In this document: positions 1-64,000 of the stretch, piece after piece | How the letters are laid out: each line of letters begins with the position of its first letter | How positions within the stretch are numbered: the stretch's first letter is position 1 | DNA from: Camelus dromedarius | Lineage: Eukaryota | Reading direction: 5' to 3' | Assembly (NCBI RefSeq): GCF_036321535.1 | Contig: NC_087446.1 | Coordinates: 61,194,001 to 61,258,000, forward strand | Length of the DNA stretch: 64,000 nucleotides | The notes under the pieces: model-generated | What the model saw: only the letters and a program-made list of their open reading frames with translations | The model's database searches: none | What the model was told of the DNA's origin: nothing | Program-made: the position numbers and the translations under genes

Positions 1-468
1 TCATGCATCTTAACTTCTACCGCAGCCAAGCTACCATCATGTCTTGCCTCATAATTGTAATAGCCTTCTGTATTCTTTGCATAGTGGTCAAAGTGGTATT
101 TTAAAACAAAAATATAATTATGGCATACCCTGCATACTAGCTGCTGGCATCTGACCCTCTCTGACCTGATCCCACACTGTGCCTCGCCTCCCTCCCTGGG
201 AGGGGCCACCCCAGTCTGTCAAATACTAAATAGCCATCCAGCTATTCTCCATCTTATAAACATGATGATATTTTTCATGATACAATATTATCATTCATAT
301 CATGTTTTATTGCTTATTTACTTATGTCTTTATTGTCCTTATCATAAGATTCAAAAGAGCAATTTGTCTTTTTTATCATCATGCTACTTTAAACCCTGAC
401 AGTACTACCAAATACAACGTTAAGTGTTAAATAAATATTTCATGAATAATGTATAAATGAATAAATGG
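1..468 (+). mobile_element. L2 LINE 3' fragment
   Basis: CTACCATCATGTCTTGCC...TAATAGCCTTC and an AATAAATATTT...GAATAAATG ending resemble the L2 3' consensus; highly diverged. Confidence 0.5.
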
Positions 469-527
469 TAATTTGTTTTACCTTGCTGACTCCCTACTAT
501 TTTCAGGGCTACATAGCATAATTACAC

Positions 528-552
528 TTTTTTTTTTTTTTTTTTTTTTTTT
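528..552. repeat. Poly(T) run (25 nt)
   Basis: Homopolymer read directly. Confidence 0.9.
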
Positions 553-635
553 ACTTTGTACTGAGTCAGTTGCTGAAATCATGAACTAAGACTTAAAATT
601 AGAAATCTTGTAAGCTGTGCTCCCCCTAAGCTCTT

Positions 636-860
636 AATCATCTTATTTCTGTTTCTTTTATCTTAAGCACTTGTCTTATTGCAATATAAATTAATTTACA
701 TATTTATTAGATTTGGGGTTTTTTGGTCTATCTTACCCAATTGTAATATATATGCCATATGGCCAGAAATTTTTTTCTATTTATTTACAGCTGGAACGCT
801 TTGCCATTTGAAATACTGCCTGCCACATAGTAGATGCTCAGTATTTGTTGATAAATGAAT
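636..860 (+). mobile_element. L2 3' end fragment
   Basis: TGCCTGCCACATAGTAGATGCTCAGTATTTGTTGATAAATGAAT terminus. Confidence 0.5.
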
Positions 861-1509
861 CACCTGAATTTTCTAGGTTCTTGATAAGCAAGGGATATAC
901 TTCAAAGTTCATGAGCTAAATGGTCATTGTACTCTGATATTTCAGCAAGAACACATGGTTAACATGAAAAATAATTTTGGGGTAAAGATGTAAATGATGT
1001 AGAAAAAAGAGTTCCTTTGTATTTAAACTTATTATCATTATATAAGTTAGGCTAGATTTATCCTGAAATGTACCGAAAGAGGTATATAACCTCTAAATAA
1101 TTCCTGAAAAAATTCTGAACCTCTCTGTAGTAGTTAGTAAAGAAGGAAAGGACTCCTTCATTAAATGGAAATTGTATCATTTTCTTAATCGTGATTTTCT
1201 CTGCAACAGCTGAGTTATGCAATCTCAAATGATGCTTTAATTTTATAGTATCTTATTTATTTAACTGTCATATGTCAGACTGAGCTATTTTAACCATAGA
1301 CAAATTCTTATTTAAAATTATCCACGTGCCTGAATTAGATCTGTTATTAGAAAACCCTTTTGTTTATACACCTCAGTTAGCAGAGCCATCAAAAAAGTCA
1401 TTATTTATTTTTATTGGAATTCTTTGTGACAAGCAGATCACTGTCCTGTATTATTATTAGTCATTAAATACTTATCACCATTACCTAGAAAATTCATTTG
1501 GACTTACAA

Positions 1510-2150
1510 TAAGTAAATAAATAAGTATTCATCTATCACCTACTTTTCCGCACGGTTCTCTGTTAAGTACAATAAGGAATATACACAATCCACAAACCCT
1601 GATTCCTGCATTCTTATAACCTGTAATCTGCAGTGACCACATATAAATTTAACTAACTGCAATGAAAGACAAAATGTAGTTTGCTGCCCATGAATGGTAC
1701 AGAAAACAAGTTTCGTAAGAGTTCAGAAGAGGCAAGACAACTCCTAGAAGAAGAATTAAGGGATGCTTAATAAGAGGTGGCCGTTGAGCTGAGCTCAGAT
1801 GATAAGTGAAACAGGAGTAGATAAACCAAGATGAGAAATACAAGTAAAAGGGTTGAACTGATCAAAATTCACATGATGGGCCTGTGAGTGGACTCGTCTT
1901 GGCAAGAGTGCCAGGTTTGTTAAGAAGAATGCAAGAAAGGTAATTTAGGGATGGAGGACTTGAATGGCAGGACAAGGATGCTGGACCTTAAGCAATTGTC
2001 AGTTGCATGATATCAGAGGCATTTGGGAGGATATTGTTGTGGTGACCATATGAAGAGTGGTTTGGAAAAGCAAGAGATTAAAGGCAGAAAACTAAATAAG
2101 AACCTTTGGCAATGGACTGGTCATAAATCAATAAAGGTTTGACTGAAAAT
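1510..2150 (-). mobile_element. L2 LINE fragment
   Basis: Purine-rich reverse-orientation L2-like sequence (GAGGTGGCCGTTGAGCTGAGC; GGAAAAGCAAGAGATTAAAGGCAG). Confidence 0.45.
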
Positions 2151-2182
2151 ACTGATAATGTTAATGGAAAAGAACATTATAT

Positions 2183-2317
2183 ATATATATATATATTTTT
2201 AAATTATTTTATTTTGGCAGAGGGGCTAGGTAATTTTAGAGGAGGTACTGAGGGTTGAACTCAGGACCTTCTTTATGCTAAGCATGTGCCCTACCACTTG
2301 AGCTATACCCTTCCCCT
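2183..2317 (-). mobile_element. tRNA-Ala-derived SINE, camelid Vic-1-like, with 11-bp target site duplication
   Basis: Reverse complement GGGGAAGGGTATAGCTCAAGTGGTAGGGCACATGCTTAGCAT...GAGTTCAACCCTCAGTACCTCC plus AT-rich tail; TSD GAACATTATAT at 2172-2182 and 2318-2328. Confidence 0.88.
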
Positions 2318-2969
2318 GAACATTATATGTATTTTTCTTTTGATCCGTAACTGTTTCCGAATGGACTTCATCGAAATGTTCCTGGAACTTGAAATCCACG
2401 TTTGTCCTCCCTGAATCCAATTCTGCAAGACTGCGTAAGTGACATGAGTTTCATAAACTTGGTATGAACTCATTAACTTCATCAGTGAAGGTGTGAAAGG
2501 CTGCAGCCTGACGTCTCCCAGCCAAGTGGGCTGTCTATAATAAAACACCTATCACTTCAGGGACTTTAAATTAGCAAGCCATCTGGCAGAAGGGGGAATT
2601 AATGAGGACGGCATTACTCATGACGGAGGGCCTGGGTTTGACTCAGAGGGCCAAACAGCGCTGAGGATGATCTGGTTATTATTTTAAGTTAAAGTTTCAG
2701 TTCTTAATAAAGTATCACACCCCAAAGGGTCATAGTTTTCATAAGTTTTTCTGTTATAAAACCAAATACGCACGCAAAAATGCGTAAGGGATTGTGAACT
2801 AAGTGGAAACCCCGCTGAGTAATTCAGGTCAAGATAATACCGTGTGAAGGTCTCATCAAGTGCTCTGATTCATTCTTACCAAGAAGCACCTGTTAGGGTC
2901 CAGCAGTGAACTATTAAAATCTCCTGTCTGCAATATCCTCTTAACACGGCTCCCCTGATGATCCGTGTA

Positions 2970-3140
2970 AGAAGAACGAAACCACACCTAGCGTTGGTGA
3001 GGGGGGTGGTGTTCACTCACTGTTAGCTGGTGGAAAGGTGATTGATTTAGTCTTTGGAAAAGCAATTTGGCAATCTTATTAAAAGCAAAGTGCTTCCAGC
3101 TTTTCACCTATTAGTCTCATTGCAGATTTGTCCATATAAT
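2970..3140 (+). mobile_element. Old L1 (L1ME-like) ORF2 3' fragment
   Basis: GTTGGTGAGGG...CACTCACTGTTAGCTGGTGGAAAG...TTTGGAAAAGCAATTTGGCAAT resembles the end of L1 ORF2. Confidence 0.4.
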
Positions 3141-3844
3141 AATAATTAATTAAGCCAAAATATCTCAATTGTTTTGGTCAATAAACCATGACATATTTGT
3201 AGGCTGAAATATTATTTTCAGGTTTATGACAGGAGTTCGAGGAGGCATTGGATAAGGAGTAAAGGGGCATTTGAGCTTCACATTCACAGGGTCTGAAATG
3301 TGGAGTTTTCACTTTATAGCTTCATGGCATCAATACAGTCTTAGATTTATATTTACAGAGTGGAAATATATGTATTTATATCTCTTGCCACTGAGAACTT
3401 GTTTCACACTACCTGATGGAAATTCTTGGATGGCATGCTTACAAGTACTGTTTCTATATATATTTGTAATATCCAAATTTTCTGTGATGAATAGATATCA
3501 CTTTATAAATAGGAAAACAAGAAATAAATGCTGTATCAAAAAACACTGAGGAGATAAGCGACCCATGCAGTTGTTGTGCTCAATTCATTTAAATTTGGTA
3601 CACGAAGCCCAACGATGTAGGACACCTAATAATAAGCGTCTTAGCACACATGGCAGATGGGCTCTTCCCCCAACACTAAAATTCTTCCTGGCTATCCAAC
3701 TTACGTCCATAAAACTCTCTTTATTGCTGCTAAATAATTTTGCTTTGCTATTCTCTGTCCTTTTTGGCTTTCTAGACACCTGAGTGAGTTGTTATATGTA
3801 ATCCATTATATATATATATATAAATATATATATATATAAAATTT

Positions 3845-4272
3845 TGGCACAGGTATTTTGGTACAGGTATCTCATTTGGGAATACATTCCAGGAAGTTGT
3901 TACAGGGAAATGTGACATGAAGTAGGAAAAGCCAACAGAAGGCATGTTCTTGAGATCACAGCTGTAGGCAACAGGGGCTCAACTCAGCCAGGCCCTCTGA
4001 TAAATATACAGAGTGCCCCCCACAGGATGGTGAGGGTAATCATGCATCGGGTCCCAGTCCCTCCAGCATTAACACCCCTGCACTGCCAGGCAAGCTGAGT
4101 GGGCTTCCGCATCTTCAGTGAAAATTACAGGACGGAAGTGCAGCGGGGTGAATGGCTCGTGTTGGAGGAGGGGTGCTGTCAGTGCCCACAGAAACGTCTG
4201 CCAGCACTGCAACTTGGAAGTAGGGGGAGGGGTGAGAGGCTATGTTCCAGGCCAGCAAAAGCATCTGCTGCA
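3845..4272 (-). mobile_element. ERVL-class LTR (LTR16-like), 3' LTR of the adjacent internal remnant
   Basis: Minus strand starts TGCAGCAGATG after a purine tract and contains GAGTTGAGCCCCTGTTGCCTACAGC...GGCTTTTCCTACTTC...TCCCAAAT...ACCTGT, as in recalled LTR16. Confidence 0.7.
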
Positions 4273-5395
4273 ACCCACCCTTACCCCTTGCAGATCTACA
4301 TGTAACCCACAATCATTATAATGTCGACTACTCTTCAAGGTGTAACCAATTACATTCCATTAGTAAGACTGAGTAGGATTAATGACACAAGCGACAGTGC
4401 CCACTGCTGCAGCTGTCTTTGAGGCCATGAATGACGACTGCCACCTCCATCCCCTCGCTTGCCCTTTCTAGATGGCTTGTCCCTTGTCCGGCACTGTAGC
4501 GGGTCTAGCCACTAGTCCAGGCAGTGGATGGAGACCTTCTTCCTTGAGGAGTTTGAGGCTTTGGGTGCAGAAAAATGCTATTAAGTCTCCATATTTTAGG
4601 TGGGTTGAGTCATATCTTTATTCCTGAGGGTTGTGAGCATTTGGCTATTTGGCTTTTGTCAAGCCGTTGAAGGTGCAATTTTTCTTTCACTCTTATCAGC
4701 CCTCCAACAGGCCTCCATTCAATAGCCCTCCAAACCTCCCCTCCATTCTCATTGTGTGGCAGTGAGTCTAGCTGATAATCAGGGATAATTTTTCCCTCAC
4801 CAGCATGGTACCTGTTTCTTTTTGTCTGCTAGCCTACTGACATATGCTACCCCAAATGGCCACGCAGCTATAATAGCTTCACTTCCAGTGAAAACATTAT
4901 TGTGTCCAGTGGTGGAAGTGTTCCCCCCCTGGGAATTAAAGCCTTTTCATTCAGTAGAGACTAAAATTATAAGGATGGGAAATACACATTTCCAAGTGGG
5001 TCTCTGGAAGTAATGGCAAGAGGATGACTTCTACACACACCCTTTCATTCCAGACCCATGTATTGGAACTGTGTAGGATACAACAGTATTGTGTTAGTGT
5101 CTTACCACCTATCTCAAGGAACAGCACCGCAACTCTACATCCCTAGGCTGGCACCTTAGATCAGCTTCGTAAGGAGCGCGTCCACATTCTCCCAGGCTGC
5201 CCACCACCTACACTGTATGGTAGCACTCGTGGCTCCCCTGGTCATGCATCCGTCACTGCACAATCTTTGCCACAACGGGGCCGTCTATTGATAGCACCCC
5301 CTGAAGAACTGGGCACCAAGTTCTTCCTTAAAGGGAAATTGAACAGCAGGTACACAGTCCACTAATAAGTTACTCAAACTCTGAACCCTACATGA
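4273..5395 (-). mobile_element. ERVL internal remnant (integrase 3' end / dUTPase region), degenerate
   Basis: Reverse complement includes ACTTCCACCACTGGACACAATAATG...CTGGAAGTGAAG...GGCCATTTGGGG...CCCTGATTATCA, matching the recalled ERVL pol/dUTPase segment; no long ORF. Confidence 0.7.
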
Positions 5396-6105
5396 ACAAA
5401 TTTCATGATCTCTTCCAGCTTACCTTTCCAAACTGAACTCCCACTCTGGTCTTTTCACCAAAAATGTTTTTGCAGCTGAACCACAATACATTCTGTTCCA
5501 GGCATATATCCCATTTTTTAAAGAGCCTAGGGTTCTTTGCTCACACTGTCTCCTCCATTTGGGATGCCTTTGCCTTCAACTCCACATGGCGAAATAAAAT
5601 ATGTCCTACAGAGTCTGGTGAAATGCAATCTCACCTACCAAGCTTTTGCTCTTCCCTCCTTCCCCAGACTGTTCTGTGTTCTCCCACAGACCTCCCCACA
5701 CCTTGCAGGTGCAATACTTATCTTCTTCTCTGAAAACCCATAGCTCCTTATCTGTACCTCTACGATACCACCACCCGTTACTGTAGTTTGTGTAGGCTTC
5801 ACAGTTCAGTCTTTGAGCTTTGCTGCATTTAAGGAATCACTCCCCTTATACCACCTCTTTTTATCCTGATTTTGTATTTTAAACACCCAAAGAGCTGATG
5901 CCTCCACTCAGGGGAATGTACTTTGTAGAAGGACAAAGGCCAACTGCTTCAGCTGTGTCCTATCATGACCACCTGTTCCGTATCTCCCCTATTAAAAACC
6001 TTAACTCCTGAGGACAGGAGCCACATCACATAGACATTAGTGTTACCCTCAGAACAGTGTCTGACACACATAGGGACTCAGTAAACAGCGAAATGAATAA
6101 ATTAT
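5395..6105 (+). mobile_element. L2 LINE 3' fragment
   Basis: CTTTGCTCACACTGTCTCCTCCATTTGGGATGCC...CTCCTGAGGACAGGAGCC...CAGTGTCTGACACACATAGGGACTCAGTAAA. Confidence 0.65.
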
Positions 6106-6243
6106 GCAAATACTATTTATTTCACAGTTGTGCTAAGAGAATAAAAGAATAAGTAATTTAAAATATATGTTCCAAGGCATTATCATATCATTATGGTATT
6201 TATCATTACCAACTGGTTGGCTTATTGAAGGAATAAATTAGTT

Positions 6244-6667
6244 AAATTGAAGGAAGATCCAAGATACACAGCATCGAGCAAGTCTATCAGCGCTGTTTTT
6301 TTCAACAGTATTTGCTTACTTTGTGTCTCTGTGTCACAATTTGATAATTCTGACCATATTTCAAGATTTTCATGATTATTATATTTTTATGGTGATCTGT
6401 GGTCAACCAGTGATCTTTTGTATTAATATTACAATTCACTGAAGATGGTTACCATGTTTTAGAAGTCAAGTATTTTTAAATTAAGCTATGTACTTTTTTT
6501 TCTGGATATAATGCTATTGCACACATAATAGACCACAGTACAGTATAAATGTAACTTGGATGTGCATTGGGAAACAAACAAAAAATCCGTGTGACTTGCT
6601 CTGTTGTGAAATTCACTTGATAGCAGTGGTCTGGACTCAAACCCTCCGTATCTCCAAGGCGTGCCGT
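6244..6667 (+). mobile_element. Internally deleted Tigger1 derivative (TcMar-Tigger DNA transposon)
   Basis: GCATCGAGCAAGTCTATCAGCGC...GTGTCTCTGTGTCACA (left part) joined to ATAATGCTATTGCACAC...GCAGTGGTCTGGACTCAAACCC...TCTCCAAGGCGTGCC (right end). Confidence 0.75.
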
Positions 6668-8584
6668 GGATATGGGGAGAACTCCGAAGGATAAAATAAT
6701 TCTTAATCACCACTTTTACATTACAGGAGGAAGTTTTAAAAATTGAAGGAGAAAATCAGTTTTAAAAATGTTTTATTATCTAATTAAATAGGTGATAATT
6801 CTAAAGATTATTACCTGGGGAGCACTACAGGGAATTCATATTTAGTGTTAACTTGTTAACTCTTGGCTCCACAGTAAGAGGTTAAAAGGTGAGACTTACA
6901 GAGAAATTTCTTCTGGTCTTACCCTACAAATAGCTCTTGCTGGAGCTATACACATACACCTAAAAAAAAAAAAAAGTTAATTGATATAGAAATTTTCCTT
7001 TAATATATTCTTTTCTGTGGTTTCCCAGTAGTCTCTCTTCTGATCATCCCAGCTCCTCTGCTGTTTTCTTTCATCGCTAAAGAACGTCAACGTTTTCATT
7101 TAGACAGCAAGGCAAATAGTATATTTCTATCAAGTATGGGTTATTCATTAGGATCAGTTCTTACATTATCTCCCTTGTTTTCCTTTTCCAATATGCAATT
7201 AAATGGGAAAAACTGAGGCAATTATGTGTCCTTGGAAAGAGCTGAATGTTTAAATTCTTTCTCTTCCATGAGTTGCAAATTTGGCCCTGCCGTGTGACTT
7301 CTTTCTGTTTCGTGTATTTCATTTTTGAGTGAAATATTTTTATTTATCTCACCTGAAAATAAGATGAAGTGGATATGTAAGATTATACCTTTTTAGCAAC
7401 TACCAAAGACACAGGGCTCAAGGCCATGATTCTGTTAAAGAGACTGTGGACCATTTCTGACTGACCCAAATAGTTCACCAGTGTGGACTTGCTACATAGT
7501 TTACGTATGTGCCATTCCATTGGGCATTGAATCGTCCCTTCCCAAATCCAGTTACAGTGAAAGGGAAATAAGTATTTAACATATCAAAACTAAACATAAA
7601 AATCACATTAGAGCGATTCCTCTATGGTTAGTGCTTGCTCCAATCTAATTTTAAATCAGGAGACCTATATTTATCTTCAAGTTAAAACAAGGCCCAAACA
7701 TCTGCCCCTTCATTTCCCAGTTCCAAAATATAGTATTCAGATAAGAATTAAGACAGCAGATTAAGGAGACGTTTAATAAAATGTACCCTTAACTTTGTGG
7801 ATTTCAAACCTCTCATTTTAATACTGACAGTACTTTACCATCTATGCCCCGTGGTAATGTCTGTGCAGGTTCTGTCTTATCTTTGCAGGGTACATTCAAA
7901 AAAAAGGTTCCTAGTCAAGCTTAAAAGCAGACACCTAGAAGGACGGGACAGGCTGCCGCTCCTCCTGTCCACCCACACTTTATTCACCTCTGGCTCTTGT
8001 CCCTTGACAGCTGACATCTATTCATCAGGTAAAACGTAATTCTCAAACTAGTTCCATGGATTTTTTTTTTTCCCCACACTTGTTTCTTGTGTCCTGGGCT
8101 GGGAAGAGGACAGACCCAGTGTCATCTCCGCTCCCATCAGTGCCTGCTGGGGATTTTGGTGACTGAGTTGGGATGGGCTATTTCCAGTCAGGCTTGTATA
8201 AACTTTCCCTTGTAACAAGCCAGAGTGGTGATTTTCCTAAGACATGCTTCAGTGCCCTGCCGTTTTACTGCAAGGCACAAGAAGAATTTCGGAAAACCTT
8301 CTTAGGTTGCGAGTGATGTGACTGTTTCTAGGACTCACAGAAAATGATCTCCCATTTTGTTTCAGTTGCTTTCCAGCAATGACTCTAACAATGTAACGAA
8401 TTTCTCACATGGCTTAAAATATGCCAAAGTCTAATCAGCCCCGCCTGTCTGAGCTGCCTCGGGGGCAGAGCAGGGATGGAAGACAACGGTCACAGGTGGT
8501 GTGCCCGTCCGCAGCTCTCTCAGCGCAGCCCTGCCGTGTGTGTCCTGCTAGTTCCCGTACTAAAGAGTTTCTCCAACAGTATGT

Positions 8585-8660
8585 TTCCTCCTCCTCTTCC
8601 TTCTTTTTTCTTCTTCTCCTTCACCTCCTCCTTCTCCCGCCCTTTCACCTTTTATTTATT
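8585..8660. repeat. CT-rich low-complexity tract
   Basis: TTTCCTCCTCCTCTTCCTTCTTTTTTCTTCTTCTCCTTCACCTCCTCCTTCTCCC, almost purely pyrimidine. Confidence 0.8.
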
Positions 8661-9579
8661 TTTGTGGTCCTTAGCAAGAAGCGATGAAATCCGTTGCTTT
8701 ATGGCTATCTCTACTAGGTGGATAGATTCATTCTCTCTGCTCTGAGGACAATAAGACGGTATTAGCTAAATAACAACTTACCAATTCCCTCATTAGTAGT
8801 AATGAGGAGTCATAAACTTAAGAAGGGCCGGTAGAAATGCAGGAAACAAAACGTTGTTTGTTAGTCGTAACTAAAGGTAACTAGTAGGAATAAGATGGAA
8901 AAGATAATCACCATTTTTCCCTTTCCCGAGTTGCATCTCTGATTTGGATTCATCTATAATTCCAATCATTTTTTTAGAAGAAACATTAATACTATGGATG
9001 TAGCAATTAGCATCTCAAAGTTCTTATTAGGTTAGAATTTAATTGAATCTAATATTTTGAATATGTCATGGAAATATCTGTAAAATACTATAGCTGTATC
9101 CAGAAACCTACTGCAAGTGTATAGAGGAAAAAGATAGAATTTTATAGAATCCCATATGAAAAGGCGTTAGGTTTCCTTGACTATAATTAACCGTGTAATG
9201 TGTACCTCTAACAGCTAATGTCAGTGTATGCTACATTCATAGAAGTAGGTGCATAGAAGAAAGGATGGGACAATTCGACTGCTCTCTGCACTAATGGAGA
9301 ATTCTGCCTCACTCTGGAGAAGCATTTTTTTCTAACTGATCAAAATGATGAGACAATTTTAAATAAAATTATTATTTATTTATAAAGCAGGAAAAATAAT
9401 ATTTATGGGATGGGGATGGAGTAGAGAGAATAATATAGTTCATTTATTTGAAGGGCTGTTTAACAAGAGATGAATACGTTCCATTCTTATCCTATGATAC
9501 ATTCCTCATGTCAAAATTTTCATCTGACTCAATTCCTGTTTATTGAGTGTTTACCACATTTATTCCTGGCAAGATAACA

Positions 9580-9780
9580 AGGTTGAGAATCAGAGATAAA
9601 CACCAATTCTGGCTCTTTCATTCATTGTATGTGACCTTGGCAAGTATTTTACTTTTCTGAGTTGCAGTATTCTCAACTGCAGTGTGAAGTCGGTCATACC
9701 TATTTCACGGTTGATGCCAAGTATTAAATTAGATAATGGACAGAATGTAACAGAGGCCAGTTCACAGCAAGCATTTGACA
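9580..9780 (+). mobile_element. MIR SINE
   Basis: Core GTATGTGACCTTGGCAAGTATTTTACTTTTCTGAG. Confidence 0.65.
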
Positions 9781-10799
9781 TATTCTTGTGGGGACTGCTA
9801 GAAGAAATGAATATTCAAAGTATTTAGTAGGTCCCCAGTGGAATGAACTAGGATCAAAATCTTTAAATTGTTGATATGTGTCTACTAAACAGTAACTTTT
9901 TGTTTCTTACATTCTCACTGCTCCTTTAGCTTTCTTTTTGGTTCACAAATGCCTCGGTAAATTTGATGAAAGCTGAGTCCCTCTTCACAGACAACGCGCG
10001 AACAAGCAAAAACACATGCGCAAAATTGTATTAGATATTTCGTGAGCTGGATTGGCTCATTCAAATCCTTCCCTCAGTGTATATCTTCAATAAGTAAAAA
10101 TTACGTTAAATTGGTATAATTTTAAAATTCACAAAGAAGTGCAAGGAATGAAATAAGTAGTTGAGAATCATGTTGGGAACGTTGCTAATGCTGTGCTCTC
10201 TATCTTTCTTAGCAATGATGCAATAAGGACAAAAGACAAGACATTGGAGATGTTATCTCAAGTCCAATTAGAAATTACAGTCATTGAGCAATTTCCAAAG
10301 AATTTAATAAATATTCTCTATAAATATGAGGACCCATGAGTAGAGTTAATCCTTGTTCATTTACTGATTTTTAGCAAACTTGTTTCTAAGCATTACACTG
10401 GCATCAATTTGAGAGTTTATGTTTTGTCAACAGAACAAGTCCTGTTACACCAATTTTCTAAATCTTTGCAAACCCATCTTCTCTTTTGATAAACATAAAA
10501 ATATTAATCTCTTATTAATGTAATTTGAAATTGCAAAACAACTAAGTATTTGAAAAAACACTAAGGCCTTGACAATTTTGAAAATAGTTTTTGAAATTAG
10601 ATTGGCTCACAAAGATTCCAACCTGCCTCCCTCCGTGCTCACTGCCCTCATGTCTTGCCCTCATTAACTCCAAAGCTTGTAATGTGCATAGATTTATTTT
10701 TAATAGTCTGTCCCAGAGGGAAGCAAAAATAAATAGGAAATTAAAGCAGTTATTCAAATTATTCTAACCAACATTTTTACTTTGGTTATCGTGGCACCT

Positions 10800-11260
10800 A
10801 TTGTCTTGGTTTGCCAAGGAGTCCTTTTCTGCTTTTAGAACTGGTACCCGGTCCCAGGGCAGCCCTGTGACCCAAATTCATAAACTAGATTCAGAATTTG
10901 GTCCAGGGGTGGGCATAGGAACCCAAGAAAGGACAATCAGAATCACTCTTCTGGATTTTTACCTGGAACTAACGTGCCCGTATGTTGGAGGTGGGAGTGC
11001 TGTGCACACATGCATGTGCAGGGCATGGGGGGTTTCTCTTCCTCCTGTGGTCACAGAGCTGTATGGTTATAACACCTAAGCGTACTCCCCCGTCACACCA
11101 GTGGAACGAAGATGCACACAGAGGAAATCAGAGATGCGACAATCCTGTCAGGAATGTACTCAAGCCTACGGGTCTTCCTTCAATTCTGTATGCTTTGTCC
11201 TGTCAATATATTTTCTTTTGCTTAAACTGAATCTAGTTGGGTTTCAGTCACTTGCAATTG
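10800..11260 (+). mobile_element. MaLR solo LTR (MLT1-like)
   Basis: GGGGTGGGCAT...CAATCAGAATC and 3' end TTTTGCTTAAACTGAATCTAGTTGGGTTTCAGTCACTTGCAA. Confidence 0.65.
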
Positions 11261-11569
11261 ACATGATCAATATAATTACTTATATTAGGTTTTTGTTATT
11301 ATTTTTGGTCTTCAAACTTCTATTTAAAGCAGTGGACCCTTTTTCAAATAAAATAGTGGATGGATCCTCCTCCAACAAAAAATAGTTGCGTGGATTGAAG
11401 CAGGTAAAGAGCATCCTGTTCTTAAAGTGCCTTCTTGGACTTCCCTTTGCACCAAATGTGATTCCTCCACTTTTTGTGAAAATGCCTTGGTCTCTACAAA
11501 ACACCATCTAAAAATGAATGGGAAAGTTTTCCCAGGGACAAAAGCATCCACCGTATTACATCTGTTTCT

Positions 11570-11945
11570 TTTTTTAATTTCAGCTTTATTGGGTATAATT
11601 GTCATATAAATGTATAAGATATTTAAAGTGTACACTATGATGATTTGATATATGTACATGTTGTGAAAGGATTGCCCCCCTCTAGTTAACACATCTGTCA
11701 CCTCACATATTTGCCTTTCTGTGTGCATGTAAGGACATCCAAGTTTTACTCTCTTAGCAAATTTTAATTATACAACACAGTGTTAACAACTGTAAGTTAC
11801 CAAGTTTTACATTAGCTCCTGCCGCCTTATTTGTCTTAGAGCTGACAATCAGGACCCTATTACCATCTCCCCCTGCTTCCTCCAGCCCTTGCCCCTGGAA
11901 ACCACTTTTCTACCCTCCATGTCTATGAGTTTGATTTTATTTTTG
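11570..11945 (-). mobile_element. L1 3' end fragment (L1MA/MB-like)
   Basis: TTTCAGCTTTATTGGGTATAATTG...TTTAAAGTGTACA...TACTCTCTTAGCAAATTTT...CCCTGGAAACCAC...TCTATGAGTTTG. Confidence 0.8.
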
Positions 11946-12924
11946 TACTCCACGGGTTTTCTTTTAAATACATGCCCGCATGAGGATAGCTGTATCTTTC
12001 TACCACACTCTGCCCTGGTTAGTGATAGCTCTAAACAACTTTTCTCCTCATTCTACTCTTGTTAAAATACCCGTTGCCTACTGTGCTGTATGAAAAATTC
12101 TGCGACAGAATAATTAGCACTTAAAAGAGTAGTCAAGTGATTTGTGTCGTATCATTATGTTCCCAATTTAATTTTCACTTGCTCGGATATTAGGTTTTAA
12201 TATTGTATAAAACTAACAAATCCAAGTTTTAAATTGATTTCTTAATTCTAAAATAAAAGTTGCAAAAGCTATTTTTATAAGGAAAATTTTATAAAGAAAA
12301 TGTGGAAAATTTATCTATAGTTTCTTGTTGAGAATTAAGCTTAAAGAGTGAAATGCAGTATGAAAGTTTAACTTTGTGATAGTGAACATTGTTCTTCTTT
12401 ATAGTCAGTTATTCCTTAAAATAGGAAATGGTTAATTTAAATGAGTTTCAACTTCAAGAGATGAGCAAACTTTGTTTTAATAGCATGCCTTTTATATAGA
12501 AGTCAAGAAGGTTGATACAATAATGATAATAATGATGATGTTTTAAATTTGAACCTCATGAGGCATCAGTCATTGCAATTAAAGAAAATTAGAAATGAAA
12601 AAATATAATCAATACAAGCATAGCAACGTGAAGTCATCAGTTTTTTTCAGTGTGCTTGTAGCCATTATTGGTTTGGCCTACTCAGCATCTCTTTTTGGTA
12701 GAGCATCTCAAATTTCCTTTGGAGAAGTATGCTCCATCCGTACTGAGGCAACAAGGTTGAGAAGGGGTAAGACTGCATTTGCAATTTAGCCTGGCCAGAC
12801 AAAGCCCTGAATTGCCTTAGACACAGGGAATGGTTGAAAGATGAGCATATGACACAAATTCATCCAATCAGAGAGAATCCCAGGGCTTATGAGGGAGCCA
12901 CTAGAAGAAAAGTCTATGTTTAAA

Positions 12925-14397
12925 ATTGGAATAGAGAGCTCAGAAATATCCATGTATTTATGGTCAGCTGATTTTCAACATAGGTNNNNNNNNNNNNNNN
13001 NNNNNNNNNNNNNNNNNNNNNNNNNNNNNNNNNNNNNNNNNNNNNNNNNNNNNNNNNNNNNNNNNNNNNNNNNNNNNNNNNNNNNNNNNNNNNNNNNNNN
13101 NNNNNNNNNNNNNNNNNNNNNNNNNNNNNNNACCTGAAACCTTAAAACTCTTAGAGAAAACATAGGAAAAAATCTTGACATTGATGTTAGCAATAATTTT
13201 TTGGGATATGACACCAAAAGCAAAGGCAACAAAACCAAAAATAGACACTTGCGATTGTATTGAACTAAAAAGCTTCTGCACAGAAAAGGAAAGAGTCAAC
13301 AGAATAAAAAGTTAACCTTCAGAATGGGAGAAAACATTTGCAAACCATGTATCTGATTAGGGGTTAATATCAGATTAACCCAATAGCAACCTAATAGCAA
13401 CAAAAAAAATCCCAATTAAAAAATGGACTAAGAACCCAAATAAACATTTCTCAAAAGAAGACATACAAATGGTCAAGGTTATATAAAAAGCTGCTCACTA
13501 TCATTAATCATCATGGAAAATACAAATCAAAATCACAATGATGTATCACCTCATATCCATTAGAATGGCGATTATCAAAAAAGCAGAAGTAACAGGTGTC
13601 GATAAGGATGTGGAAAAAAAAAAGAAATGTTTGTATTCTGTTGATAGGCACGTAAATTGATACAGCCTTTGTGAAAATAGTACGCAGATTCATCAAAAAA
13701 TTACAAATAGAACTGCCATCTGATCCACCAATTCCACTTTTATGTATACAGCCAAAGGAAATGAAATCTCAAAAAGATGTCTGTATTCCCGTATTTATTA
13801 CAGCATATTGACAAAAGCCAATACATGGAAACAACCTAAGTGTCCACTGACAGATGAACGGATAAAGAAAATGTGGTATACGTGCAACAGAACATTATTC
13901 AGCACTGAGAAAGAAGGAAACCCTGCCATTTGTGACAGCATGAATGAAACTGGAGGACATTATGCTACGTGAAATAAGGCAGGCACGGAAAGACAAAAAC
14001 TGCACGATCTCACCAATATGTGGACTCTAAAAAAATTAAACTTTCAGAAACAGAGACTAGAATGGTGGTTGTCAGGGCTTGGGTGATGGGAAAAATGGGG
14101 AGATGTTGGTAAAAGGGTACTTGGGTTCAGTTTTGAGGGATGAATAATTTCTGGAGATCTAATGTGCAGTATGGTAAGTTTTGGTAGTAATACCATACTG
14201 TATACTTGAAATTTGATAGGAATTATCTCAAATGTTCTCACCACAAAAAAAAAAAAAAATTAGCTATGGGAGTCAATGCGTATTTTAGTTTGCAGTAATC
14301 ATTTCATAATGTATATAAAAACGTCACATTGTACACCTTAAATATATATACAATTTTTGTTGTTGTTAAGCGTATCTCAAGGCTGAAGAAAATAAAG
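12925..14397 (+). mobile_element. 5'-truncated L1 (ORF2 3' end plus 3' UTR) spanning an assembly gap
   Basis: AATAGAGAGCTCAGAAATA...GGTCAGCTGATTTTC; AAAAGCTTCTGCACAG; CAACCTAAGTGTCCACTGACAGATGAACGGATAAAG; 3' UTR ending CACATTGTACACCTTAAATAT; ORF2 is broken by stops and frameshifts. Confidence 0.88.
12986..13131. other. Assembly gap (146 N)
   Basis: Run of N inside the L1. Confidence 1.
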
Positions 14398-15369
14398 TCA
14401 AAGTCTGGAAATAGTGACTTAGCAAAGGGCTAAAACCAGAGATTATCAGCCAAGAGCTGAAGGTTTATGGAAAAATTGGAGCTTGATATCTATGCTAAGG
14501 AATGAGTAAGGCAGGAATTTGTAAGCATAATAAGGGACATTTGATAAGCAAACATCAGGATATTCCTACGATATCTTGCACAAAGCCATTCTACACTACC
14601 TAGGAGAAATTTTAGTTTCTGGCATGTTTACATATTTTTTTGCCCTATTTCAAATACAAATGTAGATTCTTTTTGTAGTCTATTGCTAATTTTATTTAGA
14701 GTTTAGGCTGGGTGAAATTAGACATATATATTTAAACTTGCATCTTAATTGACATCTAATAAATAATTAAGTCTTATTGCAAATGTCAGTAGCTGAAAAA
14801 CATTCGCTGGATCTTTATACGTAGGAATTCATGAGCTTAAGGGATGAGAAAAAACTTTATAGGCTTATGGAATGCATGAGGCAAAAAGAAATGGCAGATT
14901 TATGAAAATAAGAAGAGACCCATGTGACTGTATTTTAGTAATTATAAAAGGATTTATTAAGAAATAAGTCTGCAAAGGTAAGTGGTGGTATGTAATGAGA
15001 ATTTTAATACCATGCTCAGGACTTGAATCTTTTTCCTTCACTAAACGGAGAGGTCATTGAATATTTGTAGGGTTGACAATGATTTGATAGAAATCTAGCT
15101 AGAATGTGAATAAATCGTTCTGAGGGGAAGTGGACTGAAGGATTAGATATAGACATTGGAGAAAATGGACTTGGGGACTAGATACTAAACATAACTGGTA
15201 AGGCCCCATGGACACTAGAACAGAGACCACAGGAGTGTGGTAGTTTACAGGGAGATGATTAGGTTGTAGGTTTCTTCTACAATTGCATTATTTTGCTTTT
15301 GTCTTCTGTCTTGATGAAAAGCAATTATGAAGAAAAATGCGACTTTCCCTCAGTGTACAAGTCAAAATC

Positions 15370-15630
15370 CTTTAACCAGTAAAGCTCTAAAATCCATCCC
15401 TAATCCCTTTTCTGATCTTACCTACTGTGTCTCCCCGTCATCCTCTCTGTTCCAGCTGAGCAGAACTTCTCGCCCTTTCTTAACCTTGCCAGGCATGCTC
15501 CTGGCTCAGACCTTTCACAATGACTGTTTCCTTCGCTGGGGATGTTCTGCCTTCAGAAATCTGCGTGTTTTGTCCCTTCACCTTCTTCTAGTTTTCGTGC
15601 AAATGTTATCTTATCTACATTTTCCAGGAA
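15370..15630 (+). mobile_element. L2 fragment
   Basis: CCAGGCATGCTCCTGGCTCAGACCTTTCAC...GCTGGGGATGTTCT. Confidence 0.5.
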
Positions 15631-15679
15631 GGAAGGCAGAGCAGTGAAAGTACTCTGTGTGATATTTATAAGGGGGGAT

Positions 15680-15948
15680 CCATGTCATTATAAGTTTGCC
15701 CAAACCCACAGAATGCACAGCACCGAGACTAAGCCCTGAAATAAACTGTAGGTTTTGGGTGATGATGATGTATCAACACGGGCTCGTCTATTATAACAAA
15801 CATCCCACTCTGAGAAGGGCTATTGGTGATGAAGAAGGCTATGCACGTGTGGGTCAGTGGGTGCATGAGAGATAGCTATACCTTCTATTTAATTTTGCTG
15901 TGAGCTTAAAACTGTTCTAAAAAATAAATTCTATTTAAAAAAAAAAAG
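15680..15948 (+). mobile_element. L1 3' end (L1MB/MC-like) with poly(A)
   Basis: AACTGTAGGTTTTGGGTGATGATGATGTATCAAC...AATTTTGCTGTGAGCTTAAAACTGTTCTAAAAAATAAA followed by an A-run. Confidence 0.75.
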
Positions 15949-16239
15949 TTAAAAGAGGGAGAGTAGGCTGGGAAAGGATCTGAGGGGAAACTTCTGTGGT
16001 GCCAGTAATGTTCTTCTCTTGAACTGAATGTGTCCCCTGTGTGTAAGTCCAGTAAACTGTATCCACGTGTCTACCATAGTAGACATGCATTTCAGCCTTT
16101 AGGCATGGCTTGTGTTTTGGATGTGTCTGACTCCACCAACATTAATTCATTATGTACATTCAAAGGATTGTAACATTTGAGATGACGTGGGAAACTATGT
16201 TTTGATTAGCACAGTTTTGCAGAGCATTTCATGGTTCTT

Positions 16240-16331
16240 AAAAAAAAAAGCAGTGCAGATTTCATTTCAAAATTTAACATAAACATTTATTTGTCATTTT
16301 AATTTTAATTTAAGCAATACTGGTTTTTATT
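16240..16331 (-). terminator. Candidate distal polyadenylation site (two AATAAA 40 nt apart)
   Basis: Minus-strand AATAAA at 16326-16331 and 16286-16291, followed by TGTTTATGTT and a T-run. Confidence 0.4.
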
Positions 16332-16904
16332 ACATATTATATAAATATATATGCATATACTTTCTAAGAAACAGCATAGGCCTGAAATAAAAATTAGTAA
16401 GCATTTAGAAATAATAATTAAAATACAATAATAATAAAGTGCAAAGGAACATATACAGTGCTAAATTGCATGATTCCGATAAAAATGTAAAATTTTTTTT
16501 GCACTCTTCTCCCTGTCTGCACCACCCCCACCAAAAAAAAGAAAGAAAGAAAAAAGAAAAGTCAGCAGACAGGAGCGCTTAAAGATCAAGGTAAATACTG
16601 GAAGATAAGTAGCACCTTTAGTTAATAAAATGATTGTCAACATTGATTTCCAGGAGGCCAAAACGAGCACTTCTGATTTCATAAAGAAAATAAAACTAGT
16701 TAATATATTCCATGAAGTTTAGCTGCTGTATACTTCAACACTTGCATAGAATGTTTACGAACAAAATAAAACAGAGTATCAATTATAAGATAAAGAAACT
16801 GCTACAGGTGTTTGTTTTCCAAATTTTTAAAAATTAGCCAGAGAATTCCTCTAATATGCATTCAGCTTGCATCATAGAATCCTGCAGGATTCATTTAATA
16901 ATCT

Positions 16905-17035
16905 AGTTCCATCAATTCATTGCAATAAAGGAATTATTCTGTGCCTGGCCCCTTGCTAGGCATTAAAGTTGTCATTATAACTAAGGTAACGTCCTGGTCT
17001 ACTGGGAGCTCAAAGTCTAGTAAAGAGAGATGAAT
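16905..17035 (-). mobile_element. L2 3' end fragment
   Basis: ATTCATT...TGTGCCTGGCCCCTTGCTAGGC...GGGAGCTCAAAGTCTAGT. Confidence 0.5.
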
Positions 17036-18814
17036 TTGAAAATATATTAAAAACTGCAGGCAAAACACATACCCACACAGAGTAATTCAACATTTGGTTC
17101 CAAGTTAGTTACATAGTGAAACTTAGAAACAACAATAGAGACTTTTTTTTTACAATAGAGATTTTTCTAACATAGTATGTCCATATAACACCGTAATATA
17201 AATAAAAGATAAGTGGTAAGTGATTTAGTAGTCAAATAAGCTTGCTTAAAAATGAAGTTGGAACATATTGAACTAAATATATTTTTTAAATGATCAACAA
17301 TATAATATATTTCTGATTTAAATAATTCTACACTCTCTTTAGATAAAAACCAAATATGTGTTTGTATGGAGGTGCTGGGCTAACTGGCATACCACTTTTG
17401 GTTAATTTTTTCCCAGGTTTTATTTGCCCAGTTCAGAACTATTATATAGACAAAAATTACAGACATAAATATATATTCCAAGATCATCATAGTTACTTTA
17501 AGTACATTCATCTGTAAGAAGGCAACAAGACGAGGGTTCTAGTTTTAAACTTTGACAGTCATTTATATTAATTATTTTTTTATACCTTATTGATTTTTTT
17601 GAAAAGTGAAATATGTACAGTCATGATTTAGGTCATGTTACAAACAACTGGGTGGTCACCTTTGGCGTCAAGCAAAACTACCTTTCTCTTTAATTCACTC
17701 TCATAGTAATTGACAGACCATGTGACAGTATGATCATCTGCTCTGTGGTCTCGAAGATGCCTCCAGAACCAACAAATCAACCACATTTTAATTTTTTCAC
17801 TTAACAATCATAAAAATACAGCCTAAGATGTAATTGGTATTTTTTAAAAATTCTGTAGGTTAACCCCTGAATGCAATCCTGAAAAATTCTTGCAGAAGTT
17901 AGCTAGGTGTAGCTAGGCCAAGGAATGTGCAATGTCTGTCTTATTAGAAACATGTCATTAGGTAAAACTTTCACCCCAATAGTCTTACTTTTAATACCTG
18001 CCCAAATGTAATAAAAAGATAAGAAAAAATATGTTGAAGGAATATAACTACTAAATAAAATGGTTTCAAAAATTCCTCAAAAATGAGGAACTATTCATTC
18101 TAAGAAATGTTAATCAACATGGCTAGTTTAGAATAATTGAAGGAACGTGCTTTTAAATAAAGAAGTTCAAATCAAATGTAAAGTTTAGAAAATGTCTGAG
18201 AAGATCCTGCTCTTCCATCTTCAACACAGAAATTTCTATACCTGAATAATATATAAGTAACGTGCAATCCCACTTTGATCATCATTGCAAAGAAAGGACC
18301 CTGTGTTAAGTCGATGCACTCGCGGCAGTGACTGAGGCCCGCCCCCGTCACGGTGCCAGCGCCAGCTGAGTATCCGGATGTCAGTGTGGCCGAATCCAAA
18401 CACATCACGGCAGATGTGTTTTAAGGCCCGATTCATGCAAAATTTTACTGTGACACATCAGTTTATCAAAACGTTTATCATGTATGTTCTTAGGGTAAAT
18501 ATCCTTAATGAACTAAGCAACGAATCTTGAGTGCAGACTACTGTTTTCACACTTTCACAGAGTGAATTCCTCACAGGGACCGCTCTTTCCTTTCACCAGG
18601 GATCTTGTATTTAGGATTTTTTTTTTTTTTTCTGGAATGAAATCAAAAGGGAAAAATCTAGAAAGAATATCTAGAGAAGATGGGGGCTGGAAGTAGACGG
18701 AATCTCACATAACAGAAACTCTAGTCTTAACTGTTGTAAATTTGCTATTGTCATCTAGGTGAAATGGCCATTTATTTTTTTACTTTTATTTTTTGCAGCT
18801 TATAATCTAGCAGA

Positions 18815-18990
18815 TGGCCATTTATTTGTGCTTCTTTTCGTGTTAAGCACTGTAGTAAGCACTTAATGTGTATAATTTCTTTTAATGTTCATTACCGCCC
18901 TATGAAGTAGCTAAAGTTCTTGACGTTTATAGTGAGGACATTAAGGTACAGAGGGGCTCATATAATCTTCTGTGGGGTTTCAAACTTGTT
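18815..18990 (-). mobile_element. MIR SINE
   Basis: AAGCACTGTAGTAAGCACTT...CCCTATGAAGTAG...GAGGACATTAAGGTACAGAGGG. Confidence 0.55.
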
Positions 18991-21900
18991 TCCATGGTGC
19001 AATGACCATTTAAGAAGAAATACGTTGGAGATAGATCTTATCCTAGTCATCCTCAGACTGTTAAGTCAACAAATGCAGTTGCCCTGCTCTCCTCAGCGCT
19101 GTCAAACGGCAACCATCTCTTGGATACAAGTTAACAATTTAACAAACTTGTATTGCCCCCTCTGTGCTCTGGCATGATACTTTTAGAAAACAAATAAGTG
19201 AATAAAACATGAACGTAGGCAAAAAAGGAATTAATGGAATATTGACACATGGATTCTATAAACAAATTGGTGAGTTTTTTTAGTGACTTACATATTGCTA
19301 TAGCAACACACATTGTGCAAAATCCTTCATCCCTGTAGTTGTTTGTCCAGCTCACTAAGAATCATCTGCTGTGGGAATCAGGAAATAGTCCTCAAATTAA
19401 ATTTATAAATGGCATTTTGCAAAGTATGATTCAATTAGGAGAAATATATTCATTTTGTAAATAAAGGATTTATCAAGTAAGGTTAGAATATGTGTTTCCA
19501 GAAAAATACAGATTTACTTTCTATTCACCATTACAAACAAGATGGTTAATGGGAAAAAATAGATTAAGAATTAAAAGACCTGGTTCTATTTCCAACTCTG
19601 CATTTACTCGGAGGACAAATACATGTTTAGGCAAAGCGCTCACCTGTTCTAGTCTTACTCTCTCAAAATACAGGTATCTAACAAAACTAACTTAAATGTA
19701 TAAAAACCAAAATACAGCACAAATCAAAATACAATGGCATTTAATGCTTAGAAAATAAACACTCTGGTTCGCATGTCCTTTCTCACTAAATCCAGAAATA
19801 TTCATGCTTTAGTTAGACATAGAAAGCACTTACCAGAAAAATAAAGCCCATTAAATAACATGTCAGAAATGTGTACTCTAATGAAGAAGCTCTACAAACT
19901 GAGACTAAAATGTTTTCTAGATGCATATAAAAATAAAGCAACAACAAAATACTCAGAATAAAAAGGCTTAATCAGAAGAATATGTCTGAAAATTTCACCC
20001 TGAAATTCACACGAGATAAGCATTCCATTCTTTTGTTCATCTTAAAAGAACTTTTTACTGACTTATGTCTTAGTAGAAAGTTGGGTAACTGTTTTCAAAT
20101 AGAGCTGTTTTGCCATATTTGAATTTAAAACAAAGAAACAAACAAACAAAAACTTGTTTTACCATGTGAAGAAAAACAGTTGCTGATACGGTGATGAATT
20201 TATGATCACTGAATCTTACCTACTAAAATTCTCCTGAACATTACTTTCCTTATTAATGAATATATACGAAGACTGGAAAACATGGAGAGCATTGCAGGTA
20301 GAAGTATAATTAAACCCACCAAAGAGACAAAATGCTATACTAAAAAGTCCATAATTAGATAAAATGCTAAAGACATTATGAAAAAAGATGAAAGAAAGGT
20401 AATTTTTGAAAATAACTATAGGGAAAAAGGAGGGGAGGAAGGTAGGCAGCATGGGTTGGGACAGGAGAAATAATTTGCTCTAAAATAATTTTCATATGCT
20501 CCGTTAAAATAAAATTATTTTTGCAATATTACTTTTCCTCTTAAGGTCGAGACCTAAAATTATGATTCTCATTGTGATGATAATTCTTCCGTGAACTGCA
20601 CATAATTGTGAAATAAAGTGAAGGCAAAGCAGAAGACTGAGAAAACCAGACCACAGGACCTTGTAAAGTGTTACAACCTGGTGTACAATTTGTTAACAAA
20701 GAAGAGAAAGTCAGAACTACCAAAAATGTGAACTCAGCAAATTATTGATTTTTTATAAAATATCAACAAAGATAGTTTGTGATTTTGATTATACAAGCAT
20801 TATAATTACCAACAATTGGGGCTTTTCAGCTTTTAAGTGCATTGCTCAAACATGAGATTATGCCCGTAAATATGTAGGACTCAAAACCTAAAAAATAAGT
20901 GAGATGAATAAAATAAAGCTTGTAATCTCAATTTTTATCGCAACGATTTTGATGCTCTTTGGTACTGTGAGTTGTTACAGTTAGGAATCTACTTGGTAAC
21001 GGTATGATGTGTCAGTGATGTCACTGCACTGGAAGAGCCTACAGGACGGTATGTAATGATGGCATGCTGTGACGGTAAGCTGTGTTTCTCAAAGTTCCAG
21101 GCACTTTGAGAAAATTAGAAACATCCTGAATAGTGTCAAGGACAGAACAATCTAATTTTCTAGATTCTTAAAAGTCATATTCAATTACCTATTTATCATG
21201 CCTAAGGAAAAGTCATAGTAACAGAAAAATTATCTAGAACATAAGCACCTTCCTTATCCCGGAAACCTCAAGCCTACAGTCACACGAGTTCCCCTATTTG
21301 TGAACATGAGTGGTTACAGCCAAAAGCAGACACTGCCGACCCCAGGAACGTGGCCATTCCTGCAAATCAAACAAACAAGGCCAGGTGCGGTATGAGTGAC
21401 TTTGTGCAAGATGTAAGACACTGGAAGTGCACCATCTGAGATAGCGTTAAGGAGAACAGTGTTCCAAGGATGTCAAAAGTTTAGGTGGAGAGGACAAAAG
21501 CAATGCACTCGTTCTCGCTGCAGAACAACGGGCCAGAAGGAGAATGACAATGTTCAGGGACACTTGAAAAATCAGTTACGGTGTAGGAACAGTTGCAGTA
21601 AGTGATGAAAGTAAATATATACTGTATCGATGAGCCGAATTATTTGTACCTCCTAAACCTTTTACAAGTTTTTGGTAGCTTGGGATGAACCTGTAAGTGG
21701 GAATCACTATAATTCTGAATATAATGTTTCACAGTAAGTACATTTAATTTTTGAGTCATAATAAGTAGCAACTAATATGGGAATTACTTGTCCATAAAGA
21801 AAATAGCATTTTTCTTCTGAATCCAACTTCAGGGAAAATATATTGTGCTTGAGCCATATAAATGTCATTATTTTTACAAAAAAAGTCACAAGCAATTATG

Positions 21901-22124
21901 GCTACTATACAATCGTTAACCATCGTTGGGGATAATTTGCTTTGGTTAGAAAGGCAGGCAATTTGAAATTACATATTCAGGTTATAGCAAACACAGTCTC
22001 TAATAAACACTCAATAAATCATAATACAAATTGCAGTTAAAGCTAATTGGTTCATCACATAAGGTTTAATTTTTTTTTGCATCTGTATTTTGTCTATCTT
22101 TGTATCTCTAGCTTCTATGGGGTG

Positions 22125-22320
22125 ACAGCGTGGCAGTGAACACCCTAGGGGCTCTTTCTAGTTTTAGATAAACCTGAGTTTTAGTTCTGGTTCTGTGTTC
22201 TGTCACATACTACGTTTTAACTTTGGGTAATTTGCTGAACTTCCTTGTTTTGTTTCACCTATTTATTCCACCAGGCCAACAGCCTCCACTTCTGATTAGG
22301 CTTGAATATTAAAAGGTACT
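22125..22320 (+). mobile_element. MIR SINE
   Basis: ACCTGAGTTTTAGTTCTGG...ACTTTGGGTAATTTGCTGAACTTC. Confidence 0.5.
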
Positions 22321-24944
22321 TCGCAGGCAAAATGCAGGACACATAAAGATTCGTTTCCTTTCCCTATTAAACTGAGCCTAGCAATCATGACTGTTTATTT
22401 TGTTTTATTAAAAGCCCGCAACATGTTAAGATTTTTTTTTAAAAGGTATTTTTGGATGGAAAATAAGTTTCAACTAACTGATTGTTTCTCTGCATTTTAT
22501 AACATCAATACGAAATATATCAATATAAAAACAGTTACATCATACATCTTATGGTCTTTTTCCTGTATCCTCAGTTGCCATGTATAGCCAGAGAAGGATA
22601 AGTAAAAAAATACCTAGATTTTTAAAGTGCATATTCAAATATATCAAACCGAAGTATTTTACTTATTACCTAGCGTCCTGGGGAGAGCCAGGAGATCAGG
22701 TGGTTAGAACTCGATACTAAAGAAGTGAAATTCACAAGCAATGTGAATTTACACTGAGAAAACATCGTCTTCCAACATGAAGGACACCAGTATGACCCAC
22801 TGTCCCTTAAATGTGTTCTGATTGGCTCCTAAAAGGATCAGGAAAGGATGGTGATGTGTCAGGGCATGTCTAAGACCCGTATTCCATCCACAAATTAGTA
22901 AAGGCATATTTAAGATTAAACAGTGAAAAATATGAGGTGTCTTGTTATCACAAATGAAAAAATACTTAAACCAGCCAGTGGTCATGAATCGTTTTGGTAC
23001 CCTGGTTTATGATAGCCTTCCTCCTGCACAAGCCCATGAGAGAATGGACGACAAGGGGTCATCGTGCTCTCTGACTCTGCTTCATGATATCGTGAACGTC
23101 TAAACCGTGTCATTCTCTGGGGGAAGAAATAAATTCTGCACTAATTGTTGCTGACATGGAAGCCAACTGTATCTCCTCCTCTTATGCAACTTTATAATAA
23201 TAAATGTTCGAGGTTGATCGTCTCTTCTCACTCTTTGAAAGATTCTGTCGGAGGAACAAATATTCTAACAAGTTCAAGGGATTTGGGAGAGTAAACGACT
23301 TGACACATTTATTTGACCCTGAAACAATTCTGAATCCTGTGTGTGAGTTTACATCACTCTTTCAAGTGTGTTCTGATTTAATTTTCAATGTTCACGCACA
23401 GGAATTAAGATGTGTGCATATCTGTAACTCTGTGCAGTGCTGCTGCCAGGCACGACTGGATACATACATCATGTCATGTGCTTTGAATGTGCAATTTTAC
23501 TCCCCTTTCTTTTTTTAGCAATTTAACTTAATCGGTGTCAGAAATGAAAAGTTAAAGATGACCGAAGAACAACAGAACAAATACAACTTGGTTTTGACTT
23601 GACAAAAACCTCATCAGTAAGTAAATGAACCTCCTTCCAAGGAGAAAGCCACTGGAAGGCACCCACCAGGAGGCGACAAAAAGGACTGTCGCCTTAGGGC
23701 TAAAACCCAAGGCTAGATCATGACTTGCCTGGAGTGGGGAGTCTATTATCTATAATAATTTAAATATGTACCTTCTGAGAATTTAAGTCATTTTGTGGAA
23801 ATATTTCAGATTGGAAAGTTACTACACAGTTTATGATGTCACATGTCCTATGACAAGTCAGAGCTGAGTACAAAAGTGCTAATAATATGAAAATAGCTCA
23901 TACAAGACTCAAGACTGGATGAAAATAAATTAAAAACAGCTATATACTGTCACATTTTCCCTGATTTATTTACCCATGGTATTGGCACATACTGTTTTAG
24001 TTAACAGCTTAAAAATACAAATACCTCTTTCTATGCAAAAAAAAAAGTGAATGTCAAATGAAATATGGAATTTTATCTAGCTCGCTAAATGTGAGCTTCA
24101 TGCTTAAACAGGGCCAGAATTTTACACATCAAATCCTTAATGTTAACTCTCAAAAAAGCCTGGTATCCAAGGGCATTTTTAAAGCAAATAAAGAATGGCA
24201 CCTGCCTCTACTGCAATAATAATACTAATAAAAAGGAAGAGAGAATTCCTTTTGATATCTTAAGAATGACATTACTTCAATCATCAAGCACTAAATGCTT
24301 TTTTATTCATCACGATCTCATTTCAACTTCAGAATTAGAGATGGAAATATAACTTTAGATCTAATGCGTACATTCTTTCTTATTTAAAAGTCCTTTATCA
24401 CTCAAAATGGTATTTATAGTTCCGAATGCACAAATCTATCCTATGCCTCTGTATTCAAGAGCGAGTCAGAGTCCCAGTGTTTTTACAGTTATGAAAATTG
24501 AGAAACTGCTAACGTTAACCTGGGTTGCAATATTGCAAGCTTCTTTCTATCCAGTTATAAACTATAACCTGCACTTCCCAAGTAACTGTTGAGGCACACA
24601 CAACCTCCAGTGCTAGCAGGCTTTTTTGTCTCCCGGTTTAGTTATGTTCACAGGCAGCGGGAAGCCTAATCAGGCATCAGCCGAGGGCGGGATTTTCAAG
24701 TGCTACCCTTCTGATAATAGGAGACATCTTCGGTGGCTGAGTTAAAAGCCTGCTTTGATCTCCGGTTTTGCTTTTGCATGTTGGGGAGGGGAGGGAAATG
24801 CGAGCCCCTGGAGGGCTCCCACTCTTCGTTTACTCAGCTGGATTACTCCTAACAGTAGCCCCCTGATCACCACTGTATGTTGGGTGCTGCCCATTTGTAA
24901 GCCTAGCTATCAGGATTCCAGTTGATTCCACTTTGATGTCTCAG

Positions 24945-24992
24945 TATGGTCGTGAGTCTGGATTGAGTTATGGTCGTGAGTCTGGATTGAGT
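24945..24992. repeat. Perfect 24-bp tandem duplication
   Basis: TATGGTCGTGAGTCTGGATTGAGT x2. Confidence 0.95.
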
Positions 24993-25344
24993 CTGATGAA
25001 AAGAAATCCCTGATTATTACTTTCTGAATTACTAAAATCCTGTCAAAAATCAATGGACATAGCTCATTCCTAGGGTCATTTTGGCTTTTAATTTGATTTA
25101 CGTATTAGTAAATACTGCAAATTATTTGAGGGTTCTATTTGCTAGCACCAGGTATGCATGGCCCCCTTCAAAGAAATCATGTGCATGCATGAATCAAATC
25201 TGACAGTGCTCAGAAATAATGGTTTAAAATGGAGGGTTTTTTTTCCAAATTTATTTCACATATGCAAATGCCTTTTTTTAATAGCAGTTAGCTGCTTTTT
25301 CAAATTAAGATCACCCTCATTTTCACTTTATAATCTTTATCTTT

Positions 25345-25382
25345 AAAATCCACACTGTAAAGTAGTATGCAAATTCTTTATT
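25345..25382 (-). terminator. Candidate proximal polyadenylation site
   Basis: Minus strand AATAAA(25377-25382)-GAATTTGCATACTACTTTA-CA-GTGTGGATTTT: hexamer, CA about 20 nt downstream, then a GU/U-rich element. Confidence 0.5.
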
Positions 25383-25927
25383 CTCCATGGATTTTTTTTT
25401 AAGTTAAAAAAAAAAAAGTGATAATATTCTTTTTGAACTTGTTTTTTTGCTCCAGATACCCGGTGTGCTTGTTCTTAAGTGTGTGAAAGACTGTGTGTGT
25501 GAGCATGTTTGGGAACAATTCATTTCATTCCATTTCACACTTTAACATCAAATGAAAAATGAAATGTGGTGAGGGTATTCTTAAAGGATTAAACATACTC
25601 CTTCCAACTACTTAAACCAGGGGTTTGGGATTCAGATCTCTATAACCAAGACTGGAAGTCACTGGAAGACTTTAAAATTATTTTAACTACCACAACTAGA
25701 GTCATGTATGGAAATAAACCCATTGCATGAATTCTTTATATACATAATCTCAAAATTTAACCGCCCAAATAAGTTTTAAAAAGCAAACATTTAAAATTTG
25801 CCATTAAGGAAAATCTCATCTCCATCCTTAATTATGACTCTTCATTTCAACTAAAAGCTTCCAATACTTTGAAAATAAAATATGCCTATGAAAGTCATAA
25901 ACCCTGAAATCAGAGATGTAATTCTGG

Positions 25928-26265
25928 TTAAATATTAGTTTCTCTTTCTGAGGGATTAACCTCTGATCCCAGATCTTCGCCACTAGTATCATGATTTTTC
26001 GAAGTGTTCAAGGGTTCAGATTCTAAGGGATTAACCCCTGATCTCAGACTTCTGAAACTTGTGACATCATCATGACTTTTTGATGTGCTCAAGGGTTTCG
26101 ATTCTTGGAACTCAGGCTTATGTGCGTCCTCCAACCTCTTTTCCTTGGCGAGCAGTCTGTAGTTGATAGCATTGCCAATGAGCAGCCACACACTGGATGT
26201 GAACACAATAGCTCCACAGACCATATACATATATTTATATTGGCCGGTTTCATCCACCAATTTAC
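25928..26265 (-). CDS. SLC16A7: MCT2 last coding exon: TM12 plus extended cytoplasmic C-terminal tail, stop TAA
   Basis: Acceptor gttctttgtcttttAG|GT AAA TTG GTG GAT; encodes KLVDETGQYKYMYMVCGAIVFTSSVWLLIGNAINYRLLAKE...SERETNI*; ERETNI is the recalled C-terminus of human MCT2; 338 nt. Confidence 0.97.
25949..26104 (-). repeat. Diverged in-frame tandem duplication inside the MCT2 C-terminal tail (81 nt + 75 nt)
   Basis: Copy 1 (26024-26104) ESKPLSTSKSHDDVTSFRSLRSGVNPL; copy 2 (25949-26023) ESEPLNTSKNHDTSGEDLGSEVNPS; 59/75 aligned nt identical plus one 6-nt indel. Confidence 0.92.
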
Positions 26266-26754
26266 CTAAAAGACAAAGAACATCTTTTAAGATAGCACAA
26301 TAAAACAGCCACAAAATGATAACATTTGCAAATAAATTCTTCCCTACACCGGGTACCTATTTCTTATTTAAGGTAATATGATGAGAGTTTAATAAAGAAA
26401 AAAATAGTCCAGATTATGATTTCCTATATGCGTAGTAAAGGCATCTATAGTATATTAAATTATATATGTTAAATTAAATATGTTAAATGTATTGAAAATT
26501 ATTTCCCTCAATAGAAGTGTACAACCAAATCAAGCTAGGTATATATGTGTCTGTGTATGTATTCATACATGTGTGAAATACATTTTTAAACCTACATATG
26601 TAGGAATATATAAACACATTTACAAATGGAAACATATATATGAATATATTTATAGCATACATATTGAGATTGCTTCATCCTTGCTACATTTGGTGTCTTT
26701 TCAATAAAGAGGAAAAACTACATTCTTTAGGAAAAATTCAACGGCTTTTATACG

Positions 26755-26950
26755 GTTCCTGACAGGGCATAATATTTACTAAATTCTTTCCCTATGCCCA
26801 GCACTAGGCTAAACATTTTATTTGTAATTTTGCACTTAACCCTTACAAGACCACTATGAAGTAGTTAGAACGTGGTTACAGAGCCAGTGAGTGGCAGGAT
26901 CCGGGCTGTAACCAAAGTCTGTCTACACCGCGCATTCTTAACTACTCAGT
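26755..26950 (-). mobile_element. MIR SINE
   Basis: CCAGCACTAGGCTAAAC...CACTATGAAGTAG...AGTGAGTGGCAGGATCCGGG. Confidence 0.55.
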
Positions 26951-27789
26951 AAAATGGCTTCACCTCTTGGTTAAGTGTCATGTCACTTTCTAGGCTAATC
27001 ACAGTTTTTCAGTTTAACTGAATCTAAATTATTAAGGCAGAACTAATCAGGAAGAAAGTTTTTGATCCATTTGATTATTGAGAACATTGGACACCTAGCC
27101 TAGTGCTATATAATCAGAAGGTTTATTGACTTTTAAATATGCTTCAGTTTATACTTAGTTTTGCCTCCTGCCTATGCAAAGCATCTAATTCTTTACAATA
27201 ATTATTATTAGCAAAATTTAGTGTACAGAAATCCATATTATATATCATATGCATATTCCAGGTGATTCTGATACAGACCTGTTTGTTTAGTCAGAATTAC
27301 TATCATTCTGACTAGAATCTAGTTAGTGGCTCAGTATTCAGTTTAGCTACTTGTGAAATTATCTATTTCAACAAATTTCCCTGCTTTAATTAGGTTAATG
27401 TCGGAATGGGTTTATCTGAGTATGATACAGACATCAACAAAACAAAAACTGTGTAATTTAATGTTCCACTCTAACATTGGTCAAATATTTCTATTCATAC
27501 AATGATTATTACACATCTAAATACCAAACAGTAAGTCTTTGGCCCCATCAGAATTAATATCACTTTCGATTGCAAAATCAACAAACATACTTTCAAAATG
27601 TTTGGGGAATTTTTAGCATCATCAAGAAACCAGATATGATCTCCAGAACTGAAGTTTCAGTTCTTTCTGAATGCAGCAGTGAAAGTTTGAGATGAAAAAA
27701 AGAAAAACAAAAACCATGCTGTCCCGACCTTTTCACTAACAAGACTAGTAGCAGCAGTAGCAACTGTATAATAAGTAACTATAATAATA

Positions 27790-27875
27790 CCCATTCATTC
27801 AAAAGTACTTACTGAGTGCCTACTATGTGCCAGACACTGCTCTAGTAGTGGCCACATGCAATAGAGGAGAAGACA
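27790..27875 (-). mobile_element. L2 3' end fragment
   Basis: CATTCATTCAAAAGTACTTACTGAGTGCCTACTATGTGCCAGACACTG. Confidence 0.7.
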
Positions 27876-28567
27876 CTCTAAAAGTCAAGGAGTTGATCAG
27901 GGTAACAGGAGGCGGAAACAGGATGAAAAAAATGGGTAGGATCTTAGGGCATAGGCTGAGCGCTTCAATACGAGTCCCAAATTAATTTCTGCCACTGCTA
28001 CCAGTGATGCAGCAGTTTGGCAATATTAACACAATAAGCACCCAAGGATACCGCGACTGATGTAAATGTGAATACAGGTCTCAGCACAGGTAGGCGTGGC
28101 CAAATCAGATTCCTTCGTTTTCATAGCACCCAGCCACTATGCCTATGGACATGACTTGATTTTTTTTTTTCATCCCACCGTGGCTGGTAAAATACAGTTT
28201 TCTCTGTTGATTCTAAGAATTTTCTTGCTAATGAACAGGCTTCTACAACCCATTTGTAAACTAACTCTGTAAGAAAAGATAGGCCAATTGTACTTGTCTT
28301 ATGTGGCAAAATCAACTGAATGAGGCTTTCATTCTTTCTGAAAATGTTTTGTTGTCGTGCTATATCTGTACTGAGAGATATACCACCCAAAAGCATGTTG
28401 CCAGGTGTCAGAGGGAAGCCCCGGTGGACAGAGGTCAACAACTCCATCACTCCTTCCAGACCAAGTGAAGAAGCAAGAGGAAAGGGCAACGGTGCCTTAA
28501 AATTAACAAATTAATGTGAGTTGTCCCACTTTCAAAGTCACGAAGGAAGAGATTTACACTTAGCATG

Positions 28568-28596
28568 GCAGTAGCTGTGACCACTAGGGGGCAGGA
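28568..28596 (+). promoter_or_regulatory. CTCF binding motif with upstream element, in the last SLC16A7 intron
   Basis: GGCAGTAGCTGTGACCACTAGGGGGCAGG: core CCACTAGGGGGCAG matches CCASYAGRKGGCRS, with GCAGT 8 nt upstream as in the extended motif. Confidence 0.65.
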
Positions 28597-29398
28597 GGTC
28601 TAAGTAAATACTTCACATTTAGTGTCAACCAAAGCAATACTATACCGTGGTTACTGGAAAAGACTGGCCAACCAAAAGCATTTAATATTTATAACACTGA
28701 ATTCTAAGACTGAACAAAGCCTTAACTTCAAAAATGAACTTACACATGTGTCTTTCTCAGTCTCCTTACTGGATAAGTTAGCACAGATACTTTTACAGGC
28801 TTCACTGACAGTATTTTAGACCTTAAAATCTAACGGTAATCTTTACAATTTATAAATGTGGAATATAAGTATCTGATCAAGAACATGACTTTGAATGAAT
28901 TTCCCTTCATTCTTGCATTCTTATTCATATGTCCTATCAGTGGGATTATGAACGTGTTCCTTCATTAAGCATGTAACTAGTTCCGTATTAATATAACCAA
29001 TATACTCCAGTAAGAACCTGTTGGGAGCATTACTTCAAATATTTGACTCATTTTAATAAAAAAGAAAAGGAATATGTTTAAAAATGATAAAGTGGCATCT
29101 TATTTCTATGATACATTTTTAAAAGCACATAACAAACTCATATGGGGGAAACCCTGAAAACTATGCTAATTATCAGTCTAACTTAAATTCTTATATTCAT
29201 AAGTCCAAGCTCAGAATCAAATTTTTGTCTAAAATATGCTAATTATGAAATTGAATTAAAGCCTCAAAGTAACACACCCACAGTCTTTTAGGCGATTAGG
29301 TGTCATTATTACAAACACATTTTACACTACAAAGAAAGTTTCGGCTAATGAATATTAATTTTATGCATTTTGCTTTCTTTGATGAGAAGTATTCTTAC

Positions 29399-30217
29399 CA
29401 GCAAGAGGAGGGCCAAGAAGAACTGGGCAACACTCCACAATTGTGACGAGCCCCACAGCGCTGGAAAACCTCTGAGCACCGACCAGGTCCATGAGCGTCT
29501 CAAAGAGGACACTGCTAACACTCCCAAATCCGAGGCCAAAAAACACAGCGTAGACCACCAGGCTAGGGTAGTCGTCAGCCAGTGGGCACAAGAGATGACA
29601 CACGCCGTTGAACATCACTGCAAAACTGAAGAAGTACTGGATTCGGGGTCGGATGAATCTGGAGTTGGCAATGAATCCTACAGAAGGTCTGGCAAACATA
29701 TCAACAAAAGCCATAACAGACAGCAAGAAGGCAGCGGAATACTCGTCAATTCCTTTGTCTTTGGCGTACGGAGCCAAGAATATAATGGGGGCAAAGAACC
29801 CCAGGAACATGATGACATTTCCAGATAAGTATATGAGAAACCCCCTGTGCTTAAAAAGGGAGAAATCTAAATACTTATTAATTGTTTCCCATGTTGATTT
29901 CTTCTTATGTCTCGTCTTCTCACCCAAATCCGTCGCTCTTATGCCAACCTTGTTTTTAGACTTCTTTGTAGTTAGTTTGGGTCCCACAGGTCTCATGAGA
30001 GACCCAGCCACACAGGCATTCAACAGTATACCTCCCAAAATCAAGAAGCTTCCTTTCCAGCCGTAAGTATTAAAGAGGAACTGGTTGAAGGGAGCCAGCG
30101 TGCTTAAGAAAACAGGACTTCCTGCCATGGCCAGGCCATTCGCCGTCGGCCGTTTCTTGTAGAAGTATTTGCCGATGATTGTTAAGGCAGGTTGCAGGTT
30201 GAAGGCCAGACCTAAAC
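29399..30217 (-). CDS. SLC16A7: MCT2 large internal coding exon (819 nt)
   Basis: Acceptor ttttatcctgtgtAG|GTTTAGGTCTGGCC and donor GCTG|GTAAGA; encodes [37 protein letters not shown]...[11 protein letters not shown]...[13 protein letters not shown], the MCT signature with the TM8 Asp/Arg pair; the loop [22 protein letters not shown] is MCT2-type. Confidence 0.98.
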
Positions 30218-31544
30218 CTACACAGGATAAAACAAAAGGAGGAAGAACACAAGCACGTTACGCCACTCACCAGAGAAATTACTCTTTCAAACGTACATTC
30301 AAGCGGGGATGGCAGACCTGAAAACCCAACAGCAGGTAGGAAGCTTTTATAATTACATATATCAATCGGATGGCACATACACAAAAAAGTTCTCATAACT
30401 GGACACCCGAGATTGTGAAAGTTTCACATTCCTTTCTTTTGAAGACACAAAAATAAAACCATGAACTTCTACTGTTATTGTAATAATCACAGAAGAGGTT
30501 GAAACTAGGACAAAAATTATTCATTCTCAATTAAAGTTGCTTAATTCCACAAATAAATAAATCTCTCTTTATGTTTGTAGACATAGAGAGAATAGATTTC
30601 TTCCTTGTGGGCAAGAGTGGGTTTAAAATGTGAATGCTTTCTTTTCAGAGTAGAACAGAGTGGAAAGACTAAAAAGAATTATCCTTTACAGATAATCTTA
30701 GGTCTCCCAGATATTTTTTCCTTTAAAACCATGCAAATCAATACAAAAGAGTATCAATTCACGCCATTAATTTCATGCTCTACATGAATACAGAGGAACA
30801 CGGTATTAACTATAAAGGTTTTTTTTTTTTTTTTTTTTTGCTCGAAACATATTCTCATTTGGGGGATTAAAGCTGTTTATATGAGTCAAAAGTTTCTACT
30901 GTCTAGGGAACTCCTTGGCAGTGCTGACACTGGCCTTTGAGAAATGAGTTACTCCTTACAGCTCACCAGGCACTACCTGGCAGCTGTAATGAACACGTTT
31001 GTTTAAAAGAATGAATAGAGTTGACTTATACAAACTACTGCCTCTCCTTCTCCCTTAGCCTAGGCATGATTCTGGATTACGTTAGGGCCTGCAGAAGTAG
31101 GAATACCGTACAGACATATTGCAAAGTGGTTACGTGTTTAGACTCGGGGACACGGAGTTCTGAGGACAAATACTTGCTGCAAGCCTCTAATACAAACACA
31201 TGCATTAAGTGTTTGTAGCAGGGCTCCTCAGAACTGACACAGAACCAAGCACGTGCTCTGGAGAGTGACAGGGCCGTGTGCTCTCTGATTCTACGTCAGC
31301 GAGACGTGGGGGAGATGCAGAATGAGTGTAATTAGATCCAACATATAAATAATTAAACTGCGGTCGGCAGCTTGTAAGTGGAAGAACCCAAATTAAAACC
31401 TGGGAATTGTGTTTTGAAGTTCAATTTCTTCACCTTCTGCCCCCCCCTTCCCTATGTCCCCATCCTGTCACCTGGAACTTTGCTTTCAGATGCTAATTCC
31501 AGGTCTCCTTAGGAGACCGTGGCCACCTAGTTCCCATGTGGCAT

Positions 31545-31960
31545 GGTAAAAGGAACACGAGACATGACACAGGAGTTCTCAGTCTGCCTCACTGACTCCG
31601 CTGTGTGCGCTGCTGGGCCAAGTACTTAGACTTCGTGAGCTCCAGTTCCCTTAACAACAGCAAAACAGGATTTTGCCAAAATCAAGTAAGCTCTAGAGCT
31701 TCAAGATGTTATGTAATGATACTGTAATCATCATTTGTTAATATTTATTTTAAAAGTAACAAAATGCTGGGCACTCTGTAAAGTACTATATATTCATTTT
31801 TTTTTCACATTAATTATGCCAACAACTCCCAAAGGAAGGAGCTATCATTTCCCTGTTTTAGAGACAAAGAGACTGAGGCATGAGAAGGCTAATTTACCCA
31901 TGATCACACAGCTAACACGTGCTGAGTCAGGGTTAAAACCTAGCCCTGTCTGATTTCAGA
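31545..31960. mobile_element. Two adjacent, oppositely oriented MIR fragments
   Basis: 31545-31720 plus (CTGGGCCAAGTACTTAGACTTC...CCAGTTCCC) and 31725-31960 minus (GAGACTGAGGCATGAGAAGGCTAATTTACCCATGATCACACAGCTAA). Confidence 0.6.
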
Positions 31961-32183
31961 CACCAAGAAGCACTGGCTGATAATGACTCAAGATACACCC
32001 CTCACAGGTGTAATCAATGGTTTAACTAGAAACAACAAAGCCTTTAAGACCCAAAGGGATGGAACTGAAGTTAGAATAGCATATAATACTATTGATACTT
32101 GTGATACAATAATACCAAAATCATCTTTTCCCCTGATATATCTACTTGTAAACCCCGCCTGACTTCTATGGTCAAATGCAACA

Positions 32184-32382
32184 CAGCTGACTGTTGAACG
32201 TCGCGGGGTTTAGGGAGTGCCCACCCTCTGCACAGTCGAAAATCTGCATATAATTTATCACCAGCTCTCCTCAGGATTCAACCAACCATGGATCGTGCAG
32301 TACTGTAGTCTTTACCATTGGAAGAAATCCGTATTTAAGTGGACCTGTGCAGTTCAAACCCATGTTGTCCAAGGGTTAACTG
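32184..32382. mobile_element. MER8-like MITE (Tigger2 family)
   Basis: Ends CAGCTGACTGTTGAAC and GTCCAAGGGTTAACTG followed by TA; internal CAGTCGAAAATCTGCATATAA and GGATTCAACCAACC. Confidence 0.8.
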
Positions 32383-33418
32383 TAAATAGTATTTCTGCAC
32401 AAAGGAAAGGGCATTCACTCCACCGTGACAGTTCTTAGAGACATGAAGATTCTCATTTGCCATGTCAGAGGTGTTTTACCATATCAAAGAAAAAAAAAAG
32501 CAGTTGTCCATAGGTTGTAAAGAGAAAGATTTTAACATCACTATTACTGTATCTAATTTTTTTTTATCAAATGATGCATAAGTGCAAGATTAGACTGATG
32601 TAAAATCATAAAAAGAGAAATAATTTATCTTTTTATCTGTAGGTAAAAGGAAAAGATTCCATTTCTTTAACTTAAAACTTTTTTTTTCTTAAAACTTTGA
32701 GTATAGATTTGTTTAATACAATTTACCATTGAGGCTACCAAAAACAGTGTTTTCCAAATGCACATATTCAGGTCAGCTGGAGTCTACAGATGTGCATGAG
32801 AAACTATAATCAAGTGATAGGGTGTCATTTAAAAATATTTGTGTTTAGTGGCAAATGTGCCCTCCAGAGTTTTTAAATAGAATCTTTTAGTAAGGAGAAG
32901 GGACATTGGTGCAGAGCTCAGCCACTAATCACAACACAGGCACCAATAATTCTAGTGTTAAAGCTAAACCAGTGACTTCAGGAAATATCTTTTTTGGGAC
33001 CATTTTTAACCTATTATGAGCAATCAGCCAGATACTAATAGTAATAAGCAATGAAAATAATTTTTTTTTATGAAGCTATTTACATGCCAGAAAGTCTGTT
33101 TCCACAATACCGTCTTAACTAGCTGAAGATTTAATGTTGAAACAGTAAAAACCAACCAAAGAGGTTTTCTTTTTGACATTGTATCACAGCCCATAACATG
33201 TCTGGTAACTTGCTTTTTCCATTTTCGAAATTAGTGTGATCGCCCATCCTGTAGCCAGTATTTCAGTATACTCTGACAATACTTTAAGATACCATCTGAT
33301 GTAAAAAGGAAATTCAAAGAAAGCAATTAGAATGCTCTGCTGCTCATGCTTCTGACAGAATTTGGCAAACAACAGAAGTGTTAAGAAGAACATGAGCTGA
33401 ACGCAAAGCCGGACTTAC

Positions 33419-33562
33419 CGCAAATGAATCCCATGGTGATGTAAAGTTGTACCACGTTGGTACTGAAAGAGGCCGAGACCATTCCCAGACAGCACAGCAA
33501 GCCTCCTGCCATCACCACGGGCCGGCTGCCGTAGTTATTCACCAGGACACTGCTTATAGGAC
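33419..33562 (-). CDS. SLC16A7: MCT2 internal coding exon (144 nt), first SLC16A7 coding exon within the window
   Basis: Minus strand reads tttcctctctgcctcAG|GT CCT ATA AGC AGT...GGA TTC ATT TGC G|GTAAGT; translation (G)PISSVLVNNYGSRPVVMAGGLLCCLGMVSASFSTNVVQLYITMGFIC(G) matches recalled MCT2/MCT1 TM3-TM4; 144 nt, phase 1-1. Confidence 0.97.
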
Positions 33563-34029
33563 CTGAGGCAGAGAGGAAATGAAGAAACCTTCAGTTGCTG
33601 GGTTATTTATTTATAACCACTTGCTAATTCTGAAAGCTGGGAAGCACTTTTTAACGATCAAAGAAAAATACTTGAGTTCATATGGGATTTCATGAAGACT
33701 TTTCAGCCCTTTGCAATCTGACTGGTTGTCTTTAACAATATACATACAAGCACAGGAAGTAAGAAATGAGACTTGTTTGACATACACTCTGTTAGGACCG
33801 TCATTATTCCACTTTGGATGGAAAAGCTTTTCAGCAGGACATACCTCAACTCCCTAAATATCTTTAAACACAGGTAAATTTGTGTAACAAAAATCTAGGG
33901 ATTATATAAAAGACTTGTCTGTTAGAATTTTATTTCTTGGAATAATATGTATGGATGCACACATATATGCCTTTAACTGGAGCTGAATTTTTTGTTTTAT
34001 TTATACCTCACTGTGACTTTTCTTCAATA

Positions 34030-34745
34030 CTGTTTTTTTTTTTTTTACTCTAAGGTATACACTGTCTTCATATCTCCTTATATTAGAAATGAGGATGTCT
34101 TACACTTGATGGTCTCTTAACAGCCCCTGGTGGCAGGCACCTCAAAAGGCCTGGGCACGCCTGAACTTGGTTATGTCTATGGCTGGGTTAGACAAGGCCA
34201 TTCCTCACATTTTGATCACATCATTTAAAGATCGTTTGAAAAGGGAATACAAATACGAATCCTGACGGATCATTGTCTGAAAAAGCTGTCGACACAGTCT
34301 GGTAAGGAAGGTCAAGAGAGTACCACCATGGAACCTTACAGAATGGGTGTCATGGTTCAGGTGGGATTGCCAAAGCTGCGTCACCAGCAGAGGACAACTG
34401 TGTGTGCAATGTGAACACCAAGTACCCTGACTAAACACTCATGGAGAAGAACAAGATCTTGAATGGACATTTTAGTCACACCTCGCTCTATTTAATATAC
34501 ATTTTTTGATGTGTGTACATGTGTGTATGTATAAAATATTCAGGAGTGATTAAAATAATTTAAATCATCTGTGTTTAACTATGTCTAAAAAAGCTCTTTT
34601 GGTAATTATAAAATAAAAATGCTAACTATTCAGAGAATGTGATGTCTAATTTTAGTGCACATTTTTTTCTTTAGTGGCGCCTCATAAAATAATGGTGCAA
34701 AATAACAACAGAGGCTGTCTTAGATTCACTGTAAGTACGGACCAC
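34030..34745. mobile_element. Tc2-family DNA transposon remnant (Kanga1/MER104-like)
   Basis: Left ACTCTAAGG...GAGGATGTCTTACACTTGATGG; right CTTTAGTGGCGCCTCATAAAATAATGGTGC...GTCTTAGATTCACTGTAAGTACGG. Confidence 0.45.
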
Positions 34746-36734
34746 TTTATAAGATCTTTCCAAATGTAAATGGTTTTATCTGACATTTCCTTCTTAACTT
34801 AAAATTACATTTCACCTGAAACTAGCGGTACTGGTTTGAGGAGAAAAAAATATTACATTAGGTCAGGATTCTCAGTCCAATGTTTAGCCTAGAAAAAAAT
34901 AAAACAATTTCTAGTTAATGCTAAAACTGAAAAATTTGCCAAGTGCTGTTGCATTACATTTCAGAATTTCTACAGGGAGGATATTTAAAGTACACTGAAA
35001 AATATGTATATTATAACAGACACATTGATTTAGAAAAAATGAGCATTTTAATTGAAAAGCATACAGCTAAGTTCAAATAGCCTTTGTCAGAAGGGACGAG
35101 TTAGAATAAATTGATTAGTTTGATTAATTCCTGAACGTAGGTGTGGATTCCTTTTCTTAAAATTACTTAACTGTTTCAGTTCAATTCAATTCAACTCAAA
35201 TCAGTTTGGTGCAATATTTCTCAAGCTCCCAGTATAAAGTTGACAGACACCACAGATAAAATAATACACTATAATCCTAAATGCCTTGTATTCTAGAGGA
35301 AGAAATGGCCAACAAGTTATTTTAAGAACCGTGATGGATGCTTCAGTAAATACTAGATTATCAGGATGAATTCAAAAGCATTTATCAATTACTGGGACTA
35401 ATTATAATGATCTCCTGTCAGTAACGGATTACACATTCCCTTTTGTACGTGGTACTCGGATAACTAACAAATGGGCTATCTGATCACCATGTTTTGTAAA
35501 TATGTTTGCTTAAATAGTGTACCTTAAAATTTGAAAATAATCTATGAATCACAATTTGCAATGTATTGGAAATAATTATATCTATAGGCTGGGATAATCA
35601 CCTCACGCCTTTTCCCCGTGACTGTGACTAAGGGTAGCCACTAAAGAAAACGTTCAGAGGTGTTGGCCCTTTGTGAGCAGACTTTGCTAATTTCTAGTGG
35701 CATCATTCAAGACGCAATGAGAGTTTTTAATTTTAACAAATAATTTCATTTTATGTTATACACCTTAGTTAAATGATATCCTGTAAAATTACATGTTTAT
35801 ACAAGTCATCTATAATCTTTTCCTAGAAAAAAAAGATAATTTTTAAGTGATTTATTTTGAAATAATCAAAGATCTGTACCCCTTAATATTAGTTGCTTAT
35901 AAAATATCAAAATATTTCTACTCTGCAATAGTTGTGGATCAAAATTAAAATTATGATACAGAATAAAATGTACTTATTTTGTAAAGAACCTCTAAATGCT
36001 TAATATTAGCTTGCGGAGGCATCTAACATTAGATATAGGACCATCCAATACCTCTCTCCAACCTACAAGAAACTTAGTTTATTTTATCAACAAAAAAGAT
36101 GAAGTTTCAAGAAAATAAATAAATTCTCATCACACATGATTTTTGTCAAACATGGGCTGGCCTCACGGTGTCCCTTGTTGATGACTCTTAAGCCTAATTA
36201 TATTCTGAGCTCATTCATATACTTATAAATTAATTTAATCATTCTGGAAGTTTTTACTCAGCATGTGTTTTTCCAGTAATCATGATGTTTAATCACTAGT
36301 TATGTCAAAAAAAAAAAAGAAAATCCTCTACCTGCTGAGAGTTACATCTCAGCCCCTATCTTGGTAGAGCAAAGATATTATTCATCAAAATGCTTTGTTC
36401 TATTTGCTTGCCAAGCAGTTAAAACAAAACGGTATGCAAGAATAATAATGTCTTATTTCCAAAAACATACAGAGAAGCACCAGACTGCATCTAAATCAGG
36501 ATGATCTTGCCACTGATTTCTTCTGATCCAGATTCCAGATTCTGCCAAGGATGCTTCTGTGGGTTCTTATAGATCACAGAGTGTTTGCCCATTCTTCAGA
36601 CTTCTGTTGCACTTACAGTTGGTAATGCACACGCACACAAACAGAACGGAACACTGTCTACTTCATTTGTTTGACTTTTGTTCACACAATCTGTTGTAAG
36701 CTCTGTGAAGGCAGCTGCCACACATACTGTTACT

Positions 36735-37009
36735 ATTCATCAACATTCATCCAGTTACTGCTCTTTGCAGGAAGTGTGCTAAGAATTCTACATGCATTAT
36801 TGCATATGATTTTCATTCTACATGCATTATTGCATATGATTTTCATGGCCTAATTAATGAATTGCCTAATTACAGCTACTAACAGTTGATAAAACCGAGG
36901 CGTGCAAAGTGTTTAGATAACTTGTTTCAGGTCAACATCAATATTAGTGGTGAAATGTGGATATGAGCCCAGAGTCATCTGATTATAAAACGTGTGCTTT
37001 TAGCTACGG
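36735..37009 (-). mobile_element. MIR SINE, adjoining the MER21-like LTR
   Basis: AAACCGAGGCGTGCAAAG...ATAACTTGTTTCAGGTCA...TGAGCCCAGAGTCATCTGA. Confidence 0.5.
36785..36846. repeat. Perfect 30-bp tandem duplication inside a MIR
   Basis: ATTCTACATGCATTATTGCATATGATTTTC x2. Confidence 0.95.
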
Positions 37010-37552
37010 TGCAGAAAGGAGTTCACACAGCAGAGCTACGACTGCCGTCCTTAGAAAGGCCTGCTCGCAAGGTTGGCTCTTGGCTGGCATCTGGGGACCT
37101 GGATTTCAGAATTGTTCCCACCATTCCCTAACGGATAACAGTGGTTCACCATGCCTGAACTGTTTTACAACGTGTTTTATGCTGAACACCTCCTTTCCTT
37201 CTGGGAGTCTGGAATTTTGGTGCATGCCAGAGAATAACCTGGGTGACCAGCAACCCAACAGAAACCTTAAGCATTGAGTCTCTAATGAGATTTCCGGTAG
37301 ACAGCACTTCACATGTGTTGTCACAACTATCTGCTGAAGGAATTAAGGTCATCCTTAGTGATTCCATTGGGAGAGGACTCTTGGAAGTTTGCACCTGGTT
37401 TCCTTTGTACTTCACCCCTCCCTTTGCTGACTTTTTCACTTTGTATCATTTCATTTTAATAAATCACAGCCATGAAAAAGCTACTGTTGAGTCCTGTCAA
37501 TGTCTATAGCCAACCATCAAAACTGGGAGTGATCTTGGGGACTCTGAATACA
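37010..37552 (+). mobile_element. Solo LTR, MER21-like
   Basis: TG...CA ends; CCTTAGAAAGGCCTGCTCGCAAGGTTGGC; TTTATGCTGAACACC...CTGGGAGTCTGGAATTTTGG; AATAAATCACAGCC; GATCTTGGGGAC. Confidence 0.8.
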
Positions 37553-38594
37553 ATGACGATACTATATCTCTCCTATTGCTAATTTCAAGTTTTGTATATT
37601 GTCATAAAGAGATGATTTTTTGTTATGTTATGTTATGTTATTTTTGACATATGAATGGATATATGAATTGGTCTATTCTTTGGTATATTGTCATTCTGTC
37701 CTGTAAACATGAACTCATAGTGCTTATTTTTATTTCTTTTGTATATTGCATTGAGTACCTGATAAATGTGAGAAAATTTGGGGAGTATGTTGTGTAATGA
37801 GCATTTCATAAAATATACTTATCAATCTAAAACAATGGATTGAGATTGACTATCAGTTTGAGCTGTATAAAATTTTTGTGCATAGCATAAACACTAACAG
37901 AAGAAATGATAAAACTGCTATAATTGATTTTTCATTTGCTTTATTTCAAATTTGTATATGTCGTATCCTGTCAAGTCAAATGACAAAAAGCACTAGTGCA
38001 GGACTGGGAGAAAGTTGTTTGCAGTTACAGAAATTTATCTGTACTTACCTCAGCAGTATTTTACTTAGTAACAGAGGCTCTCTAAATTTGAAAGATGTCT
38101 CAAAGAGATTCTTTTGAATTAGAAAACTGTTGCTGTTTTTCATTTGGACAGAGGGCGGGATCCTCTCACCCACTGATTGTTCATATGTCTGAGGTTTTTT
38201 CCTGCACTGAACTTGGGGCTGAAAATCTACCTGGTTTCTCTCTCTATGGGATCACCTTTCATTTGAGGTCAGTAAAAGGCACGCGGGGAGAGCCCCTGAT
38301 CATTAAGAAGCAGCGACTGCATTCGCTTTGACAAAGGACAGGGATAAAATGTTACTCAGGGAGATCACCTTCAGGTAGTGCGCTGCCCAGTGCTGGTCAC
38401 CCCGGCTGGACTAACCAGAGCCCTGCCAGCCCTGCACAAGCTGAGTCTTCATGTCCGCTGCAGGCACTCAGCGCATCCACTCAGCGTCCACCTGGCGTAC
38501 AAAGGGTTTGAACGAATGGGTTTGAGTAGTTGTAGAAATCAAGAAAGGAGCTGATCAACACGCTAGCTGCACTAACAGGATGGAGGCTATTAGG

Positions 38595-38880
38595 GGTGGA
38601 CTGGTCTTCAAACTCTTCTTTCTATTTGCTGTTCCTTTGTTTGGAATGTTCTCCTCCCTTATAAACAAATGTTTTATTTTTCTCACAGTCAGTTCTTGGC
38701 AGATACAGCCACTCCTCGGAGAGACGTCTCACCACTTCAACAGATGAAGCTACCAGACTTTAATGAGGGACTAAATGCTATTTTAAAATTCACCTATACA
38801 CCTATAAACCATTTCCCGTATCTCCTATATTAAATATTTTTCTGTATTTACGTATCTTAATGCTTGTTTTGCCATTGGCC
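38595..38880 (+). mobile_element. L2 fragment
   Basis: TTTGCTGTTCCTTTGTTTGGAATGTTCTCC...CACTCCTCGGAGAGACGTCT. Confidence 0.5.
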
Positions 38881-39254
38881 TGGTAGTGAGAAAAGTTCTT
38901 GAATTTTGCTTTTAGGAGAAGGTAGTTATTTTTGTATTTCCTCAACTCTTTCCATTTCTATCTCCATTCAATCACAGATTGTGCCAACCTGGCATAACCA
39001 CAGCTGGTTAAAAAGGATGACCATGCTATTTGTAAGGGGGTGGGGTGGGATGGGGGCAAACTGGCATCTTACCAAAACCTTTTAATAAAAATCAAAGGGT
39101 TTGAAAGCAGCCGTTCTAATTCGCCGTGCCTAAGGACAGACACACCAGGCACTTCCTTCATGTTCGTAGGTTACATCACTCTCAACCAGAAGAGACATTC
39201 TAACTTGTTTAAGGCTGGCACAATAACTGCATAATAATAAAAGTAACATTTCTG

Positions 39255-39457
39255 TATGATCTCCAGGTCCATCCATGTTGCTGCAAATGGCATTATTTGT
39301 ATTCTTTTTTATGGCTGAGGAATATATATATATATATACACCACAACTTTTTTATCCAGTCATCTGTCAGTGGACATTTAGGCTGTTTCCATGTCTTGGC
39401 TACTGTAAATAGTGCTGCTATGAACACTGGGGTGCACGTATCTTTTCGAATTAGAGC
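39255..39457 (-). mobile_element. L1 ORF2 3' fragment with internal (TA)n
   Basis: TCCAGGTCCATCCATGTTGCTGCAAATGGC...GTGGACATTTAGGCTGTTTCCATGTCTTGGCTACTGTAAATAGTGCTGCTATGAACA. Confidence 0.88.
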
Positions 39458-40229
39458 CAGTAGATAGTAGATAGTAAGCCAGGTATAGTAGATAGTAATT
39501 TTTTTTTAATTTACTTACATTAAATTGTTTTCTAAGTTCATTTAGTATCTATGAGATGCCGCCATCACTACATTGGTATGATATTAATATTTATCACAGA
39601 AGACAAGACTTTAAATAGGATTTTTAATCTACTGGGTTCCCTTCTCTTCCTACCTAAACCACACAGAAAACAAAAACACAGCACACATGCTGGGTTAAAG
39701 GCCATCTAGAGATGTGTATATGATCTTCATTCACCTTAACTCTTCTCTTTAAAAGTGACTTGGTTTATGAGTAACGACTAGTTTTAAGTAACCAAAATTC
39801 CTGAATAAAGGTGCGAGATCCACCGACCCCAGCAGCACTGCCACTGTCTACCACAGCATTTGACCGTGTGTGTAGTGGAGGGACAGAGGTCCCTGTGTGT
39901 GGGGGTGTGTGTTTTGAATCCAAGGGACACAGTGCCAAGAGAATGTGCTCCTAGGATTCTTTGTGTACATTTTACATAAGTTCTAGTGTGCAATGAACAC
40001 TCCCTAGTAGTCACAATTAGTATTCTCTGCTTATTCCAGAGAACAGCCGTCACAGAGCACTAATAACTGGTATTTAAAGGAGAGCTCCCTTGGCTGATAC
40101 TCTCGGTTATAAGGTTGTGCATCTATTTTTTCCTACTTCCTCTTCTGTGAGAACACGGATTCCTTGCAGGAATCTGCTTTTCGCTGCACAGCCATGTGTT
40201 CAGAGACTTAAACTCCATGTTGAGGTGGG

Positions 40230-40560
40230 AGTCACTCCTGATTTCCTAAGGGAGCCAGTTGTGGCCATCCATCCCCTCTCCGCTGAATGTGTTAGGGCTG
40301 GGCTGACGGCACAGCTCTGGCCAGGGGGACACGGGGGAAGATCGACTAGCAATTTCGGGGGAAGCTCTCCTTTGCTTAAAAAGAATTACCAAGAAATCAC
40401 TCACTGTCGTCTCACTTGCGTATGTAGCCTTGAAGCAGAACAGCCCTCTTGTGAACCTGAAGAGAGCTGGCCTGAGGGAACAGCTGACACGCAGAAGCTA
40501 GCATTTCCAAGAGCATCGCGGTGAGGTGGACCTGGAGCCCTAATGATGCCATTCTACCGT
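40230..40560 (+). mobile_element. MaLR LTR remnant (MLT1J-like)
   Basis: CAGCTCTGGCCAG...GGGGGAAGCTCTCCTTTGCTTAAAAAG...CAGCCCTCTTGTGAACCTGA. Confidence 0.5.
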
Positions 40561-42439
40561 CACCCTCTATTTAACATTTTTATTAAATGAGGTAATCGTT
40601 CAGTTGGTGTGGAAGACGTCTATGAGTGTTTACGCTGGAAGCATCCCAGCAGATAAACCTGCAGTAGAATAGATTCTTTTTTTTTTTCTTTCTTAAATAC
40701 TGTGGTATCATGAAAGGTAGGTTTGGAAATACCAAGAGTTACAACAAAAAAGTTTGGTTCAATCACATGTCTAACTGAGAAGCTGTTACGGGATTTTACT
40801 TTGAAGAATTGGGTATTTTGTTTAATAGCTTGTTTTACAGGTTCCCTGAAATAAGTGGCACCCACATTTACTGCACTGCATGCATTCATAAATTAAATGA
40901 GAACTTTAAGTTGACAAGGGTCGCTTGGCGTTCTGAACTTCATGGGGGTTTAGATAAAACATATGACATTGTCTAGCTATGTCTTTATGTTTGGCTTCTT
41001 TTTAACCTCTTTATAACAAACTGCCTTTACACACACACACATTCTTACTAATTCAGAGTAAAAGTTTTTAAACTGTTAGGAATGGTCTTCGAAGTCTCAC
41101 TGTTTATAATTAATTGTGGGACATATATGTTCTAGCCTATGCAGCATTGCTATTAATCTAGGAGACAATGTTATCCGGAAAAAGCTACATTAAGACTTTG
41201 TATGTCTTTTGACATCATCTAGAACCTCCATGAGCGGATCTAGCTGTGAGTGTTCACCAGGCAAAGCTAGAATGCATGAACGAACAAATGAATAAGACCT
41301 ATTATTGTTCACATAAATGGCGTATGCTATTCTGATCTTTTTCAATGAGGAATCAACAAGTTCCAAAAAGTATGTATACACTCCTTGCAGCAACAGTGCT
41401 TGCGATGAAGACCCACAGAAGGAGGAGTAACTGGACGTGGGGGCAGTAACACTTGTTTTCAGAAGCAGACTCACCACAATACTTAAGGAAAAGAGGAAGG
41501 TATCTGCACTGTATCTCGATTTTAAAGGATTTTTTAAAAAGCCTAAACAGAATATCTAAACTATATAAAAAAACGAAGGAGTAGCTGTAAATCCTTAGCA
41601 ACGTAAGCTTAGATTTCATTTGGGAAGTACATTAATCACTTGATACAGAAAAGGAAGAAATTAGACAAATAACAAAAGGAAGCTTAAGGCCACTCAAATA
41701 GAAGCCAACTGCGGACTTTTGGAGAAGACATGGAAACGCAAGAGAAAAGTTATAAAACAGCTGAGGGAATTAAACCCAGAGAAGGGAGAAGACGGGAAAA
41801 TGCGTAGCGCCCAAGATACTTAGTAGCTATGAGAGTCAAACCTTAGAAAATTAAGATTTTTATGGAAAAATATGGAAAAGGAAGGAGTGTCTCTGAGCAC
41901 GATAGATGCTGAGCAGGTAATTAAATCAATGTGTTAAAATATAAGGGACAGAGAAGATTTAGTGAAAAGTAGCATCAGGGAAATAAATCCACTTCTCCAA
42001 AACAGACAGACACGTTTTTCACAGATTGACGAATTTGACAAAAATTCTGAAGGTTTACAGGAACAAATTAGATTACTGAAAGCTTTTTAAAGAAAACCTA
42101 GAATAAGAAGCTATAATCCCCCAGCATGTTTATTAACTAAAGCTAAATTCATTATTTCTGTACATTTATGTCAAAGAAATACAGACAGTAGAACATCAAT
42201 CTTTTTCAAGATATTTTACCATATTTCTAATGAAATTCTAACACAACATGGAAAGTCTGGGTTGGATTTAGGACTGCTAGGTGTTTTAGGAGAATGCTGA
42301 TGGTTACTGTTAACTCGGCTCATGGGAAGTGCTCTAGTGGTCTGCCAGTTAACATCGGCAGGCCCCACCCACGTAAACACTTTTATACAGAGGACTTGAG
42401 ATTACCAACCAACCAAACAAACAAAAACACCTACAGTCT

Positions 42440-42945
42440 CAGAGCTTATATATATTTGTATATATTTAAGATGTACAGCATGATGTTTCAAAATATGTAT
42501 AAACTGTGAAATGATTACCACAGTCAAGCTAATTAAACCATCACCTCACGTAATTACCTTTTGCTTATGTGTGTGTGCGTGCATGTGCAGTGAGAACACT
42601 TGAGATCTACTGTCTTAGCAACTTTCAAGTATACAGTATCTTATTACTAACTATAGTCACCACGTGATACATTAGATCTCCGGAAGTATTCATCTCGTAA
42701 CGGAAAATTCGTACCCAACAGTGTAAAAAGGTTCTCTCTCTTTTTTTTTTTTTCATATTTTCACTAGCATTTATTATCTCTTGTCTTTTGATAATAAACA
42801 TTCTGACAGGTGTGAGATAATATCTCACTGTGGTTTTGATGTGAATTTCCTTGATAACTAGTGGTGCTGAGCACCGTTGCATATACTTGTTGGCTGCACT
42901 GTACGTCTTCTTTAGAGAGAAGTCTATTCAAGTCCGTTGCCCATC
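42440..42945 (-). mobile_element. Internally deleted L1 (3' UTR joined to an ORF2 fragment)
   Basis: TGTGAAATGATTACCACAGTCAAGCTAATTAA...AGATCTAC...CTTAGCAACTTTCAAGTATACA joined to CATTCTGACAGGTGTGAGATAATATCTCACTGTGGTTTTGAT. Confidence 0.85.
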
Positions 42946-44084
42946 AGAGCTTCTAACTGAGGTAACATCTATTTTTCACAAGAGGACATTTGGCAATGTT
43001 AGAGAATACGTCTGTTCTCACTGGAGTTCGGAGCACTATTAGTATTTGGTTTACAGCGTCAGAGATGTTAAGCCTCCTGCCATGTGCAAAATCCATACCA
43101 CAAAAATTTGTCCAACCCCATATTCCATTAAGCTCCCATTGAAATACTCCGGGCTGGATAAATAGAAGTGGATTATCTGAAGAGGAGAGTTCTTTCACAC
43201 TTGATACAATGTTATAGGAGGAACAGTTGGGACAAAAAAGTATATATTTATTTTGGATAAAGATGATTCAGGAAAAATATAATAGCTTCCTCTCATTACT
43301 TGAAAAACTTTCGATTGAGAGAGTTATTAGACAGGACAGAAGTCACAGAAGGTTGAATTTTCTACAGGAAGGATATTCTTAATTCTTTGAAAGTTAATTA
43401 TTTGCCCTTAAGCTCTTCAAGCAGAGGATATGTGATCATATATTAAGAATACTATAGAGGGACTTAAAGGACTGAGGGTTGATTTGACATTTACAGTTTT
43501 TTTCAATCCTAAGATTTTTCAAATAGCATATTTAATATGTCTTACTAACAAAAGCTACAATTTAAAATATGTTAAGTTACAAATTTCTTATATGACTAAT
43601 TTTGATCTAGTTCTGAAATAATTTTTAAGTTTAATTGCTATAGTGCCTACTGGAGATGCACACATTTCTTTAAAAATAATGTACATTACTTATGAGAAAT
43701 TGTTTCCCACAATAAATATGCAGTCTGTACAGTCATCGTTAGGCTCAGTGCTATATCAACTGTTCTACCTTCTGTTGATTTTTCTATTTTAGTATTAACA
43801 GTTATCATCTGTGACGTGTTTATTATAATTTCATTTATAGCATTTTAAAAAAGAACATGATTATGAAAAAACGCTAGAAAAGTATAGAATTTTAAAAAGA
43901 TGCAGGTGAATTCTTAGATTCAGGAACGCACACAATTCATTCTTGTTTAAGGAAATGGGAACTGACTCCATTAACTGCTTATCAAAAATTAGACGTTGAG
44001 CACTCTGCAGGGAAGGCGGTGAGGGGGGGTCACTATCAGAAATTGTATAGAGGATGACTGATTTCTCATTTTAAATGGAGAAAT

Positions 44085-44220
44085 AAATAAATGGCAGTGT
44101 GGTTTAGTTAAGTAGAGAACAAAAGGTTATTCGTCTACAATCTTGGGCATATCTCTGAACATCTCCAGCTATCATGCTGTCAGCTCAGTGGTCATGAAGA
44201 TATTACCTTCAAAGAGAGGC
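44085..44220 (+). mobile_element. MIR SINE
   Basis: CAGTGTGGTTTAG...ATCTTGGGCATATCTCTGAACATCTC. Confidence 0.45.
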
Positions 44221-46384
44221 AGGTTCTCACATCTGAAAGAATCTCAGAAAAAGCAAGTGTTCTTATTTGTCAGAGTTCGGTTCATCTGATTGAATGATTT
44301 TTGAAAATCACTAGGTTAAGTGATTTTTTAAAGCTTTCTTTATAAAGTTTGACAATCCTATGCCTTGGTAATAACTCGTTCTGGAATTCATTTATTCAGT
44401 CAACAAATAGTAGATAGTACTGTTTACATGCCAGACATTTAAAATTCTTCCTTAGTTTCTGGGGGTAAAAAGACCTTACCTCACCCCCAAAGCGAAGGAG
44501 GGGGCTGGCCATACTCTAAAGGAAGTGTACTGGAAATATAAGTTCAAATAAGGACTGAATACAAAATACACCCTTTTGTGGTTCTGTGCTCATTCATTCA
44601 TTTAAAAGAATGACAGTGGTCATCAGATCATTCTGGTATTTACATTCCATTGCTGCTTCTGAAAGAAGTCACTATTTCTATCCTTTTCTTGCACAATAAT
44701 TTGTAGCAGAGAGAAAATTCTAAGAAAACCTCCAGAAATGTCTGAGTTATGGGGATGACTGCTTGATGGTGAATGTGTTGGATGGACGTTTTGCAAGGTC
44801 AGTGGTAAATTTTCAGCACACACAGAAATAATACATAAGCAAAGATGCAGCTTTGCAAAATGTTATAAACCCTTACATCCAATTCACAATGTCATACTAT
44901 GTACACACAATAATAAAGGAAATGTCACTATGAATTTATCTTCAGACATTCCATTTGGATATTTGAAGTAGAATGGAACAACTCAGTGAGAAAGCCTTCC
45001 AAGGTATGAAGAGGGAGGCTGCTCAGCCATCCACAGCATTCTGCCTTAAGATACCCAATTTGCGGAATCTCCCCCCAAAATTAAGGCCAGAGCAACTTTG
45101 ACTCCAGAGTTAGCCACAATCCATAAAAAGCAGTGAAGTAGATTGGTAAACCTTTATGTGTTTAGCTTGAGTCAGTTTATATTAGAGAACAAATTCAGCC
45201 AGAGTTTAAGTGTACCACCATCCTGTACGGTGGTCGTCTGCTGAGGGCCCAGAGAAGGAAAGAAAGAAGCACCCTAAGAGGATACAGTGAGCAGGGCTGG
45301 TAAGATCAGACGCAACTTGCCCAAGCCCCATCTTCAGAATGACCAACTTCAGAATTTCTCTTGGAGTAAATATTGGAACAATACCCTGACACCATGCAGG
45401 TGCTCTGAATTTGTGTGTCGAGGCTGGTTACCAAGGGAACAAACAGAGAAATGCTTGAAAATATATAGCCCTACCAAGTGTTTCCAAGTGTTGGGCACTC
45501 TGGCATTGTTATTTCCAAACACTTAGGCATCAGGCAGTTTCTTCTGTTTCTTGCTAAGAATGTGTACTGTTCACTCGAAATGGTTACTGTTTAACTTGAA
45601 TACCAAATGCCAGATGTTACACATTGATATACTCATGGTATGTGCAACTTATGCTTCAAATAAAACTCTGTGTTAATTTTTGTCATCATGATTGTTAGTT
45701 AAAAAGAAATATAAAATAATTTATGTTAGCCAAACAAAAGTAAAGGAAGTAGAAGGAAGGTTTGAATAAATAGGTTCAGACACAACAGAGTTTAAGGTAA
45801 ATCATTATTTTCTACATCTTTATAGCACAGAGTACTAGTGAGAGAATCACAAATGTATTGAGATTTTACACGTTCCATTACAAATAATAAAGAATGCCTT
45901 TGTACATCCCTCAAGTTGAACTTCAGGAATAAATGTATCAACCCCATTATGTGACAAGCTGGAGACCTACTGTCAGACACTGAGAGGACACAAATGTTTC
46001 TAACCCAGGAAAAGAAAAATGAAACGAAATCCTATCCACCGATTATTCAGCAATGAACATTTGCGTGTCCCTGGGACTGACTCTGACTAACCCGCACTGA
46101 ATGAAGGCTGTAGAGATCAAGAAAAGTTTCAAATATTCCACCTGCAAACACAAGTACAGTTTGCAGTAATCCCTGCAGTTAAAGATCATGTTGTCAAGAT
46201 ACATGTGAATTTCTTGCAAATGGAATTAAATACTGGAAGTGCTGGGAACTAGTTTGGTTGAAAACACACTTGGTTTAATATTTAACAAGAGAATCCATGT
46301 ACAATATTATCAAATATTTAACTAATGATAATGAAGCCACTAACGAATCTGCTTCTTGACTTTTATCTTTTTAATATTTCCAAA

Positions 46385-46585
46385 TGTAGGCTTACTGTGA
46401 AGCTAATGCCCCTTAAGCTTCAGAGCCCTGTACTTGTATGGGTTCCTTGCAAGGCCCTGGGAGGGCCTAGAGATCCACTCACAAGGTCACATGCTTAGTA
46501 AAATATGAAAAGTATGATGCTTTTAGATTTTTTTCAAAGTGTTTCCTCCAAATGGTATAATATTTCAGGGACAGTAAAGCCTACA
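46385..46585. mobile_element. Short hAT-type MITE (MER91/MER96-like)
   Basis: Inverted ends TGTAGGCTTACTG (46385-46397) and CAGTAAAGCCTACA (46572-46585); internal GAAGCTAATG...TTAAGCTTCAGAGCCC...AAGGCCCTGGGAGGGCC. Confidence 0.65.
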
Positions 46586-47400
46586 TTCATTCCCAGAAAA
46601 GCCAGAATTTTTTGTCTGCAATGTAAGTAAATGTCTCAAGTTTAGACAGTTTTAGTTTCAGAAAACCTAAGTCTAGATTGTTTTGTTCTTGGAATAGCAG
46701 AGTTAAATAGTCTGTGTACTTCTTAGCTAATAAAATCTATGATTTTTAAACTAATGGGAGCCACAGAGGTAAAAAAAATTCCAGGGTGCTAATAAAAACA
46801 TAGTATTTAGTTGCTCTATGACCAAGGAGAACAACAGGCCATCTATTTCTGATTCACAAACAAATCTCATTAGAAACACAGAACAACTAGGTTTAATATC
46901 ATGCTAATATCAGTAACTACCACAATTGTAAAAACAAAAAGTTGACAAGTACTGACCTACAATAGTTCTGAAAAGACACAGTTTTCGACATTTGCATAAT
47001 TAACGTGTAAAAAGAAGACCACTGCATTATTCTATCACTCAGAAGGGAAACATCAAAAGCATACTGAATTAATGTTTTCCTCTGAATTTATCCCAAACTT
47101 ATCCAACAAAATATTTATTATTGTATCTTAAAGCCATATCTCTAGAGAGACATTTATTTCTATTTATTTAAAACAACTGTCTATCTTTTTTAGCAACTGG
47201 ATATTTTTTCTTAGTCTAATAATTGTGGAGAAACAATGGAACTTAAGTGAAATTTGTAATTTCCTAATTCCCTAATTATGACCAGAGGTATTCAGAAAAA
47301 TACTTACAAATATGAAGTGAATTTTACTCAGTGAATAAGAAAAAAGAGTACTATTTTAATGTTTCTAAGAACACAATCTCATATGAAAAGTGGAGCCCTA

Positions 47401-47430
47401 CAGATAGATAGGTAGGTAGGTAGGTAGATA
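47401..47430. repeat. (TAGA)/(TAGG) tetranucleotide microsatellite
   Basis: CAGATAGATAGGTAGGTAGGTAGGTAGATA. Confidence 0.8.
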
Positions 47431-48616
47431 ATTAAACAGCTAGATTTTAAGTTATGTACTCTACTAGATACTTCTTCCAACTTTATCATAAATAGTACAA
47501 CAAGATGCTTGCTTAGTTTTACCATTTTGAAGAAAGATAAAGTTTCTAAGTTATTTTCTTGTCATTATATTCACAGCTAGTAATTATCACCCAATGGATT
47601 AAAATATATCTAGTTTCAGAAAATAGACAAGTCCTTCCTTAAATAGAAAAAATAATTTATTCAAAAGTCATGATAAAACTGATTAACCCAAATTTATATC
47701 AAATTACACAATAACGTTGACAGCCTTAAAAATGGCAACAAGGCTCAAAAACAAAAACGTACTCGTTAAAATAATGTGCTATCCTAAAGCAGTCTAACAA
47801 ATGGAGATGTGTTTATTTTTCAGAAATAGATGCCCAAGAACCAGTGAACTGTGAAGTACAGAGCTGTGGATACGTGGCATCTGATGGAAAGCGAAGGCTG
47901 TATGTAATGCATCACACAGCACGTCCACTCTGATACCATGTTTTAAAAAATAAGGAAACTTTGATGGTCAAATCTCAGATCAACTTTGTAAAAAACTGAC
48001 GTAGGATGATCATAGCATCTCTGTAACTCAGAGTGCTCAGTCTATGGTCTGCAGACCACTTCACAGGCTCTTCCAAGGATCAAACAAGGTAATGGCAGAA
48101 GGAAGAGTCTTCCAGCTATTAAAGAAATCAGCTCCATTTCCCTCTCCTGCACAAGATCACCTCTGCTTACACCCTTTTCGTTTATACAGCTCCATCTGCC
48201 CTTTACCTACTCCAGACCTAGAGAGAAGCAGTTACTAATCTGGTTGTCAGAGTCTGAGAACAGTTCACAACACTGTGATGACATCACCTGCTTTAAAATA
48301 TGCAACCCAGGCACCTCCCACCCTCTCAGTCATGATGTGTCACTTGTATGCTCTTCTTTGGTTACTGGATTTATGCCTCCGTGTAGCCACCCAGAGTGGG
48401 GAAGGTCCCAAGATCTAGATGTGTGGGGGGGTCAGGGAACAGGAAGATACGATCTAGCGTTGACTTATTAGAACATAGAGTTAGAAAACATTTAGAAAAA
48501 TATAATTTTTATAATCAGAAAAAAAAAACTACACATTATACTGTTTTTCTGTACAGATAAAATTTTGAATCCTTGTGTTGGATGATAATTTCTCTGTTAT
48601 GTGTCTACAGCGAGTA

Positions 48617-49611
48617 CAGCTGACCTTTGAACAAAACATATTTGAATTATGCAGCTCCATTTACGTGTGGATTTTTTTCAATACATAAATTAGAAAACAT
48701 TTTTTGGAGATTATGGGATGCTTTGCAAAAGAGTGCAAGTGAACTGTGTAGCCTAGAAATACCAAAAAGTTAAGAAAAAGTTATATCACGAATGCATAAA
48801 AATATGTACATACTAGTTATTTCTTACGTAGGCATAAGGTGAATGATATTCAATATACAATTAATAGTATGTTATTTTCCTACTGGTGTATAACTGTGCT
48901 TTCAAAGAATTACAATTATGGTACAGCATGCCTCTCTTTTGTCATTCGATAAACTAACTACGTATCAGCCTATCATCACAGGTAAATGATTTTTTTAAAA
49001 AATGTAATGTTTCCAATACTGTATTATGAATATGACGCCAATACCATAGCCATAAAAGGTTTATAATATTCAGCCATTTCTGTTTAGCTACATTAAGTAG
49101 TCATATCAGTTGCACTGCGCCCCATAAAGCAGCCTTATTGCTCTGCTTCATTATCAATGCATGAGTCGTTCATTATACCCATCAATAAAGATGAATTTCT
49201 TTTTCACAGTATCTTTTCATTTCTGATGTCCCGTGTTAGCCATACATGTAACATCTACAGTGTTTTGTATAATATAAGACAGTGTTGATGCAGGTGCTGA
49301 CAGGCAATGCATCTCAGAGACAGATGACAGAAGCTTACAGTATCGGTAAGTACAGCACAGCACTGCAAAGGCATTTTCTCTTACAATTTTCTTAGTAACA
49401 TTTTCCTTTTTCTAGCTTACTTTCCTGTAATAATACAGTATGTAATACATATACAAAAACGTGTTAATCCACTGTCTACGTTATTGGTAAGGCTTCCAGT
49501 CAACAGTAGGCTATTAATAGTTCAGTTTTGGGGAAGTCAAAAATTATATGTGAATTTTCCACCAAGCGAGGGGTCGGAGGCCTTAAACCTGTGATGTTCA
49601 AGGGTCAACTG
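48617..49611. mobile_element. Non-autonomous Tigger2-family DNA transposon (about 1 kb)
   Basis: TIRs CAGCTGACCTTTGAACA and TGTTCAAGGGTCAACTG (15/17 match), TA on the left flank. Confidence 0.85.
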
Positions 49612-50079
49612 TGTTTAATAATTGATTTATTCAAATGTGTAGCATACAATAACTTTATTATGAGAGTCTAAAAGTTGTAGTAATTTCTGCTTAAATAGTA
49701 ACTTTTAAGTTTTAGAGCCTTTCTTTCAAATTACTATGTAAGTATATGTATGCATGTGTGTTTCTTGGTAGTGAACTGTCATTCATGTTAAACATTAACT
49801 AACACTAAGTATTACTTGCCTGACTTTGGGGGGAAAACTCATTGCAAGGACACCTTCATCCATGAATCCCCTAATCATTCTGCTGTCTACTTTGTCGATA
49901 TTCTTTGAAGGAAAATTAAAATAATTTTCTACTAGATTCAGATGCATGGGAGTAGGACCTCTGAGGAATGACAGTATGGCTAGAACTAACCTGGGCTGCC
50001 TTTAAGGATGCTCTTGATGAAGGTAACAATAGTAATGATACACTAACTGACAGCCTGCTTTTGCTCGTCTTAATACTAA

Positions 50080-51000
50080 ATGCGAAACCATCTTCTTATT
50101 CTGCTCTCAGCTTTCTTTAGACTTTACGATAGAAGTTCCAAACCCAAAAGTCCAAACTGAAACTCTTCCTAGCATTTGCAGCTGTATATATCACTGACAT
50201 TTCAAGATCAGTTGTCACAAATATTGTTTCATACAAATTTCTAAAATAAAATTTGCTCTGCTTCCATATTTCTGATTGTATTTAGTGGTATCACTGTCTA
50301 GCCATCATCCTAGATAACTCCTTGTGTTTTATATCTGACATCAAATTAATTAAAAAGTACGGCCAATTCTAGCTCCTAAGTAGACTTTGAAGCCATTTCT
50401 TTCTTTCGTCCTTTTTCTCCTTCCTTACTTGAAGTCCACACGGCCCGTTACAGGACACAAATAGATGGACAGAACGATCTTTCAAAAAGCTTATTATTGA
50501 CCACAGGTTTTCTTCTTAAAACTCTTAACTGACTGCCTATCAGCTGCAGAATGATAGAGTAAATACCTAAAAATGAGATACGGCCCATTCACCATGCTAC
50601 CATCTTCAACGTCACAGGTTCCCACTTTGCTTTTTACATTCTATCATGATCTATTCTTCTTCTTCTTCTTTCCTCTCCGCTAGGTTTCTACTCATATTCT
50701 GCTCTTCCTTTAAGGCCCAACTTAAACTCCACCATGTCCGTGATGGTCCATCCTTAGAGCCTGGGTCTCCTGTTTCCAACCACCAACACCATCTACTGTC
50801 AAGTATGGGAAGAAATCTCACCACCTGTTGTGTTCACTTCTTATTAAAACCATGCCTTAAAATGTACTTTCCTACCCAAATCTTGTCATCTCAAGTAAAC
50901 GGAAATCTCCCTGAAGGGCAAATGAATGAATTCTGCTGCTCTTTTTTCCTATAGCGCCAATCACAGAGCAGTATTTACACTTGGTAAGTGTTACTTGAGA
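50080..51000 (+). mobile_element. L2 LINE 3' region
   Basis: CCAAACTGAAACTCTTCC...CTGTATTTAGTGGTATCAC...GCTCTTCCTTTAAGGCCCAACTTAAAC. Confidence 0.55.
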
Positions 51001-52799
51001 GTTTAATTTTACTCTAAGGTTGCTATGTGTTTAAATACATGGAAACCTTCATGACATGAAATTTACAATATTTTACTTACCCTGAAATATTCCGTGATAA
51101 ATATATATTAAGAAACAGTGTTAAAAAACAGTAGAAATTGCATGTTAAATTTATGTTTGAATGTAATGCAAAACCAGCAGGGCCACACAGTATTTTACTT
51201 AAAAATACCCTCATGGTTACCCGTGATAAGGCCCGGTGACAGGCATGATATATGAGAACTGCTACATGAAATCGGTAGACTTCTGACTCAGTCCTACTTT
51301 ATTGCAGACTTGTTCTTTTTTTTTTCTTTTTTTTTTTGGTTTTAAAATGGGCATATTTTCCTAGCTGACATCAAGAAATAAAACCCACCACAAAGAGAAC
51401 TCTTACTCCCCAAGAACTGATGTAAAGCAGCGTACTTCTAGTGGCCACAATGCATCATAAATTCAATACAAATTAGTGGCCATTAAGCCACAAGCTCCCC
51501 ATCATTTGTGTTACAAATGACGCTTAGACACCAGGCATTACTGGAACCACCTTTCATCTGAAGAATGATATTGACATTCTTCAGCCAAAGCACATTAAAA
51601 TGATCCAATGAAACATACCGACTTCAGGAAAGATACAGCATGTTATGCTTGTGGTGAGAGTATTATTTAGATTTCCTGGCAGCAAACCGTTTCTTCCATT
51701 ATAAAAACTACGTTTCTGAGGTAGAAATTAAATATGTCTCGAATCAAAATGACTTTTCAGGAACCTCGTAGTGGCATACTATTTATGCCTTAGCTGTTTG
51801 CCACTTAAATCACAAAGCACACAGAGCGCATTGCAGGTATATTCATGAGCTCTAAAAGACAACTTCGCTTTCATTTGTATATCATGTTTTAAATGGTTTT
51901 CAGGATGATTTAACCATACAGGAAACGCACTGGGCTTTATTACTGGTGTCGTAGAAAAGGAAACTTCCAGCTGAATTTTAAGAAACTAGAGAGTAATGCA
52001 TGAATGTATGAATTTACAGCAATCTGTGAAGATTTTTAAAACATACGATTACAAACCTAATGAAACAGCTTTTCTTAATCTCTCCATAATTTTTCTTTCG
52101 AATATAACATTTGAACAATATCTAATTACATAAATAAAAGGAAGAATTACAATGATCTAAACCATCAACATCCCCAAATCCGCAGAATCAACTGTAATCT
52201 TAAGGAAATTTCAGGACAATTTGTGATTTTAACCGGAATCTCTCAGATTATTGTGTGAATTCCCTCTATAGTCAGAAAGTCCAGTTTGAAGCGAAACAAC
52301 TCACATCATTTGCACGTGGAGGATGTAAAGTCACCCCTTAAGTATGTCTGTTCACCTCCCGGAGCCCTTCTGTGCCTCCTTTCTGTGGCCAACCTCAGGG
52401 ATATTTTTCTCATACAAGTGAGAATAAACTGCATACTTTTTCAACAAAGAACATTTAAAAAGTGATCTTTGCATAACTCTTAAAGAAATCAAGGCCTCAT
52501 CTAACACTCTCTCTTTTGCAAAGCAGACGTTGGCAGGAGGGGTAAGGAGGCCGAGAGCTGAGCAGGCCAGGAGTCTAACTGGATCGAGCTCAAGCATGCG
52601 GTCACTCCAGTGGAGTGAATGGCTGACGAGTTACACACACGGGGAGGGCAGTGTAACACTGCTAAGTGTGCTAAGTGCTAATGAGGCTTCTCTCTAAATA
52701 CATGTGCGTTAGCAGCACTTTTTCAGTGCCGAAGACTTTCACTTTTTTGTTTATTCCATTTGACTTTTCACAACAATCTGCGACAAATTAACATCACTA

Positions 52800-53245
52800 A
52801 AATTGGAGGAAGGCAGTCAAAAATACTAGAACGTGATGTACAATATGATGAATATAATTAACACTACCGTGTGTTAGGGGCAGGTATGGCCCAAGTGGTA
52901 GAGCACACGCTTAGCATGCACAAGGTCCTGGGTTCAATCCCCAGTACCGCCTCTAAAAATAAATAAATGAACCAAGTTACTTCCCACATTCCCTTTCCCC
53001 AGAAAAAGACTGAATTGTTATTTACAAAAAAAAAAAAAAAGGAAAGCTAAGAGAGTAAATCCTAAGAGTTCCCATCACAAGCAAAAGATTTTTTATTTTT
53101 CTTTGTCTCTATATGAGATGATGGATATTGCCTAAAATTACTGTGGTCATCATTGCATGAAATATGTGAGTCAAATCATTATGTTCGTACCCCCTTAAAC
53201 TTACACAGTGTCCTATGTCAGTTATATCTCAATAAAACTGGAAAA
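52800..53245 (+). mobile_element. L1M-type 3' UTR fragment interrupted by the SINE
   Basis: TACAATATGATGAATATAATTAACAC...[SINE]...GCTAAGAGAGTAAATCCTAAGAGTTCCCATCACAA...GTCAGTTATATCTCAATAAAACTGG, typical of an L1MA/MB 3' end. Confidence 0.75.
52877..53040 (+). mobile_element. tRNA-Ala-derived SINE, camelid Vic-1-like, nested in an L1 3' end
   Basis: GGGGCAGGTATGGCCCAAGTGGTAGAGCACACGCTTAGCATGCACAAGGTCCTGGGTTCAATCCCCAGTACC...poly(A); A box 52887-52898, B box GGTTCAATCCC 52931-52941. Confidence 0.88.
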
Positions 53246-53269
53246 TGTTAAAAATGAGTATCCCTCAAA

Positions 53270-53900
53270 AACCATTATTTTACAGTGAACAAAAATTCTC
53301 ACATTGGCTCAAGGACTCACTTGCAATCACACAGCTCCCAGGCGTGAAGCTGAGGTTTGACCCTGTGACTTCTACCTTGAGATGAAATTCTCGTTACAAA
53401 TGCACATAAGGAGGAAACAGTATCTACTTAGGTTTTAGAAGAGCAGCACCCAGTCACTGTCTGAGCACTTTCTGGGCTGGGTGTGCATCACGCGATCTCA
53501 CTGCAAAGAGCCAAGAGCTGCATTCTAACCGCATCACAGATGAAGAAGTCAGGCTCAGACAGTTCAGGTGACTTGCCCGAGGGTCACACGGCTGACCAAC
53601 AGACGAGTAAAGACTAGAATGGAGTCTTTTATTTTAAATCCAAAGTGCTTAGAGAGCCAATGAACTCAAGGATCGGAAAAAATGAGAGAGAACAGTTAAT
53701 GAGACTTGTATCTGGGACTCATCCTGCTGCCGAGGACTTCAAAGCCCTGAGCTCGGGGCTGCGAGGCTGCTGTCCGAGGACCAGTCCTGTGATCTTCTGC
53801 CAGTCATTTAACCTCCTAAACTTCGGTTCTGTAACCTAGAAAACGGTGATCATATCCTTCCTCAAACTCACAAGGTGTCCAAAATTCAAATGCGGTCATT
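53270..53900. mobile_element. Cluster of three MIR fragments (two minus, one plus)
   Basis: ACAGATGAAGAAGTCAGGCTCAGACAGTTCAGGTGACTTGCCCGAGGGTCACACGG (minus core) and GTGATCTTCTGCCAGTCATTTAACCTC (plus core). Confidence 0.6.
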
Positions 53901-56900
53901 AATACACGTTAAAGAAGACTAGACACTTTCGAATGCCCGTCAAATATAAAATGTTACTGTGTTTTTTGTCACTGAAGATTTTCTGGAAAAGTCTCAAAGA
54001 TAGCTTCTTATTTGATTCATACATTTTGAACATACATAAAAGTAAGATGTATATATCTAAACATGTTTGAGCTTGAATATTTTGCATTTAGTTTAATTTG
54101 CAGGGTGTAGTATAAACTATTTATTATATGAAAGGAATTAGGCCAGCTTCCCCACCCCTCCTTTATGCCAAGACACTTGGCATAAAGATATTGAGGACCT
54201 GTGCAGCAGAAATTTAATAAACTTAATTGCTTGAGATTACATTTTCATGATTATTTATTTTGTGGAGTGATGTATTTTCCTCCCCTTTTGTTTCTAATCT
54301 GTTCACAAGGTCTCTATGGGCCTTGGGCTATATGTAGGAAGGCTGGATGGATAGACACTGCTGTAGGTGAACATAGGTGGAGAAGAGACTTCAGAATTTG
54401 AAAATTCCTTGGATCTATTAACAGAGTCATGTGACAGTGGAACAGAAAAGTACTAAACCATCTCCTTCTGAAAAGCATTTCGAGAGAGCATTGCTGAGCA
54501 CAGAAATGCCACCTGGAATCCGAATACTTCTCTTAATACATCAGGAAAAGAAAAAGTAAAATATATGGACTTTGCCCCGAAACTTAGGCATAACGTTCTC
54601 TGTAATGTGGCCATCAATGTAGTGCTCTTTAGCTAAGACATTCTTGTGTCTTTTGGTAACTTCCTTGGTTTATTAAATACTATCGCTCTTTGCTTTACTC
54701 GTAATTCACTAATTTGCACCTAACGCAACAGCGAGTCTAACACATACTTACATGCTGACAGATCTAATCCTCACAGCTAAAACATATTTATATACTAGCC
54801 CAGAAATAGGGGACATTTTGGAAACTCCTGCAGTTTATCGTTTCAGGAGCTGTGTTTCCTGGTTATTTCCAATTTTAGTGGCTCCAATATTTTAGCGCAA
54901 ATGAGACTATCCATGTGGATGCGACTAAAAGATTGAGTTCTTTCTGGTAGGTAGTGCTGACAGAGACAGGCCTAAGTAAATGAGGGAGGATTTTTTTTTT
55001 TTTTTCCTTTTGTAATAGTAGCCCAAAGAACACTGACAACAGTAAGGAAACGTGGTGGCAGTAAGTGGTGTGAGCACCTGCGAGGTAAGGCTTCGATCAT
55101 TCCCAGAAGGCGTGGAACTAACGGTTGAGAACCTCTGTCCTAAAATTTCAATCCAAATTCCCACAAGTGCCTGGGTCCCAGCTGACATCTCTGTAGACAA
55201 TGCAAAGTCTATTTGTGAAATGTGAAAGCTGGCAGGCCACCTACTACAACAAAAGTAGATCCCCAATGACTATCCATTGTTTCAGAGAATGAATCTCTTC
55301 CCAACAGACTTCTAACTCTTCCCGCAGGAGCAGGCAACCAGCAGCGCTACCCAGGCACTGAAGTCAGCTACGGTGTCAGCAAGCCTCCCGTGCCACTTGG
55401 AAGCTATGCTGAGCTTGTCCTGAACCATCGTTCCGCCTTCAGATGCCTACTTTTGATCCGGCCAAGTTTAAGTGACGAATAGCAACTTGGTTTAGGTGAA
55501 ACGTTAATGAAACCAATCTGTTTACAAGGTGAGGCTCCACGCCCCCGTTACATGATTATTTTAAAACTCGTAAAGGCATGTGATTATTAAGACCTTTTAT
55601 CTAGAAAAGTCTTCAACGTAACTAGGATGGAAAAAAAAAAAGCTGGACTTCTTCTAGACAAAGGTGAGTCATCAAAGCTTTGGTGTTCACAGATAATTAA
55701 AGAATTAAGGCTATAAAATTATAATCAAATGAGGAGAATAAAAATATCAAATGAATAATCACATGGGAATTAGAAAATGACATTTGATAAAAAGAGACAA
55801 GAGAGAGACAGAGAGAGAGTGAAGACACCAATTTCCCAAACAATTATTTTTCTTCTTTTGTCCCAGAGGACTTACGTGAAGTAAAAAATCATAAAGAGAT
55901 GATGGGAACAGGAAGGGAAGTACTCACTTGGCCTGCCTGGTAATCAACATGGTAAGTTATAATACAAATAGATACCCTCGCCTCCTGTGGGTTTTCTGAC
56001 ACTGTATAGATTTTAACAGTAAGCTTAATATTAAGAACAATGACTTTAATGGGAAAACTGGGTAATTATGAATTTAATTATCCAAACCGCGCACAGACGT
56101 GACTAATGAGAATGTGTTGAGTATCCAGTGGCGACACATACGGGGCATGACTTCAACTTAATGGCACCGCTAATAGTCTGACGTGGACAAGCACTCTGCA
56201 ATTTCTAATTTACAGAAGTAAATTAAGAGGCAAAAGTTCAGACAAAAATCCCAAACATCTAAGTAGGGCATGTTTCTATTTGATATTTCCTTATTTCAGA
56301 AGCTGGTAAATTTTCAGAATTTTTAGGTTTCTGTTTTCTTGTATAATATAAAAACAAAAGGACGTCCCAATGTGTAGAAGTGCGTGTTCCTTCAGGGTGG
56401 AAGACGGCTGAATATCGCCCCACAGATCTCACGATGTGGTATTCATGATCTCAGACCCTACTGATGGTGGGCTCTGGGTCTGGTAGGCTCAAAGACTATT
56501 TTTGCCAGCAATCTAGAGCATATCCATCTCCTCCGGGCAAACTCATACTGACCATCCACCGTGCAGGTTCAAGTCACTCTTATTTATTGACAGACTGTTA
56601 CAGAGCTAAAGAGCTGCTTGCAGCCACCAGGCATATACCTTGCGTAGCTAAGAGGAGACTATGCAGTGGGCGCCACCATGTCACCAGAGGAGACACTCAG
56701 GAACAGAGAACTAGAATGAGTGAGTGCCCACGCCCTCCTATCGGCCCAGCTAGCCTCACTGTATACTTCAAATTCCTGTCCATCCTGATCAGCCCAGCGG
56801 GCACCTCTCACATCCCTTCTGCTCTATCAGATCCGTCACCCAGTGCTCCCTAGTTTCCGCCTTTCTGCTGCGCACTCTGGAGCGCCCATTCTCTTGTTTG

Positions 56901-56949
56901 CTTTTTGTTGGTTCGGCTTTTTTGAGTGTCACGGCTGTTCCGTGATAAA

Positions 56950-58200
56950 CTGCTTCCCCTGATGCCCTTTCAGCTAGAAGCCGCTTTCTCTCTCAACCAA
57001 GCACTCAGGCCCGCGAGGCGCACACACGTCCTCCCTGGTTCCTATCAGCCTCGAAACTCGACCCACCTTTGCCCTTCCTTGGATAAACCTTCTGCTTCTC
57101 TGAAGCTGTTTCCATCGAGTTATAGCAGCCTCTCCAGCCTTCTCTTTGCTCTTGTCTTTTGGCACATGGATCTTACCCACCGTCACGGCTGGCTCGTGGC
57201 TGAGTCGGTCTCTGCTTCACTGCCAGCCATTTCTCTTGAGGACATCAGTATACACACGGCTTTGCAGTTCCTTGACCTTTTTTATTTCCTCTGATCTTTT
57301 GGCTTTTCTTNNNNNNNNNNNNNNNNNNNNNNNNNNNNNNNNNNNNNNNNNNNNNNNNNNNNNNNNNNNNNNNNNNNNNNNNNNNNNNNNNNNNNNNNNN
57401 NNNNNNNNNNNNNNNNNNNNNNNNNNNNNNNNNNNNNNNNNNNNNCAATGATGCACTTAATGGTGATGAACTGAAACTTGTCATCAACCAATACAGCGCT
57501 TCCTTCCCCCTCAATTCAAATGTAAACATCCCGCTCACCAACTCACTCTCACTCCTGCTATTAACAATTTCTCAGTCTTATCAACGTCTCCAATCCATAG
57601 ACGCTACTTTTCCCCCTCTATCCTCCAACATTTTGCAAGCTCTCTACATTTCTTTCCCTTGCAGAACTTAAATTGGATGGCTGCTGCTTATAACAGCTCC
57701 TTCGACAGCACCCTTGCGTCATTTACTCCTTTGCCCGTAATGTCATCTGGAAAATACCTGAGGATGAGCTCGTGCGTATCCCCCTTCCCACACCTACACT
57801 GAAGATCTGAGAACTGCTGCAGAAAAGGCGTAAACCTGTCTTGACTGGTGCCTTTCAGTTTCACGATCACAAGCTTCAGATGGCGTCTCAGCAGTGTCCC
57901 AATACTGCCGTAGTATTTTTCTAGCAATCCCGCTTTGCCACTGTTTCAGAATTCACACACCACACCCTCTGCCCTCGGAACACCTGTCCTCCCTCCTCTG
58001 GTACCAACCTCCCCACAGTCAGCCTATGGAGACCAGAGAAGTTGCACCAGAGAGTAACTCACCTTTTCATGTCTAAAGACCCCACTCGACTTAAACACGC
58101 TCTCCTATTCCTTCTCAATGCAACATTTATACCCACCTCTCATTTTCAATGATCTTTCTAACAAAAGCATAACACTCAGTATCGGCTAAAGTTCCTTCAC
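56950..58200 (+). mobile_element. L2 ORF2 remnant (endonuclease region), split by an assembly gap
   Basis: Translation PAISLEDISIH...ALQFLDL resembles the L2 endonuclease motif IILGDFNIH...SQFLDL; C/T-rich L2-like composition continues after the gap. Confidence 0.6.
57311..57445. other. Assembly gap (135 N)
   Basis: Run of N. Confidence 1.
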
Positions 58201-59809
58201 CACCGGACAGTGTTGGATAGACACTGGCAGGTTTGGCCTCAGGACCTCTCCTTACAATAATTCTTCTTATTAAATGAATTTAGCACGATTACTGCAGCCC
58301 TCGACTTCCTTTCTTATTAAGATGACTTTGCATATCTCCGTTCTTACGCACTGGCCGTAAAGTACATGTCTCTGGACAATCTTATTTCTGAGTACTGTAT
58401 CACATCAAGCTCCCAAATTTTTTTTCAGAGACGTAAGTAATGATTACTGATTGGTGAGTATGAGGAGGGGCTGAATTGAGGGTACTAGGTCTTAGGACAG
58501 GAAAATGAGACAGAGCATACCCTGTACCATCACAGCCAGACACCCTGACAGCCCGAAGACGGAGGATCCAAGACTAGAAATCAGGTTTCCTGGTGCCCAG
58601 TTGGGTACCCTTTTAATTTTTCAACGTCATTTACTAACTTGCTCACTATTAACATAGTCATGAAAATCTAGTGGATCAGAAATTGGTCGATAATATGTAA
58701 GACCATTCAATTTGGTATCAAGCTACTTAAAGGGCAGTGAGAACAATGATAAAGAACATAGTTCTTGAAATCAGTATCTTTTCCCCTCTCTTTGTTTTTG
58801 ATCTCTCTACCTTTTCTTTCCTTTCTATCTTTTAAACTGGAGCATCTACTCAAAAGCCATATGCTTAATATGTCTTTCAATCTATCAATCTGTATATAAA
58901 ACTTCACATATTCTGCTTTCAAAACAGTAAAAATAATAGTTACAAAACACTCTTTGGTCAATTGGAAATAGCTTTAGATACCAAAGACCTTTCCCTAGAG
59001 TTTCAAGTTGCTTTTATTTTCTCCATTAATGCCGCTGGAATTTAGGGTAACCTTCAGGCAATAGTGGGTCCCAGGCCACCCAAATTAGCCACACGTACTC
59101 ATTCCTTCCTATAACTGAGATAACGTTCAACATGGTCAGGTGAAAAATTAGATTCAGGGGGAAAATGCTTCCGAACTCTACCCAGTAACTGATGGTTCTG
59201 ATCCCTTCCTTATATCCTGAGCTTTATTGGGATGGGTTAGTTCACATTCTCTCTGTGGTCTGTGGAGACCACACCAAACACAACGTGATAACTTGAGTCA
59301 CCTCTCTGAAAAGAAAGATGTTATGTTTTGAACGGTGCAAGTCAACTGTCAACACTCAAAAAATAAATTACAATAATAAGAGCAAGTAGGAGGCAGTTCA
59401 GGGAGGGAAAAGTGAAATGTCTAAAAGGCTAAGGGACTGATTTATGAGCGATGATTAAGAGGACGAAAGATGGGTAGCTCGATCACACAGCACTAAGGGG
59501 GGTGATGGAACAACAGCTCTTATTTTTTGAAAGGTTTAAACATATTTAAAGGTAAAAGCATGTCTTACTCGTCAAGTAGGATAATAATAATCACAATATA
59601 GCTGACATTTCTTCAGCACAGTTTTCAAAATACATGTGACATATCTCAGAGTATAATTAGCCAGTACAGGAATTATTTGAAATCCATGAAACATGTTTTT
59701 GGTGGTGAAATAATTTGACCAAGGAGAGTCATTTCCAATGGAAGAACGTTCTTACTATTTTTCAACAGGGAGATTGGCCTAAGAAGGAGAAATGATCCTG
59801 AAGGCATGG

Positions 59810-59960
59810 AAGGTGACACCACAAGAGCCTGGAAGTCAGAAGCAGAAGTCCTCGTCCCACCACGGCTACCCTCTCTGGCTTTTGGAAAACTCACACATTT
59901 CTTGGTCTGTTTCTCATCTGTAACGAAAAGCAGCAGCAGAGTAAAAGGACCTTCCTTCAC
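59810..59960 (+). mobile_element. MIR SINE
   Basis: GAGCCTGGAAGTCAGAAG...CTGTTTCTCATCTGTAA. Confidence 0.55.
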
Positions 59961-61734
59961 TTTGTAAAGGCTATAAACTCATGCAACTATGAGTCAAAGT
60001 GTGAAATGTTTCTTGAAATAATATTAAATTATATGGAGTCGGAAGTGGATTTTAGCTGTTGAATGTTTAGCGTTCAGTGGTAAACTGCACTGAGAACATG
60101 ACATGAAGAACTCATTAGCAACCTCCTGCCTATTTAGTCATGAATACGAGCAAAGAATTATTCCCTTATCGCTGTAATTAAATATGGATGCATTCTTGAG
60201 GAAAAGTATTTATTCAACGATATTTCTGGAGATACACTATTATTCTTTGGCCCTGGAATTTCACTAGCTATCATCTTTAAAGCAATTTATTACACAGGAG
60301 GAAGTATCCTACACTTTGCATAACTCATCCAATTTACTGATATTTTCATGAACAAAAAATGTTCTATTATCAGCTTCATTTCACAGGCAAAAAACTTACA
60401 TGGAACTTTCTGTTACTATTTAACTCAAATGCAGAAATTTCATCTTCTTCTCCCTTATAAAGAAATTTTCCTAAAATGCAAAAAAAAAAAAAACCCCACC
60501 ATCTCTTTACATATACTTTTAATGAAAATATCCTGATGACATTATTAACTACTTGTAATGCCCCATGTAATTAAATTACAGAGTCACACTTATGTCTTTA
60601 ATTCTAGCCACACCCCCCCTTTTTTTTTGCAGCTTGATAATTATCTCAGATAGTCATCTGCAAGCACCCAGCTGGTACCAGCAAGTCTATTACAAGTTCT
60701 ATCATATAAAACACAACATATATTCACTTGGGAAGTAACAAATCAGATTAGCAAGTTCAAATATAGTTCTTTTCTATCTGTCTATAATTGTCATAAAAAA
60801 TCTGAAGACGAAACTCAAGAAAGATTTCAAATGTGTTTTTTTACGTGCCTTGTCAATATTAATGTTACGGTTCTTATTTAATAATTGTATCTTCTTCTTT
60901 CCTTATGGATGCATGCGTGCACCTGAAAACTGATACTGAACTACGACACCGAGCTCAGCTTTCAGGGGAGACACCTGATATGTGCTTTGGCTGATGTGAA
61001 AGGTGAAACAGCAACCCGCTTCACCACATTAACAGGACTGTCACCGAATCCCCAGCACAAGAATGAGAGGAACACAAAAGCTGTACTGAGGATCTAAAGG
61101 AATTCGCTCTGCACTTCCATGGCCTTTCAGGTTTTTCTGCTCTACAATTTCCTTAGAAAGTGTATATGATTGCTTATGGAGCTAATGAGGAGTCAGTAAC
61201 ATTAAAATCGTATAGCTAGATATCTATGAAACAGACATTATCTGTAATACATTTTGATCTCCACAATTACATTTTTCATTGTCAGTTTTTATAACCTGCA
61301 TGCCTGTTGAGAAATGAAGAAGAAAAAGGATTTGTAAAACATTCACTAACTACAAGCGGGGAAATGCTTCTTATATACATAAAAAGGCAGTGGCAATTTT
61401 TAAAAAAGCAATACAAACGGGAACAACAGTTGAAACCAACTACAATTTTAGAAATTTGTGACAGAATGTAGCTGAAGGACGTTCAGAATTTATAAGAGCA
61501 TTTTCCGTAAATTTACACTGTGACCTCGTAATCTCACACAAAGTCACGTTATGCAATGCTTTACACACTCAACTGTCCCACCTTTCCACGTTTTATGTTA
61601 TGGGAATGAGTTAATTTCGAATATGGTCTCTGCTGACATTATACAAAAATGCCGACTCTTACTAAACATTTCAAATCCTCTCTGTCCTCCAGGAAGTCTT
61701 GCTGTTCCCCTTTATGCCAACGATTCCTTTGACC

Positions 61735-61945
61735 ACAGTAAGGCTGCCTTTTATTTCTTTTCTCTGCCCTCATATAGCTGTCATTAGAAGAATCACACAG
61801 ATTTAATAATTTCTACTTCTCATTTTTCCTAACTGGATGGAGCTCCTTGTCAGGGACCATGTCTCTTTTTCACTTTGGGGCATCAATATCTAGCTTAATT
61901 CCTGGTACATAGAAGAGCTCAATACATGTTGTTAAGTGAAAGAAG
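61735..61945 (+). mobile_element. L2 3' end fragment
   Basis: GAGCTCCTTGTCAGGGACCATGTC...CCTGGTACATAGAAGAGCTCAATACATGTTG. Confidence 0.65.
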
Positions 61946-62196
61946 AAAATATGAAAAGAGGCATTTGGGTTCTGAGAAAGTAAGTAACCCTGAAAAAAAT
62001 CACACAGCACTGAGCAGCATAGCCAGAAAGAGAACCCAGTCTTTCCTAGCCAATTTTATGATGATTACAATAATTTTGAAAATGGTCCATTTGTTCATTC
62101 CTTCAAGATGTTAAGCATCTCGTATGTGCCAGGGGCTACCCCTGCTCTCATGAGGTTTATATTCCAGTCGGCGGTTGAAAGTTTACCCTGGAAACC

Positions 62197-62403
62197 TGCA
62201 CCGCCCAGTAGGGTAGCCATTAACCAACTGAGGCCTTTACAATTTTAAATTAAAATAAAATACAATAAAATTTCAATTCCTTTGTCAAACTAAATTCACA
62301 TCAGGTGTCCAAGAGCCACCTGTGGCTAGTAGATGACGTATATTGGACAATCAGATCTAAAGGACATTTGTATCGTCACAGAAAGCTCTAGAGCAGAGCA
62401 CCG
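62197..62403 (-). mobile_element. MER33-like hAT-Charlie MITE
   Basis: CTGCACCGCCCAGTAGGGTAGCCA...GAGCCACCTGTGGCTAGT...TATTGGACAA...CGTCACAGAAAGCTCTA. Confidence 0.7.
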
Positions 62404-63049
62404 TTCCAACAAAAACTAAGTAATAGTGACAAGCACGACAGTGGGGGAACATCGTGCAAACAAAGAGGACAGAACTGTGTGGATGTAATGCTGAAACGCT
62501 GGACAGGAGCTCTAGACGGCCTCTGTCTTTTCTGTTATAACAAAGTATCTGGGTTGGAATCCACAATGCTCTCCAATTTTGTGGAGGAAACACAAAAGCT
62601 TCCAGGGGATAGAAAACGTGCTTCAACTGGAAACAGGACATTCCCAGGCCTACCCGCCTTCAAAGTTATACCTTCCCCTCTGTTACTTGAGTGACAGAAG
62701 ACGTTCATACTAACATGACCGGTCCTTGTCAAGAACAGGAAGGTATTATTTCTCTGGGCATGACAACTCATTATGCCTTCACAGGACTGCGTCCTATTTC
62801 AAGGAAACACAGACCCAGTTCATGAATGTGTGCTATAAGGGAAAAACATGACCTAATAAGAAATTTTAGTCTACTATGAATACGTGAATAACAGTCACGC
62901 AAGAAAACGCCACACTAGGACAGACCTGCTCTCCTTCCAATTCTGTATTCTTTTGACAGTGATGCCGTCACGCACTTGATGGAATACGTGGCTTTTGCAC
63001 ATTTACCCCAAACTGGAGATCAGGGGGAAAAAGATAAGGTTCTTGTATC

Positions 63050-63240
63050 ACTAAAGCAGAAGCGTGAACAGAAATAAGAGCCCCAAAGCCAGACAGACCA
63101 AGGTATGGGCCCTGCTTCCAGCATTCCCTTGAAAGAGCAACACGCTATCTTCGCACGTTCACAGCTCAGCAACCCCAATGAGGGCGACCTGGTGCAGAGT
63201 ACTTATTAAATACCTTTGTTTCCTTTTATAGCTAGATCTA
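63050..63240 (+). mobile_element. MIR SINE
   Basis: GAGCCCCAAAGCCAGACAGACC...ACCTGGTGCAGAGTACTTATTAAATA. Confidence 0.45.
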
Positions 63241-64000
63241 TCACTCATGAATTTATCTAAAACTTGGTTCTGTTTAAAATTTTGGCTTAATTCGTTCTTT
63301 ATTGGGATTGCAAATTCTATTGGATTATCATTCTCCTAAAAATTTCTTTTTCAGGCTGTCTTGGGCCCTCTTTTTCCTTCTCCTCTCTCACGGCAATTCC
63401 AACATTGTGGAATTTAATTCCATCTATCGACATAATCCATACCCTTCAAGACTTCATACTGTTTTATTATCTCTCTTCTTAGGCTTGGTATTTCCACTGT
63501 ATAAAGACAAAATCTGATTTGTCTGTTTTGGAAGAAGAGATGGTCTCTACTTCAGAAACAAACACAGACTCACAAATATGTTTCCGATCCTTTCAGCTTC
63601 TGTTTTGAATTTTCTCTGGCTGCATTATGTTACCAAGGATGATGCTCACTTGGGGTACATATTGTGATAAAATCTGTTCAGACAATATGCAGCCACTCAG
63701 CAGAAGACGATGACACACACGGCTCGTCTGCACTTACAAGGTTTTGTGCCACATTCCTCCCACGTGAGGTAGCTTTTCTCAGACTATTGCACTGCAAAAG
63801 CCAAGAAATGAGAGGAAAGAAACCTAGACTCTAGAACATTAAGCCTGGACTAACGCTAAAACATCTAATTTAGATATTGTCTAGAAGAAAGATAGGCAAA
63901 GTGTGGTCACAGTAATAGAAAAATGGGTCTTTTTTTCCCCTTACTTCTACAATTCTTTTAGGTTGAAATCAAAGGCAAAGTTAGTTTTATCATATAACAC

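What the first reader, a model, noticed from the sequence alone, without database searches (positions are those of the whole stretch)
25949..26104. MCT2 C-terminal tail lengthened by an old in-frame internal tandem duplication
Seen: the last coding exon holds two consecutive related units, ESKPLSTSKSHDDVTSFRSLRSGVNPL (81 nt) and ESEPLNTSKNHDTSGEDLGSEVNPS (75 nt). They share 59/75 aligned nt and 16/25 aa, with one 6-nt indel; the frame is kept and there is no stop. Recalled knowledge: human MCT2 is 478 aa with one ESEPL...S unit before ERETNI and about 257 coding nt in this exon, versus 338 here. Inference: this orthologue is about 505 aa with a tail about 27 aa longer. Divergence of about 21% means an old event rather than an assembly duplication, possibly camelid- or artiodactyl-specific. 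About 12 nonsynonymous versus 4 synonymous differences looks near-neutral, so only frame and length are evidently conserved.
Basis: partly seen in the sequence, partly recalled or inferred. Interest (0 to 1): 0.72.

Follow-up and report, generated by a model that had tools for sequence, protein, structure and literature searches.

The report
Camelid MCT2 tail doubled by duplication
The camel gene for the lactate/pyruvate transporter MCT2 carries an old, in-frame doubling of a roughly 25-residue piece of its floppy cytoplasmic tail; it is found only in camels and alpaca, it is present in spliced mRNA, and it looks like a nearly neutral lineage-specific quirk rather than a new mechanism.

Summary
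On the minus strand, the last coding exon of SLC16A7/MCT2 (26265..25928) holds two head-to-tail units. U1 is 26104..26024 (81 nt) and U2 is 26023..25949 (75 nt). They share 59/75 nt and 16/25 aa, with 12 nonsynonymous and 4 synonymous differences (dN/dS 0.84). The alignment score is about 23 SD above shuffles.

- **Distribution.** Dromedary, wild and domestic Bactrian camel (505 aa) and alpaca (506 aa) have both units. The more than 100 other mammalian MCT2 proteins examined have one unit. These include pig, peccary, hippo, whales, ruminants, horse, rhino, carnivores, bats, primates, rodents, afrotheres and xenarthrans.
- **Age.** Unit trees group U1 with U1 and U2 with U2 across camelids. The duplication therefore predates the camel/llama split and has not been homogenised since. 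Intron-calibrated divergence puts it early on the camelid stem.
- **Expression.** Three spliced cDNA contigs from public runs encode the whole 505-aa protein with both units.
- **Tail properties.** The tail is predicted to be disordered. The camelid tail is the longest (73-74 aa) and the most acidic (net charge -5) in the sample.

No function is shown. A near-neutral expansion is the most likely reading. Interest is low to moderate.

The parts
25928..26265 (-). Last coding exon of SLC16A7 (MCT2), coding part including the TAA stop (25930-25928). The AG acceptor is at 26267-26266.
   Evidence: Spliced cDNA contigs L005-L007 join 29399 to 26265.
26024..26104 (-). Unit 1 (proximal copy), 81 nt / 27 aa, ESKPL...GVNPL. 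Its middle is the more ancestral-like. It carries E->K in the otherwise invariant third position of the ESEPL motif.
25949..26023 (-). Unit 2 (distal copy), 75 nt / 25 aa, ESEPL...EVNPS. It keeps the canonical ESEPL start and the NPS end next to ERETNI. Its middle is acidic and diverged.
25931..25948 (-). Codons for the terminal ERETNI. With the preceding Ser this forms the near-invariant SERETNI end of mammalian MCT2, which the duplication left intact.
25392..25927 (-). 3' UTR, at least this far. It is covered contiguously by cDNA contigs.
   Evidence: L006 reaches 25392, L005 reaches 25406.
29399..30217 (-). Preceding large coding exon (TM5-TM11 region and the TM6/7 loop). The GT donor is at 29398-29397.
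33420..33564 (-). Next coding exon upstream, about 145 nt. Boundaries are taken from BLAST HSPs and are good to +/-3 nt.

Best explanation
This is a real, fixed and expressed in-frame tandem duplication of about 75-84 nt in the last exon of SLC16A7. It arose once on the camelid (Tylopoda) stem lineage, after the split from other artiodactyls and before the Camelus/Vicugna split.

[quoted passage not shown] That segment lies between the juxtamembrane stretch after TM12 and the conserved SERETNI end. The camelid tail is 73-74 aa, against 38-61 aa in other mammals.

**Likely mechanism.** The duplicated block begins with GAA and is followed by GAA. This 3-nt microhomology fits replication slippage or microhomology-mediated tandem duplication (inference).

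**What happened afterwards.** The tail is intrinsically disordered. The two copies have diverged at about the neutral rate (dN/dS 0.84). The distal copy kept the conserved end motifs. The proximal copy kept the ancestral-like middle but lost the invariant Glu of ESEPL, and it is where the camel/alpaca differences fall.

**Most likely consequence.** The extra copy probably acts as a tolerated spacer in a flexible tail. Rat experiments show that this tail modulates ancillary-protein (basigin/embigin) dependent surface expression but not substrate affinity.

**Status of each step.**
- Shown: existence, phylogenetic distribution, age bracket, presence in spliced mRNA, near-neutral divergence.
- Inferred: the mutational mechanism, disorder (from an AF2 model and composition), and the absence of a major functional effect.
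For: - **Sequence and statistics:**
- **Distribution.** P0001 (C. dromedarius), P0121 and P0126 (C. ferus, C. bactrianus) are 505 aa and P0002 (Vicugna pacos) is 506 aa, all with two units. Of 120 MCT2 sequences with a complete tail, only the 7 camelid entries have two units.
- **Genomic DNA.** The last exons of alpaca, C. ferus, pig, hippo, deer, sperm whale and donkey were read directly. Only the camelids have two units.
- **Unit tree.** The U1 clade has 99% bootstrap support and the U2 clade 100%, and each contains all three camelids. Both copies share a derived Thr codon (AAA->ACN) and a shorter KS-repeat region relative to pig, hippo and whale.
- **Neutral yardstick.** The intron ML tree gives a Tylopoda stem of 0.099 and a camel tip of 0.012 substitutions per site. 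The U1-U2 JC distance is 0.18-0.25 and dS is 0.29.
- **Expression.** Three Logan contigs from three runs are spliced (33564..33417 | 30217..29399 | 26265..about 25400). They translate exactly to the 505-aa protein. Four runs recorded as RNA-seq hold 96% of the exon/UTR words.
- **Disorder.** The AF2 model of the tail, built with a 27-sequence alignment, has no secondary structure, pTM 0.14 and mean pLDDT 64. 81% of tail residues are polar or disorder-promoting.
- **Tail function.** In rat MCT2, removing or swapping the tail leaves the lactate Km unchanged but affects basigin-dependent surface expression (PMC2947196).
Against: - Neutrality rests on only 25 aligned codons (4 synonymous differences), so dN/dS 0.84 has a very wide error and cannot exclude episodic selection.
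- U2 is identical at the protein level in camel and alpaca, and the frame has been kept for tens of millions of years. This could mean constraint. However, with 2.9% neutral divergence only about 2 substitutions are expected in 75 nt, so it is not significant.
- The camelid tail is an outlier in net charge (-5, against +5 to +8 in pig and whales). This hints that more than a passive insertion has occurred.
- No functional data exist for any camelid MCT2.
Confidence: 0.8

Rival explanations
1. Adaptive remodelling. The doubled tail, together with the loss of the Lys-rich juxtamembrane stretch and a swing to net negative charge, was selected in camelids. Under this reading it changes how the MCT2 tail engages the cytoplasmic tails of embigin or basigin, a scaffold, or a proton-collecting partner. 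That would alter surface expression or localisation in tissues such as testis, kidney, liver or neurons.
For: - The camelid tail is the longest and the most acidic of 120 sequences.
- U1 and U2 stem branches (0.150 and 0.153) are each about 1.5 times the neutral Tylopoda stem of 0.099.
- U2 is invariant in protein between camel and alpaca.
- The rat MCT2 tail takes part in ancillary-protein interaction (PMC2947196).
Against: - dN/dS between the copies is 0.84 and gives no signal above 1.
- The branch excess amounts to about 11 substitutions against about 7 expected on 75 sites, which is not significant.
- The tail varies widely in length and charge across mammals (net charge -5 to +9). Pigs also have an independent expansion, so lability is the norm.
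- There is no run of three acidic residues like the CAII-binding clusters of MCT1 and MCT4.
Confidence: 0.15
2. Ancestral two-unit tail. Under this reading the doubled tail is old in mammals or artiodactyls and was lost elsewhere, so camelids merely retain it.
For: U1-U2 divergence (about 21%) is as large as either copy's distance to the pig or whale unit. On distance alone, the duplication is not clearly younger than the artiodactyl root.
Against: - All successive outgroups have one unit: Suina, Ruminantia, Whippomorpha, Perissodactyla, Carnivora, Pholidota, Chiroptera, Eulipotyphla, primates, Glires, Afrotheria and Xenarthra. Retention would require several independent precise losses.
- U1 and U2 share derived states relative to the other artiodactyls.
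- U1 and U2 group together in the unit tree, though only at 58% support.
Confidence: 0.02
3. Artefact. Under this reading the second copy is an assembly or annotation error, or one copy is removed from the mature mRNA.
For: None was found. TRF did not call the repeat, but only because the copies are diverged.
Against: - Four species have independent assemblies with the same structure.
- The copies differ at 21% of sites, which is incompatible with a collapsed or expanded assembly repeat.
- Three spliced cDNA contigs carry both copies.
Confidence: 0.01

Closest known systems
Mammalian MCT2 (SLC16A7) orthologues with a single-unit tail, e.g. pig (494 aa), whales (483-488 aa), ruminants (481-482 aa) and catarrhine primates (478 aa)
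   Same: The gene and exon structure are the same. The transmembrane core is 84-92% identical. All share the ESEPL motif at the start of the unit and the near-invariant SERETNI C-terminus.
   Different: Camelids have two units in tandem, giving a 73-74 aa tail against 38-61 aa. They also have a Lys-rich juxtamembrane stretch that is 4-5 residues shorter, and a net tail charge of -5 against a median of +1.
Suina-specific expansion of the 9-nt (Lys-Ser-x) repeat in the same tail (pig, warthog, peccary)
   Same: It is an independent in-frame length increase in the same disordered tail segment in another artiodactyl lineage.
   Different: It comprises only two extra 9-nt repeats (18 nt, 6 aa) inside the unit. 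It is a micro-repeat expansion and not a duplication of the whole unit.
Rat MCT1/MCT2 tail-swap and truncation constructs (Ovens et al. 2010, PMC2947196)
   Same: They concern the same region, everything after the YRL just past TM12. They show what the tail does: it supports ancillary-protein-dependent surface expression and has no effect on lactate Km.
   Different: They are laboratory constructs of the rat proteins. No natural or engineered tail duplication was tested, and no camelid protein.

Membership tests
SLC16A7 / MCT2 orthologue | Sequence orthology to annotated MCT2 across the core | tested here: met
   the large exon is 100% identical to C. dromedarius MCT2 and 84-92% identical to MCT2 of other mammals, with E values down to 1e-176. 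The hits carry the precomputed Pfam domain PF07690 (MFS_1).
SLC16A7 / MCT2 orthologue | Conserved C-terminal end motif (S)ERETNI and the ESEPL motif in the tail | tested here: met
   ERET-I is invariant in 27 aligned tails. ESEPL is the commonest form and U2 keeps it, whereas U1 has ESKPL.
SLC16A7 / MCT2 orthologue | Exons joined in mRNA to give one full-length open reading frame | tested here: met
   the spliced contigs L005-L007 translate exactly to the 505-aa protein.
SLC16A7 / MCT2 orthologue | High-affinity proton-coupled lactate/pyruvate transport with embigin as partner | not testable with these tools
   Requires expression and transport assays.
Lineage-specific in-frame tandem duplication | Two head-to-tail copies without a spacer, frame kept, similarity beyond chance | tested here: met
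Lineage-specific in-frame tandem duplication | Single copy in outgroups; both copies orthologous across the ingroup | tested here: met
   for single copies in outgroups. One search gives a U1 clade at 99% and a U2 clade at 100% bootstrap support.
CAII-binding acidic cluster of MCT1/MCT4 tails | A run of three acidic residues in the C-terminal tail (recalled from the literature on MCT1 and MCT4) | tested here: not met
   The camel tail has only ED or DD pairs and no run of three. CAII does not enhance MCT2 (PMC3794380).

The most novel reading that the evidence does not exclude
The camelid MCT2 tail has been functionally remodelled. The duplication, together with a swing of 10-13 charge units from a basic to an acidic tail, would create a new or altered docking surface for the embigin or basigin tails, a scaffold, or a proton-handling partner. 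This would retune surface delivery or local activity of the high-affinity lactate/pyruvate/ketone-body transporter, as part of the unusual energy metabolism of camelids.
Probability: 0.12. Interest if true: 0.5.

Novelty: new variant of a known kind. Interest (0 to 1): 0.27.

Why it matters
MCT2 is the high-affinity lactate/pyruvate/ketone-body transporter of neurons, kidney, liver and sperm. Its tail is the part that tunes pairing with ancillary proteins and surface expression.

A clade-wide natural tail doubling with charge reversal offers a ready-made variant. It can be used to ask how much length and charge that tail tolerates.

It is also a clean, datable synapomorphy of Camelidae. The 505/506-aa proteins are already in RefSeq. 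I found no paper that describes the duplication.

If the extra unit is neutral, as I think most likely, this is only a tidy example of in-frame repeat turnover in a disordered region.

Tried and rejected
- **Tandem Repeats Finder** on 25700-26400 found nothing even at minimum score 30. The copies are too diverged and only two in number. The repeat was established by pairwise alignment and shuffles instead.
No read depth, joint counts or minor-isoform estimate could therefore be obtained. Later alignment and folding used only the tail (residues 433-505 and homologous parts).
- **Human protein length.** For the same reason I did not look up the cluster of the 478-aa primate representative to confirm the human entry by name. 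Human MCT2 = 478 aa rests on established knowledge plus the 478-aa catarrhine representative.
- **Camel versus alpaca constraint test.** There are 2 substitutions and one 3-nt indel in 156 nt, against about 4.5 expected at 2.9% neutral divergence. This is not significant either way.
- **A possible compensated -1/+1 frameshift** in the middle of one copy. It is suggested by the better out-of-frame nucleotide alignment (62/74) than the in-frame one (59/75). I considered it but it cannot be distinguished from chance on 9 nt.
- **Literature searches.** SLC16A7 + camel, MCT2 + camelid terms, and MCT2 + PDZ gave nothing on this duplication, and nothing on a PDZ partner for the T-N-I end.
- **The search of earlier findings** returned only this same finding.

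Full report
**1. Observation**

The feature lies on the minus strand. After an AG acceptor at 26267-26266, an open frame runs from 26265 to a TAA stop at 25930-25928 (338 nt). It encodes (G)KLVDETGQYKYMY..., then TM12, then a long polar tail ending in ERETNI.

Within it, 26104..26024 (81 nt, 27 aa, ESKPL...GVNPL) is followed directly by 25949-26023 read on the minus strand (75 nt, 25 aa, ESEPL...EVNPS).

| Measure | Value |
|---|---|
| In-frame nucleotide identity | 59/75 |
| Amino-acid identity | 16/25 |
| Indel | one 6-nt gap |
| Synonymous / nonsynonymous differences | 4 / 12 |
| Nei-Gojobori dS, dN, dN/dS | 0.29, 0.24, 0.84 |
| Local alignment score | 69 |
| Score of 2000 shuffles | 13.5 +/- 2.4, maximum 24 |

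Tandem Repeats Finder is silent, which merely reflects two diverged copies.

**2. What the gene is**

The preceding large exon (30217..29399, GT donor at 29398) was used as a protein query. It hit Camelus dromedarius monocarboxylate transporter 2 (P0001, 505 aa) at 100% identity and Vicugna pacos MCT2 (P0002, 506 aa). MCT2 of about 100 other mammals followed at 84-92% identity.

The cluster of P0001 also holds the 505-aa proteins of C. ferus and C. bactrianus.

From KLVD onward the exon encodes 111 aa in camel. In the 478-aa catarrhine representative it encodes 84 aa.

**3. Distribution**

I read the C-termini of 26 representative species. I then read all 120 retrieved sequences that have a complete NYRLL...ERETNI tail.

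- Only the seven camelid entries contain two ES(E/K)PL units.
- Every other sequence has one unit, or a degenerate one.
- Tail length after NYRLL is 73-74 aa in camelids and 38-61 aa elsewhere, with a mode of 50-51.

I also fetched genomic DNA for alpaca, C. ferus, pig, hippo, white-tailed deer, sperm whale and donkey, and read the last exon directly. Both camelids have U1 and U2 with the same boundaries. The five outgroups have a single unit. An alignment of 27 tails shows the camelid block as a clean insertion in front of (P)SERETNI.

Tylopoda is the first-branching living artiodactyl lineage, and all other orders have one unit. A gain on the camelid stem is therefore by far the most parsimonious history.

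Two features of both copies, relative to pig, hippo and whale, place the duplication after the camelid lineage had begun to diverge. Both share a Thr codon where the others have AAA (Lys), and both have a shorter Lys-Ser repeat region.

**4. Age**

A maximum-likelihood tree of the units recovers a U1 clade (99% bootstrap) and a U2 clade (100%). Each contains dromedary, wild Bactrian camel and alpaca. The duplication thus predates the Camelini/Lamini split, and the copies have not been homogenised by conversion since. U1 and U2 are sisters with only weak support (58%).

As a neutral yardstick I aligned the intron between the last two exons across eight species. There were 2741 columns complete in all species.

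| Branch or distance | Substitutions per site |
|---|---|
| Tylopoda stem | 0.099 |
| Camel tip | 0.012 |
| Alpaca tip | 0.017 |
| Camel to alpaca | 0.029 |

Two copies born at the very base of the stem would differ by about 0.22 if they evolved neutrally. The observed U1-U2 JC distance is 0.18 (best nucleotide alignment) to 0.25 (in-frame alignment), with dS 0.29.

Under neutrality, even the lower 95% bound of the in-frame distance (about 0.14) places the event in roughly the oldest 40% of the stem. The alternative is a later event followed by somewhat accelerated divergence.

With only 75 sites these two cannot be separated. Each copy's stem of about 0.15 corresponds to about 11 substitutions where about 7 are expected, which is not significant. 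'Old' is firmly supported. An absolute date would depend on outside calibrations.

**5. Expression**

An exact look-up of the 505-aa Camelus protein returned three short contigs (2.0-2.2 kb). They were assembled from three different public runs, and each holds the entire 1518-nt ORF uninterrupted.

Mapped on the window, the contigs are spliced: 33564..33417, then 30217..29399, then 26265 onward through both units, the stop and at least 530 nt of 3' UTR. Identity is 99.4-100%. Their first roughly 400 nt lie upstream of the window.

Such contigs can only come from cDNA. The run search adds that four runs recorded as RNA-seq hold 96% of the sampled words of 25700-26265. The acceptor at 26265 is therefore used, and mRNA with both copies exists.

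I could not quantify minor isoforms. I worked beside those places afterwards.

**6. Nature of the region and likely mechanism**

*Disorder.* In the camel tail, 81% of residues are polar or disorder-promoting and 16% are hydrophobic. An AlphaFold2 model built with a 27-sequence alignment has no secondary structure, pTM 0.14 and mean pLDDT 64. This fits an intrinsically disordered cytoplasmic tail.

*Conserved elements.* Across mammals the tail has only two well conserved elements. One is ESEPL at the start of the unit, where the third-position Glu is replaced only in camelid U1. The other is the terminal SERETNI. T-x-I at the C-terminus matches the class I PDZ-ligand consensus. That is an inference from the general consensus, and I found no paper showing a PDZ partner.

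*How the duplication arose.* The duplication left both conserved elements intact in their normal relative arrangement in the distal copy. U1 behaves as an insert between the juxtamembrane stretch and that arrangement. The duplicated block starts with GAA and is followed by GAA, so the junction is ambiguous by 3 nt. This microhomology is typical of slippage-type tandem duplications (inference).

*Divergence since.* Camel and alpaca proteins differ at only four positions in 505. Two of these (one Val indel and Leu/Pro) lie in U1, while U2 is identical. This points to U1 as the least constrained segment, although the numbers are small.

**7. Function**

In rat MCT2, deleting or swapping everything after the YRL just past TM12 leaves the lactate Km unchanged. 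Deleting the tail, however, abolishes surface expression with endogenous basigin unless embigin is supplied. This led to the proposal of a secondary tail-to-tail interaction with the ancillary protein (PMC2947196).

MCT2 is not enhanced by intracellular CAII (PMC3794380). The camel tail has no run of three acidic residues of the kind I recall as the CAII site of MCT1 and MCT4.

The best-supported reading is therefore a tolerated spacer expansion in a flexible regulatory tail.

One observation keeps an adaptive reading alive. The camelid tail is the most acidic of the 120 sequences, with net charge -5. Its nearest artiodactyl relatives are at +5 to +8 and the median is +1. Three things contribute:
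- the acidic middle of U2;
- the replacement of Lys-Ser repeats;
- a juxtamembrane Lys-rich stretch that is 4-5 residues shorter.

Tail length and charge nevertheless vary widely across mammals, and pigs have their own expansion. Lability is evidently normal here.

**8. Novelty and verdict**

The 505/506-aa proteins are already in public annotation. Full-text searches found no description of the duplication and no study of camelid MCT2. The event belongs to a very common class, in-frame repeat turnover in a disordered region of a well-known transporter.

I rate it a new variant of a known kind. It is real, cleanly camelid-specific, old and expressed, but it has no demonstrated functional consequence. 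Interest is about 0.27.

My estimates are:

| Claim | Estimate |
|---|---|
| The duplication is real and camelid-specific | about 0.97 |
| It is present in the main mRNA | about 0.9 |
| It is functionally near-neutral | about 0.6-0.7 |

Noticed in passing
L002 (pig) last exon, gene end 55923; proteins P0130, P0005, P0132: Suina (pig, warthog, peccary; 494 aa) carry an independent in-frame expansion in the same tail. There are two extra copies of a 9-nt AAAAGTNNN (Lys-Ser-x) repeat, giving KSFKSLKSMKSHKSK. Hippo and whales have the shorter KSxKSQKSK. The same 9-nt periodicity is still visible in camel U1 (TSF RSL RSG).
   Followed up: partly
window 26149..26105 (minus strand), tail residues 433-447: Camelids lack 4-5 residues of the Lys-rich juxtamembrane stretch found in other mammals (KEKRLEDA----HKPEFQ against KEKKLEEAKKKxHxPES). 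Together with the acidic U2, this makes the camelid tail the most acidic of the 120 sequences, with net charge -5.
   Followed up: partly
window 26066-26071 region of U1 versus L001 (alpaca): Dromedary and C. ferus U1 is 3 nt shorter than alpaca U1 (HD-DV against HDVDV). This is a further small in-frame indel that arose after the Camelini/Lamini split.
   Followed up: yes
protein P0124 / P0127 (C. bactrianus isoform X1, 559 aa): An annotated 559-aa isoform, 54 aa longer than the 505-aa form, sits in the same 90% cluster and carries the same two-unit tail. The extra residues therefore lie outside the tail. I did not examine them or check them against transcripts.
   Followed up: no
window 12986-13131 and 57311-57445: Two runs of N (146 and 135 nt), which are assembly gaps or masked stretches.
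   Followed up: no
window 25382 (minus strand): An AATAAA hexamer lies just downstream of where two cDNA contigs end (25392 and 25406). The contig ends sit in A/T homopolymer runs, so they are probably assembly breaks and not a poly(A) site.
   Followed up: no
L010 (sperm whale) intron before the last exon: This intron is 5977 nt including 501 N, against about 3.1-4.1 kb in the other species. It probably holds a lineage-specific insertion and a gap.
   Followed up: no
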